Shown here piece by piece: positions 1 through 64,000 of a stretch of DNA of 64,000 nucleotides; positions within the stretch are counted from its first letter, which is position 1; the number at the start of each line of letters is the position of its first letter. Source of the stretch: Thecamonas trahens ATCC 50062 (Eukaryota; Protista; Apusomonadida). The position numbers and the translations under genes were made by a program. The notes beneath the pieces were generated by a model. It was not told the DNA's origin. It searched no databases and saw nothing but the letters and a program-made list of their open reading frames with translations. The stretch is from positions 462,133 through 526,132 of the forward strand of contig NW_013657664.1 of the NCBI RefSeq assembly GCF_000142905.1. The letters are read 5' to 3'.

Positions 1-2952
1 GGGGGCGACAACCTCCTCGAGCATGATGGGGTCGCGGTAGCCAGGCAGTGGGTTAGCCTGGGCGACGACGTCGTCGTCAGCCGGACAGAGACCGCGGAGG
101 CGCTTTGTCGAGTAAAACGACGGCGGCGGCTTCCAAGTGGTGGCAGCCTCGATTTCTGCGAGCTCCATGGCCTCAGCGTCGCCGGCAGCGCGGGGCTTGG
201 GCTTTGCGCGTGACTTGCGGATGCGCTTGGGCGGCGGCGGCGGGCCGGCCGGCTGGGACTCCTCGGCAATGACGGCTTCGGCTGCCTTGGCGTCACGCTT
301 GCGGGCGCGGGCCTTGGCCTTGGCGCGCTTCTTGGCAGCCTTGGCGCGGGTCGAAGAGACAAGCTTGCGCTGGCGCTTGATTTGCTCCTGAACAAGCGAT
401 GAGGTCCGCGACGGCGGCGGCTTGGTCAGCTTGGTCGTCACCTTGCGCTTCTTGGTCGGGCGCGGGTTGGCCGGCGGCGGCGATGTCTTCTTGGGCGGTG
501 GCGGCGGAGCGTCGTCCATGGGCGCTGGAACGCTTGCTGGCACCGGGGCGGGGGCGGAGGATGCAGTATCGGTCGTCGGCGGGAGTGCAGAAGGCGACGG
601 CTGGGGTGCAGGCTGCGCAGCAGCGGGCGGGCCGGAAGCCGAGGGGTCAGACTGCGGGGCAGGCGCTTCGGGCGCGGGCGGCTGGGCGGACGGGGTCTGG
701 GTGTTGTCGCGCTTCCGTTTCTTGGCGCCCTTTTTGGGCTCCTTGTCAGTAGCGTCGTCCTTGGCGGCGTTGGACTCGGCGCTGCCCTTGGACTTCATGG
801 CGGCCCGTTGACGGGCGCCGACTCGCGGATGGACGCGGAACTTGCCGTTCTCCTCGAGGTAGCGTGCGCGACCGGACTCGTCGACCTTGTAGGTAGGGTC
901 GACGATGACGCCGGCCTCGATCATGCGGCGGTAGTGGCCGGAGCACTGGTAGCCGACCCGGCCGGGGATGCCGATGGAGAGCAGGCCCCAGCGGCCGGGC
1001 CCGCCCATTTCCTCGAGGCGCTTGAGGAAGATGGCGTGCTCTTCCTGGGTAAAGGGGCCCTTGCGCGGGGCTTCACCGGGCGCGTTGAAGCGGTAGTAGT
1101 ACCCGTTGGGGTTGCGGTCGATCATGGCGTAGGCGCGCATGCGGGCCTTGGACCAGCCCTCCATGAGCTTGCACACCTCATTGGTGTTTTCCGGCAGCGG
1201 AACGGCCTCGCCCTCGCGGACCACCTTGTCTTTGAGCGACGGCAGGGCCTCGGCGACTTTGGCGAGCGCCTTTGGATTGAGCTTGTACTCTGTGGAGCGG
1301 AGGCGGGTGGGCGCGACGCGGACCTCGACCTTACCCTCCTTGGCCTCTGCATGGATGCGGGCAATGTCTTCGGCGACCTTGGTTGCCTCCTCACGGGTGC
1401 GGATGGTGCGGTAGAAGGGTGCAAACGAGGTAAAGGTGGACTTGGGCTTGGGCTTGGGCTTGGCCTTTGACTTGCGCGAGGTGGAGCCGGTGGACCAGGC
1501 GAAGGAGCCGGAAGCCGGGTTTGCGCGGCGGACGGCGGCCATGCCGTGGATGCAAAACGACTGATAGCCTGCGCACGAGGTATCCTCCTCCGGGTGGAGC
1601 GTGCCCGGCGGACGACGGAACGACTCGGAGGTCTTTGAGGTGGCGACGGCCTCGCGGACCTTGGCGAGGAACGAGCCAAGGGCGGCCGAGGGCGAGGCGA
1701 GCTTGAGCAGGGTCTCGTCGACGTCGCCGTCACACTGGTCGAGGGCGGCACCGGCCTCGTCGCGGGTGAGGTGCGGGAAGAGGGCGGTGACATTGGAGAC
1801 TTGGCGGGCGCGGCGCGAGGCCTCCAGCTTGGCCATCTGGTCGCGGTAAGCGGCGAGGCGCTTGTCCATCTCTGCAGCTTCTGCGCCCGAGAGGTCTCCA
1901 AAGGCGTCGTCGCGGCGGGCTGCGGCGTCTGCGGTGGCGGACGACGATGCGCCGTTGAGGAGGTGCGGAGCAGTCGGCGGCGGCGGCGTCGCATCATCTT
2001 CGGCATCATCGGCGGCTGGGGCAGCTGGCGGGGACTGCTCGTCGCGAGCGCGGCGGAGTGAGGCCAGCAGCGCGCGCTCGTCCGCCTCGGAGCGATCGGA
2101 GCCCAGGAGGCCGGCACCCTTGAGTGCGCCACGAAGGTGCGAGTTGGGCTCGGGGACCGGCGAGCGCGGGCCGGGCTTGGGCCCGGCATGCGAGCGGGCG
2201 GGCGACTTGGAGGCAGCGGCAACGGCGAAAAAAGTGCCGAGCAGCGAGGACTGAGCCATGGGCGACGGCGACGCCGGGCGGAAGGCCTCAGTGTAGAAGC
2301 GCGACATGGTGTTGGGCAGCGAGTAGTGGAGCGGACGGGTAGCCTTGAGGAGGGCAGCGAGCCAAGACTGCTGGAACGGGTGGAGGATGGAGGCCGGCGA
2401 TGGCGCCTCGGTGTCTTGCTGCGACTCAGGGAGCCACTTGTTGAGGTTTGCCGGCGACATGGCCATGAGCTTCTTGCGCTTGCCCTTGACCGAGGTACAG
2501 AAGAGGTGCGGAACGAGGAGGTAGTTGGAGGGCACGCCTGCAGGGACAAAAGCCGGTGGCCAAGCAAGCGGCGGAGCGAGATTGACAGCAACGCCACGGA
2601 TGACGGCAGCGGTGTCGATGGTGTCGACATGGTCCGAGTAGGCAAAGGGCAGGGCGCCGCGGCGGACCGACTTGAAGGCATTGGTCACAGCGCGAGACTT
2701 GGGCAAGTCGGCTTGCGCATAGCACCAGACAACCTCGACCTGGGTAGGCACCTCGCTTGGCCATTGGTAGCTCTCTGCCTGACCTGCAGCCTCTGCTGTG
2801 GCCAGACCATTCGACGCCGCCACAAGGTCGGCCACCTTGACGGCCGACACCAGCTGCGCCACAAACTCGGCATGCGCGGGGCCCTGCACAACCATAAACT
2901 GTCCTGCGTCGTGCTCTCGGCACCCGGCCTCCCACGTGCATACGCTTGCCAT
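1..2952 (-). CDS. CUE/UBA-like + Myb/SANT + probable U-box/RING protein (3' end runs off the window)
   Basis: Absent from the ORF track because no stop falls inside the window. Manual translation from ATG 2952 (MASVCTWEAG...) gives a CUE-like segment VTALFPHLTRDEAGAALDQCDGDVDETLLKL (~1700-1795), a Myb-like segment YYRFNAPGEAPRKGPFTQEEHAIFLKRLEEMGGPGRWGLLSIGIPGRVGYQCSGHYRRMIE (~915-1100), and a U-box-like start NPLPGYRDPIMLEEVVAP at the window edge. Confidence 0.75.
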   Translation of the reverse strand, partial: MASVCTWEAGCREHDAGQFMVVQGPAHAEFVAQLVSAVKVADLVAASNGLATAEAAGQAESYQWPSEVPTQVEVVWCYAQADLPKSRAVTNAFKSVRRGALPFAYSDHVDTIDTAAVIRGVAVNLAPPLAWPPAFVPAGVPSNYLLVPHLFCTSVKGKRKKLMAMSPANLNKWLPESQQDTEAPSPASILHPFQQSWLAALLKATRPLHYSLPNTMSRFYTEAFRPASPSPMAQSSLLGTFFAVAAASKSPARSHAGPKPGPRSPVPEPNSHLRGALKGAGLLGSDRSEADERALLASLRRARDEQSPPAAPAADDAEDDATPPPPTAPHLLNGASSSATADAAARRDDAFGDLSGAEAAEMDKRLAAYRDQMAKLEASRRARQVSNVTALFPHLTRDEAGAALDQCDGDVDETLLKLASPSAALGSFLAKVREAVATSKTSESFRRPPGTLHPEEDTSCAGYQSFCIHGMAAVRRANPASGSFAWSTGSTSRKSKAKPKPKPKSTFTSFAPFYRTIRTREEATKVAEDIARIHAEAKEGKVEVRVAPTRLRSTEYKLNPKALAKVAEALPSLKDKVVREGEAVPLPENTNEVCKLMEGWSKARMRAYAMIDRNPNGYYYRFNAPGEAPRKGPFTQEEHAIFLKRLEEMGGPGRWGLLSIGIPGRVGYQCSGHYRRMIEAGVIVDPTYKVDESGRARYLEENGKFRVHPRVGARQRAAMKSKGSAESNAAKDDATDKEPKKGAKKRKRDNTQTPSAQPPAPEAPAPQSDPSASGPPAAAQPAPQPSPSALPPTTDTASSAPAPVPASVPAPMDDAPPPPPKKTSPPPANPRPTKKRKVTTKLTKPPPSRTSSLVQEQIKRQRKLVSSTRAKAAKKRAKAKARARKRDAKAAEAVIAEESQPAGPPPPPKRIRKSRAKPKPRAAGDAEAMELAEIEAATTWKPPPSFYSTKRLRGLCPADDDVVAQANPLPGYRDPIMLEEVVAP

Positions 2953-3030
2953 ATGTGGGTGGACGTAGTCGAGTGTGACCGCGGGCGGCGAGCTTGGGAA
3001 GGGGAAGGTGGGCTGGCGGAGGTGCCTGTT

Positions 3031-3042
3031 TTTGGCGCGAAA
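3031..3042. promoter_or_regulatory. E2F-type site TTTGGCGCGAAA in a divergent promoter
   Basis: Reverse complement is TTTCGCGCCAAA, matching the TTTSSCGC consensus. It lies between the ATGs at 2952 (-) and 3200 (+). Confidence 0.4.
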
Positions 3043-3199
3043 GCCGTCAACGACGGGTGGGACATTCGCGCGTTTTTTTTCCGCCTTTGCACCGACGGGT
3101 GGCCGCCGAACCGGCGGCGAGTCGTCGCATGGGCACATTGAGGTTGTCGCCGGCTGTTCGTCGCAGATATGCGAGAGTAACTCTTCTCTTCCTCCAATC

Positions 3200-4120
3200 A
3201 TGTCTTCTGGTCGCAACGCATCCTGCACCCTCGTCGGCGACGGCGTCACTGGCTCCATCTCGTTCGCTCAGGAGAACGCTGGTACGTAGTCCACATAAGT
3301 ATTGCGTTGCATGCATGAACTTTCCATATTCAAGCTGTCTTGGGGTGTGGACAAGGAGGACGGGGAGGACGGGAGGAGGTGGTGGTGGTGGTGGGAGAGG
3401 GTGGCAAAGAACAAGTTTTTGGTCGCGTCGCGGCACGTGACGGACAGCGAGTTTGTCCACGCCCCCCTCCCCCAAAGCATCACACGGCTGGGAGTGGTAC
3501 AGTGGCGGCAAAGTGTGAGTGTTACTTTGTGTGTTCTCTATCATGTGGCTTGGTTGGTGGCATGGCGAGCAGTTCCATGTGTGTGGTAGGCTCGAGGATG
3601 ACGTGCGGCAGCCGTGTCGCGGGTGGCACCACGTCAGGTCGCGCTGGCAGGTGGTGTCGTCATTGTCGGGTTGGCGACAGCTCACAGGCTTGCGTGCGGC
3701 TGTAGACTCACATGCCGAGGTGGGCGAGACGCAGATGCACCCACTACTGTGACTGTGGAGATCACCGGGCTCACCCCGGGCAACCATGGCTTCCACATCC
3801 ACCAGTACGGCGACCTCACCGAGGGCTGCAAGTCGACGGCCGGCCACTTCAACCCGTTCGGCAAGACCCACGGCGCACCGTCTGACGACGAGCGTCATGT
3901 GGGCGACCTCGGCAACGTCACCGCCGGTGACGATGGCTCGGTCTCGACCTCGATCACCGACGCGCAGGTCACGCTCTTTGGCGAGCACTCGGTTGTTGGC
4001 CGCGCCATCGTCGTCCATGCTGGCGAGGATGACCTCGGCAAGGGCGGCCACGACGATTCGCTGACCACCGGTCATGCCGGCGGCCGCGTCGCCTGCGGTG
4101 TCATCGGCCTCACCGCCTGA
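3200..4120 (+). CDS. SOD1: Cu/Zn superoxide dismutase; exons 3200-3281 and 3735-4120
   Basis: Motifs [34 protein letters not shown] and [10 protein letters not shown]. Phase-1 intron GTACGT...GCAG (3282-3734). Confidence 0.96.
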
Positions 4121-4191
4121 CTACCACGCTCGCGGCTGTGACCACCCACTGTGGTCCTGTCTGATGCTTTGTTCGCAAACATGGACCATGA

Positions 4192-4350
4192 TGGCGGAGG
4201 AGGTGGTGGAGGAGGTGGTGGAGAAGGAATAGGTGGAGGAATAGGTGGAGGAGGAATGGGTGGAGGAATAGGTAGAGGAGGAATAGGTGGAGGAATAGGT
4301 GGAGGAGGAATAGGTGGAGGAGGAACAGGTGGAGGAGGAGGTGGTGGTTG
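4192..4350. repeat. GGA/GGT-rich low-complexity repeat
   Basis: Imperfect (GGTGGAGGAATA)n downstream of SOD1. Confidence 0.8.
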
Positions 4351-4623
4351 AAGAGGTACGTGATGATAGCGCTTGCGGGTTGGGGCGGCCCATGCCCCCC
4401 CCCGCCCTTTCCATGCCCATGATTCCCCCTGCCCGTGCCCATGATCCCCCTGCCCATGCGCTCATAAACAATTGTCTCCCCTCCCTCCGACATGCCAGTA
4501 GTTTCAACCCCCCCCCCCTACCATTCTTTCCATCGTCACTCATACCCATACCCTCCCCTCACCCCACCCCACCCCACCCCACCCCACCCCCACCTCCATA
4601 CACACACTGCCACCATACCAACG

Positions 4624-6419
4624 ATGGTGTACACAGCGCAGTTTGAACGAGTGGGAAGCCATCATGTGGTGACGGTCTCGGCCTCGTCGCCCACCCTGCT
4701 CGGCCGAGGCACCGCGTGCGGCATCAGCGACAAGAAGGTGTCGAGGAAGCAGGCATCCGCTGTCCTGGATGCCACATCAGGCAAGGTCACCGTCACCATC
4801 CTTGGTCTCAATCCCTCAGCTCTGGCTCTCGCCGGTTCCGAAGACTACAAGCTGCTCTCCAGGAATGGCTCGTACGTCATGAACGATGGCGACTCGCTCC
4901 GCCTACTCCCGGCAGAGCACGGCGACTATGTCTTCAAGCTCGTGGTCCAGGAGATCAAGCCCGCTGCTGCTGCGGCTGCTGCCATTGCCACCACCACCAC
5001 AGCTACGACCGCATCGACGACCACTTCCACTGCTTCCGCTGCTTCGATCGCGCCAGTAGAGGCCCCAGCCGCGCCCACACCCGCATCGCGGTTCGACGCC
5101 TTTCTGCAGCAGATGGAGGCCGAGGAGAAAGAGGCAGGCGGGGCGGGAGAGAGCGGAGGTGCCGGTGGAGAGGGAGAGGCCGAGGCAGAGCCTGGTATCG
5201 ATGTGCTGTTCTCGTTTGACACCACAGGCTCGATGTACGAGTGCTTGGATCTGATCCGGGCCAAGGTTGACGAGGTCATTACCAAGGTGGCATCAGACAT
5301 GGACGTGCGGGTGGCGATCATTGCCCACGGCGACTTTTACGACATTGGCAAGACTTACCTCATCAAGTCGCTCGACTTTACCTCTGAGCTCGACAAGATC
5401 AAGAACTTTCTGGCGGGCATCGAGCAGACGCACGGCGGCGATGGGCCCGAGGCGTACGAGCTTGTCCTCCGCGAGGCGCAGCAGTTTTCATGGGCGCAGA
5501 CCGGTCCAAGGCGCTGGTGCTCATCGGCGACGACGTGCCGCACGAGCCGTCGTACACCGACCAGAACATCCGCTGGCGCGACGAGCTCGAGAAGCTCATG
5601 GAGGCCGACATCAAGATCTACGCCGTTCAGGCCAACCACAACAAGAAGGCTGCGCCGTTCTACGAGGAGCTTGCTGAAAAGTCGGGCGGCTTTTTGGTCC
5701 ACCTCTCGCAGCTCGACTGGATTGAGCACATGTTTGTGGCGCTCTGCTACCGCCAGCACTCGCCAGACAAGTTTGAGAACTACCGGCTCGACCTGATCTG
5801 GGAGAACAAGCTGACCCACGCGTCACCGCTCAACACCCTGTTCATGGAGATGCAAACGCCGGTCATTAACCGGCTCGACCCGAGCTACACCGGGCATCTG
5901 ACCCAGGGCTGGTGGGCGCCGGACGAGCATGACCTCGGCACGCCGCGCTACCGCTGGGCGCCGTCGACCCGGACGTGGAAGCGCGATCCCAAGGGTCGCA
6001 AGGGCCCACCGCGCAAGCGCAAGCGCTCGCAGGGCGGAAGTGATAGTCCGGCGTCGGCGTCGGCGTCGCGGTCGTCGGCACGGAATAGCTCGCGCGCGCC
6101 GGGCGCGTACAACGACTCGTCGGACGATGAAGACTATGCCGTGGCGAGCGGCGACGGCGGGGCTGCCGGAGGCCGGCCGGCCAAGCGCGCCAAGAAGGCG
6201 CCCGCCCCTGTTCGCAAGGTCACCAGCGTCGACGCCGTCCGCCGGATGACCAAGAAGGCACAGGTCTCACGCCAGCTCGCGCTCCGTCGGCGCGATCCGC
6301 CGCCGGGCTACCCAGACAAGATTGTTGTTGGCGGCGGAGCGAACGACACGCTTCAAGCGATGAAGGACCGGCTGCTGGCAGTCATGGCGCACGAGACGTC
6401 GGTCAAGGACGACGAGTGA
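4624..6419 (+). CDS. PNKP/APTX/APLF-type FHA + vWA domain protein; frameshift at ~5491-5494
   Basis: FHA motif LLGRGTACGISDKKVSRKQ...GLNPS. vWA with MIDAS-like DVLFSFDTTGSM and GGDGPEAYE, continuing in a second frame as LVLIGDDVPH. Adding one G to TGGG joins FSW to GADRSK. Confidence 0.8.
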
Positions 6420-6520
6420 GCCAGCAGTAAATAAGCCCCCCCCCCCCCCTCCCGCGATGATGATGATGCGGCTGCGAAGAGAAGGTGGTTGCTGCTTTAC
6501 GGGAGCTCGATGGTGCGGGC

Positions 6521-7156
6521 TCACTCGGTCTTCTTGCCACTCGCCACGGTCGATGGAGCGACGACCGGCGAGTTTGTGACTCGCCAAGAGACGGTGATGA
6601 CCGCCACCTCTGCGCCGTCCTCGTTGAGCAGCGGGACCACGACGTCGTAGGTGTGGCTGCCGAGCTCGGTAGGCACGTCCAGCTCGCCGACCGAGGCAGT
6701 GATGGTACCGCGGGCCTTGATCTTGAACTCGGCGTTGATAGCCGTGGGAATGATTCGCATGCCTCGCCGCGACTGCTGCAGCATCATCATGGCCAGAGCC
6801 GAGGTCAGCTCGCCGAGATTGGTCAGAGCCACAGCATGGAGCGAGTTGAAGGGATTGCGGAGCCAGGGACGATCGATCATGGCCACGGATACGCCATCAG
6901 GAGACATGTCGAGAACAAAAGGAGAGATGGAGCCAGTGTACGGCGAGATGAAGCCGCAGAGGCCCGATATAAAGTCCCGACCGCAAGGAACGTTACGAGC
7001 GACCTTGAAAAGACGCTCAAACTTGAGTGCAGTTCCAAGACCATGCTGCCATGCCGCGTAGCCAAGCAGCGGCACCGTACACCATGCCCCCACCATGAAC
7101 CGAACTGCGTTGAGGACGGTGATCGCCACCCGCACAATGCCTCCTGTTCCCCGCAT
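6521..7156 (-). CDS. Hotdog-fold thioesterase (PaaI/DUF4442-like)
   Basis: LRNPFNSLHAVALTNLGELTSALAM...INAEFKIKARGTITA; hydrophobic N-terminus; ATG at 7156. Confidence 0.75.
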   Translation of the reverse strand: MRGTGGIVRVAITVLNAVRFMVGAWCTVPLLGYAAWQHGLGTALKFERLFKVARNVPCGRDFISGLCGFISPYTGSISPFVLDMSPDGVSVAMIDRPWLRNPFNSLHAVALTNLGELTSALAMMMLQQSRRGMRIIPTAINAEFKIKARGTITASVGELDVPTELGSHTYDVVVPLLNEDGAEVAVITVSWRVTNSPVVAPSTVASGKKTE

Positions 7157-7210
7157 TGTGTCAGCGAGAGGCGTGTGGGATGCAGCTGGGGGAGGGGGGG
7201 AGGGGGGGGG

Positions 7211-7832
7211 CACCCTCGCTCACCCTGGCTACGGGTCGACCACTGGCCGATCGCACCCTCTCTCCTTGCTCACCCTGGCCACGGGTCGACCACTGGCCGA
7301 TCGCACCCTCTCTCTTCGCTCACCCTGGCTACGGGTCGACCACTGGCCGATCGCACCCTCTCTCCTTGCTCACCCTGGCCACGGGTCGACCACTGGCCGA
7401 TCGCACCCTCTCTCCTTGCTCACCCTGGCCACGGGTCGACCACTGGCCGATCGCACCCTCTCTCCTTGCTCACCCTGGCCACGGGTCGACCACTGGCCGA
7501 TCGCACCCTCTCTCCTTGCTCACCCTGGCCACGGGTCGACCACTGGCCGATCGCACCCTTTCTCCTCGCTCACCCTGGCCACGGGTCGACCACTGGCCGA
7601 TCGCACCCTCTCTCTTCGCTCACCCTGGCCACGGGTCGACCACTGGCCGATCGCACCCTCTCTCCTCGCTCACCTTGGCCACGGGTCGACCACTGGCCGA
7701 TCGCACCCTCTCTCCTTGCTCACCCTGGCCACGGGTCGACCACTGGCCGATCGCACCCTCTCTCCTCGCTCACCTTGGCCACGGGTCGACCACTGGCCGA
7801 TCGCACCCTCTCTCCTCGCCCACCCTGGCCAC
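7211..7832. repeat. 50-bp minisatellite, about 12 copies
   Basis: Unit CACCCTGGCCACGGGTCGACCACTGGCCGATCGCACCCTCTCTCCTTGCT, starting at 7221, 7271 ... 7771, with a partial copy at 7821. Confidence 0.97.
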
Positions 7833-8050
7833 TGATAGGCGAGGGGAGGGAGGGGAGAGTGGTAACCGGGGAGGAGGGGGGTGACATGCTCTCTCTGCCT
7901 GTGTGTTGCCTTGCTTCATTCCTGCACAACCGCCGCCATACTATACTTGAGCTCGGTCGTTGCTTGCGCCGTTGCGCTCCAGATTGATCCCGAGCTAAAA
8001 CCCGAGCTCGAGTCGGAGCCCGAGCCCAAGCCCGTGTCCGCGGTAGACGA

Positions 8051-11000
8051 TCAAAAGTTGGACCACTGAGTACCCTCGAGACCGTCAAACAGATGATCGA
8101 GGAAGCGATCGTCGCGAAAAGCGGCCGAGAGGATGATGAGGGGAAGGCAGCAGCGGCAAAAGCCGCGCATCGACGGCATGCAGCCGCAGGAAACCGACTC
8201 ATGGAAGACACACAGGCGCAGCTTGTGGTCGCAGAGCGCAAACGGCAGGATGCCCGAGAGGTCAACCCGGGTCGAGACCAGCAGCTCGCTTAGCTGGTTG
8301 CGGATGGCCGCCGGCGCAAAGCCGAGCTCGAGCAGAGTGTCGTACTGCAGCTTGTACGTGACGCACAGGTTGTATGCGAGCCCGAGTACGCTCGACATGC
8401 CAACATAGACCAGGGCCTGCCGCCGCCGGTAGTCGAGCGCGTGCGGGAGGAGTGTGGTGTGCGCCGGATCCGCAGTCGAGTACGACCGCGCCCGGTCGCC
8501 GCCGCCCACCCGCGAGCCGCCCAGCGCCACCCGCGAGGCCAGGCCCGACTTCAAGCCGTCGATGGTGAGCCGGCCGACCCACCCAAACTCGCCCTGGTCA
8601 TCGGCAAGGTCGACCGTGATAAAAGCCTCATCCGTCGGCTTGCCGGCGTCAAGGTCCGAGAGGTAGCGGATGAACCCGTAATTGGCCTCATCGCCGGGCT
8701 GCGGACCCCATGCCGCATACCCAGCCAGCCCTGTGCACCACGCCTCGCCGCTCGGCGAGACCGCCGCTGATGAGTCCTCGCTCGCCGTCGGCGAGCCCAT
8801 CAGCGGCGGCAGGATGCTTGGCATGCCACCGACCCCAGCTCCAGCCGCAGCATGCGGCATCGTCGTCTCCAGCGCCAGCGGCATGCCCGATGCCAGCGCT
8901 CCTCCGCCACCACCCACCTCGGTCTTCTTGCTGAGCCGCGGCGCCCCAAATACCGCCGGCACCGCAAGCTGTGGAAAGGCGGTCCCCGTACTCCCGTCGA
9001 GCCCGCCAGCAGCCAGATCAAACCCGCCCAAACCCCCGCCGCCTGCCAGGCCCTCGATTCTCCCCGCCACCGGCAAGCTGGCCGACGCCCACGCCGCCGC
9101 CGCCGCCGCCGCAGTATCGTCATCACTCCGCCCTTTGCCCGACATCGGCACCACCAGCGGCGGGTGGGTTAAGCCAATACCCGCCTCGCTCGCCATCTCG
9201 TCAGGATCCTCCGCCACAACCGCCGCCGCCGCCGCCGACGCCGCAGCCTCGGCTTCGGCCAGCGCCGCCGACGACCGCCGCCGCGACCGCGAGCTCGGCG
9301 GCCCGGGTCTTCCTTCCGTTTCTTCCGCCGCGCGCTTGGCGGCCATGACCTCGTGAAAGAGCACCGGGTGGCTCGCCCGCGCCTCGGCGGCCGCCGACGC
9401 CGCCTGGTCTGCAGTCAGCCTCGCCGCCGTCGCCCGCGACGTAAGCGTCTTGATTCTGCCTGCCAGCTGCGCATGCGCCGGGTGCTGCGGCGAGACCCGC
9501 TCGAGCTTGATCACCGCGGCTTCCAGCGCTTGTGCGGCCTCGCGCTCACGGCTCGCCGTCTCGGCCTCCAGATCGATGGCCCGGTTGATGGCCGCCACCC
9601 GCGCCTTGCGCTTGAGCGCCGTACCACTGCCTCTGCTCCCGCCTCCGCTCGCCGCCCCCGCCGACCTCTCGCTCTTGCCTCCGCTCCCGCCGTCCCGCCT
9701 CGCCAGGTGCCCACCACCCGCGGCCTTGGACGTCCCCCCGAGCCGGTAGTAGCTGACTGCGCTCTTAGTCTTGACCATGCCCAGCCGATGGTTCTCAATG
9801 TGCGGCTTGACCACCCGCCACAGCGGCTGCTTCCGCGGCTCCATCGACCGGTACCGGCCAAACATGATTTTGAACAGGCTGTCGTTGGCCGCCACCGTCG
9901 AGTCGATACTTCGCCCATCGGCCGGAGCCATTTCATACAACCGATCGCACAGCGCGTTGACCAGCTCCTCCGACGACATGGCGTTGATCTCTGCCCGCGA
10001 CGGCGCCGCGCGCTTGCCCCCTGCACCACTCCACGCCACCGCCGCTCCGCCCGCCGCAGCCTGAGCTCCTCGCCCGCCGGAGCTACCTCCCCCACTCACG
10101 CTTGGCGCGGTCGGGTCGAGCATGTAGCGGATGGCGTAGCGGTCCTTGGATGACTTGAGGCCAAAGTCCTGCAGGAACGGCATGATGATCTTCCACGGCG
10201 CCTCACGCCGGCCGGTCACCTTGCGGTAGCGCGCAAAGAGCGCCTTGAGCTTGGCGTCCTTGGTGAGGTAGACCGAGGTCACCGAGCCGCTCGAAGAGGC
10301 CTCGACCAGCTTGCGCAGCTGCGCCAGGATCTGGGTGATGAGCGTGCGTGTCGCGTCCGAGCTCAGCGCCGCCGCCGCCGCATCCTGGACCTCGGCCTCG
10401 GTCAGCCCCTTGCCCTCGCTCCCTGTCCCAGCCTCGCTCCCCGATGCGGCACTGCTCGTCGACGTTCGTGCACCCGAGCCCGCCGAGCTCGACCCGTCGG
10501 CAGCAACGCTCTTGCGAGAGTACAGGATCCGCGCCGGCGTCTTGCGCATCTGGACGCCGACAGACTCGAGGTGTGGCAGGAGGACGCGCCAGAGAGAGAC
10601 GCGGTGCGCAGACATGCGCTTGAACCGGACGTACAGCTGGTGGAACCGCGGTCGGTTCGAAATGTCGGCCAGTGCAACCTCGGAGCCGTCGACAGGCGTT
10701 AGGTAGTAGACCTGCCGCGCCAATGCCTCCACAAGCTGCGGGCGCGACAAATCCTCTGGCCGCGCGATGTCGAGCTCGGACGAGCCCAGTCTGAACGGGG
10801 CCGCCGTTGCCGTCCGCCGGGGGTTGGTCCGGCTACCTGTGCCGGCCGAGCCCGCAGTCGGGCCCGGCTTGGGCGACGGCGGCGACGACGCAGCCGTCAC
10901 CTGTTGCCGGTCGGCTTCGAGGCTGGCCCAGGCAAGCTCCAGCTCGGCGATGGAGCCCGACCAAACTGCAGCAAACTCACGGTCCGCAGCCTCGGCAGCG

Positions 11001-12169
11001 GCAGTAAATTTGGCGGCCTTGGCCGCCGCCGCCGCCGCCGCTGTCTGGGCCGAGCCCAGCTCCTTGGACAGCTTCTTAATGCTGTCACGGCACTTGTCGA
11101 TCTTGCCCTCGGCCGCCTGCAGCGAGGTGTGCTGCGTCCGGAGCCTGCTCCGCGCCCTATCGGCCGCCGCCTTGGCCTCGACCGCTCGCTCGTCCGCTGC
11201 TGCCTTGGCCGCCGCTGCCTCTGCAGCCGTCGCCTCCGCTGCCTCCAACTCGGCCTCCAGCACCGCCAACTGCGCCGCCAGCTCGGGATCTCCCACCTTG
11301 TTCTCCTTGCTCTCCGCCACACCCATGCTCTCCGCCGCAACCACCACCTTGTCTGCCTCGCCCGCTCCACTCGCTCCGCCCTCATCCTCGGCCAGTGCTC
11401 TCTCCATTGCACTACCGCGTCCGTCACCAGCCGCCACCTGATCACCTACCTCATCTCCCACCCGGCCATCACGTTCCACAGGCTCACCAGCATGCCCACC
11501 CTCGCTTGCCTCGCCTGCCTTGCCCGCAACTCGAGCATCTCCACCATTTCCGCCGTCTCCACTTTCTCTACTCTCTCCACTCTCTCCGCCAGCATCCCCT
11601 TGGCTCACGAGCAGCAAGCCGACCACCTCGGACCGAGCATCCTTCGCCACGCCAGCACCACCCACATCGCCAGCGCCACCAACAGGACGAGTTCCACCAG
11701 AACCACCGGAATGTCCTTGGATCGAGTCACCCTCAGCTATCCCGGGAGCTGTACCTCTGGCAGCATCGGCGGAGATGTGGTCAGAGCAGGCAGGCGCGGA
11801 ATTTTGGTTGTCGGCCTTTGGCGAGAACGTCTCTGGAGCCGACGCGGCGGAGTGGGTAGGCGAGTCAGAAGGGAGATGGCCAGACGCGAGGGGCTCTTGC
11901 GGTGAAGAACTTGTGTGAGAAGCGGTAGTTGTGGCGCAGGTGAGAAACGACGAGTCGGCAAGGCTCACGAGCGCGTCGCAGACCTTGGCCATGTCGGCAC
12001 GGGATCGCTCCGAAGTGGCAAGTGCAGCAGCGACAGCAGCATCCGCCTCTGCCATACGAAGCTCATCATCTTGAAGCTTCCAATGAAGTTGATTGGAAGT
12101 ACTGGCAAGCTCACCACAGAGCACATTGGCTTGGGACAGTAGTTCATCAAAGCTTGCCTTGTCTTCCAT
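8051..12169 (-). CDS. Large orphan protein: coiled coil, three ~75-aa repeated domains, Cys-rich C-terminus
   Basis: 1372-codon frame from MEDKASF; Ala/Glu/Lys coiled coil; three similar alpha/beta blocks; C-terminal CVFHESVSCGC...FCRCC. Confidence 0.75.
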   Translation of the reverse strand: MEDKASFDELLSQANVLCGELASTSNQLHWKLQDDELRMAEADAAVAAALATSERSRADMAKVCDALVSLADSSFLTCATTTASHTSSSPQEPLASGHLPSDSPTHSAASAPETFSPKADNQNSAPACSDHISADAARGTAPGIAEGDSIQGHSGGSGGTRPVGGAGDVGGAGVAKDARSEVVGLLLVSQGDAGGESGESRESGDGGNGGDARVAGKAGEASEGGHAGEPVERDGRVGDEVGDQVAAGDGRGSAMERALAEDEGGASGAGEADKVVVAAESMGVAESKENKVGDPELAAQLAVLEAELEAAEATAAEAAAAKAAADERAVEAKAAADRARSRLRTQHTSLQAAEGKIDKCRDSIKKLSKELGSAQTAAAAAAAKAAKFTAAAEAADREFAAVWSGSIAELELAWASLEADRQQVTAASSPPSPKPGPTAGSAGTGSRTNPRRTATAAPFRLGSSELDIARPEDLSRPQLVEALARQVYYLTPVDGSEVALADISNRPRFHQLYVRFKRMSAHRVSLWRVLLPHLESVGVQMRKTPARILYSRKSVAADGSSSAGSGARTSTSSAASGSEAGTGSEGKGLTEAEVQDAAAAALSSDATRTLITQILAQLRKLVEASSSGSVTSVYLTKDAKLKALFARYRKVTGRREAPWKIIMPFLQDFGLKSSKDRYAIRYMLDPTAPSVSGGGSSGGRGAQAAAGGAAVAWSGAGGKRAAPSRAEINAMSSEELVNALCDRLYEMAPADGRSIDSTVAANDSLFKIMFGRYRSMEPRKQPLWRVVKPHIENHRLGMVKTKSAVSYYRLGGTSKAAGGGHLARRDGGSGGKSERSAGAASGGGSRGSGTALKRKARVAAINRAIDLEAETASREREAAQALEAAVIKLERVSPQHPAHAQLAGRIKTLTSRATAARLTADQAASAAAEARASHPVLFHEVMAAKRAAEETEGRPGPPSSRSRRRSSAALAEAEAAASAAAAAVVAEDPDEMASEAGIGLTHPPLVVPMSGKGRSDDDTAAAAAAAWASASLPVAGRIEGLAGGGGLGGFDLAAGGLDGSTGTAFPQLAVPAVFGAPRLSKKTEVGGGGGALASGMPLALETTMPHAAAGAGVGGMPSILPPLMGSPTASEDSSAAVSPSGEAWCTGLAGYAAWGPQPGDEANYGFIRYLSDLDAGKPTDEAFITVDLADDQGEFGWVGRLTIDGLKSGLASRVALGGSRVGGGDRARSYSTADPAHTTLLPHALDYRRRQALVYVGMSSVLGLAYNLCVTYKLQYDTLLELGFAPAAIRNQLSELLVSTRVDLSGILPFALCDHKLRLCVFHESVSCGCMPSMRGFCRCCLPLIILSAAFRDDRFLDHLFDGLEGTQWSNF

Positions 12170-12439
12170 GATCCCCCCTCGCCGCACACCTCCCCGGAGG
12201 CAAACAGACAAATGTGTTGTGGCTCCGACTGACCACTGCAGCAGTCAACACGCTGGCCGACCTCCGCCACACCCGCCGGTTGTCATGGGCAAGCGGCAGG
12301 GCCGGGGCGCTGGGGGGGGGGGGTTCGCGGGATGGGGGGAGGAAGGAGGGAAGGAAGGACCTTGATCAGTTTGTTGAGAGGACAGAGGGAGGAAGGGGGG
12401 GGAAGAGGAGGGGGCGATGCTGCCGTTGGCAACAGCGAG

Positions 12440-12723
12440 TTAGAGGAGGGCGCAGCCACCCTTCTTCTTGGTCTTGGGCGCCGGCTCGGAGAGGTTGATC
12501 TGGCCGACAACGTCGTCGAAGATCTCGTCGATGTTGTAGCGGGTCTTGGCCGAGCACTCCATAAAGGTGCACGACCACTCCTTGGCCTTGGCGTCACCCT
12601 GCTCCTTCTCGACGATGCGGTCGTCCTCGAGATCGCACTTGTTGCCGACAAGGACCATGGGCACGGTCTCGGCGTCCTTGACGCGGAGGATCTGCTCGTG
12701 GATGTCGTTGAGGTCGTTGAAGG
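12440..12723 (-). pseudogene. Tandem duplicate of the Rap1 3' coding region (FNDL...CALL*), with no 5' end
   Basis: 284-bp near-identical copy of 12736-13019 with 6 substitutions. Confidence 0.8.
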
Positions 12724-12735
12724 AGGGGGGGGCGA

Positions 12736-13585
12736 TTAGAGGAGGGCGCAGCCGCCCTTCTTCTTGGTCTTGGGCGCCGGCTCAGAGAGGTTGATCTGGC
12801 CGACCACGTCGTCGAAGATCTCGTCAATGTTGTAGCGGGTCTTGGCCGAGCACTCCATAAAGGTGCACGACCACTCCTTGGCCTTGGCGTCACCCTGCTC
12901 CTTCTCGACGATGCGGTCGTCCTCGAGATCGCACTTGTTGCCGACGAGAACCATGGGCACGGTCTCGGCGTCCTTGACGCGGAGGATCTGCTCGTGGATG
13001 TCGTTGAGGTCGTTGAAGGTGGCCATGGCGGTGATGGAGTAGACGAGGATGAAGCCCTGTCCGTTCTTCATGTACAGGTCACGCATGGCGGTAAACTGCT
13101 CGGTACCGGCCGTGTCGAGAATCTCGAGCAGGCACTGCTGGCCGTCGATCTCGGTCTGCTTGCGGTACGAGTCCTCGATGGTCGGGTCGTACTTGTCGAC
13201 GAACTGTGTGTGGAGGGGGGGGAAGGTGAGTCTGTGCGTTGCAGCAAGCCAAGGGTTTGCACGGCGACGAAAATGCGGTGGCAAAGCGGTGGTGGGCAGG
13301 TGGGGAAGAGCGGGGGCAATACGGAGGGGAGAGGGAGGGAGGGGGGGAGGGAGGGGCATGTGCAGGATGACAGGCAAGGAGTAGTAGGGCGGGTGGGGGC
13401 AGAGGAGGGGCAGGGTTGGAAGGGGCAGGGGGGAGGGTGGCTCTGTTTCAGCCCCCGTTTGGGGGGGAAGGGAGCGGGGGGGAGCTGCCTGGTTCGTAAC
13501 GTACGATGTTCTGGACGAACTGAACGGTGAGGGCCGACTTGCCGACACCACCCGAGCCAAGGACCACAAGCTTGTACTCACGCAT
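12736..13585 (-). CDS. RAP1: Ras-related GTPase Rap1, 182 aa; exons 13585-13505 and 13203-12736
   Basis: [43 protein letters not shown] (Rap-specific Thr61), NKCD, and a polybasic tail with CAAX (KKKGGCALL). Intron GTACGT...CAG. Confidence 0.96.
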
Positions 13586-14164
13586 TGTATCTATGTGTAG
13601 TGTGAGTGGGGAGTTGGAAGGAGCGACAGAAGAGCCGACTGACTGGCTGGGGAGGGGGGAGGGGGGGCAAAAGGTCGTGGAAGGTGTGGCTTGTGTTCGT
13701 ATTGATCAATGACGGCGGCCACCAAACGCGCGAATTTTGGCAGTCGAGATCGGGAATGGTTGAAAGGGCCCGGGGGGTGCCATGGAGGTTGGAAAAGGGA
13801 AGGTGTGGGGGGAGGTACAGGGAGTAGAGGAAGACACTGTGACGGTGGGGGTGGGGGAGGAGTGGGGAGAGGCTCGTTGGGGTGCGCGGGGATGGCGGTC
13901 AAGGCCTTGGCGTACAAGTGGGAGAGAACTGTGGCGGTTGCTGCGAGTGGGGGAGATGGGCCGAGCGGGGGGGGGGAGGGAAGCGTGCGCCCATTTGGGG
14001 AGGCACGGATTGCAGGTGGCGAGCGAGCCGGCTGGCGTGCTTCGGCAAGGCACGGTCGGTGACGAGAGAGAGGGGCAAGGGGGGGAAAGGATGACGAGAA
14101 GACAGGCGGCAAGAGATGGCATCCAAGTAGCGTTTAGGCGGCGATGGGGGCCAAAAGGGGGTGC

Positions 14165-15277
14165 TTAGCGGTAGCGGCGGAGCGAGAGGGTGTTGTGGCG
14201 CTTCCAGACGGCGTGCTTGGAGGGACCGTTGTGGTTGAAGCGGTGGCCCTTGTGCATGCCACGGGCCTTCTTGCCGGCGGCGGTGAGGCCACGGAGCTCG
14301 CGGTGCTTGTGGACCGGGTTGCAGATCCAGTTGATGCGCGGGTCGTTGCGGATGACGGTGTGGTGCGGGTCGACAAGGATGACCTCGAAGTACCGGTTGG
14401 CAGCGTCCTCGTTGACCCAGTACGAGTTGAGGACGCGGAGGTTGCCACAGCGGCGGCCGGCGCGCTCCTCGGCGACCGAGCGCTTGGAGCGGCGCTGCTT
14501 GATCTTGCGCACACCCTGGTTGGTGGGCTTACCGGTCACGGCACCCTTGCGGACACGGCGCTTGCGGTCACCACGCTTGACGCGGACGCGGTAGACAACG
14601 TAGCCCTGCTTGGCGCGGTAGCCGAGGCGGCGGGCCTTGTCCGGGCGGGTCGGGCGGGTGAGGCGGTGGACCGACGGCAGCTGGCGGTACTCCCAGCACC
14701 GGACACGCTGCAGGAAGCGCAGGGCATCAGACTGCTTCTTCTTCCAGAGCTCTGTTGGTATGAGGAGGGGTATGGCGTGAGCGAGAGGAAAGGAGAGGAG
14801 GGGAGGGGAGGGCGGCTATGGGAGCAACGGAGGAGAGGAGGAGGGGAAGGGGAAGGGGGGAGAAAATCATCACATCCTTGGCCAGGGCAGGGTGTGGGAG
14901 GGGGAGGGGGGAGGATGGAGGAAGTTGGAGGAGGAGGGCAAGGGAGGAGAAGGAGGACATACCCTCGAGGTACTTGTACGCGCCTGTGATGGTTGGAGTA
15001 GGGAGGAAGGGAAAGCGTGAGTGTGGGTGGGAGGTGCAGAGGTGGGGAGGACAGACACAAAATGGGCGGCCATCAACAGGCTGCCCCCGACAGAAGCCAG
15101 CCGTGCCCAGCCCAGCATGAGGAGTGCCAGGATGGGGAAGAGCAAGGCAGAGGCAAGAGCAGGGAGGAGATGCAAGTATCCATGTGGCATGGTGGTAGTG
15201 GGGGAGGGACGGAGGGGGGAAGGGGGGGACCGAGGGAGGGCGGCAGTAGCAGGAGGCAGCCAGGTTGACGTACCCAT
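14165..15277 (-). CDS. RPL15: 60S ribosomal protein eL15, 203 aa; exons 15277-15274, 14983-14963, 14751-14165
   Basis: Spliced product [33 protein letters not shown]...[10 protein letters not shown]...LSLRRYR. Donors GTACGT and GTATGT. Confidence 0.96.
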
Positions 15278-15492
15278 GTTTGATTAGGGTTGAGTGTGGT
15301 ACCGGTTGGTCAAGTTAAATCCCCAACAGTTTCGCCTGAGGTGGTTGGGAGTTGGGGAGATGTGGCGGGTGGGGGGTGGAGTGGTAAAAATTGTACATGC
15401 GATGTGTAGGTGCTCGTAGCTTGCTATTCGTCGGTGGACGGCGGTCGGTGGCCGCCACTTGGCGCCAAGTGCGAGGGGCGGGCGCGAGCGTG

Positions 15493-17379
15493 ATGGAGAG
15501 CAACGACGGCACCAGTGGGTACGGTGGGAACAGAGTGGGGCTTGCACCACGGGCAGCAAGCTTTGCAACGTTTACGGGACTCAAAGATGGGAATGGGTCG
15601 GCCAGCTTGGCAAGCGTCGAGTCGACGGCATCGTTGGGCTCAGCGCAGAGCGTTGAGGCCGCGAGCTCGAGATGGCGACAGAGACGGGCGCAGCGACGAG
15701 GCGATGACCGCGATGGCGTGGGCGGGCGGGGTTCTGAGCGGGTGACGTCTAAGATACGGCGACGGCGGGCTAGCAAGGAGCAGAACGGGTCGTCTGCGAG
15801 TCTTGGGCGACGATTTGCGCCGCTGGCGTCGGAACCGCCGCCGCCGCCGCCGATGCCAGCGACGGCTGGGGCGAGCGTAGTGCCGCGGCGGACGAGTCGC
15901 GGTGTGCCGACGACGGCGATGGGCTTGCTGGCGCGGGGCGAGCTGCTGGTGAGCGACACGGATCCGGTGCATCTCAAGGTGCTGGCGTGCCAGCAGCTTG
16001 TGGCGCATCTGCGGTACGACCGGCGGGCCGAGGCGGCGCGTAAGGCGCGGCAGCGACGGACAAGCGCGGCGTCAGGCGGGGCTGAGAGCGTATACTCGGC
16101 AGGCGATGAAGGCGATGTGGGAGGGAGAGAGCGCGCGGCGTCGGTGAGCGCGGGAGCGAGCGTGGCCGAGTTTGTGGCGCAAGGGGCTGCTGTTGCGGCG
16201 GCGCCGCGGGCGATACTCCCGCTGGACGCGGTGGCGCTCGGGCTGTACCTCACGATGCACCTTGATGCAGTGCTCCGTGTGCCGCTGTCAGTGGATGTGG
16301 TGCGGCGGCGGCGCGAGGAGGAGGCGCGGCGATTTCGGGTCCGTGCGCTTCTTGTGCAGTCGCCGTCGGGCGCATGGGGCCTCATCGGAACGTCTGCGGA
16401 CGACAATGCGGTCAACATGGTGAAGCCGGTCCACTTTCCGTCGCTCTGGGACGTGGTGGCGGAGCTTGCGCTGGAGCTCGAGGCGCAGCCCGGGGAGCCG
16501 CTGGTTGTCGAGTCACTCGGCTTTGGGGCGCCAGTCCATCACCTTGCGCGGGAGGCGAGCGCGGTCAAGTGGCGTAAGGCCGTTGTCGACGTCTCGCAGC
16601 TCGGATGGCGGTCTGCAGCGCTGGCAGTGGACAAGTACGAGGCCAAGCTGCGACTGGTGGCACTGACGGTCAAGACGGAGAACGACGTGCGGGCGCGGAT
16701 GGACGAGCGGGCGCGGGCGGCGGTGCTCAACATGTGGGCGAATCCGGAGCGGGCGCGGGAGATGGACAACTACGTGTGGGCGCCGCGCGGGCGCCCTGCC
16801 TTTTGCACGCAGGTGGGCCACGGCCTGCGGCGGTCGCAGGCGCAGGCGATTCAGCGGCACGAGCGGGTCCACGAGGCGGTCAAGCCGTCACTCGGCCTTG
16901 TCGGCGAGTCGGCCGAGGTGCAGGAGGCGTATGCGTGGAGCCGCGAGCAGATCCGCGACCTGGGCCGGCTGTTTGTGCGCGAGCCGCAGGTCGATGCTGC
17001 GGTGGCGGCGGCAGCGGCCGGCCTGCCGAACGAAAAGGCCGTTGTCAAGCGGTTGACGACCGAGGCGAGTCGCAAAGCGATGAAGGTGACGGCTGCGGCG
17101 CTGCGGACTGAGCGCATGTCGCAGGCTGAGCACGAGCTGATGCGGCTCAAGGCCGAGCTGCCGCTTGAGAGCGAGCGGCGAGCAGAGCACAACGTGCTTG
17201 TGGCCGAGACTTCGTCTGCCCTGGCCAAATTTGGCAACAGCGTGCCTGGCCAACCGAACGAGTACGACATGGACGTGGCGCGGGCGTTTGACGCGGCTTC
17301 GTTGCGGTACGAGCCGCACGAGCTGCTCTCGGCGGTGCGGCTGACCGAGTTTGCGGCGGTTCATTCGCAGAGCTCGTGA
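15493..17379 (+). CDS. Vasohibin-domain protein, predicted inactive, with C-terminal extension
   Basis: AILPLDAVALGLYLT...RVPLS, WGLIGTS, KPVHFPSLWDVV and VKWRKAVVDVSQLG align with VASH1 PIKCLEAVILGIYLT...RFPIS, YGALGMS, KPPAFRTLSELV and IEWKHSVLDVERLG. Confidence 0.75.
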   Translation: MESNDGTSGYGGNRVGLAPRAASFATFTGLKDGNGSASLASVESTASLGSAQSVEAASSRWRQRRAQRRGDDRDGVGGRGSERVTSKIRRRRASKEQNGSSASLGRRFAPLASEPPPPPPMPATAGASVVPRRTSRGVPTTAMGLLARGELLVSDTDPVHLKVLACQQLVAHLRYDRRAEAARKARQRRTSAASGGAESVYSAGDEGDVGGRERAASVSAGASVAEFVAQGAAVAAAPRAILPLDAVALGLYLTMHLDAVLRVPLSVDVVRRRREEEARRFRVRALLVQSPSGAWGLIGTSADDNAVNMVKPVHFPSLWDVVAELALELEAQPGEPLVVESLGFGAPVHHLAREASAVKWRKAVVDVSQLGWRSAALAVDKYEAKLRLVALTVKTENDVRARMDERARAAVLNMWANPERAREMDNYVWAPRGRPAFCTQVGHGLRRSQAQAIQRHERVHEAVKPSLGLVGESAEVQEAYAWSREQIRDLGRLFVREPQVDAAVAAAAAGLPNEKAVVKRLTTEASRKAMKVTAAALRTERMSQAEHELMRLKAELPLESERRAEHNVLVAETSSALAKFGNSVPGQPNEYDMDVARAFDAASLRYEPHELLSAVRLTEFAAVHSQSS

Positions 17380-17399
17380 GAGAGAGAAAGAGCCGGTAG

Positions 17400-19217
17400 C
17401 TACATCCAGGTGTCCTCGAGGAGGCGGCGCGACTTGACGAGCGACTTGAGCCAGGCCTCGGCGTCAGGCCGGGCAAGGCCGCCGGCCGAAGTGGCGACGT
17501 CCACGAGCGCATCCTTGACCGCTCCCGGCATTTTCTTGGCCGAGCCGCAGATGTAGACAACGCCGGCGGCGGAGGAGAGCAGGTGCCAGAGAGCAGCCGC
17601 GGGCTCGGGCTCGCGCATCCGATCCTGAACGTACGCCTTGGGCACGCCAGAGACCGGGCGCGACCAGGCGTAGAAGACGGTGATGTAGCCAGCAGCTTCC
17701 CAGGCGGCAAGCTGGGCGCTGTACAGGTTGTCGGCAGCCGGGTCGCGGTTACCAAAGAAGAGCATGTCTGGAAGGTCCGGGGTTGTGCCAGCCGCGGCAT
17801 GCGCATCGGCGCGGGCGGCGAGGAAAGCCATAAACGGCGCGATGCCGGTCCCGGGCCCGACGAGGACCATTGGCAGTTGGGGCGGTGGGAGAGAGATGGC
17901 GCCGCGCGAGACAAAGACCGGGAGCCGTGCGCCCTGCTCAGCTTGAGCGAGGCAGGCCGAGGCCAGGCCGTGACGCGGAGTCTTGATCTTGGTAGTGTAC
18001 GAGACGACGGCGAGGGTGATGCTCGCGGTTGTGGCCGGGCTCGCATCCGGCGGCGACGAGATCGAGTAGGCGCGGGGCTGGATGAGCGGCAGCATGTCCA
18101 ATAGGTAGTGGAGTGGCGGGCGGAGCGACGGAAAGTCAGTAAAGACCTCGACCGGCCAGCGGGCGTCGCGATAGTTGTAATCGTAGAGCTCGTCTTGACC
18201 GCCGGGCGAGGCAAACTCGGTGAGGCGCTCGACCTCGCGATCATCGGAGGCAAGCCAGGGGGCGAGCTCAAAAAAGTACCGCCGCGGCGAGGCTGTGATG
18301 TCAATGACGTGGGTGAAGAGGTCTCTCAGCGAGACGACGAGGCCGGCGAGCGGAGTGGAGGCCGGAGGCGCATCGGGTGCGGCTTCGATCGAGACGACGG
18401 CGTCGAGGTCAAGGTTGAGAAGCTCGGCAAAAGCATCGACCATGGCAGGCGTGTTCGACGGAAGAATGTTGATGACGTCGCCTGGGACGTAGGCCGCTGG
18501 TGGGTCGAGAGCAAGCTCGATGTGGCGCACGTCCTGCCAGTGGTCGAGAGCGGTGAGGCGGGCATTGGAGACTACCTTGGCGGAGCCGAGATCCGCGATG
18601 CGAAGTGCGGCTCCGCGGACAGCATCGCGCTCGGTGGGCGATGCGCACGGCGCGTCGCGGGGGAGAAGCTCGAGCTGGTAGCGGGGTGGCGGGCAGCCGA
18701 GCTCCTGGCGGGTGAGGACAGTGTGACCGGGCGGTAGCGGGTGGCGGAGGAGAAGATGCTCCCAAAGTAGGTCGAGCCAAGGATGCAAGGCACCATCAAG
18801 TCCGTGCGGGTGCTGATCATCGCCCTCGCCGCGCGGGATGACCGGGTAGGCGCCGAGCTGGCTCAGGCGCTTGAAGAGCTTGCGGCCGGCAGCGTTGTAG
18901 AGGCGATAGCCCGAGTCGCCGAGGGCAAAGACAGCAAACGAGTGACCAGCAAGCGCATTCCGAGGAAGTGACTTGCGAAGCAGTAGGCGCCAGAGCGGTC
19001 GGATGCGCGTCGGCATCTCCCCCTGGCCCGTGGTAGCCACCACCCATACCGTCACCCTCGAGTCGGTGGCCAGGCTCGCCGGCTCGACGCCAGCCACGTC
19101 CTCCACACTCGCCGTGAGGGCATAGCGGCCAGCTTCACGGCCAATGAACTCGCCCACATCCCGAGCAGTCCCTGTCTCTGTCACATAGATGATGCGAATG
19201 GCTCGCTCACTCGCCAT
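17400..19217 (-). CDS. NDOR1: NADPH-dependent diflavin oxidoreductase 1 (Tah18)
   Basis: Flavodoxin motifs YVTETGTA, ATTGQGE, FALGDSGY and GEGDDQHPHG; HWQDVRH; PRAYSISS; GPGTGIAPF; YICGSAKKMP; C-terminal EDTW. Confidence 0.92.
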   Translation of the reverse strand: MASERAIRIIYVTETGTARDVGEFIGREAGRYALTASVEDVAGVEPASLATDSRVTVWVVATTGQGEMPTRIRPLWRLLLRKSLPRNALAGHSFAVFALGDSGYRLYNAAGRKLFKRLSQLGAYPVIPRGEGDDQHPHGLDGALHPWLDLLWEHLLLRHPLPPGHTVLTRQELGCPPPRYQLELLPRDAPCASPTERDAVRGAALRIADLGSAKVVSNARLTALDHWQDVRHIELALDPPAAYVPGDVINILPSNTPAMVDAFAELLNLDLDAVVSIEAAPDAPPASTPLAGLVVSLRDLFTHVIDITASPRRYFFELAPWLASDDREVERLTEFASPGGQDELYDYNYRDARWPVEVFTDFPSLRPPLHYLLDMLPLIQPRAYSISSPPDASPATTASITLAVVSYTTKIKTPRHGLASACLAQAEQGARLPVFVSRGAISLPPPQLPMVLVGPGTGIAPFMAFLAARADAHAAAGTTPDLPDMLFFGNRDPAADNLYSAQLAAWEAAGYITVFYAWSRPVSGVPKAYVQDRMREPEPAAALWHLLSSAAGVVYICGSAKKMPGAVKDALVDVATSAGGLARPDAEAWLKSLVKSRRLLEDTWM

Positions 19218-19647
19218 CGGTCTTTCCGTCTCTGCGCCGTTACCGTCTGCTTGAGTTGAGTCTGTGTGCCACACGATCCGCTTGATCGGGTAAGGTTGGG
19301 CCCATTTGCGCGGAGAGGCGGATGATCGGGTCATGTTGGCTATGTCATGCCGATGGGGCCGAGGCCAGTGGGGTTTGTGGAGAGGGACGGGGCTGGGGGG
19401 GGGGGGGGGGGGGGGTGGGGTGGGGGGATGATGGCTGATGGCGGGCTTTTGGGCCTTTATTACTCTGTGTGCGGTGATGTGGTTTGATCGGTGCCTTTGT
19501 GATCGTGGTGCTTGTGTGCCTGTATATGTGTGTGTGGGGCGTTGGGCTTGCTACAGAGATCATCTTTGCACCATGCGTGAATTGGACTGCTATCAGTGTG
19601 GTGATGTGGGTTTGATCGGTGTGATGAGGGGCATTTCCCTGGGATCG

Positions 19648-19689
19648 TGGTGTGTGTGTGTGTGCTTGTGTGTGTGCTTGTGTGTGTGC

Positions 19690-19749
<60 letters not shown>

Positions 19750-19775
19750 ATGCATGTGTGTGTGCGTATGCATGT
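19648..19775. repeat. (TG)n microsatellite
   Basis: Long TG run in the NDOR1/CCS divergent intergenic region. Confidence 0.95.
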
Positions 19776-19838
19776 GCGCGACCTGGCGACCGTCGTTTGC
19801 TGACGAATGCGGCAGCTACTCAGTCGGCGACTTGGGAG

Positions 19839-21085
19839 ATGAGCAGTCAGACCGAGCAACAGGAGGAGGTTGAGCATCTGACTCTGGTACTTGTTGCGTG
19901 GATTAGCGAGTGTTGGTCATGTCTGCAGACGAGGATGTTGCTGTTCGCGTATGTTGGGCCAGTGGGTGAGCACGGTGGGGGTAGTGGTGGTATGCAGAGC
20001 CCCATGTTGGTCGCTGGGTTTGGTGGAGGTGGTTGTCAAGTGGTCTCATCATGGTGGGCGTGGAAACGATGGATGTGGGCGGTGGGCGTACGATTGGACT
20101 GTGCGGTGGCGGGTGATGGTGGGCATACGATTGGACTGTGCCGTGGCGGGTGATGGTGGGCGTACGATTGGACTGTGCGGTGGCGGGTGATGGTGGGCGT
20201 ACGATTGGACTGTGCGGTGGCGGGTGATGGTGGGCATACGATTGGACTGTGCGGTGGCGGGTGATGGTGGGGTGGCGGGTGATGGTGGGCGTACGATTGG
20301 ACTGTGCGGTGGCGGACACGGCTACCGCTGCAATCGTACAGTACGAGTTTGCGGTCCAGATGACGTGTGGTGCATGTGTCCAAGCTGTGACAAAGGCGCT
20401 GGAGAAGGTGGACGGCATCCAGGAGTCCGAGATCGATCTTGAGGGCCAGGGTGTGACCGTTGTGGCCACTGCTCGCCTGCTCGACCTCCTTGCCGCGCTC
20501 GAGTCAACCGGTATGAAGACTGTGGTGCTGGGCATGGGCGGGACCAAGGGCAATCTCGGCGCCGCGGTCGCCATTCTCAAGTCAGACGACCCGAACGTTC
20601 ACGGCGTGGTCCGGTTTATTCAGCTCGCTGAGAAGGCATGCCTCATCGATGCCACCGTGGCTGGCCTCACCCCGGGCAAGCACGGCTTCCACATCCACGA
20701 GTTTGGCGACTGGTCCAACGGCTGCATCAACACCGGCGGGCACTACAACCCGGGCGGGAACGACCACGGCGGGCCCGATGATGACAACCGCCACGCAGGT
20801 GACCTCGGAAACATTGAAGCCGGCGCCGATGGCGTCGCCGTCTTCCGCACCGTTGACAGAGTCCTCAATGTGTGGGACATCATCGGCCGTGGTATCGTGG
20901 TCCACGCCGGCGAGGACGACCTCGGCCGCGGCGGCGTGCCCGAGTCCAAGACCACTGGCAACGCCGGCGGCCGCGTCGCGTGCGGCACCATCGCTCGCTC
21001 TGCCGGCGTATTCGAGAACACAAAGCGCATCTGCAAGTGCAACGGGACCACCATCTGGGAGGAGGATGACCTGCGCTTTGCCTGA
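19839..21085 (+). CDS. CCS: Copper chaperone for superoxide dismutase; exons 19839-19886 and 20342-21085
   Basis: Three-domain layout: HMA domain EFAVQMTCGAC, a SOD-like domain, and domain III ARSAGVFENTKRICKCNGTTIWEE with the CxC motif. Phase-0 GT-AG intron. Confidence 0.93.
20081..20314. repeat. 37-bp minisatellite in the CCS intron, about 6 copies
   Basis: Unit GGTGGGCGTACGATTGGACTGTGCGGTGGCGGGTGAT at 20081, 20118, 20155, 20192, 20229, then a truncated copy and 20284. Confidence 0.95.
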
Positions 21086-21142
21086 CCATGCACGAGCCGA
21101 TGTGCTGCTGTGTCTGTTTGTTTGCAGAGGCGTAAAGAACGG

Positions 21143-22491
21143 CTACTCGTATCCTGGGTTCGGCGCCGTGAACACGTAGCCTGCGGCAGACGGCTTGTCG
21201 CCGACCTCCTGCCCAGCCGCCACCACATACACCGTCTCCTGCACAACATCGATGTCAACCCAGCCAAAGGCAACCGGGAGCTGCGACGTCGCTTGCAGCG
21301 GGCTCGTCACATTGATGGCGTCAAAGACAACCAGCGAAGAATCGCTCGTCCCGGAGCCTGGCGCCACGCCCGTCGCCAGCACCGCCCAATTGAGTTCAAA
21401 CGCAACGCGCGGCTCCGCAGCGGACGTCGAGTCGGCGCTCGGTGCCTGTGCCCACGTCAGGAACTGCTTGCCTGACAGCATCGAGTAGACGTCAAAGTGC
21501 AGCGCAATAACGTCACCGCTGGACGCGGTCCCACTCCATGCAAGGCCAATGAGGCAGCCGTCCGGTCCGGCCACGCTCCAGGCAGCCATCGCACCGCCGT
21601 TGACCGACATCGCCGCGTCGGCCAGCGACCACGTCACGCCTGCCGTGGCCGGCGCGCTCCACTGCTGCACCACCGCGTAGCTGGTGCCGTTCCACTTGCG
21701 CAGCACGGCGGTCGCATCACCGCTGATGAGAAAGATGCCCATCGGGCAAAGCCGCGCAAAGTTGGAGCCATCGGTAGTGAGAATCGGCGGGACAACAAGC
21801 GTCCCGTTGCGGGCGACGATCCGGATGGCGGTCGGCGTGGCCACCGAGCACCGCGCGCCGTCGCGTGAGCACGACACCGAGTTGATCTCGCCTGCGCCCG
21901 GGTAGCTGCTACTCCACAGCACCTTTCCGGTTTGCCCTCCCAGTGCCACTGCCGTTGGCGTTCCGTCGGCCGACCAGTAAGCCGCCACCACCGTCGAGCC
22001 GTCGTCCGAGAACGCCAACAGCGGATCCGCCGCATCGCCGAGCACACATCCCTTGATCTCGTACTTCCACATCGGCTTGTCGCCCTGTCCAAAGCCGCGG
22101 AAGGTACAAGTCTTGGCCCCGCCATCACGCAATCCCTCGATCGTCACCGTCACCACCTTGCCCACCGGCGCCGCGTCATATCGCGCAGCCATGGCAAGCA
22201 TCAGCGTGGGCGTGCCTGACTCGAGCCATGTCGACTCGTGAGCCCAATTAATCGATCCCGAAGTAGGAGTCATCTCGTACTCCACATTGATCAAAAGTCG
22301 CTCTGCCGGACCTAGACCGGAAAAACCCACCCATGGCCCTTCCCGCTCGCAGCACGCGAGGTCAGCGTCGCGCCCGTCACCGTGTCGCCCGCCTCCACGA
22401 GAGCCACCACAGGTGTCATTGCTGCATGGGCCACACCGGTGAGGTAAGCACATGCAAGGAGAGCAAGCAGCATACAAGTAGAAGGATACAT
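21143..22491 (-). CDS. Secreted beta-propeller-like (PQQ/WD-type) protein; frameshift at ~22321-22325
   Basis: Signal peptide MYPSTCMLLALLACAYLTGVAHA lies in one frame. Propeller-like blades (LAFSDDGSTVVA, QTGKVLWS, SVSCSRDGARCSV) lie in another. One extra base in the A5 run joins them. Confidence 0.65.
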
Positions 22492-22544
22492 GGTGCAGGT
22501 GGTGGGAGGGGTGTGGAGTGGTGGGCCATGGTGGGTGTGGGCTG

Positions 22545-23235
22545 CGGCCGCCTCTACCTGCATCCATCTGCACTAGCTGCTGATCATGTCATCGCCCGCA
22601 TCGGTTGCTGGTACTTGGGATCGGCTGCTGTCGCTTGCAGCACCATGCGCCTGCTACCGTTGCCCGCATCGGCCGCCTTCTACCTGCATCCATCCGCACC
22701 AGCTGCTGATCATGTCATCGCCCGCATCGGTTGCTGGTACTTGGGATCGGCTGCTGTCGCTTGCAGCACCATGCGCCTGCTACCGTTGCCCGCATCGGCC
22801 GCCTTCTACCTGCATCCATCCGCACCAGCTGCTGATCATGTCATCGCCCGCATCGGTTGCTGGTACTTGGGATCGGCTGCTGTCGCTTGCAGCACCATGC
22901 GCCTGCTACCGTTGCCCGCATCGGCCGCCTTCTACCTGCATCCATCCGCACCAGCTGCTGATCATGTCATCGCCCGCATCGGTTGCTGGTACTTTGGATC
23001 GGCTGCTGTCGCTTGCAGCACCATGCGCCTGCTACCGTTGCCCGCATCGGCCGCCTTCTACCTGCATCCATCCGCACCAGCTGCTGATCATGTCATCGCC
23101 CGCATCGGTTGCTGGTACTTGGGATCGGCTGCTGTCGCTTGCAGCACCATGCGCCTGCTACCGTTGCCCGCATCGGCCGCCTTCTACCTGCATCCATCTG
23201 CATCAGTTGCAGATCATGCCATCACCCGCGTCGCC
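22545..23235. repeat. 126-bp tandem repeat, about 5.4 copies
   Basis: CATCCATC recurs at 22561, 22687, 22813, 22939, 23065 and 23191; the units are nearly identical. Confidence 0.96.
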
Positions 23236-23473
23236 TCTGTCCGTCAGCTGTCCACATCAGCTACACAACTTCTGTCGCTCGTATTGACCGTCATCAGCAT
23301 CAGCCACATCGCCCGCCTCCAGAGGGGTGCCCCCCCCTCCTCTCCCCGTTGGCGCACCTGTCGGTCATGGCGCACGGTTGCCGCCCGTTGGCTGGCAGAA
23401 GAGGACAACGTGGAGGAGACCACCCCACCACCCAACCACAAGCCATACACCTAGAGGTTGTTTGTGGAGGAGA

Positions 23474-24388
23474 ATGGACGCACTTGACGCGCTGCTCGAA
23501 GCGTATGACATCCCTACCGAGGCCACCACTGACGACGAGCTCGCTGCTGTTGCTGCCGCCAACTCGGAGATGGATTTGACTCGCTTTGCTTCCGTCAGCT
23601 CGGCCAAGATCAGCTACGCGACCGAGTACGGCCAGAGTATCACCAAGCTAGTGGTGGTGGACACCGCGCTGACCGATGCCGATCTGGCCCCACTCATCGA
23701 CCTGCTGCCGGCGCTCAAAGAAGTCGATCTGAGTCAATCGGCGAAGCTGACTGATGTGACCCTCATTGCTCTCGCGCAGACCTCGCCAGGCATCACCAAG
23801 CTCACCCTCAACGCTTGCACAGGCTTCACTGACGCCGGCATCATGGTCGCGGCGCTGACTCTCAACTCGCTCACGGATCTGTCGCTCACAGCCTGCACCA
23901 AGCTCACCGATCAGGCCCTGGAGGCGCTCTCGCAGGCTCCGTGCATCGCGTCGCTTACCTCGCTCTCGCTTGCGTACTCAACAAGCTACACCTCCGACAC
24001 CCTTGAGGCGCTGCTGAGCGAGACTGCAGCACTTGAATCGCTCAATCTGGCGCTCGTCGCCTGTGTCCGCAACGAATCGCTCAAGGTGGTGGCCGACCGT
24101 GCGCCTCGGCTCCGCGACCTCAACATCGCTTCATGCCTCTTGATTGACGACGACGGCATTGCCGAGCTCTGCGGCGGCGACGACGATGACGCTGAGGGCA
24201 TAGGGCCGACGCTGACGACTCTCAACTGTGCCTCACTCCCGCTCGTCACCGACTTTGGCCTCTCGCTCCTCGCCGACTACTTTCCCGCCCTCCGCGACCT
24301 CAATCTCCAGCTCTGCGAGGGCATCACCCAGCTTGGGGCCGAGAACCTCTACAACTCGGCGCCGCACATCGCCAAGCTCACGTTCTGA
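23474..24388 (+). CDS. Cysteine-containing LRR protein (FBXL/AMN1-type repeats, no clear F-box)
   Basis: Repeated LxxLxLxxCxxxTDxxL, for example LTDLSLTACTKLTDQAL and LRDLNLQLCEGIT. Confidence 0.85.
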   Translation: MDALDALLEAYDIPTEATTDDELAAVAAANSEMDLTRFASVSSAKISYATEYGQSITKLVVVDTALTDADLAPLIDLLPALKEVDLSQSAKLTDVTLIALAQTSPGITKLTLNACTGFTDAGIMVAALTLNSLTDLSLTACTKLTDQALEALSQAPCIASLTSLSLAYSTSYTSDTLEALLSETAALESLNLALVACVRNESLKVVADRAPRLRDLNIASCLLIDDDGIAELCGGDDDDAEGIGPTLTTLNCASLPLVTDFGLSLLADYFPALRDLNLQLCEGITQLGAENLYNSAPHIAKLTF

Positions 24389-24669
24389 GCCAAGTTGCAC
24401 CCGTCGCCACACAGGCCGAGCAGCGCGCCATCTCTAGCCGTCAGCCATCGTGGTCACTCGTCTCTCACGAGTAACACACCCTTCATCCACATCCCTACAG
24501 ATATCATGCTGTGCATGGCCGTGGCCATGGCCATCATCACTCCCAATTTGGCTATCACATCGGCCGACGAGTGAGCGAGTGACCAGCCGGGGGCGTCAGT
24601 CCCGAGTCGGCGACCACCTGTCCCTTCCCGCCCGCCAGCAGCCAGCCACCGTCAGACGACACGGCGTTC

Positions 24670-26338
24670 ATGGGCGAAGCTACGGAGAACCTGTGGGAGA
24701 AAATCCTTGCCGAGTACGCACATGTGTGCATGGGTATAATGATGAGGAAATGTGGTGTGTAGTATGACTCACAACTTGTTCTGTCTTTCTATATGGGTGT
24801 GCGGGTGCGGGGGGCGGGGGGGGCGACGGTCGGGCACCCGTGGCGGTGGTGGTGGGACGGCGGGCGCGGGGCGGGTGGGCGACGACAGCGCACGGAGTGT
24901 GGACGGTGGCAGCGGTGGAGGAAATGGTGCGACAGAGGATGGTGAGAGTGGACGGAGTCTGATTGTGCTGGGCAATGAGCTGTGTGGCAAGACGAGTTTG
25001 ATTGCTCGGCTGAAGGCGGTCGACTTTGACCTGCTCCCCAACTGTCTCGCCCTCGACTACACGTACATGGACATGGTGACCGAGGATGAGGACGAGTACG
25101 TCCCGCTGGGCAAGGTCAATGTGTGGCAGTTGTCGGGCAACCCGCACTTTGGCGCACTCCTCGACGTGGCTCTCAAGGCCGCCGGCTCGCTCGAGTCGAC
25201 TGCGTTTTTCGTCTGCCTTGCCATGGACACGCCGTGGACCATGGCCGCGGCGCTCGACCGCTGGCTCGGCCTGGTGGCCAAGGTCGTCGAGCGGGCCGAA
25301 GAGGCTGAGCTCAACGCCGAGGGCGCAGTCCGTGCTGCGGTCGAGGCGCGGCATGCCGAGCGGCGGCGCGCGATGGAGGAGTCGTGGCGCCGGTACACCG
25401 ACGGCGGCGAGGGCACGAGCGGCGACGGCGGCGACGGCGGCGCAAGCAGCGCAAGTGGGCCTGGCGAGGGCGACGGCGGCGAGGGTGGCGTGGGCGAGGA
25501 AGTGCTCATGCCGCTGACCGAGGGCGCGCTGGAGATCAACCTTGGGGTGCGGATTGTGATTGTGGTGTGCAAGGCCGACATGGTCAACGAGCTGCAGTCT
25601 GCGTACGCGTACAAAGATGCACACTTTGACTACATCCAGCAGACGCTGCGCAAGCGGGCGCTCGCGCACGGAGCAGCACTCTTCTACACTTCGGCGGCGC
25701 AGGAGGGCAACACCAAGGAGCTGATGGCGTATCTGGAGCACAGCTTTTACGGCCTGCCGTTTAAGGCGGCGGCGCAGGTGGTGGAGAAGGAGTCGGTGCT
25801 GGTGCCGGCTGGCTGGGACTCGCTGACCAAGATCGATGTGCTCTCTGAGTCTTCGCGAGTCCTCACCCGCAATAAGGTCGACGACGACGGCGCCGAGCCG
25901 CCGTTCGAGTCGGTCATCAAGGAGCCGTTTGCCGTGCTGGCGCCGGTGGGCGGCGCCGTCGACGCGGCCGACGCCGTCGAGGCCGAGGACGACCAGGCCT
26001 TCCTGCAACGCTTCCGCGAGTTTATCGATTCCGACCCGTCGGGCGACGCCGACGCACAGCCGATTGCCAAGGGCATCAACGACTTGCTGGCGGCCGGCAA
26101 GAAGAAGACGCCGGTGGCGGCGCTGGCGGCCGAGCCCGGACCCGGGCGCCGGCCCTCGCTCGAAAACATTCTCGCAGGCGCCAAAGCGGCCAAGGCCGAC
26201 ACGCCGTCCGGCGGCGACACCGGCAGCGCTGGTTCCGAGGACGTGCTCAACTCGTTCTTCCACTCGCTGCTCAACAAGGGCGGCGCCGCGTCCGCCGACC
26301 AGCGCTCCGACGTCAAGAAGGCGCTCTCCAAAGAGTAG
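24670..26338 (+). CDS. DYNC1LI: Cytoplasmic dynein-1 light intermediate chain; exons 24670-24713 and 24889-26338
   Basis: Exon 1 ENLWEKILA; P-loop GNELCGKTSL; HFDYIQQTLR; VPAGWDS; adaptor-binding helix VLNSFFHSLL. Confidence 0.9.
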
Positions 26339-26412
26339 CCGGGTGGGCGAGTCTATGTCGAGGACAGCAGTAAAGTGATGATGCTTGTCAGCAAGCAGCT
26401 ACTCATACTCGT

Positions 26413-27024
26413 CTACTCATACTCGTCGTCGTCGTCGGCCACAAACTCGTACTCGTACGAGTCGTCGAGACCCGACGCATCCTGAGGCACACCGGTGACA
26501 AGCTCGCGGCGGCGGCGGGCTTGGGCGTCTGCAACTGCGCGAGCTTCATCGTCCATCAAGTAGTAGAACAGCCCATGTCCCCGCTTGTAGTCGAGAGCCA
26601 GACCGACGGCAACAATGGCAGCGATGACCGCGGCGAGCTTCTTGCCCTTCAGATCATAATCGCCGACAAGATCAAACTTGATGAACTTGACCAGAGCCGA
26701 GTCCTCCTTGTTGTACGGGATGTACCACTCCGGCTGCTTGGACGTCACCTCTTTGCTCCTGAGATTGACGTAGATGAATTCGCCTGTCGACTTGTCCACC
26801 CTTTGCTGCCACTCTTCCACCTGCTTGTTGGCTGCTGCTCCTCCGCTCGCCGCCTGCCCGCCGCCACCCGCCGCCGGCCCACCACCACCAGCTTCACCCG
26901 TCCTACCAGCCCCAGCCCCCGCACCAGAGCTCGAGGACCACCGTCCGCACACCATAGCAAGCCGACTCGCACCATTCATTCCGCCCATGGCTGCACGAGC
27001 CACGCCACCCACACTCCGAAGCAT
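26413..27024 (-). CDS. Probable mitochondrial single-pass membrane protein with a WW-like domain
   Basis: Arg/Ala/Ser presequence MLRSVGGVARAAM; WQQRVDKSTGEFIYVNLRSKEVTSKQP; transmembrane segment LAAVIAAIVAVGLAL; acidic tail. Confidence 0.65.
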   Translation of the reverse strand: MLRSVGGVARAAMGGMNGASRLAMVCGRWSSSSGAGAGAGRTGEAGGGGPAAGGGGQAASGGAAANKQVEEWQQRVDKSTGEFIYVNLRSKEVTSKQPEWYIPYNKEDSALVKFIKFDLVGDYDLKGKKLAAVIAAIVAVGLALDYKRGHGLFYYLMDDEARAVADAQARRRRELVTGVPQDASGLDDSYEYEFVADDDDEYE

Positions 27025-27569
27025 GGCTGGAGTCGAGTGCCCGCGCCGCGCCGGCTTGCCTTCGCTCTCGTGTCGCGTTCCGCCCTCTGATTCACTCGGT
27101 CGTGCCGCACCCCGCGGGCGGGCTGATCTCGACTAGTGCAGCACTCTGTGACCATTGGATCTTGTATCTGCTTGGATTGAGGAGTAGCGGATGGTACACT
27201 GGACAGGCTTGGCTCGCCTTTCGCCTGGTTCCGGTTCTAACTCCGGTCCGTGACGAGCTCATACTGCACTGCGCGGCGTGTTGCCGGCGGACTGTACTGG
27301 GCCAGCGTGGCGATCGGATGCAGATGCTGTTGCATCAAGAGGTACGCGATGAGTAGTGTTAGCGAGGTAGAGGGAGGCTTAGCAGAGAGATCATCTCGCA
27401 CGCGCTGCGCGACAGCTGGAATCAAGTATCACATCAGATACAGAAGTGTTGATGGCGATGATGGCGCTGATGGCGATGGTGGCGATAGTTGCCTTGGGAA
27501 GGACATGGTGATCAGAGCGCTGACCGTTTGATCGGGCGAGGCGAGGCACCCCCAATTAACCGAGTCGCC

Positions 27570-27660
27570 AGCATAGCTGGTCGAGCTACCAGTACATCTG
27601 GCCGACCTACCACCAGCACAGCTGGCCGACCTACCACCAGCACAGCTGGCCGAGCCACTG
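27570..27660. repeat. 24-bp tandem repeat, about 3.5 copies
   Basis: GCTGGCCGACCTACCACCAGCACA units. Confidence 0.8.
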
Positions 27661-27770
27661 ACAGCCGGAGCCAGAGCCCAGCGACCACTGCACTCTGACT
27701 GGACGGAACAGCTGGGAGTATGTCATATGGTATGTCCAACACGTGGTGTACATGAGGTGTACATGTGACA

Positions 27771-27805
<35 letters not shown>

Positions 27806-27850
27806 TGTGTGTGTGTGTAGCTGGTGTCTTCACGCTGTGTCACGGAGGTG

Positions 27851-27950
27851 NNNNNNNNNNNNNNNNNNNNNNNNNNNNNNNNNNNNNNNNNNNNNNNNNN
27901 NNNNNNNNNNNNNNNNNNNNNNNNNNNNNNNNNNNNNNNNNNNNNNNNNN
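27851..27950. other. Assembly gap (100 N)
   Basis: Run of n with a (TG)n tract just upstream and poly-C immediately downstream. Confidence 1.
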
Positions 27951-28283
27951 CCCCCCCCCCTCCTGTGAAATGCATCTTGGTGACAACGGCTGATCAACAG
28001 AGTGCTGGTATGGGACCATCTCGCTCGTTCGCTCGCACCCATTGCGCTTCCGTCCATCGCTCCCGTTTGCTAGCGATCTGGCTGACCAACTTACGTCTGC
28101 CTGCGATGCACAGACTCGTACAGCTACGGGACCTATAGCGAAGCCGAGGTGAGCGACAAGGTGCGCGGCGCGGGCGTGGCGCTGCTACGACTGCGTCGTC
28201 ATCGTCCTCGGCGTCGTCGTCGTCGTCCCGTCCCGTCGCAGTCGTCGTCGTTCTCGTGGGACACGGTGCTGACCAAGGAGCAG

Positions 28284-29756
28284 ATGCGCCGTTTCCCGTC
28301 GTTCTGCGACGGGGCCGAGCGGATCAACACGTACGTCCTTGGATGGTGCGTGGTGACGCTTGTGGCGCCACTTGGTATTGTGCTGCCGTTCCTGCTCTCC
28401 AACGACTACTCGGACGACACATCGCTGACGCTGTGGATTGTGTTCATTGCCTGCATCGTGCTTGGATGTGGGTTCTGCTGCTGGCGGCTCTCGCCGGTCT
28501 ACTTTGGCGGCCTCTGCTGCGCGCCGGCAAGCACGCCCAAGACCCATCCGTTTATGAACGACGAGCCGGTTGTCCGAGTCCCGCTCAAGCGGCTTGGCCT
28601 CATTGTCAACCCACTCTCTGGCAACAAGAAGGGCGTCCGGATTGTCAGCGACATCTTGCGCCCGGTGTTTGAGGACGAGTTTGGCATCGAGGTCAAGGTA
28701 TTCGAGACCGAGTACGCCGGCCACGCGGTCGTCCTCGCCGAGACCATCGACACGTCCAAGCTCGACGGCCTGGTGGTCGCCGGCGGAGACGGCTCGTTCC
28801 ACGAGGTAGTCAACGGCATGATGCGCAGGACCGACGGCTCGGCGGTACCCATTGGGCTCATCCCGTCCGGCACCGGCAACGCCGTCGGCCATTCGCTCGG
28901 CCTGTTCAAGACCCGGCTCGCTCAGGCCGCCCGCCGCATCGCCCGCGGCGAGGTCTACCACATGGATGTCAACCGGGTCAAGTTCAAGCCCAACCCGCAT
29001 GCCCGCTCCGTCGTCAAGTTCTCGGCCATGACTATCTGTTGGGGCCTTGTCGGCGACATCGGCGTTGCCGCCGAGCTCCACCGCAACGAGACCATCGGCA
29101 AGTACGCCCACGCCGCGTGGGTCGGCTTTAAGGCCAAGCCCGAAAAGGTGACCATTACCATTTCGGGCGGCGACCTCGACGAGCCCATCACCTTTAACCA
29201 GAACCTCATGACTGCCTTTATCCAGAACACGCCGCATTTTGGCGAAGGCTACTACGTCGTTCCCTCTGCCAAGCTCGACGATGGGTGCATGGACATCGCC
29301 ATTCTCGAGCAGGCTCACCGCGGCGAGCTGCTCAAGACCTTTACCCAGCTCCCGCGCGGTGCCCACACCGGCAACCGCAAGATCCAGACCTACCGCATCC
29401 AGAAGGCAGTCATTGTTCCGGCCTCCTCGCCGGGTCTCATCAACATCGACGGCGAGGTCATTCCCTTTGACGGCCCCATCACCGTCTCCACCATCCCGCA
29501 CGCCCTCTCCATCTTTGTCGCCTCGGACTCGCACCTCCCCGACGCCGACCTGCCCGAGCCCGGTCCGATCACCGGCAAGTCCAAAGTCAAGGGCAAGGGC
29601 AATGGTAAGGGCAAGGGCAAGGCTGCGAAGGCTATCAAGGCTGCCAAGACCAAGGCCAAGGCGACCAAGGCGACCAAGGCTACCAAGGTCACCAAGGCTG
29701 CAAAGGGCAAGAAGCGGACCGAGCCCGAGAGCTACGACTCGTACTATTCGGCATGA
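28284..29756 (+). CDS. DAGK-catalytic-domain lipid kinase (sphingosine/ceramide kinase-like) with two N-terminal TM helices; 5' exons uncertain
   Basis: IVNPLSG, ETEYAGHA, VAGGDGSFHEVVNG, LIPSGTGNA, LDDG, NIDGE; Lys/Ala-rich tail. Confidence 0.88.
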   Translation: MRRFPSFCDGAERINTYVLGWCVVTLVAPLGIVLPFLLSNDYSDDTSLTLWIVFIACIVLGCGFCCWRLSPVYFGGLCCAPASTPKTHPFMNDEPVVRVPLKRLGLIVNPLSGNKKGVRIVSDILRPVFEDEFGIEVKVFETEYAGHAVVLAETIDTSKLDGLVVAGGDGSFHEVVNGMMRRTDGSAVPIGLIPSGTGNAVGHSLGLFKTRLAQAARRIARGEVYHMDVNRVKFKPNPHARSVVKFSAMTICWGLVGDIGVAAELHRNETIGKYAHAAWVGFKAKPEKVTITISGGDLDEPITFNQNLMTAFIQNTPHFGEGYYVVPSAKLDDGCMDIAILEQAHRGELLKTFTQLPRGAHTGNRKIQTYRIQKAVIVPASSPGLINIDGEVIPFDGPITVSTIPHALSIFVASDSHLPDADLPEPGPITGKSKVKGKGNGKGKGKAAKAIKAAKTKAKATKATKATKVTKAAKGKKRTEPESYDSYYSA

Positions 29757-29804
29757 ACCTCACACACCTTTGTCTCCCTCCGTTCATTGTGATCTTTCGT
29801 GCGC

Positions 29805-31079
29805 TCACGGGCGCAGGACAATCTTACCGATGTTGGCGTTGGCCTCCATGTGCGAGTGGGCGTCGGCGACGTCGTCGAGAGCGTACACCGAGTCGACAAT
29901 GACCTTGAGAGAGCGGTTGGCCCAGGCGTCGCCGGCAAGGGCGATGAGGCCGGCCACTAGCTCAGCCTTGTACGCCATGGGACGGGTGCGGAGCGTCGAC
30001 CCGGTGATGGTGAGCCGCTTGCGGAGGATGGGCGCGAGCGAGAGCGGGGCGTCGACGACTGCGCCGGAGAGGAAGCCGAGCATGACCATGCGGCCGTCGA
30101 GGGCGAGCGCCTCGAGGTTGCGGGAAAAGTACGCTGAGCCAACGTAGTCGACAACAAGATCGACGCCACGGCCATCGGTTGCAGCCTTGACCTCCTCAAC
30201 AAAGTCGGTGTCCTTGTAGTTGATGGCCACGTCGGCGCCGAGCGAGGAGCACGTCGCGAGCTTGTCGGCCGTCGACGCAGTGACAATGACGTTGGCTCCA
30301 AGGAGCTTAGCAAGCTGGATGGCGGCAGTGCCGACGCCCGACGCGCCGCCGTGGATAAGCAGCGTTTCGCCGGCGCCAAGCTTGCCGATGTACGACACGG
30401 CCTGGAAGGCGGTGAGAAAGGCCTCCGGAAAGCCACCAGCCTCCTCCATCGGCACGTCCTCGGGCACCGGGATCAGCAGCTCCAGCGGAGCAGCGACATA
30501 CTCGGCGTAGCCACCCGAACCAAGGAGCGAACACACGCGGTCGCCAACCGACCACGACGACTCGGCGCCGTTGCTGTTGATGGCCACTATCTCTCCGGCA
30601 ACCTCCAGACCCAGGACGTTTGACTCGCCCTTGGGCGGCGCATACTTGCCCTTGCGCTGCAGCGTGTCCGCTCGGTTCACACCAGCAAACGCAGTCTTGA
30701 TCAGGACAGTACCAGCCTTCAGCGCGGCCACCTCATCTATCACCGGCGTCATGACCGACGGCTCGCCAAACGGCGGCGACCTGACCAGGCGCATGGTCTG
30801 CGGGTAACCTGCAGGAGCAGAAGCAGCAGCACCACCAGAGCCAGCACCAGCAGCAGCCATGACAATGTTGTTTGTTAGCCCAGACACGTGGAAGAGATGA
30901 GTATCCCCAGTCTCGACTCGGCTATCCGTACCGGCTGATGTCCGTTCAGTGCCTGACGATAGAGACGAGGTCGCTCTCGCTCCTGGCCTTCTGTTCCCAT
31001 CCCCATCCACACAACAGACGACAGCCGCCACCAGCACGGCTACTGTCACAAAGACTGCAGCAGTCGTCATCGTCGTCAT
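29805..31079 (-). CDS. NAD(P)H:quinone oxidoreductase, PIG3/zeta-crystallin family; probable in-frame intron 30931-30809
   Basis: AGVNRADTLQRKGKYAPPKGES, LGLEVAG, LIHGGASGVG, TGSTLRTR, MEANANIGKIVL. Confidence 0.9.
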   Translation of the reverse strand: MTTMTTAAVFVTVAVLVAAVVCCVDGDGNRRPGARATSSLSSGTERTSAGTDSRVETGDTHLFHVSGLTNNIVMAAAGAGSGGAAASAPAGYPQTMRLVRSPPFGEPSVMTPVIDEVAALKAGTVLIKTAFAGVNRADTLQRKGKYAPPKGESNVLGLEVAGEIVAINSNGAESSWSVGDRVCSLLGSGGYAEYVAAPLELLIPVPEDVPMEEAGGFPEAFLTAFQAVSYIGKLGAGETLLIHGGASGVGTAAIQLAKLLGANVIVTASTADKLATCSSLGADVAINYKDTDFVEEVKAATDGRGVDLVVDYVGSAYFSRNLEALALDGRMVMLGFLSGAVVDAPLSLAPILRKRLTITGSTLRTRPMAYKAELVAGLIALAGDAWANRSLKVIVDSVYALDDVADAHSHMEANANIGKIVLRP

Positions 31080-31175
31080 AGATGTGGAGAGTCGACTGCT
31101 GCCGTACTCGACCGCTTGTTTCTGCCATGGACCGCAGTCACGATCATGACAACAATGACGACGGGGGCGACGATA

Positions 31176-31209
<34 letters not shown>

Positions 31210-31597
31210 TAGCAACAACAACAGCAACGACGACGACAGCCACCACTAGCACTGGCGCTCGCTATGCAGCACCCGCCCAACCACCGATCGCAGCCATCAT
31301 CGGTGACGATCTGCAGCCTGGCAGTAGCAGCCACCACATGTTGCCATCACACCGCCTCTTCTGAAGCTGATTACCTTGGCTCTACTCATCAACATTTCCC
31401 GTACGAGCCCCGGCCACAAAGTTTGGGATCTATCCGCCAGTCTCTCATCGAATTCAGTGTGTAGTCGGTCGGCGTCGGCAGTCTGGTCGCTGGCTGGTCG
31501 TCGGTTGTCGGGTCATCGCACTGCAGCAAGTGGTACACTCGACTGCAGCTGGTGCGGGGGCAGAGAGCGAGCAAAGCACACATACACACACCACACA

Positions 31598-33041
31598 ATG
31601 GCAGCTCGAGCCAAAGACAACGCCGAGTACCTGGTGGAGCAGACCATTACCAAGCGAGAGCGAGAGCTCCAGCTAGTCAATATGGGTCTCACTAGCCTTC
31701 CTGATGCTATTACCGGTCTTACTCGTGTCAAGCGTATTAATCTCGGTCTCAATGGTACGGGTTCCATGACTATACCCCCCCCCCCCTCTCCCTCTCCTGG
31801 CGAGAGTTTCGGTGGTCAGCGGGCCAACGTTCACCCTCTGCCCTTTTTGCAGAGCAATAACAATTGGGAGAAGGGCATAGAGGGCAAAACCAGTGTGACT
31901 CATGTGGGGCATGGTGTGTGTATGTGTGTGTGTGTGCTTATGTTCTTGTGTGTGCCTGTGTGTGTGTGGTTCGGTCTGTATGGATATGCGCTGTGGTATG
32001 CGGGTAGAGCTCACGTCGCTGCCGGGAGAGCTCGGCAACCTGACGCAGCTGACAAGGTTTGTGGCGGCCGGCAATCGGCTGAAGAGCTTGCCGTTTGAGT
32101 TTGAGAATCTGGTCAACTTGGTGGAGTTGGACTTGTCGTCAAACGAGTTTACCAAGCTCCCCTCGCAGATTGCCGACATGGGCCAGCTGGAGACGCTCAA
32201 GATGGCGGAGAACGCGCTGGACTTGACCTCGGCGCGGGTCCTGGTCCCCACCATGCTCGCCCGTCTCGACTTTGCGCGCAACAGGCTCAAGATTGTTCCG
32301 CGCGATATCGGCACCATCACCACGCTCCGCGAGCTGGTGCTCTCCAACAACGAGCTGAGTGAGTTCCCGGAGGAGGTGCTCGGCCTCAAGAACTTGGAGC
32401 GGCTGATGCTCTCTAACAACACCATCACGGCCGTGCCCGGCGAGATCTCCAAGCTGCGGTCACTGCGGGAGCTCTCGCTCGCGCGGTGCGGCCTCAGCGA
32501 GATTCCGGACACTGTGGGGAACCTCAAGCGGCTTAAGATCCTCATCCTCCGCAACAACGCGCTCACCGAGCTCCCGGCCACGCTCGGCTTCCTCTCGCGG
32601 TGCAAGAAGCTCGACGTCGAGGGCAACGAGCTGACGCAGCTGCCGCGCCAGCTCTCCGGCATGACTGCACTCGAGGAGCTGTACCTGCAGCACAACGGCC
32701 TCACCGAGCTGCCAGCCGACCTGGGCGCGCTCACATCGCTCGTCACCCTCAACGTCGCCGGCAACGCGCTCACCGCCCTCCCGCCGGCCATGCACGCCTG
32801 CGACTCGCTGGCTGTCCTCAACATGGACGACAACCCGCTGAACCCCAAGTTTGAAAAGGTGTTCAACAAGGGCCTCCTCGCCCTTCTCGCCCACCTCAAG
32901 AAGGTCTTTGCCCGCTCCGGCGCACGCTACCCGTCCGCCACCCGCTCGGCCCTCTCCTCTGGCGGCGGCTCTTCTTCAACCTCGCGCAAGGTCACCTTTG
33001 GCTCGGGCGATGACAGTGACGCCAGTTCCTCGCGCAGGTAA
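31598..33041 (+). CDS. Leucine-rich repeat protein (SHOC2/RSU1-type 23-aa LRRs); exons 31598-31754 and 32008-33041
   Basis: About 15 LxxLxLxxNxLxxLPxxIG repeats; phase-1 intron GTACGG...TAG. Confidence 0.88.
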
Positions 33042-33369
33042 TCCTCTCCCTGTACACGTGGGCACACTCCCCCTCACTCCTCCTCTGCCGTTCTCCCACT
33101 GCTCGCGACCTATGGTAATGAACATGTCGGCACCATCGCCTGCCCCGCCCGCCCGCCTTCTCGAGTGGTTTCCTCCAGCGGCCACGGCCACTCGCCCACC
33201 CACCACTACTTCCCCCCCCCCCCCCCCCCCCCCCCTTATCACCACTATGCCACGGGTGGCCCCTACAACTTGCCCTCCACCCCCACCACTCGTCACCCAT
33301 GGCCTGTTGCCTGGCCCGACGTCGTTAGAGGCCGCGGCGCGGACTCAGATCGCCTTTGTTGACGATACC

Positions 33370-36030
33370 ATGAACAACGGCGGCGGGCGGAATAGCGACA
33401 GCGACAACAGGGTACATGCGCTGGATGGCGATGGCAAGGAGGTGGATGGTTTGTCAAGTTTGTCGAGTTCGTCGAGTTCGTCGAGCTCATCGTTGGCTTC
33501 GGACGATACTCTGCTCAACGCGTACCAGCCGCTGCTGGCGGGCGCTTCGGGACACGGACAGATCGGGCTGCAGCGGGCTGATGGCGGCAGAGGTCGTGGC
33601 TTGAGAGGAGGCGTGTCGAGCAAGCAGCGCGCGCCTTCTTCACATAACTCGCTCCTCCCTCTCACACCGCCGTTTGTGAACTCGTCGAGTGGATCACGCG
33701 TGGCGCTGACGGCTGGGCCGGCGAGCCCGAGCACACACACTGTCGGCTCGTGGGCGACGCATGCCGGACTCTCGTCGCTGTATGCGCCGCGCGACCATGG
33801 CGACGTGCATTGGATGTATGCGATTGTGTTGGATGTAGCCAAATGCCAGGCGGCGAGCCGGGCGGCGGCGCGAGGCTCGAGCGGCTCGTCATCGCCGCGG
33901 TCGTCGTCGTCATCGTCGTCGTCCGACTCTGAGTTTGAGACCCGCAAGGACACGATGGCGCAAGTGGCGACCCGCGACGGATTGGTGAGCGCGCTGCAGC
34001 GGGCGGGATGCTCGGTCAAGTCTGGGATGAGCGAGAACGGGAGCGCTGAGTATGTTGTTGTGGGATGCACCATGTCGATGCTGTTTCCGGTGGCGGAGCG
34101 GCTGGGAGTCCAAATCCGGCTGGCATCGCTAGCATCTGTGCTGCGATGGGAGCGGTTCCAGAGCTGCAATGTGAGCCACTACCGGCGTGGGCCGGGAGGT
34201 GATCTGTTTGAGCCGGCGGAGCAAGTCCGGCTGATGCGAGTGCTGCTCGAGACGACGCCCGAGAGCGGCGGGGCGGGCGTGGATCTCACTTCTGACGAGC
34301 GGCCAGACTTTGTGGTCGACGCCTTTCCTCTCCACGACAGCCGGGCTGTGGACGCGCTGATGCGCGATTGGGTCAAGGCGCCGGTCTCGCACGTGACGGA
34401 GCAGCCTCTGGAGGAAATCAAGGAGTACTTTGGGGCCGAGGTCGGCATGTATTTTGCGTTTTTGGGCCACTACGCGCGGTGGCTGGTGGCACCGGCGGTG
34501 GCGTCTGTGTGCGTGGCGATTGCACAGGCACTGACCTGGCACGACTCGCTTGCGGTCCCGATTTACTGCATTCTGCTCATGCTCTGGGTCACACTCATGC
34601 TTGAGTTCTGGAAGCGCGACCGCAACGCACTGCGGTACATGTGGGGCCTGGAGCACTTTGGCGACCACGAGGAAGAGCGGCTGGCGTACCGCGGGGTGCC
34701 GCGGGTCGGCACCTACGTAGACGGGCAGTTTATCTCGCTGCACGGGGTGATGGCAACGCTGCGCAGCGAGCTTGAGGCGAGCCAGCAGTTTGAGTCAGCG
34801 TACACGGTGCGCTACTATCCGGTGTGGCGGCGGCGGCTGACGCAGGTGCTCTCGATGCCGATTGTGGCGTTTTTCCTTGCCCTTGTCCTCATCACCACCA
34901 TATCTGTCCTCATTCTTCGGATCATTCTGGGGCGGGTGGGCCTGTGGGGCGGCGGGTATATTGCCGGCGCCATCAACGCGCTCACCATTTTTGTGCTCAA
35001 CCGGGTGTACGCCTCGGTGGCGCTTATGCTCAACTCATGGGAGAATCACCGGACCGACGCCGAGTTTGAGCGGCATCTCATCAACAAGGTCTTTGCCTTT
35101 CAGTTTGTCAACGCGTACGCCTCACTCTTCTACATTGCGTTTTTCAAGACCTCGAACATCTTTGGCAAGTTCCAGGACAATTGCGCGCGCGACGACTGCG
35201 TCATCGACCTTGGTGTGCAGCTCTTTGCCATCATGACTTCACGGCAGCTGCTCGGGGCGATTGTCGAGTTTGCGATGCCGTGGGCGTACGCGCGCGGGCA
35301 GCAGGCAAGCGCATGGGTGGGCGGGAAGCTTGGCGGGAGCTCGAGCGGGAGCGCGGCAGCAGGAGCAGCGGTCGGCGGGAGCGCGGCAACGCTGCCGCTC
35401 TCGGGCGCGGAGCGGGCGGCGGTCGAGCGCGAGGCGCAGCGGGCGGCGCTGACGCGGACGATCTCACAGTATGCGGAGATTGTGACCCAGCTAGGATATG
35501 TGCTGCTCTTTGCGGCGGCGTTCCCATTGGCGGCGGTCTTTGCGCTTGCCAACAACGTGGTGGAGATCCGGACCGACGCGGTGACGCTGCTCAAGGCGTA
35601 CCAGCGGCCGCTGCCGCACGCGACGTCGGCCATCCAGGATCAGTGGTTTTTCCTGCTGCAGGTCCTCGCGGTGGTGGGCGTCCTCACCAACTGCGCCATC
35701 ATGATGTGGACAAGTAAGTCGATTGCCGAGGCGACCGGGGCCTCGCGCTACGGCCGGCTCCTTATCATTGTGGTCGTCGAGCACATTGTCCTCGCAATCA
35801 TGTTTACAGTCCGATCGCTCATTCCCGACTCACCGGCGTGGGTCACCACTACTGCGCTCCGGTCCCAGTTTGAGCAAGTTCGCGCCTACGAGCGGCTTTG
35901 CCATGCTGAACGCGAGAAGGCTGCGGCTGCGCTCAAGGCGCGCAAGGCGCAGCTGCGGATCAAGTACAAGTCGCGGTATCGCGGCCGCACGCGGGCTGGC
36001 CCCGCACAGCCGGGCGGTGCGCGGTCGTGA
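33370..36030 (+). CDS. Anoctamin/TMEM16 family Ca2+-activated scramblase or channel
   Basis: FPLHD, QPLEEIKEYFGAEVGMYFAFLGHY, LEFWKR, WENHRT, FQFVNAYASLFYIAFF, NNVVEIRTDA. Start codon uncertain. Confidence 0.93.
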   Translation: MNNGGGRNSDSDNRVHALDGDGKEVDGLSSLSSSSSSSSSSLASDDTLLNAYQPLLAGASGHGQIGLQRADGGRGRGLRGGVSSKQRAPSSHNSLLPLTPPFVNSSSGSRVALTAGPASPSTHTVGSWATHAGLSSLYAPRDHGDVHWMYAIVLDVAKCQAASRAAARGSSGSSSPRSSSSSSSSDSEFETRKDTMAQVATRDGLVSALQRAGCSVKSGMSENGSAEYVVVGCTMSMLFPVAERLGVQIRLASLASVLRWERFQSCNVSHYRRGPGGDLFEPAEQVRLMRVLLETTPESGGAGVDLTSDERPDFVVDAFPLHDSRAVDALMRDWVKAPVSHVTEQPLEEIKEYFGAEVGMYFAFLGHYARWLVAPAVASVCVAIAQALTWHDSLAVPIYCILLMLWVTLMLEFWKRDRNALRYMWGLEHFGDHEEERLAYRGVPRVGTYVDGQFISLHGVMATLRSELEASQQFESAYTVRYYPVWRRRLTQVLSMPIVAFFLALVLITTISVLILRIILGRVGLWGGGYIAGAINALTIFVLNRVYASVALMLNSWENHRTDAEFERHLINKVFAFQFVNAYASLFYIAFFKTSNIFGKFQDNCARDDCVIDLGVQLFAIMTSRQLLGAIVEFAMPWAYARGQQASAWVGGKLGGSSSGSAAAGAAVGGSAATLPLSGAERAAVEREAQRAALTRTISQYAEIVTQLGYVLLFAAAFPLAAVFALANNVVEIRTDAVTLLKAYQRPLPHATSAIQDQWFFLLQVLAVVGVLTNCAIMMWTSKSIAEATGASRYGRLLIIVVVEHIVLAIMFTVRSLIPDSPAWVTTTALRSQFEQVRAYERLCHAEREKAAAALKARKAQLRIKYKSRYRGRTRAGPAQPGGARS

Positions 36031-36248
36031 TCCCAGCCTTGATACACCATTTCATTTTAAAAGGCATCGTCGAGCGTGTGTTGTGCAAGGAGGCGAAGAG
36101 CGATGGCAGCCTCGTCTCGTCGAAAGTGGTGCGATAGTGTGGCTGGCGAGAGAGCTCGCGCAGCTCACTTGACACCGATTGGCTCGTGGCAAAGTCGCAG
36201 GGCCTTGTAGCGATCAGTCACGACACCCCTCTCGCGCGCACACTGGGC

Positions 36249-36810
36249 ATGCCCCTCGAGTTTGGGTTCACCCGCGTCTCATGCCGACCGCACTTGTACT
36301 CTGACTCTGTCCGGTTCAAAGATGACGGGAGTATCGAAATGTGGAAGGACCGGTACGTTAAGTCTGGACCCAGTGTGGGGGAGGGTGTGGGTGTGGGTGT
36401 GGGTGTGGGTGTGGGTGTGGGTGTGGGTGTGGGTGTGGGTGAGTGGCGTCCGACCACGCCCCCCCCCTTTGCCCTGGACCTGCAGCCTACCGCCCACGTT
36501 ACCCCCTCCCTTCCTCTCCCTCCCTCCCTCCCTCCCTCCCTCCCTCCCTTCCCTCCACCCATTCCCTTCCTTCCTCTGCTCCCTCTACCCCCGCCTACTC
36601 TCTTGTCCTTCTCCCTTCCCTCCTCTCCCTCCTCCCCCCTCCCCCCCTCCCCCTACCCTCTCCACCTCGGCCATGTCGCCCATGGGCCGGGAGCTGGGGA
36701 GTGGGGAAAAAGGTCGCAGTTGGGCTGTGCATAGCGAGCACTCGAGTATTCTGGCGCGAGTGCGACATGTTGACTGACATGGTTGACATTGTGTGCGTGC
36801 GTGTGCGCGC

Positions 36811-36859
<49 letters not shown>

Positions 36860-38482
36860 GCTATGGTTGTGGCGCCATGTCGGACGGGCAGGGCGGCGTT
36901 CCCGCGGGTGGAGATTCGGGCGACTGGGACGACACTGGAGACACTGGCAGAGCACCACTATCTGGTGTGGGATCTGACGTATGCGGACGGCGGACGGGTG
37001 AAGCTCTGCAAGCGGTGCCCGCGGCCGCCGTACGACCATATCATAGCGTTCCGGTTGGGGCATCCGCCGGCGACGGTGGTGGCGCACGGGTCGGCGTGGG
37101 ACGTGGAGACGATGGCGGCCATGGATGCGACCGAGGTGGTGGCCAGCGGCGTGCATCCGCCGATGCGGTACGGGTCGCTGGAGGCCGAGCCTGCAGATGA
37201 CGACGACTCTGATGAGCCGGGCGTGCGGCGGTTCAAGGTCTCGGCCGGATGCAACTCGCACTTTCACGGCAACAAACGGTTCCGCCTCACGGTGACGCTG
37301 GTGGAGACGGACGAAGGCGGCAAGGTCCTGCGGACCTCGGTCTGCTCCTCGCCGATGATCAAGATTGTGTCCAAATTTCTGGGCAAGAAGAAGAAGAAGT
37401 CGTCGTCGGCGAACAACTCTGCGAGGTCATCCAAGAAGGAGGGGACGGGGTCAGGGAAGAGCGCCACTGAGGCGAGCTCGGTGAACATCGATGCGGCCCG
37501 CAAGCGCGACGCGGCGGCGGCCGAGCTGACTGTGGAGGAGCGGATTGCCAAGATTCCCAAACTCGCAGTGGGCACGAGCGTGCCGAGCGGGTTTTCGGCG
37601 ACACCACCGCTGGTGCCGATGACCCCATTTGACGCGTCGGGGTCAACGATGATGGGAGGACGCGGGACAATTCCGGGGCTCACGCCGCGAATGACGCCCG
37701 GCTCGTCGGGCTCGTCGGGCATGTCCAAGACAGCGACACCGGGCTCTGTCTGCCTCCCGCTCGACGCAAGCATCGACTCGATTGCAGCGATGCCTGCCGG
37801 CTCGCTCCTCCTACAGGGCATCTCGCTCTTTTCGCCGGCCAAGTCGCCGGTCTCGTTTCCGTCGATGAACAGCGCCATGTCGACGCTGCAGTCGTTCCTC
37901 GACAACTCGTCGAGCTCGTTTGATGTCAACCGGCCTGCGGCACAGTTGCCGCGGACGAGCAACCCATCGGACCCACAGAGCCTGTTCGAAGCGCTCGGTC
38001 CGTACAACATCGATGCCCCGATTTCCCAGCAGGCGCTGCCGTCGCTGTTCTCCGGGGCGGATCGCACAGTGGAAAATGGCGTGTCGGACTTGGGGTCGTC
38101 GCCCGCTCCGCGCGCGCCGCCCGGCGCTGTGCCGGGCGGCAGCGAGGTGGCGACGTCTGTTGATCGCATTCTCTCGTGCGCGCAACTCTTCCACACCCTC
38201 TCGTCGTCGGCGCAGCGCAAGTTTCTCCGCACCATTTGCGCCTCGTTTCCCGAGTACACGCTTGTGGAGGAGGATCCAGTCCATTCGGTCGTCTGCATCG
38301 AGTCGACACCGTCGACACCGACCTCGGCCGCGCCTACGCCAGCGTCCGCGGCGCCTCTGACGGCTGCGGGTGGCATTGCGCCCAATTCTGCCTTTGGCGA
38401 GCCAGTGTCGGCCTCGACATCGGCGCCGGCGGCGGTGCCTGCGTCGAGCAAGCCAAGGTCGTCGCAGCCGACCACAGCATAA
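36249..38482 (+). CDS. Putative transcription factor with a p53/SPT23/CudA-like Ig-fold DNA-binding domain; exons 36249-36352 and 36892-38482
   Basis: CKRC...GCNSHFHGNKRFRLTVTL...CSSPMIKIVSK, then a poly-Lys NLS and a Ser/Pro-rich tail. Phase-2 intron GTACGT...CAG. Confidence 0.6.
36381..36440. repeat. (GGGTGT)n intronic repeat
   Basis: About 10 tandem GGGTGT units. Confidence 0.9.
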
Positions 38483-38610
38483 ACGTTAACGGTACAGTCG
38501 CTCGGACGCATTGCCGCGCGTCTTTAAGTACACAACTCGAAAATGCGATGGGCACATTTGTCCATTGGGTACAGAGGGATGGGATAAATGGTGGTGGTGA
38601 AGTGCGGTAT

Positions 38611-38638
38611 TTTTTGGCGCGGGTGGTGGCGCCAAAAA
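38611..38638. promoter_or_regulatory. Inverted pair of E2F-like TTTTTGGCGC sites
   Basis: TTTTTGGCGC-N8-GCGCCAAAAA, about 145 bp upstream of the TRF-like ATG. Confidence 0.4.
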
Positions 38639-38781
38639 GGTGCCAGCGGTAGCAACAAGGACGGGCAGCGAGCATCGAGGCGACGACGACCTCTGGCGGA
38701 CGGGCGAGGGGAGAGAAGCCGGGAGAGCAAGAGGCACTTCACGTGGACGTACGTGCTGAAGACAGGCTTGTAGCGTCAGAC

Positions 38782-40584
38782 ATGGGCGACGAACACGAGA
38801 AGAATGAGATGATGACTACCGACCTTGTGCTTGACTGGATTGTCGAGTATGCGGTGGCCTACGGACTCGACGTCCTTGTCCAAGCCGTGCTACCGGCTGG
38901 AGGCGAGCCGGAGCTTGCGGCGAGGGTCACGCCCAAGACCCGCAGCATGCTGCAAGTGCACATTCTGGACAAGATGGTGCGGTCGGGCGAGTGGGCGTCT
39001 GCGCTGGAGATGTTTGACAAGGTTGTGCCCGACGATTGGGACCGGAGCAGCGAGTCGGCCTACGCCGCCTTTCATCTGGAGCTCCGCCTCCAGGCCGTGC
39101 TTGCTCCGCTCCGCTCGCCGCGGTGGTCGCCAAAGAAGGCCAAGGCTACGCTTCGCCAGGTCCTCGATGAAAAGGTAGATGATGCGCTGCGCACGCAGCT
39201 GTACGAGCTGATGAGGCTCGGATCGAACGCGCCCGAGATGATCGCCTTTCTCGACAACGAGCACCCGGTCGAGGCTGTCCTCAACGGGCTGGCCGACTTC
39301 TTCATGCCGATGATCAGCGATCGCACCCCGCGGCCGTTCCTGGAGCGCATTGCTGCCGAAGTGGTCGAGGGCTCGGTGAGCCTCGACGACGCCGCGGCCA
39401 TGGCGTCGGCGGCGCTGGGTGCGCGGACCGAGGCCGGGTCGTCATCCCAGGCCAAGACGCCCAAGGGCAAGGAGGAGAAGGGCAAGGTAGACAAAGGAAA
39501 GACGGCCAAGGGCAAGGCGGGCAAGGGAAAGACGCCCAAGGGCAAGGAGGAGAAGGGCAAGACGGCCAAGGGCAAGACGCCGAAGAACAAGACGTCCAAG
39601 GGTAAGACGTCCAAGGGCAAGAGCGGCACCACGGGTAAGAAGGCAGTGGCGAGCAAGGTGGCCGACGACGACCTGGTGATTTCGATGGCGGAGCTCGAAG
39701 AGCTTGCCGGCGGCGAGTCCGAGCTGGTGAAGCTGATTGAGGCCGAGGAGCGTGGGCTGGTGCTCACGCCACGGCGGACGGTCGCGGCAGAGATGTCTTC
39801 CGACTCGGACTCGAGCTCGAGCTGGGGCGCGCGGAGTTCGTACGAGAGCAGCTCGTACGACGACGACGACGACGACGAGGCGACGCAGGCACCGACGCGG
39901 GGCTTGCGGAGCAGCGCGCACAAGAAGACCCAGGCAGCGATTTCGCAGCTTGGCAAGGCGTCGGCGGCGTTGCTGTCCAAGGTCGACGACCCGCTCGATG
40001 CCATTCTGGCCAAGAGCAGCGAAGCTTCGCCGGCGCAGGCGACGCGCAAGCGCCGACGCAGCGGCGCCAAGGCGACGGCTGTGGCCAACATGTTCAGCTC
40101 ATCCGACTCTGACTCGAGCAGTGCGGTGGAGACGCCTTCGCGGCGGAAGCCGCGGGCGACGGCCTCGAGCAAGAGCAAGAAGCCGGCGAGGAGCGAGCGG
40201 GCCAAGAGCAAGGGCGTGGTGGTGGCGTGGACCGATTCGGACGACGAGGTCTCCGACGTTGACGACGGCGTCTCGCTCCCGCCGGCCAAGTCGCGCAAGA
40301 TTGAGATCTCGTCGACGCCGAGCCGGCGGCCCAGGCGCTTGTCCAAGAGCCAGGCCATTGCCGCGCTCACGCCGCCGAACAAGGGCCGCGTGTCCAAGGC
40401 TTCGATCTCGGCCCGCAAGCGCCGACGCTGGACCGACGACGAGATCAAGTGGCTCATCGAGGGCGTGGCCCAGTTTGGCCACGGCAACTGGGCCGCCATC
40501 CTCGCCGCCTTTCCCTTTACTGGCCGCACCAATGTCAACCTCAAGGACAAGTGGCGGACGCTCGAGAAGCAGCGGAACCTGTAG
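38782..40584 (+). CDS. Telomeric repeat-binding factor-like protein (C-terminal telobox Myb, N-terminal TRFH-like helical domain)
   Basis: RKRRRWTDDEIKWLIEGVAQFGHGNWAAIL...GRTNVNLKDKWRTL at the extreme C-terminus. Confidence 0.82.
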   Translation: MGDEHEKNEMMTTDLVLDWIVEYAVAYGLDVLVQAVLPAGGEPELAARVTPKTRSMLQVHILDKMVRSGEWASALEMFDKVVPDDWDRSSESAYAAFHLELRLQAVLAPLRSPRWSPKKAKATLRQVLDEKVDDALRTQLYELMRLGSNAPEMIAFLDNEHPVEAVLNGLADFFMPMISDRTPRPFLERIAAEVVEGSVSLDDAAAMASAALGARTEAGSSSQAKTPKGKEEKGKVDKGKTAKGKAGKGKTPKGKEEKGKTAKGKTPKNKTSKGKTSKGKSGTTGKKAVASKVADDDLVISMAELEELAGGESELVKLIEAEERGLVLTPRRTVAAEMSSDSDSSSSWGARSSYESSSYDDDDDDEATQAPTRGLRSSAHKKTQAAISQLGKASAALLSKVDDPLDAILAKSSEASPAQATRKRRRSGAKATAVANMFSSSDSDSSSAVETPSRRKPRATASSKSKKPARSERAKSKGVVVAWTDSDDEVSDVDDGVSLPPAKSRKIEISSTPSRRPRRLSKSQAIAALTPPNKGRVSKASISARKRRRWTDDEIKWLIEGVAQFGHGNWAAILAAFPFTGRTNVNLKDKWRTLEKQRNL

Positions 40585-40884
40585 ACCACGCGAGAGTGAG
40601 TGTGTTTAAGTAAAACCCCAGATTTGCGCGCGAAAGTTGGCGCCATTTTTTTTGTCATCAAACAACAACATGTTGCTGACTTGGGCTTCGGGTTGACCCG
40701 CGCCGGTTTGCGCCACCGTGTTGAAGGAGCACGGCGAGCGGGGCGAGTATGGCGAGCGGGGTGGCGGTTGAGGCACACTTGTCTAACACTTGCTGCTACA
40801 CTCGACTCCCACGTCCTCCCCTCCGGTACAACCCTTGCTAAGCCCTTCTATCTTGGGGCCAGGTGACAGCAAAGAAGCAGAGAC

Positions 40885-43800
40885 ATGGAGGTGGCGCAAG
40901 TGGTGGCAGCGCTGATCGACGGCGGCAGAGTTGGAAGCAGCAGCGAGCATGGGGCGCGTGTGGCGGAGAGCCTGGCTGCGTCAGCTGCTTTTACGCAGTT
41001 TGTCTCGATGCCAAGTGCTGGTATTGTGCAGGTTGACGTTGATGCCGGCGGGCGGGTGGTCGAGGTGGCGGTAGAGGCTCATCCGCCGGTGAGCGGGACG
41101 GCGAAGGTGGTGGTCGTCTCCAAGGCTGAGGCTGTGGTGGTGACGGCGAGCAACGCGAGCGAGGTGCTCCGGTGCAGCACCTTTGGGGCGGCACTGCTGC
41201 CTGCGGTCTACGCGCACGTCTCGGAAGTTGTCCTGCCGCTGCTGGCAAAGGCGACCGAGTCTGGCGCGCTCTCGCTCCCGGCGCACCTCAAGGTAGGCAA
41301 GCTCCTGGCTCAGCTGCAGAAGCGGCTGGGAGTGGCGCTCCGGGTCGCCGGCCTCGAGAGCGAGGACGGGTTAGCGGGCGGCGGCGATGCGCCGCTGGAA
41401 GCGTCGATTTTGAACCCGGCAGACGAGCTGAAGACATGGAAGCGTGCAGCGAGCAGTGGCGGAGCCAGCTCGGACGGCGGGCGGGTATGGGCGGCGTTTG
41501 CGCGTGTGGCCGGCGATGTGGCCCGGTTCGACGCGGCGTCGCTCGGCGAGCAGATGGACATTCTGGACGTGTTGCAAGAGGTGCTCGACGAGGTGTGGTG
41601 CCTGGACCTTGCGACACCGTTTCCGCAAGAGCGGATGGCGCACTTTATGGAGGTGGTCTCGCACGCGGTGGGGCGTGCGGCCGGGGCGGCCATTGGCGCG
41701 GCGCCGGAGCCTGCCGAGCCGCGGGGCATGCCGCGGCTGTTCAAGATGCACCCGTCCAAGGCGCGGGCGCAGCTTGCGGGCGCGGCGCGACTGGTCTCAA
41801 GCTGGAGCGTGGCGACGCAGCGGCTGACCGGAGTGCTGTGGCGAGGCGCGGCGCACCCGTGGCGTGGCTCGGCGTTTTCGTCCGAGTACCTGGCTGCAGT
41901 CCACGCGCGGCTGTCGGAGCTGAGTTCGATGCTTGCGTCGGTGGCGCAGCTGCTGGAGCTTGCGCCGGCCGACGAGGCTGCGGCTGCGGGAGTGGCAGAC
42001 CGTGGGGCGCTCTTTGCGCCGTTTGCCGGCATCTACCTCCTCGAGCTCAACGTGGCCAACCCGAGCGCAACGGCGTTTGCTGAGGCGGCCAAGGTGTTTG
42101 CGTCGAGGGTGGTGCCGCTCGAGGGAGCAGTGGCGGCCGCGCTGGAGGCCTCGCTCTCCAAGCTCGCGGCGTCGCCTGCGCAGCTGCTCCACGCTGTGGA
42201 GCGCAACTTGGATGCATTGCTGCGGCCGACGGTCTTTGGCGCGCTCGCCACGTTCCGCGGCGTCGTCGCCAGCGCGCTCCTGGAGCTCTCGGCCGAGCTC
42301 GAGGGCGAGCTGAGCGGGCTCAAGGCGAGCCCGCGCAGCGCGTCCAAGCTGACTGGACTCGACTTGCCCGCCTCTGTCGAGAGCATTGTGGAGGCCAAGG
42401 GCATCGAGGCACGAGCGGAGCACTTGCGGAGCATTGGATCTGCGGTGTGTGGGCGCGAGGAGGGTGGAGCGCGGGCGGTGGGTGCACTCAAGGCCGTGTC
42501 CGCTGGCGCGGCCGAGTTTGTGCACGGCGCGCACGGCGGATGGGTTCGCGACGTTCTCCACGGGGTCGAATCAGCGGAGCTTGTGCTCGAGCTGACCGGC
42601 AAGGTGCTCGGCCTGTCTGCGAGCGACGGCTCGATGGTGGTCTCGTTCTCGCCGCGGCTGGTGGCGCTCCTCCGCGAGGTGCGGGTGCTTTCGGGCCTCG
42701 GGCTTCCTGTTCCGCAAAGCGTGACGAGCGCGTTTGAGGTGGGAACCAAGTACTACCGCTACGGCATGGTGCTGCGGCAGGTGGCGGCGTTCTACAACTC
42801 GCTCGGCTCTGAGATTATTTTCTCGCAGATGCCGATGATGATGGACGCTTCGCGCGAGTTTGAGGCGCTGGTCTCATCGGCTTCGGACAAGCTGTCATGG
42901 GAGGCCGAGGCCGAGCTCTCCGAGTACGTGGACCGTGTACAGGCGAGCGCCAACAAGCTGATGGATCTTAACCGGCGGCTCCGGAGCGTGCACTTTGAGC
43001 TTGTGGCCGTGGTGTTGCGGCTGATGGGCACGTCACTGTTGACGGAGCGTGAGGCGTGGCGCGAGGGTGTAGCGCAGATCAACGGGGCCATTGCGGCGCT
43101 TCAAGCCGAGGGCTTTACCGGCATGGACGGGTGGGTGGCGCACTGGAACCAGCAGCTTTACAAGGCGCTCGAGTACCAGTACCGCGAGGGCCTGGAGACG
43201 CTCAACGCGCAGCTGCCGCCGATCAAGGTGGCGCTGGTGTACAAGCAGGGCGCGCTCGCGTTTGAGCCGGCGTTTGAGGAGCTGCGGCTGCAGTACTACG
43301 CGGCGCTCAAGAAGTTTGTCTCAATTCCGCACAAGTTCAAGGGTGTCGGCGTCCGGGGCTCGAACATTTTTTCATCGATACTTGCCAAGAATGGGCAAGC
43401 GCTGGAGCGGGTGTACATTCTCGCCGAGGCGCTGTTTGGCAAGCTCGAGGCGGCCAAGGCGCCATTTGAGGAGTGGGTGGCGCTGGGGCGAGTCGACGTC
43501 CGCAAGTGGATTGCGGCGACCTTTTCCGAGCTCGCCGACTGGGAGCGCAACTTTCGGGCGCTCAAGAGCCGCGGCAAGGCGTTTGAAAAGGCGTTGCCGG
43601 ACAGCATCGAGGTCGAGTGCATGGTGGTGTCGACCATTCCGGTCAAAGCAGCAATCGACGGATTCATGCGGTCGTTTGCCGACGCGCTGGTGACGACGCT
43701 CAAGCAGTCGTCGTCGCACGAGCTCCAGCTCCTCCGTGGCTACATGGACGAGGGCAAGGCGGTGCTGAGCACTCGGCCGCAGTCTGTGCAGGAGATTGGC

Positions 43801-46800
43801 GAGGCCAAGGGTGCACTGGCGGCACTTGTCAAGCGCAAGCGCGAGATGCTCAAAGTCCGCGGCGAGCTCTCTGCCAAGTCCAAGCTGTTGCGGAATGTGG
43901 TGGGCGGCGGGATCGAGCTTGGTGAGTTTGACGCGGCGTGGGAGCAGTTTGAAATTGGGCTTGACGCGCACGGCATGCTCATCGAGTCGCAGACTGCGGC
44001 GCTCAAAAACAACCTGCAAAGCCGGCAGGAGGAGCTCAACGCTGAGGCGGCCAAGCTGGCGAGCCACTGGACGGAGGCGCAGCCTTCGGCGGTCACGCTG
44101 GCGGATCCTGCGGCGGCTGAGGCGGCGGCGACGGTTGTGGCCGAGTACAAGGGCGAGCTGGGCGAACTTGTGGCGCGCGGCGCGAGCCTGCGGGCAGACT
44201 GCGAGCACTTTGCACTTCCGCCGCCGGACCTAGAGCCACTCGACAGTCTCGCGGCCGAGATCGAGGGTGTGACCGGGGTGTGGGATGTGTTCTCGGCGTG
44301 GTCGGCGGAGCTCTCCGAACTGGCGAGCGTGGAGTGGTATACGTTCCGAGCACGGCTGTACGTGTTTGAGGAGTTTGTGGCCAAGTGGCGGGCGAAGCTT
44401 CTTGGCACGGGCGGCGAAGCGAGCAAGGACGGCGGCAGTGGCGGTGGCGACGATGACGGGTCTGACGACGGATTCGGGGCCGGAATGGGGGCCGACGACG
44501 AGGCCGAGACTGGAGGGCCACAGCTCGATGGCAACTCGCCAATTGTCAAGCATCTGCAATCTGCTGTGCGGCTGTACTCGCGAGTGTACTCTGTGCTCAA
44601 GTACTGCCGCGGAGACTCGTTTACGGCCGAGCACTGGGCAGCGCTGTTCCGGATTGTGGGCCTTCCGCGCGGGCTCAAGGGCTCACAGCTGACGTTTGGC
44701 CATTTTCTGGGCGTGATGGAGAAGATCGAGGCTGGGGCGAGCGAGCTCAAAGCGCTGCACGACCGGGCCGAAGCCGAGGTGACCGTGCGGCAGGCGCTGG
44801 CTGAGATGGACGCTTGGGGCGCAGAGGCTGTCTTCTCGCTCCTGCCACCGTCAGAGACGCGCGGGGTGGCGCTCATCACCGAGTGGAAGGACTTGCTGAC
44901 GGAGGTTGGCGACAAGCAGTCGCTGCTGCAGTCGCTCAAGGACTCGCGACTGTACTCTGTGTTTGCCAACCAAATCGACGGATGGGAGCGCAAGCTGGGC
45001 GCGCTCGACTCTGCGCTAACGCAGCTGAACTTGATCCAGCGCAAGTGGGTGTACTTGGAGCCAATTTTCTCCAAGGGCGCACTCCCGTCCGAGGCTGCAA
45101 GGTTCAAACGGATTGACGATGACTTTGTGTCGGTGCTTGCGGCTGTGGCGGCGGATCCGCGGGTGGTCTCGCTGCTGGCATACCCAGGACTTGAAGAGAT
45201 GCTGCCGATGACGCTCGACCAGCTGGAGCGGAGCCAACGGGCTCTGGCAGCGTTTCTGGAGGCAAAGCGATCGGCGTTCCCGCGGTTCTACTTTATCGGC
45301 GACGATGATTTGCTGGAGATTCTGGGCCAGTCGACCAAGCCGGAGGTCATCCAGTCCCACCTCAAGAAGCTGTTTGCCGGGGTGGCGTCTGTGACGTTTG
45401 ACGGGTCGAAAACCTCGATTGTGTCGATCAACTCGTCCAAGGGCGAGCGTGTGGCGCTCCAGCCGCCGCTCACGCTCACACCGCAAGTTGAGGAGTGGCT
45501 GAGTCGACTGGTGAAGGCGATGCGGAGCGCGCTCGCGAGCCAGCTCGACGAGCTGTTGCGGACTGGCGCGTGGGACGACGAGAATGGGCTCTCGGTGGCA
45601 GCACTCAACGGGTACCCGTCGCAGCTTCTCTCGCTGGCGGAAAACATTGGGTTCGCCGCAAGCGTGGAAAAGGTGCTGAGCGGGCGAGGCGAGGGCATCG
45701 AGGGCGGGCTGGAGACAGTGCTCCGGGTGTGCCTCGGCAAGCTCAAGGCGTACACAGGCATTCACTCTCAGCTCGACGCGAGTGCGGCGTCGAAGCTTCT
45801 CTCGGCCAAGATCAAGAACCTTGTACTGGAGCTCGTGCATAACGCAGACGTGACCTCGATGTTGCTTGCTGCGCGGCAGGGCGGCGGCCTCCGACTGGGG
45901 GCGTCGTCGTGGGAGTGGAGCAAGCAGCTGCGATTTGTTTACGACGGCCTCGGTCGAGTCCGTGGCGTGATGGGCGACGCGGCGTTCGAGTACACGTTCG
46001 AGTACCAAGGCAATGTGTCCAAGCTTGTCCACACAGCGTTGACGGACAAGTGCTACCTGACTCTGACACAGGGCATGGCACTGGGCTACGGCGGCAATCC
46101 GTATGGACCGGCCGGAACCGGCAAGACCGAGTCGATCAAAGCGCTGGGCGCTTCGCTCGGGCGACAGGTCCTTGTTTTCAATTGCGATGAGGGCATCGAT
46201 TTTAAGTCGATGGGACGCATCTTCACGGGGCTGGTCAAGTGTGGGGCGTGGGGCTGCTTTGACGAGTTCAACCGCCTCGACGAGGTGGTTCTCTCTGCGG
46301 TCTCGCAGCAAATCCAGACGATCCAGAGTGGGATCAAAGCTCGGGCTAGCAGCATTTCGCTGCTGGGCAAGACTGTGGAGCTCGACGCCAACTCGGGCAT
46401 TTTTGTGACGATGAATCCCGCAGGCAAGGGCTACGGCGGACGGTCGAAGCTTCCGGACAACCTCAAGCAGCTGTTCCGACCTGTGGCGATGTCCAAGCCA
46501 GACCTGGAGCTCATTGCGGAGGTTATTCTCTACGCCGAGGGCTTTAGTGGGGCCAAGGGCCTCGCGAAGAAGCTGGTCTCGATGTACGGGCTCAACGCAC
46601 AGCTGCTCTCGAAGCAGCAGCACTACGACTGGGGTCTCCGTGCGCTCAAGGCGGTGCTCTCGCTTGGCGGGAGCCTGCTGGGCCGTGAGCGGAACGCGCG
46701 CCGGGCGGCCGGGGCGAGCGCCGAGCTGAGCGGCGAGGAGGAGACAGCGCTACTGGTGAAGGCGCTGCGGTCGAACACTCTGAGTAAGCTGACGTATGCC

Positions 46801-49800
46801 GACTCTGTGCTCTTTGAGGGCCTCGTGGGCGATCTGTTCCCGGGAGTGACGACCGAGGCGATTTCGTACGCGGAACTGGAGAGCGCGCTTGCCGAGGAGC
46901 TGAGCGAGCGACGACTGGTGGTTGTGGAGCGGCAGATGACGAAGCTGCTGCAGCTGTACGAGGCGACGAACCAGCGGATGGGGGTTGTGATTGTGGGGCC
47001 GTCCGGGTCTGGCAAGTCGACGCTGTGGCAGGTCCTCGCCGGGGCGCTCAACCGGCTGGGCGGGCGCGGAAGTGTGGTGACTCAGGTGATGAACCCCAAG
47101 GCGCTGCCGCGGCAGCAGCTGCTTGGCTCGCTGGATTTGGACACGCGCGAATGGGCCGATGGTGTGCTGACGGCAGCGGCACGTGAGGTTGTAGCGCGAC
47201 CGGCCCGGGTGCGGTCGTGGATTGTGTGCGACGGCGATGTGGACCCCAAGTGGATTGAGTCGCTCAACTCTGTGCTCGACGACAACCGGCTGCTGACGAT
47301 GCCAAACGGCGAGCGGATTCAGTTTGGGAGCAACGTCAACTTTGTGTTTGAGACGCACGACCTGAGCTACGCGTCGCCGGCGACAATCTCGCGGATGGGC
47401 ATGATTTTCCTGTCCGAGGCCGAGCTGAGCGCGGAGACGCTTGTCGCAGGCTGGGCGAGCCGGAGCGAGGCGAGCAGCAGCGCGCGGGCGTGGATGGGCG
47501 AGCTGGGCTCGCTGCTGGAGGGTGCTGAGCTCGGGGTGCTGCGGACGCTGTTTGCGCTGCTGGAGCAGGCTGGAGCGGGCAGCGAGCTGAGCAAGGAGGC
47601 GTTCGCTGTGGCTGCGGTGCGTGCGCTTGCCGGCGCGGCTGCGTCTGGGGCCAAGGCATCGACGGCCAAGGCGGTCCTTGCTGCGCTTGGGGTGCGTGGG
47701 GTGGCGTCGCGCGAGGCCGGTGCGGTGTACTACGACGAGCGGTCGCGGAACGTGCGGAGCTACGGATATGTGGCGCCGTCGCTGAGCGTGGACGATGTCT
47801 CCCGCGGCGTGCTCGTGGAGACGGTGGGTGTGCAGTCTGTGCTCGGAGCCGTGGTGCCGCTGCTCGAGGCCGGAATGCCGGTAGTTGTGGAGGGACCTCC
47901 CGGAGCAGGCAAGGAGCTTGTGCTCCGAGCTGCGTTTGCGCGGCTCGGCGGCGGTCGGGTGGCGTCTGTGCACTGCTCGTCGCAGACGCGGGCGTCTGAC
48001 GTGATTCGCAAGCTGTATGAGAGCTGCATTGCGGTGAACTCGAACAAAGGCCGGGTGCTGCGGCCCAAGGGCGGGCGACTGCTCACGGTGTACCTCAAGA
48101 ACCTCAACATGGCGACGCCCGACGAGTACGAGACGTCTGAGCTTGGGGCGCTTCTGCATCAGCTCCTCACATATGGTGGGTTTTACTCGAGCGAGCTCGA
48201 GTGGGTTGCGCTCGAGGGCGTGGTGTTTGCTGGATCGATGAACCCGGCGACGACGCTGGGGCGGTACGCGCTCTCTCCGCGGCTGTCGTCGTTGGTAGCG
48301 ACGATCCGAATCGACTACGGGAGCAGCGACGAGCTGAGCGCAGTGGCAGAGGCGTACGTCGAGCCTGTGCTCGGTGCGCTTGGCGGCGGAGCCGGGGCCG
48401 GGCGCGCGAGCGCGCTAGCGGCTGCGCTGGTCCAAGTGTACAACCAGGTTCGGGCCAAGTTTACCGTGGATGAGGCGCGTCACTACCTTTTTACGCCGCG
48501 CGAGCTGCTGGGGTGGGTGAGCTCGCTCCTGCGGTACTCTGTGGGAAGCGACGAGGGCTTTGAAGGCGTGCTGGACGTGGTTGTGGCAGAGGCGCGGGCG
48601 CGGTTTGGCGAGCGGCTTGTTGACGAGCGTGCCTGCGCACGGTTTGACGCGATTTTGGGCTCTGTCTTTCGTGCGTCGTTCAACTATGCACCTGCGGAGC
48701 GCGGTCGGTCTGTGTACACTAGCTGGTCACCGACGGCCGACGGCGAGGGCAAGCTAGGGCTGATGGCGCTGGAAGGCTTTGCCAAGGTTGTGCAGGGAGG
48801 CATCAAGGTGTTTGAACGGGACTGGCAGGAGCTCAAGCTCAAGATTTTCCCCCAGATGCTTGCATTGGCGGCGAGCTACGACCGTGTGCTGTCCGCAAAA
48901 GACGGAAGCGGGCATGTGCTTGCTGTGGGCGCACCCGGGACGGGTAAGTCGTCGCTGCTCAAGGTTGTGGCACACATGCACTCGTACGAGATTGCGGTGA
49001 TGAGCGTGTCGCGGCCGCCGTCGATCAAGGAGTTCCGTAACTGGCTCAAGGGCGTACTGTTGAAGGGCGGTGTGGAGGGGACTGGCGTGCTTGTGGTTGT
49101 GCGCGACTCGCAGGTATTTTCGGCCGAGGTGCTCGAGGCGCTCAACGCGCTTCTAGGCTGCGGCGAGGTGCCGGGCCTGTTCACGCCCGAGGAGCTCGAT
49201 GGGCTCCTTGCGCCGCTGCGGCCGGTGGTGGCGGAAATAGGCTGGTACGGGAGCGTAGGCGAGCTTTTTGTGTCGCGAGTGCGGGCGAATGTGCACGTGG
49301 CGCTTGTCATGGATCCGAGCGCCGAAGCGTTTGGCGCGCAGACCGAGTCGAATCCTGCGCTGTTTGCGAGTGCGCAGGTTGTGTGGAGCGCTGCGTGGAC
49401 AAAGGACTCGCTGAAGCGGCTCCCGCGTGTGCTGCTCAAGAAGGTGGTGGGCAAAATGGAGGACCGCGACGAGGTGCTCAAGTTGCTGCGCGGAGTGCAC
49501 AGCAGCGCGCCTGGCAAGCCGCCACCGCGCAAGTTTACGCTCCTCCTCCACACGTACGCCAAGGTGCTGGCGAAGAAGCGAAAGGCGCAAGAGTCGCAGA
49601 CGGGCCATCTCCGTGCTGGGCTGTCGAAGCTTGCGGAGGCGGCCAAGGTTGTGGACGAGCTTGGCGCCGAGGCTGCGGAGCAAGAAGTGCTGCTTGCGGA
49701 GAAGGAGGCGAAAGCGGATGCAGCGCTGAGCGCGATTACCAAGGCTGTGGAGGACGCGTCAAGCCAGCGGGCGGAGATGGAGCGGCTGGAAGAGCGGCTT

Positions 49801-52800
49801 GCTGTGGAGGAGGAGCAGCTGACACGGGAGAAGGCCAAGATCGACGCAGAGACGGCGCAGGTGCAGCCGATGCTCGAGTCTGCCGCGGCGGCTGTGGGCT
49901 CGCTGGACCGCAAGTCGCTGACAGAGGCGCGGACGATGCCGAATCCGCCGACTGCGGTGCGCGACGTGCTTACTGTTGTGCTGCAGATGATGGGGTCGGA
50001 AGACACGTCGTGGAACGCGATGCGTGCGTTCCTTGGGCGCAAGGGGCTTGTGGAGGAGGTGCTCTCGTTTTCTGTGCAGTCGCTCTCTGAGCGGAAGATC
50101 AGCAAGCTGGAGGGCTTGTGGACAAGTATGCCAACTCGTTCGAGGCGTCGACGATCACGCGGGCAAGCCGGACGATTGCGCCGCTTGCGGCGTGGGTGCT
50201 GGCGCAGCTCGAGTACGCGCGTGTTGTGAAGCAGATCCGGCCGCTGATGGACGCGCAGGCGTCGCTGGAGGCATCGCTGGACAAGTCTGCCCGACGGGTG
50301 GCGCGACTGCAGGGCGAGCTGGAAGAGCTCGACGCGCGAGTTGCCAAGCTCAAGAAGGAGTTCAAGAAGCGGACGCGCGATGCCGAGAAGCTGCAGAATT
50401 CGCTGGAGGGCGTGCAGGTGAAGAAGGCGTCGGCGGACAAGCTGTTGTCGCAGCTGGGCGGAGAGCGCGAGCGTTGGGAGCGTCAGCTGGGCGAGTACAC
50501 AGAGGCCGAGGCGGCGATGCCGCGCGAGGCTGTGCTTGCGGCGGGCTTTCTGGTATACCTCGGCGGACAGGCCGAGGGCGAGCGGGCGCGTGTGCTGCAG
50601 ACGTGGAGCGAGCTTGCTCGACTTCCACGTGGATGGCGTGTGGAGAGCTTCCTCGCGTCGGAAGCGGAGCTGCTGCGGTGGAAGGCGGCGGGGCTGCCGT
50701 CGGACTCGCTGAGCGTGGAAAACGCGGTGGTGATTCTGGAGAGCGAGGCGCCACGGGTGGTGATTGATCCGGGCGGAGCTGCGGTTGCGTGGCTCAAGTC
50801 GTGGCTGAGCGAAGGCGGAGGCGGAGGCGAGAAGAAACGAGGTGGCGACGACGGCAAGAGCGACGACGACGACGACGACGGATCTGACGACGGGCAGAGC
50901 GGCGGGTCGCGGAGCGGGCGGGTTGTGGAAGTGATTGCGTCTTCGGACCCGCGGCTGAACACCAAGCTCGAGCTAGGCGTGCGGTTTGGCAAGACAGTGG
51001 TGCTGGAGAACGTGGACAGTATCGACGAAATGCTGCTGCCGCTGCTACGGCGCGATCTCCGTTTGCAGGGAACGCGGTCTGTGGTGCAGCTCGGCGAGAA
51101 GGTTGTGGACTACAATCCGGAGTTTGAGCTGTTTGTGACCTCGCGTGACGCGCACCTGCGGGTGCACCCGGACGTGGCGGCGCTTGTGACGGAGGTCAAC
51201 TTTTCTGTTACGGCGTCGGGCCTCGAGTCGCAGCTGCTGGGCTACACGCTCCGGCACGAGCAGCCGCAGCTGGAAGAGCAAAAGTCTGCGCTGCTTCGAG
51301 AAGAGGAGGAGCAAAAGGTGGAGCTTGCCGAGCTGGAAAAGTCGCTGCTGGAAACGCTTGCGACGTCTTCGGGTGACTTGCTGGAGAACCAGGAGCTTGT
51401 GGCGTCTCTCAATGAGACGAAGCGAAAGAGTAAGGTGATTGCAGATGCGCTTGCGCAGAGTCGGGCGAACCAAGCTGTTCTCGACGAGCAGCGCGAGGCG
51501 TACGTTCCGATTGCGCGGACCGGGTCTCAGCTGTACTTTCTCGTTGCCGGGCTGGAGAAGCTCAACGCGATGTACGCGTTCTCGCTGGGCTCGTTTGTGG
51601 AGCTCTTCCACGAGGCGCTTGGCGCCGAGGTGTCTGGCGGAGCGGGGGCTGGGATCGACGGGCGGCTACTGCGGCTGCAGAGCACGCTGCTGCGGCTTGT
51701 GCACAAGTATGTGTCGGCGTCGTTGTTCAAAGAGGACCGGCTCGGATTTGAGCTGCATTTGGTCCACGGGCTGCGACCGGAGCTCTTCCTGGAGGGCGAG
51801 TGGGAGCTCCTTGTGTCTGGCGGGACGGGCATGGGCGGGAGCGGGAGCGGACCTGTGCCGTCGTGGGTGCCGGCGAAGCGGGCGAGCCACTTTGCGGCGC
51901 TGCGGGCGAGGGTGCCAAGCCTTGTGAGCGCTGCGGAGCTGAGCGAGAGCGCGATGTGGTCGCCGTGGAATGCGACGACGGAGGCCGAGGCACGGTGGCC
52001 CGAGGTTGTGGCGCGTGCCGGGCTGTCGTGGGTGCAGAAGCTGCTGCTGCTGCTTGTGTTCCGGCCGGACCGGCTGCTGACGGGGATGCGGGCATTTGTT
52101 GACTCTGTGCTGAGCCTTGGGTCGAGCGATGTGGAGCTGCGGAGCGTGGCGGAGCGTGTGGGCGGGCTGCGACCTGCGCTGCTTGTTGCGACTGCGGGTG
52201 CAGACCCATCTGTAGAGCTCGAGGCGCTTGCGGGCGAGGTTGTGGGCGCGCGGCGGTACTTTCAACTTGCGATGGGCCAGGGCCAGGGTGAGGCAGCGTT
52301 GCAGCTTGTGCGCGAGTGTGCCAAGAGCGGCGGGTGGGTGACGCTCAAGAACCTGCACCTTGTTCTCCCGTGGGTTGCAGAGCTCAATAAGGAGCTGTCT
52401 GGGCTTGCGAGTGGCGAGGTGCACCGCGAGTTCAAGCTCTGGCTGACGACGGAGGCACATGCTGGATTCCCTGCCAGCCTTGCTGCACGGTGCGTGAAGA
52501 TGACGGTGGAAGCGCCGCCTGGGCTGAAGCGGAACCTCGCGCGGAGCGTGGAGGCCGTACTTGGGGCAGGCGAGGAGGGCGGGAGCTGCGGGCAGGCGCG
52601 GTTTGCACTCGCGGTCTTTCACTCGCTGGTGCAAGAGCGGCGGTCGTACATGCCGCAGGGCTGGTCCAAGTTCTACGAGTTCTCCGAGGCGGATCTTCGT
52701 GTGGGCGCGAGCGTGGTGACTGCCGAGGTGAGCGGGAAGGGCCCGGGCGAGGTGCAGTGGGACAAGGTTGTGGGCCTGTTTGAGAACGCGATCTACGGCG

Positions 52801-53933
52801 GGCGTGTCGACAACGAGTTTGACATGCGCGTGCTTGTGACGTATCTCGGTAAGATGTTCAACGGCGGAGTGATTTCCGGGCGCGGTGGCGGCGAGCTAGT
52901 GCCCGGAATGCGGATGCCAGCGAGCGGAAGTTTGGCCGAGGCGCGAGAGGCTGTGGCGCGGCTGCCTGAGGCGGACGAGCCAGGCGTGTTTGGCTTGCCG
53001 GCCAACATCTCGCGCGCGGTGGAGCAGGCGCGGAGCGCCGAGGTGATTGCGCAGCTCAAGGCGCTCGGGACGAGCCAGGGCAGCAGCTCGGGCTTTGACC
53101 GGGTGAGGTGGGCCAAGGGCCTCGAGGCTGTACTGCAGCAGTGGGCGGGCGCGACGAGCTCGTCGGGCGTGCTTGACCTTGTGGCCGGAGGCGGGAGCGG
53201 CAGCAGCGGGCGGTCGCCTGTGGCGGCGTTCCTAGAGCTCGAGTTTGTGCAGGCGATGGAGCTTGTGGAGCTCGTGGACGGCGTGCTTGGCGAGGTTGTG
53301 GAGGTGCTTGAGGAGCGGCGGCTTGTGAGTCCTGCGATTGTGGAGCTCGTGGAGGGCTCGCTGCTCTCGGGGAGCGTGCCCGAACCGTGGTTTGCACGGT
53401 GGGAGGGCCCGCTGGAGCTTGGGGCGTGGCTGGGCGAGGTTGTGCGACGGACGGTTGCGGTGAGCGAGTGGCGGAGCCGTGCGCGGGCGTCGCTGGAGAC
53501 GCTGCTGCAGGATGAGCTTGTGCTCTCCGAGCTCTTCCGGCCGGGCACGTTCCTTAACGCGGTGCGGCAGGAGAGCGCGCGCAAGCTCGGGGTGGCTATG
53601 GACAGCCTTGCGCTGGTCTCGTCTGTCCGGCAGCAGCAGTGGGTCGGCACGATTCGCGTGGGCGGACTCCTGCTGCAGGGCGGAAGCTACTCGGGCGGGC
53701 GCGGGGTGCGGCTTGCAGATGCCACGACACCGTCGTTTGCGGCGCTCGGCTCGTTGTACATGGCGTGGGTGCCCGAGGCCGAGGCCGCCGAGTGGCGGGC
53801 GCGGATTGCGGGCGTGCCGCTGTACGAGGACGGCAGCCGCGACAAGATGGTGGTGGAGGTTGGCGTGGAGGTGGAGGGCGGCGAGGTGTCGGAGTTTGTG
53901 CTCGCCGGCCTCGCGGTCTTCCTTCGCGAGTAA
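40885..53933 (+). CDS. DYNC2H1: Cytoplasmic dynein-2 (IFT dynein) heavy chain, about 4350 aa, no introns seen; frameshift at ~50112-50114
   Basis: GGNPYGPAGTGKTES, WGCFDEFNRL, the dynein-2-type NPAGKGYGGRSKLPDNLKQLFRP, QQHYDWGLRALK, GPSGSGKS, stalk coiled coils, and ERRSYMPQGWSKFYEFS. Confidence 0.95.
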
Positions 53934-53943
53934 AGCAAAACGG

Positions 53944-55596
53944 TCACGGAATGGCGAGGTCGACGATGCGAAGGAGCGAGGAGGAGCGGGCGAGTGTGAA
54001 GCGGAGCGGCGAGCTGGTGAGGGCATCGGCAAGCGGCGGGAGGAGGACGGCGAGGGCCGGTTCGTGCGGTGGGATCCAGCCGAAGAGCTTCTCGATGAGG
54101 AGCGGCGAGGAGAGGAGGAAGGAGATGGTGGGCGCGAGGTTGATGATGATGGGGCGGTACTGGAGGCGGGTGAGCGGAGTTGTGGCTGCGGCGGTGAAGA
54201 CGCAGCCGAGCGGACAGGAGACGACGGCGTTGTCGTCAGCGACGACGGCGACGCCGCAGCCAGCACACACACGCTCGGTGACGAGGTGGCGGGCAAGGGC
54301 GTCGTCGAGGGTGAGCGGCGGGGCATCGTGAGCGCTGTGCGGAGGGACGACGGCGATGGAGGAGACTGTGGCGATGAGAGTATAGCTGGTGACGCGCGGG
54401 GCAGCGGCGAGAGATGCGGCGAGGGCGGTGACGCTGGTGATGACGGTGTCCGAGTTCCGGCAGAGAGGCGCGTCTTGGCGGAGCGAGGGAGAAAAGGCGG
54501 CAGCGAGTCGGGAAGCGGCGGCGGCGGCAGAAGATGGTGTGGCAGGGATGATGGAGGTGTGGGCGGTGGTAGAGAGGGACGGCGCGGCGGCGGACCATGC
54601 TGCGGACCGCGACCAAGTGACGGCACAGCAGGAGGCGGCGACGATGGCGCCGGGAACGAGGAGCGGAGCGAGGGAGGGATGAGCGACGGTGAGCCAGGCG
54701 GTGGCGAGGGCACCGTCGGCATTCACCGAGCCGTCGATGACTAGGACGCGGAGGAGGGAGGACGGTGATGCATTGACGAGTCGGACGACGCGGATGGCGT
54801 CGAGGTGGACGAGGGTGTCGAGCTGGAGGTGGGCGAGGAGCGGGGTCGCAAGGAACGGGCGCGAGAGCCAGTGAAGGTCGGCCATCCACGGGGCTGTGGC
54901 ATGAATGGCGAGCGGGAGAACGGTGACGGCCGAGGATGGAGCGCGTGTGGCGAGGGTGGGCACGCCGCGCCACTCGCCGACGACGAGGGCCTTGAAGCGG
55001 GCTGCGGCGCCGCGCGGGAGGATGTAGACCCAGGAGGCCGCACGGCCCCAGAGAGTGACGCGGGTGGGGCGTAAGGCCGTGGAGGCGTCGACGAGCGAGA
55101 CGGTGGCACGATGGACGGTGGCGCGGCGGGTGGTGGTCTCGATGACGCCCGAGACGGCGACGACAACCCCGCGTACGTTGACAGTGGACGCAAGGGGAGC
55201 CGCCGGAGACGCGAGGGCGGCGAGCGGAGTGAGGGGATGGTCGGGGTGGAGCTCAGTGCACGGTGACGATAAAGGCGGATCGGCGGGCGAGGAGGGCGAG
55301 GAGGAGATGGACTCAATGGCGTCGTCGTCCGAGTCGAGATCGAGGCGCGAGGGAGGGCGAGACGATGGTGGCGAGGACGGGTCCGGGAGGAGGTGGAAGG
55401 AAGGAAAGGAGAACTGGGTGAGGCCGGCAAAGGTGTCGGTGATGGAGGTTGTGGCCGGATGCGAGATTGTGGTCGAGACAGAGCCGGCGATGGTTGCCGA
55501 GTCATCGACAAGAACCGTAGGCTGTGGAGAGTGAGTCTCGAGAATGGGGTCGGCAAGGAGCAGCGGCTGGGAGAGCGACGAGAACGGTGTGGCCAT
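53944..55596 (-). CDS. Multi-OB-fold ssDNA-binding protein with Zn ribbon, SHLD2/FAM35A-like
   Basis: ATVSLVDAS...VTLWGRAASW...EWRG and CAGCGVAVVADDN...CPLGC...YRP...LIEKLF. Start codon uncertain. Confidence 0.68.
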   Translation of the reverse strand: MATPFSSLSQPLLLADPILETHSPQPTVLVDDSATIAGSVSTTISHPATTSITDTFAGLTQFSFPSFHLLPDPSSPPSSRPPSRLDLDSDDDAIESISSSPSSPADPPLSSPCTELHPDHPLTPLAALASPAAPLASTVNVRGVVVAVSGVIETTTRRATVHRATVSLVDASTALRPTRVTLWGRAASWVYILPRGAAARFKALVVGEWRGVPTLATRAPSSAVTVLPLAIHATAPWMADLHWLSRPFLATPLLAHLQLDTLVHLDAIRVVRLVNASPSSLLRVLVIDGSVNADGALATAWLTVAHPSLAPLLVPGAIVAASCCAVTWSRSAAWSAAAPSLSTTAHTSIIPATPSSAAAAASRLAAAFSPSLRQDAPLCRNSDTVITSVTALAASLAAAPRVTSYTLIATVSSIAVVPPHSAHDAPPLTLDDALARHLVTERVCAGCGVAVVADDNAVVSCPLGCVFTAAATTPLTRLQYRPIIINLAPTISFLLSSPLLIEKLFGWIPPHEPALAVLLPPLADALTSSPLRFTLARSSSLLRIVDLAIP

Positions 55597-55888
55597 GGCG
55601 AGGGGGTGGTGCCGCTTGGGGGACGGCGGTGATGTGATGGGGTCGGTGACGGTGGTAGTGGTGGTAGGGATCATCCATTTGGTGTGGGATGGTGGTGGTG
55701 GTGCCTCGCGTGGTGGCTGCTTGCGCTTGCGGGTGGTCGGGGTGGGCATCGCCCCCAAAAAAGGTCGTGGTTGGTCCGGCCGAGGGAAAGCAGAGAGTGG
55801 CGTGTGCGGGTTGTGTGTCAGGTTTGATCAAGGGAGGGGAGAGGGGAGGGAGGGGGAGAGGGGTACACTTGGCTTGGGTGTGGATACC

Positions 55889-57837
55889 ATGGCTTCGCTA
55901 ACAGCGGTGGTGGGCTTGTTGCAGGAGCGGGATGCTCGGCAGTCTGCACGGTGGGCGCCTCTCATTCATCGGCGTATGTGGAGATGTGAAAGGGAGGCGG
56001 GAGGGTGCGGGGAGAGGGAAGGGGGGGTGTAGGGGTGGGTGGGGGGGGTAGGGGTATGGGGGCGGGGAAAGGGGGGGAAGGGGGGGGGTGGTGGGTGTGT
56101 GTGAGAGGTTCTGTACTCATAGGTATGTGTCGGTGTGGTGGTTGGCTGTGTGTGGTTGGCTGGGTGTGGTTGGCTTGGGTGTGGTTGGCTTGGGTGTGGC
56201 GGCTTCACGGGAGAATAGACTCGGTGCTGGTGGCACAGATGGAGAGGATGCGGACGCGGAATGCACAGCTGGAGCACATGCTGCGAAACGCAGGGAGTGG
56301 GTCGCCGGCAGGGACACCGAGCGGAGGGATGGGGGGCGGCGGGGCAAGCTCGGGGAGCGCGACAGGCGGGCTTAATGGATCAAGCTCGGCGGGCGACGCG
56401 ATGGCGGTGGCGCAGCTGCAGGCCAAGGCCAACGAGCTCAACGCAGAGCTCAACGATCGGTACAAGGAGCTACTGAACACGCAGCAGGCGCTGCGGGCGG
56501 CTGAGGAGGGCCTCGCTGGGAAGGAGAGCGAGCTGGAAGCGGCCAAGGCGCGGATTTGCGAGCTGGAAGCGCAGCTCGAGCGCATGGCGCGCGAGAAGGA
56601 GACGTCGGACGTGACGTCGATGGCACTCGGCGACGAGCTGAGGCTGCTGCAGATGGAGCTGATCCGAGTGGAGGAGGCGAACTCGAAGCTGAAGGAGGAG
56701 AACGAGGAGCTTGTCTCGCGGTGGCTGCAGAAGGCCGCCGAGGACGCCGAGAAGCTCAACGAGGCGAACATGTTCTACCAGTCGATGGTGAGCCAGCGCG
56801 AGTCGCTCGAGTTGCAGGCAGCAGCGGTGAGCAACGTGACCGGAACGGTCGACATGTCGGGCTCGGGCGAGTCGCTGCTGGACGCGATGGCCGGAGCGTC
56901 GTCGTCAAGCGGGGCGTACAGCGGGTCGGGCTTTGTTGTGGTCCCCACGCGGGCGCGGCGGACCGTGGCAGCGCATGGGGGCGAGGGTCACTCTGTTGGA
57001 TACGCGCCCAACTCGGACATGCTCGCGACTGGCGGGTCGGACAAGGCCATCAAGCTCTTTGATGCGCGGTCTGGTGAGCACCAGTTCTCGCTCCGCGGCT
57101 ACTCGGCGGCGGTCTACTGCACGCGGTTCTCGCCGACGGGAGAGTTTGTACTCGGCGCGTCGGCTGACGAGTCGATCCGGGTCTTTGACGTGGCGACGCA
57201 GCGGCCGCGGCACACGCTCACGGGCCACACGGCCAAGATCTACGCGGCTGACTTTTCGACCGACGGCTCGCTTGCGGTCTCGGGCTCGCACGACCGAACG
57301 CTCAAGGTGTGGGACCTCGCGCGTGGGTACTGCTCGCGGACCATCATGTGCTACTCGTCGTGCAACGATGTGTCGGTCTCGATTGACTCGGGCGTGGTCG
57401 CGTCGGGCCACCACAACGGGACGGTGGCGTTCTGGGACACCCGGTCCGGCGACGTCTCGCACATGATCAAGGGCGCGGCGTCGAAGCAGGTGACGTGCGT
57501 CGAGTACTCGCCCGACGGCGACTCGCTGCTCATCAACTCGCGCGATAACTGCCTCACTCTCTTTGACACCCGGACCCACCAGGTGGCTATGACCTACGAG
57601 GCGCAGGGCTTTTCGACCGGACTCAACTACGCGCGGGCGACGTTCTCGCCGGACGGCGCGTTTGTGGCCGCAGGCTCTGCGTCTGGCGAGGTGTACGTGT
57701 GGAACGCGGCGTCGGGCGCACTCACCACTGTGCTCGAGGGCGGGCACACGGCTGCGGTGGCGTGCGTCGCCTGGCGGCCGAGCGGGCGGTCGCTGGCCTC
57801 GCTCTCGCGCGACGGCGGGCTTGTGGTGTGGGAGTAG
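55889..57837 (+). CDS. ATG16: Autophagy protein 16 (ATG16L type with WD40); exons 55889-55973 and 56219-57837
   Basis: ATG5-binding-type helix LQERDARQ...LI; coiled coil DELRLLQME...LKEENEELVSRWLQKAAEDAEKLNEAN; 7 WD40 repeats including SGSHDRTLKVWDL and CYSSCND. Confidence 0.92.
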
Positions 57838-57864
57838 AGTAAAGACAGGAGGTGCGGTGTCGTA

Positions 57865-60800
57865 TCATGTTTGGGTGAGGGCGGCTAGCGTGGCGGCGGC
57901 GACGTCAGCGTCCGGCGAAACGACGGCGAGGACGGTGGTGACGTCGTGGGCGGCGGCCTCCTCCTCGAGGCGCTCGGCGGCAGAGACCGGATCGGCAAGC
58001 AGCTCGTGGCTGAGCTCGACAAAGCGGACCGAGCCGTGGCGCGGCTCAGCATCCGGATCGGGCGCGCCGGCAGTGGCGTGGACCACAACGTCGACGGTGA
58101 CGATACTTGCCGGTGCAGCGTCGAGCGTGTACACCGCTTCCGTGGCCGAGGCCACCGGCGTTGGCGGGCTGCTGCCGATGCGGAGCGCTAGCGAGAGCTG
58201 GAAGCCCTCGAGCTCGAGCTCGTCTCCGGCCCAGACCAGATCTTGGAGGGCGCGGAAGACGAGGCCACGCTGGCCGACCACGCCGTGGAGGGCAAACGAC
58301 TTGCCGGCGGCCGGCCCGCCAAAGACAACCACACCGACAGCACGGCCGGTAAGCGCGCTGCGGATGCTCGTCTCGACCGCTGGATATACCGCCACCTGCG
58401 GCGTGCCCGGCGGAAGGAGGGCTGCACACGATAGCGTTGTCCCGCGCCACACTGCAGTCGCCGCTGCCGCATCGAGCAGAAAGTCCGGAAGCTCGGCGCG
58501 GGCGAGGAGCACGACGTCTGCGCCGATGCGGGAGCCGAGCTGGCGCGGCAGTGGAAGTTCGGCATCGGCGGCAGAGGTCTGCGCGTCCGACTCGGGCAGG
58601 AGCAACGCAGCGACGATAGAGGCGGTGACAGCCTCGATGTCCGACTTGGCCATTACCGCCAGCGTCTCGGCGTCGCCGCGGAGGCGGGCGTGCTCGCGCG
58701 ACAGTGCGCCGACCTCGGCCTTGAGCGACTCGAGCGCGGCCAGCGTCTGGACAGTGTGCAGCTCGTGCATGCGGAGTCGCGACTCGAGTGTCCGTTCGCG
58801 GTGGTTGACATTGGGAGAGGTGATGGTTGGTGGGTCGAGCTCGGGAGAGGGCTTGCGGGAGTGGCGGCGGCGGCGGCGGCGCTTGTGGGAGGTGAGATCA
58901 CCATCTGTGGGGCAGCCGTCGTAGCTTGCGCTGTGGTCGGGGACGGGCTCGGGCTCGGGAGAGGGCTTGTGAGAGTGGCGGCGGCGGCGGCGGCGCTTGT
59001 GGGAGGGCGCATCATAGGCAGAGTGGCCGTCGTGACTTGCGCTGTGGTCAGGCTCGGGCTCGGGAGAGGGGGAGGGCTCGGGCTCGGGAGAGGGCTTGTG
59101 AGAGTGGCGGCGGCGGCGGCGGGGCTTGCGGGAGGCGAGGGCATCATCGGCAGAGCGACCATTGCGGCTTGCGTTGTACCCGGGATCGGGTTGAGGTTCT
59201 GGCTCGTGCTCATGCTCGGGCTTGTGCTCGTGCTCGGCCTTGGGCTCGGGTTCAGACTCGGGCTTGCGAGACGGCTTGCGAGAGTGGCGGCGGCGGCGGC
59301 GGCGCTTGTGGGAGGCAGGGTCATCATAGGCAGAGCGGTTGTCGTGGCTTGCGTTGTCCTCGGGCTCGGGTTGTGGCTCGGGTTGTGGCTCGGGCTCGGG
59401 ATCAGACTCGAGCTTGCGAGACGGCTTGCGAGAGTGGCGGCGGCGGCGGCGCTTGTGGGAGGCACGGTCATCATAGACAGAGCGGCCGTCGTTACTCTCG
59501 TCATGCTCAGGCTCGGGTTGTGGCTCGGGTTGTGGCTCGGGTTGTGGCTCGGGCTCAGGCTCGGGCTTGGGCTGAGGCTTTCGAGAGCGATGACGGTGCC
59601 GCTTGCGTGAAGGCCGGGTGCTGACTAGCAGCGGGTCAAAGTCGTGTTCCGGCTCAGAGGCAGATGTCTTTTGGCTCTTGCGTCGACGGTGCGACCGCCG
59701 GCGCCGCCAGCGCCCATCAACCAGAACCAAGTTGGGATCCGCCGTCGGGTCTACAGCTGGCAGTGCAGCAGCGGTAGCACTCACACTCTCAGCGTCGGCA
59801 AGCCGCTCCAAGCTGGCGCTGTGCTTTTGCGGCGGCGGCGGCGCTTCTTGGACGCGGACTCGCGCGGGCGGCGCTCCGGCGACGGAGGACGACGATCAAG
59901 CTCGTCGAGTAGCAGATGGCGCCTGGCCGCGGGCGTAACCGGATCAAGTACGCCAAGAACCGCCGCACGGGTCGAGTCGTCCATCGGGGCAAGTAGAGCG
60001 TGGTCGTACGCCCGCATGGCGTCGTTGTCGATGCTTGTTACGTCAGCACCAGCTCGCACAAGTCGCGCGATGCACGCGCCCGAGCCCGCATGTGCCGCCC
60101 AGTGCAGCGGCGTGTGCTTGGAGGTGTCAATCGAGTTGACGTCGGCCGGCGGTGTGGCGGCAAGCAGTGCCGCAACAGCAGCACCAGCACCGGCAAACGC
60201 GGCGCAGTGCAGCGGTGAGGAGCCGACGGCGTCGGCGGCATCAGCATGCGCGCCCGAGGAGAGCAGCTCGGCGAGCGCCGACACGTTGTTGGTCGCAGCT
60301 GCAAGATGAATCGGCTGCCGCATGTTGGCGTCCTGCACCACTGGCGAGGCGCCTGCGTCCAGTAGCGCCCGGAGCATTGGGGCCTCGGCACCGTTTTCCA
60401 CCGCAATATACAGCAGCGGGCCACACGAGAACGCATCCGGCAGCGGATTGGCGTGGACAACCGAAGGGCCGCGCCCAGAATGGGCGCCAAGGTAGCAAGC
60501 GAGTTGGAGACTACAGCGTAGAACGCAACCGAGTTGGCCTCGACATCGGTGGCAAACGGCGAAGCCGCGTGCGCAAGGAGCACCCCGACCAGCGCCGGGT
60601 TGGCCTCGCGTGCGGCCCACATCAGTGGCGTCCGGCCCTCGCTATCCTTGGCATCGACCGGAGAGCCGGCAGCAACCAGCGTGCCGGCTGTTGCCGCCGC
60701 ACCGTCACCACCAAACGCCGCCAGATGCAGCGGCAGTGCGCCGCGGACGTCCTTGGCAGCGACAGCCTCCCGAGCGGCCAGCTCGTCGAGGCTCGCCAGA

Positions 60801-61411
60801 ACAACCGCCGCTGCCGCCGCCGCACCGCCAGCAGCAGCAAGATGCAGCGGTGTGCAGCCGTCGGCATCGCGGGTGGCAGAATCTGCGCCGGCATCAAGCA
60901 CCAGCGCCACTACATCGGCGGCGTTGTGCAAAGCAGCATAGTGGAGCGGAGTTCGACCGTGGACATCAAGCGAGTCACAGATGGCAGAGACGCCCGAGCG
61001 ATCACTGAGAAAAGCCATCAGCGGAGCATTGCCCGACATGGCCGCCCAGTGCGGGAGAGTCTCTGGCAGCGGCAGGAGCTCCGACAAGAGCGCCACCAAC
61101 TCGACAACCCTGGCATGCGGTCTCGCAGTTGTTGCCCACATAAAGACGTCATTCCCGGCATGATCCCGAGCATCAGCAAGAGTCTTGACCACGGCATCCA
61201 TGCCACCATCACCAGCAGTTCGCGATGCAGTCGCCAGCACAGCCGCAACCATAGCAGGGTGACCCGATGCAGCAGCGACCATCAGCACGTTCCGCCCGTC
61301 GTTGTCCCCGACCAGCAACTCGTCCAGCAACTCGACCTTGGCCAGCTCCGCCTGCCCAGTCTCACCCTCCCGCACAGCAGCATGAAGTTCTGCATACTCT
61401 CCGCGACCCAT
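57865..61411 (-). CDS. Ankyrin repeats + Arg/Pro-Glu repeats + coiled coil + degenerate kinesin motor; frameshifts at ~60474-60476 and ~59825-59828
   Basis: More than 10 ankyrin repeats (GRTPLHYAA, GCTPLHLAA, GRTPLMWAA, TPLHWAA). Three overlapping ORFs are joined by adding one base in a G3 run and one in an A4 run. Confidence 0.72.
58845..59600 (-). repeat. Coding repeat (SHKRRRRRRHSRKPSPEPEP...)n, about 6-7 units
   Basis: Recurrent GAGTGGCGGCGGCGGCGGCGCTTGTGGGA and GGCTCGGG blocks on the + strand. Confidence 0.85.
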
Positions 61412-61814
61412 AGGTGGAGAACGAGGAAGAGAGGGGGGGGGGGGTATGTGGGTGGTGGGGAGAGCGGTGGTGGGCCGAGCGGGAAGGGGGAGGGAGAGGG
61501 GGGAGGGGGGGTGACAGTTGGGAGTGCGCATGGGCCGGGGGGGGGGGGGGGGGGGGGGGGGGGGAGCTTGGGCGGCAGGGCGGCAGGGGATCGGCGGCAG
61601 GAAAGTGGCAGATGGAGTGTATGTGGGGACTATGTGTATGTAGGAAGTGTCGTGGTGGGGTGGTTGACCACAGTCGACGGCTAGCAGCCATGTCTCGGCC
61701 TGTGGCCTCCGTGCTCGCCCCGGATGTGCGACTTGGCATGCGATGGCAACTCGGGCGCGTTGCCTGGGCCACGCGGTGGAGAGCGACAGGGGGAACCTCT
61801 TCTCGCCACAAGTC

Positions 61815-63236
61815 ATGTCAGCCGACCCATGCGGCGAGGGGCAAGAGGGGAAGGTGGATGCGGGCGGAAGTGGCGCGCTGCGGGTGTGGGGTGGGCTGTC
61901 GGGGACAAGCGCGCTGGCGTCAGGCGCGGCAGCGATACCTGAGGTGGGCAAGGAGGTGCTGGAGCTGGCGGATGTGATGCAGGTGGACGAGCTGCGGGTG
62001 GACGACATCGAGTTTGATCTCGAGAGTGCAGAGTCGTTTGAAGAATCGGCCGGCCGGTATGTGCGGCAGGCGTGGATGCTGGCATCTGACGAGGATCGCG
62101 TCACCTTTGAGATGAAGCGGAAGCGGGCGGCAGTCGAAGCAGAGTACGGCGGCCAGATTGCTGAGATTGAGGAACAGATCGAGGAAGCCAAGAAGCGATT
62201 GGAGGATGCGACGTCCATCGAGTGGCTGAAAGGGCGAAAGAAGCGGCTGCAAAACGCGCTGGGCGTGCCGACGTTGCCCGACCAAGTCATCGAGGCGCGC
62301 CGCCGCGAGCTGGTCCACGTCCTCGCTGCCATCAGCGAGCACCGCGACCATCCCATGGTTTGGGTGGTTGGTGCGCTGGAAAAGGCGCGCGACTCGCTGC
62401 TGCGGTCAACTCAGCTCGGACCGCTCGACGCGGCCGTCAAGGCCATCCACCGCGCCAAGTCGTCTCACGGCCGGACGGGGCATCGCTTCGAAGCATGGTG
62501 TGCTGAGTTTGTGGCCTCTTGGATCCCGTCGCGCAGAGCCGCGCTTGGCATCGTCCCGGGCACTTGTGGATGGCACATCCTCATCTCAGCCACCATGTAC
62601 CGTGGCGAGTCACCTCCGGAGCGATCCAAGATGGAGTTTGACGTTGTTGTTGTTCGCGAGACGGGCGCGCTCGACGGCGACGGGCCTGACGCGGCGCGGC
62701 ATGTCGCTGTCGAGTGGGTGTTTGAGGCCAAGCTCTCCCCGTCGGATTTGCGCGGCGACTTGCCAGGCATGGCACGCGCGCTGACATGGTACACCGGGTG
62801 CAGGATGGGCGGGCGGGGAAAGCCGTTTGCCACTGCGCCTGTGTTTTGCCAGCGGAAGAAGACCCCGTTCTATGTCGACAGCACATCGTTTGACGTTTTC
62901 CGTGCTGTGGAGAGCACACCTGCAGCCGAAGCCGCGCTTGGCATCGACTTTGGCCGGGTCGTCTACCTCACGCTCCCACTCCGGCGAGTCTCCATGATCA
63001 CACCGCCGGCGCTGCACATCACCGCCATGGATCTTGCGCTCCGCCACCCGCAGTTCTCGCTCGACGACACCTCGTACCTCCGCGATGTCTACCACACATG
63101 GCTCCCTGCGCTCTCGACCGAATGGGGTCCGCCAAGCGTCACCACAGCCCTCATCGAGAGCATCGTCGGGCGCGGCAACGTGTGGATGTTTGACGAGTCT
63201 CTCCTTGTTGTCACGCCGGACTCGGTTGTTCAGTAG
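61815..63236 (+). CDS. Orphan protein: coiled coil + PD-(D/E)xK nuclease-like domain
   Basis: GRTGHRFEAWCAEF, KMEFDVVVV, WVFEAK; 473 codons from ATG 61815. Confidence 0.6.
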   Translation: MSADPCGEGQEGKVDAGGSGALRVWGGLSGTSALASGAAAIPEVGKEVLELADVMQVDELRVDDIEFDLESAESFEESAGRYVRQAWMLASDEDRVTFEMKRKRAAVEAEYGGQIAEIEEQIEEAKKRLEDATSIEWLKGRKKRLQNALGVPTLPDQVIEARRRELVHVLAAISEHRDHPMVWVVGALEKARDSLLRSTQLGPLDAAVKAIHRAKSSHGRTGHRFEAWCAEFVASWIPSRRAALGIVPGTCGWHILISATMYRGESPPERSKMEFDVVVVRETGALDGDGPDAARHVAVEWVFEAKLSPSDLRGDLPGMARALTWYTGCRMGGRGKPFATAPVFCQRKKTPFYVDSTSFDVFRAVESTPAAEAALGIDFGRVVYLTLPLRRVSMITPPALHITAMDLALRHPQFSLDDTSYLRDVYHTWLPALSTEWGPPSVTTALIESIVGRGNVWMFDESLLVVTPDSVVQ

Positions 63237-63504
63237 CGGATGTGCGGCGGCCGTGATCTGAACCAGGGGGCGTGGGTTCTGTCGAGCTGTTCGCGAGCCG
63301 AGGCGCACGGACGATGCATGGCCTTGGCTCGCGTGCGAGTGGCCGAGTTGATTTCCATTTCGTCCCAAAAAAAATTGACCGCGCGAATGGCACCCGAAAA
63401 GAAAGGCGGGGAAAAGGAGCACGGTGGAGGAGGGGGAAGACAAGGAAGGCCGACGGGCAGGGGAAGACATTCCACCCCTCTACAAGCAGAAGCAAGCATT
63501 GAAG

Positions 63505-64000
63505 ATGGCGGACTACGGGAGTATGAAGGTGGCCGAGCTGCGTGACGAGTGCGCGGCAGCCGGGCTGGAGACCAAGGGCAGGAAGGCACAGCTGGTGGCG
63601 CGGCTGGAGGCTCATGCGGCCGCAGGCGCTGTAAAGAACTGGTCCAAGATGAAGGTCGCCGAGCTGCGTGACGAGTGCGCGGCAGCCGGGCTGGAGACCA
63701 AGGGCAGAAAGGCACAGCTGGTGGCGCGGCTGGAGGCTCATGCGGCCACAGGTGCTGGCAGCAGCAGCGGCAGCGCGAAGGACTGGTCCAAGATGAAGGT
63801 CGCCGAACTGCGTGACGAGTGCGCGGCAGCCGGGCTGGAGACCAAGGGCAAGAAGGCGGAGCTGGTGGCGCGGCTGGAGGCCGGGGCAGGCGGAGCGGCG
63901 GCAGCGGCGGCGCCGAGCAAGAAGCGCAAGCGCGCGGCCGGATCGGGAGGAAGCGCAGCGGCAGCAGCGGCGCCGGCGACCAAGAAGGCGGCCACGCCGG
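63505..64000 (+). CDS. Protein with three tandem SAP domains and an NLS (5' part; runs off the window)
   Basis: Three copies of MKVAELRDECAAAGLETKGxKAxLVARLEA, then PSKKRKR. Confidence 0.85.
   Translation, partial: MADYGSMKVAELRDECAAAGLETKGRKAQLVARLEAHAAAGAVKNWSKMKVAELRDECAAAGLETKGRKAQLVARLEAHAATGAGSSSGSAKDWSKMKVAELRDECAAAGLETKGKKAELVARLEAGAGGAAAAAAPSKKRKRAAGSGGSAAAAAAPATKKAATP

Follow-up and report, generated by a model that had tools for sequence, protein, structure and literature searches.

A Superoxide Dismutase Copper Chaperone with a Complete SOD1-Type Metal Site in Thecamonas trahens and Several Other Eukaryotic Lineages

RESULTS

A two-exon CCS gene and a SOD1 gene lie on the same strand

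The window, by which we mean the whole 64,000-nucleotide stretch of the Thecamonas trahens ATCC 50062 genome that was analyzed, comes from an apusomonad, a member of the group that is sister to animals plus fungi. Positions 19919 to 21085 of its plus strand hold the two-exon gene AMSG_04097, whose product is a three-domain SOD copper chaperone (CCS) of 257 amino acids (Table 1). Exon 2 (20342-21082) translates into a sequence that matches the database entry AMSG_04097 of Thecamonas trahens ATCC 50062 (P0001) at 100% identity, and because of this identity, the reading frame is not a chance one. The gene is public, and UniRef already names it as a SOD copper chaperone. The original prediction had placed the CCS gene at 20342 to 21085; that interval holds up as exon 2 but falls short of the whole gene, whose first exon lies upstream. 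Searches based on the window used CCS exon 2 alone, and alignments and fold prediction used the full-length database protein.

Table 1. Features of the CCS gene and the SOD1 gene in the window
Feature	Position	Strand	Basis or remarks
CCS exon 1	19919..19948	+	ATG and 9 codons; MSADEDVAVR, the first 10 residues of P0001; GTATGT donor at 19949
CCS intron, 393 nt, GT...AG	19949..20341	+	Acceptor ...GTACAG/TAC; P0001 is exon 1 plus exon 2
CCS exon 2	20342..21085	+	247 codons without internal stop; TGA 21083-21085
Domain I, ATX1-like HMA, with MTCGAC at 20360-20377	20348..20512	+	Pfam PF00403, 5.6e-13, exon 2 residues 3-57
Domain II, SOD1-like beta-barrel, complete Cu and Zn sites	20597..20992	+	Pfam PF00080, 3.1e-45, profile positions 1-133 of 133
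Cu ligands, codon starts	H46 20690, H48 20696, H63 20741	+	Translated exon 2
H120, CAC	20903-20905	+	Residue 198 of the full-length protein; position of SOD1 H120 and human CCS D200
Zn ligands, codon starts	H71 20765, H80 20792, D83 20801	+	Translated exon 2; H63 shared with the Cu site
Disulfide cysteines, codon starts	C57 20723, C146 20981	+	Translated exon 2
D124 (second sphere) and R143 (catalytic), codon starts	D124 20915, R143 20972	+	Translated exon 2
Ala-Arg, CCS-type dimer-interface marker (human CCS Ala231-Arg232; Gly150 in SOD1)	20993..20998	+	Alignment
Domain III, C-terminal tail with CKC (CxC)	20999..21082	+	Cys codons 21032-21034 and 21038-21040; opposite human ICSCDGLTIWEE
Conventional SOD1, two exons	Exon 2 3734..4120; exon 1 near 3203-3285	+	Sod_Cu 1.1e-46; all ligands; SOD-type Gly

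The CCS intron carries a minisatellite (20081-20271; period of 37 bp, 5.2 copies, 96% matches by Tandem Repeats Finder). An intronless gene starting at one of two in-frame ATGs (20264 and 20282) was considered, but the model with the upstream exon was preferred: both ATGs arise within the minisatellite, and the preferred model gives a CCS N terminus of normal length. The stretch just upstream of the CCS start codon contains 33 consecutive G residues (19395-19427) and a (GT)n microsatellite with ~57 units (19650-19764).

AMSG_04097 is the single CCS orthologue of Thecamonas trahens: of the seven Sod_Cu matches in the genome, a single one belongs to a CCS. The others are the SOD1 gene in the window, 16 kb upstream of the CCS gene on the same strand; one domain in a 681-amino-acid protein on contig 48; and four repeats in one open reading frame (ORF) on contig 3. 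The exon 2 ORF of SOD1 ends in ...ACGVIGLTA, and a SOD-like N-terminal stretch is in frame in a separate upstream exon; our analyses of Thecamonas SOD1 used exon 2 only. This SOD1 is presumed to be the client of Thecamonas CCS.

The two remaining proteins have architectures of their own. The contig 3 ORF (789 amino acids; L007:682-3051, plus strand; about 641918-644287 of contig 3 in assembly G000) contains four tandem Sod_Cu domains (1.8e-115, four stretches) and has a C-terminal hydrophobic helix and then RKKK. The Cu and Zn ligand positions of its first repeat appear to be kept, and the protein, here in an apusomonad, is seemingly of the Cu,Zn type. The contig 48 ORF (681 amino acids; L001:532-2577, minus strand; also in G000) has a central, residue-complete Sod_Cu domain (2.5e-47) and, at its C terminus, a weak AhpC/TSA-like match (2e-4, below the Pfam cutoff); the ORF could encode a fusion of SOD with a thioredoxin-fold domain.

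AMSG_04097 has the domains, the sequence markers, and the predicted fold of a CCS

The best solved relative of the exon 2 product was full-length human CCS (6fp6_B; 3e-84; query residues 2-242). Human CCS (PDB 6fp6, 6fon, and 1do5) has the same three-domain layout and is 54% identical to Thecamonas CCS over ~232 columns, and the two proteins share the MTCxxC motif, the Zn ligands, the disulfide, R143, the Ala231-Arg232 pair, and the CxC tail. The CKC tail of the Thecamonas protein also aligned with human ICSCDG...TIWEE. With the Thecamonas query, domain II of human CCS (1do5) scored 200 bits, compared to 162 bits for the best SOD1.

An AlphaFold model of P0001, built on 40 CCS sequences, had a pLDDT of 93.6 and a pTM of 0.89. 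Domain I is predicted to consist of strands at residues 9-15, 36-42, and 47-52 and helices at residues 20-31 and 56-64 (pLDDT of 96 to 98). The model fits the human CCS chains of 6fp6 to within 0.8 to 0.9 Å over ~232 columns (target TM of 0.97 to 0.98), and the modelled domain II fits solved SOD1 structures to within ~1.0 to 1.2 Å.

Domain II carries marks that separate CCS from SOD1. Loop VI is three residues shorter and holds a Trp (KV---WD) in all aligned CCS sequences, a feature found in none of the SOD1 sequences. An alanine at the dimer interface (Ala231 in human CCS) has been defined as a marker and described as nearly universal in CCS (PMC6383938). SOD1, including that of Thecamonas, has in common with Thecamonas CCS every catalytic and metal-binding residue as well as D124 and the motif of the electrostatic loop, but it lacks domains I and III, has Gly at the interface, and has a longer loop VI. 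AMSG_04097 thus has an MxCxxC HMA domain, a domain II that the tree groups with CCS, a CxC tail, the interface Ala-Arg, and the CCS fold, and its domain II does not belong to the SOD1 clade, having Ala in place of Gly150 and a shortened loop VI in addition to its position in the split. We are nearly certain that AMSG_04097 is a true CCS whose site is complete.

Domain II retains all four Cu histidines

CCS is commonly stated to have no Cu site in domain II, but in the Thecamonas protein the four Cu histidines are all present. The SOD1-type ligand set is complete (H46, H48, H63, and H120 for Cu; H63, H71, H80, and D83 for Zn), and the C57-C146 disulfide pair, R143, D124, and the electrostatic loop are there as well. 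The electrostatic-loop segment ESKTTGNAGGR and D124 resemble those of SOD1 in the alignment, and over the 16 positions that we scored, the site pattern is CCHHCHHHDHRCARCC. Every Cu and Zn ligand, disulfide cysteine, and catalytic arginine listed in the original prediction was found in frame at its codon, and the chaperone motifs that it named, MTCGAC and CKC, were both in place (Table 1).

The position that sets this protein apart from human CCS is H120. In the alignment with 6fp6_B, human LIIDEGEDD stands opposite Thecamonas IVVHAGEDD, so that human CCS has Asp200 where Thecamonas CCS has His. In human CCS, with Asp200, domain II does not bind Cu, and the protein is inactive as a SOD (PMC13017621), and the engineered human variant D200H is described as gaining SOD activity and activating itself (Schmidt et al. 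1999, as cited in PMC13017621). Having four Cu histidines like Thecamonas CCS, and being reported to work both as a Cu chaperone and as a self-activating SOD, D200H is the functional model for it, with the difference that D200H is a laboratory mutant and AMSG_04097 a natural gene. Yeast Ccs1 and insect CCS belong to the same family, have the same role as SOD1 partners, and conserve the CxC tail. Domain II of yeast Ccs1, unlike that of Thecamonas CCS, is without SOD-like metal sites (PMC13017621); what had been said at the outset about human CCS (Asp200 and the activity of D200H) and about yeast CCS agrees with this source. The domain I cysteines are missing from fly and moth CCS, and position 120 is Thr or Lys in the insect CCS proteins sampled.

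Domain II groups with CCS and apart from the neighboring SOD1

We built a maximum-likelihood tree from 62 SOD-like domains (39 CCS and 23 SOD). The split between SOD and CCS had a support of 100/99, with Thecamonas domain II on the CCS side and both Thecamonas SOD1 and the contig 48 SOD domain on the SOD side. This result bears on the possibility that the active site was re-imported by a recent fusion of, or by gene conversion from, the neighboring SOD1, an origin for which the proximity of the two genes (only 16 kb, same strand) and a string of 11 residues around H120 that is identical in CCS and SOD1 would speak. Because domain II falls with CCS and the organism's own SOD1 falls with the SODs, we rule out such a recent event, to which we give almost no credence. 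Domain II also has the loop VI deletion with Trp that is found only in CCS, as well as the Ala-Arg marker, and it is 60 to 61% identical to the CCS of alpaca (Vicugna) and Nematostella, compared to 56% identical to its own SOD1. At the codon level, sliding windows revealed no conversion tract: among identical residues near H120, third-position identity was 0.55 to 0.69, a range that is ordinary for this GC-rich genome, whereas a recent conversion would give values near 1.0.

Inside CCS, the tree was weakly resolved, and 21 of the 59 inner branches were drawn open. The groups of CCS with a full site adjoin the SOD branch and have short branches, with Thecamonas plus P0262 placed first, P0017 plus P0021 next, and then the anemones. 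Mean identity to the 23 SODs was 51% for full-site CCS domains versus 44% for other CCS, and Thecamonas domain II was the most SOD-like of the 39 CCS domains (56% mean identity to the 23 SODs); because the CCS sequences were collected by their resemblance to a full-site query, both the frequencies and the Mann-Whitney result are biased. The basal grade formed by the full-site proteins conflicts with the species tree because it parts anemones from corals, and slow evolution alone may lie behind it.

Full and broken sites are scattered across eukaryotes

The 16 positions were scored in all CCS-like matches from two word searches, one profile search, and a representative search. The profile search, made with nine full-site CCS proteins, added the full-site protein P0410 and a crinoid sequence (H120, A46, and G143). 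Among the matches listed, sponges, ctenophores, choanoflagellates, molluscs, and most protist groups were unsampled, and vertebrates dominate the matches of the profile search.

The full pattern CCHHCHHHDHRCARCC was present in Thecamonas; in the anemones Exaiptasia, Actinia, and Nematostella; and in the environmental proteins P0262 and P0410. The three complete anemone proteins are identical to Thecamonas CCS at 16 of 16 scored positions, including His120 and R143, and the CCS of a fourth anemone, Actinostola, which is partial at the N terminus, matches at every scored position that it covers. P0262, from the Tara Oceans marine metagenome, is 68% identical to Thecamonas CCS. The filasterean Pigoraptor chileana has a complete domain II site in a transcript that is cut at the C-terminal end. 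Two further environmental types have a complete domain II site: P0148, in which domain I did not align, and P0017/P0021, which lack the domain I cysteines, as does fly CCS. Counting the lineage of P0002 and P0262, the lineage of P0017 and P0021, P0148, and P0410, there are at least four full-site environmental lineages. The CCS proteins of the anemones (Nematostella vectensis, Exaiptasia diaphana, Actinia tenebrosa, and Actinostola sp.) and of Pigoraptor chileana are 51 to 53% identical to Thecamonas CCS, come from different phyla, form no single clade with it in the tree, and are annotated as CCS. The full site is therefore less exceptional than the original prediction suggested, since an intact site with H120 also stands in annotated public CCS proteins, including that of Nematostella vectensis.

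Two of the environmental types have unusual N termini. P0017 and P0021 carry a Cys-rich N-terminal extension, and P0410 begins with 62 amino acids that resemble a presequence, which suggests, from its sequence, that P0410 is an organelle-targeted full-site CCS.

Elsewhere, the site is broken, and it is broken at different residues (Table 2). Position 120 carries Asp, Thr, Lys, Ser, Glu, or Tyr in various lineages, and in others H120 is kept while H46 and R143 are gone. All sampled CCS proteins with four Cu histidines keep R143 and both disulfide cysteines, except for two sequences that end earlier, and in the sampled CCS proteins the lineages that lost H46 are also without R143. The pairing of H46N/A with R143G recurs in distant animals, either as convergent inactivation or as an old CCS allele or paralogue.

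Table 2. Active-site states of CCS proteins with an incomplete site
Lineage	State
Vertebrates, >130 clusters	D120; remaining Cu histidines and mostly R143 kept
Insects	T120; K120 in one butterfly
Mucoromycota fungi	T120
Coemansia	G120 and A46
An octocoral	S120
Jellyfish Rhopilema	N48, D120, and G143
Stony corals (P0275, P0298, and P0411), tunicate Clavelina (P0043), and crinoid Antedon (P0429)	N/A46 and G143, H120 kept
Arcella	Y120
Foraminiferan Nonionella	E120
Chlorokybus and Sesamum	Y120, most ligands gone

The distribution points to retention followed by repeated loss

That different residues are broken in different lineages fits the retention of an ancestral site together with repeated independent loss. 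The suggestion made at the outset, that a complete site could be the ancestral state of CCS, has gained ground: the full site occurs in Apusomonadida, Filasterea, Actiniaria, and environmental lineages, its bearers adjoin the SOD branch, and other CCS proteins are disabled at different residues. Within the deuterostomes, H120 is present in a crinoid and a tunicate, and H46 and R143 are present in vertebrates; because of this, the simplest reading of the sequences is that the deuterostome ancestor had all three residues.

The opposite course would be secondary regain, in which an ancestor without H120 reverted (for example, from GAC to CAC) separately in Thecamonas, the anemones, and other lineages. 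The step itself is small, Asp to His being a single base change, and a single mutation is enough to restore the site where the other ligands persist, as they do in vertebrates; the many open branches inside the CCS part of the gene tree also leave room for it. Regain nevertheless requires that this reversion took place separately in at least six lineages, and neither the variety of the lost residues, which is the pattern expected from many independent losses, nor the deuterostome ancestor implied by the crinoid, tunicate, and vertebrate residues agrees with it. We regard regain as improbable. Judging from the comparison of sequences, the complete site is likely to be an ancestral SOD site that was retained, and CCS probably lost its Cu site at a late stage and on many occasions, not in a single event when it arose.

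DISCUSSION

Thecamonas CCS brings together on one polypeptide the parts for Cu capture (domains I and III), a CCS-type interface for docking SOD1, and a complete Cu,Zn site. In the mechanism that we propose, the cysteine motifs would take up Cu(I), and domain III would insert Cu into immature SOD1 docked in a heterodimer. Domain III would also insert Cu into the chaperone's own domain II, and the Cu,Zn-loaded chaperone would itself dismutate superoxide, by analogy with engineered human CCS D200H. By the same analogy, we think it rather probable that metal-loaded Thecamonas CCS has measurable SOD activity. Taken as a whole, the account that on balance explains the observations best is a CCS that retained the ancestral SOD site and works as a self-loading chaperone-dismutase.

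The chief alternative is that the protein is a chaperone only, with its Cu-site residues kept for mimicry of SOD1 in docking or folding, or for transient holding of Cu, and without SOD activity that matters in the cell. Across the vertebrate classes sampled, CCS has preserved three Cu histidines (H46, H48, and H63) and R143, although vertebrate CCS binds no Cu in domain II. Because of this, conservation of these residues is by itself no proof of catalysis; they can be held by something other than catalysis. The need for an extra dismutase is also not obvious in a genome that has SOD1, a SOD-domain fusion, and a four-repeat SOD, and the CCS-type interface Ala that Thecamonas CCS keeps points to selection for the SOD1 heterodimer (PMC6383938). 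Against a purely chaperone role, one substitution at the same residue is reported to make human CCS an active, self-loading SOD, and Thecamonas CCS has H120 together with the second-sphere Asp and the electrostatic loop. The pattern described above also argues against it, with R143 and the disulfide cysteines kept wherever the four Cu histidines are kept (the two sequences that end earlier excepted) and R143 gone where H46 was lost. We consider a chaperone-only role possible but unlikely, and we continue to favor a chaperone that is also a dismutase.

It has been argued that a Cu site in domain II works against one-way delivery of Cu (Peterson and Culotta 2026, PMC13017621), and the human CCS variant R163W pulls Cu back out of SOD1 (PMC13017621). 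The domain II site of a full-site CCS could compete with its client SOD1 for Cu.

The evolutionary scheme that we would put forward begins with the fusion of HMA and CxC parts to a SOD that was still active, after which most lineages would have lost the Cu site independently. In its full form, the scheme holds that the fusion produced a self-loading enzyme that charged its paralogue; that this enzyme survives in apusomonads, filastereans, anemones, and several uncultured eukaryotes; and that different mutations turned off the Cu site at least eight times, among them one set in vertebrates (H120D) and, independently, another in tunicates and echinoderms (H46N/A with R143G). We advance this complete history tentatively, as a scenario that has a little less than an even chance of being right in all its parts.

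A recent review holds that CCS lost its Cu site early and that there is "no Cu site in CCS dII" (Peterson and Culotta 2026, PMC13017621). Our full-text literature search found no description of a natural CCS that has the full set of four Cu histidines or that acts as a SOD, in a coverage that leaves most subscription journals outside, so that an earlier mention is possible. The CCS family, its fold, and the engineered bifunctional mutant were already known; what is new is the natural CCS with an intact site in several deep lineages, and the value of the finding lies in this pattern across lineages more than in Thecamonas alone.

The same review poses the question of why copper capture and dismutase activity reside on two molecules, given that D200H does both (PMC13017621). 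This question is directly touched by natural CCS proteins whose site is intact, and they suggest that fusion came first and that loss came later and repeatedly. Full-site CCS is available in a culturable protist, Thecamonas, and in a laboratory model, Nematostella. If they are active, the full-site CCS proteins would be the first natural self-metallating Cu,Zn-SODs, and they would serve as a natural control for the idea of a "one-way copper ticket," by which the disease variant R163W of human CCS has been explained.
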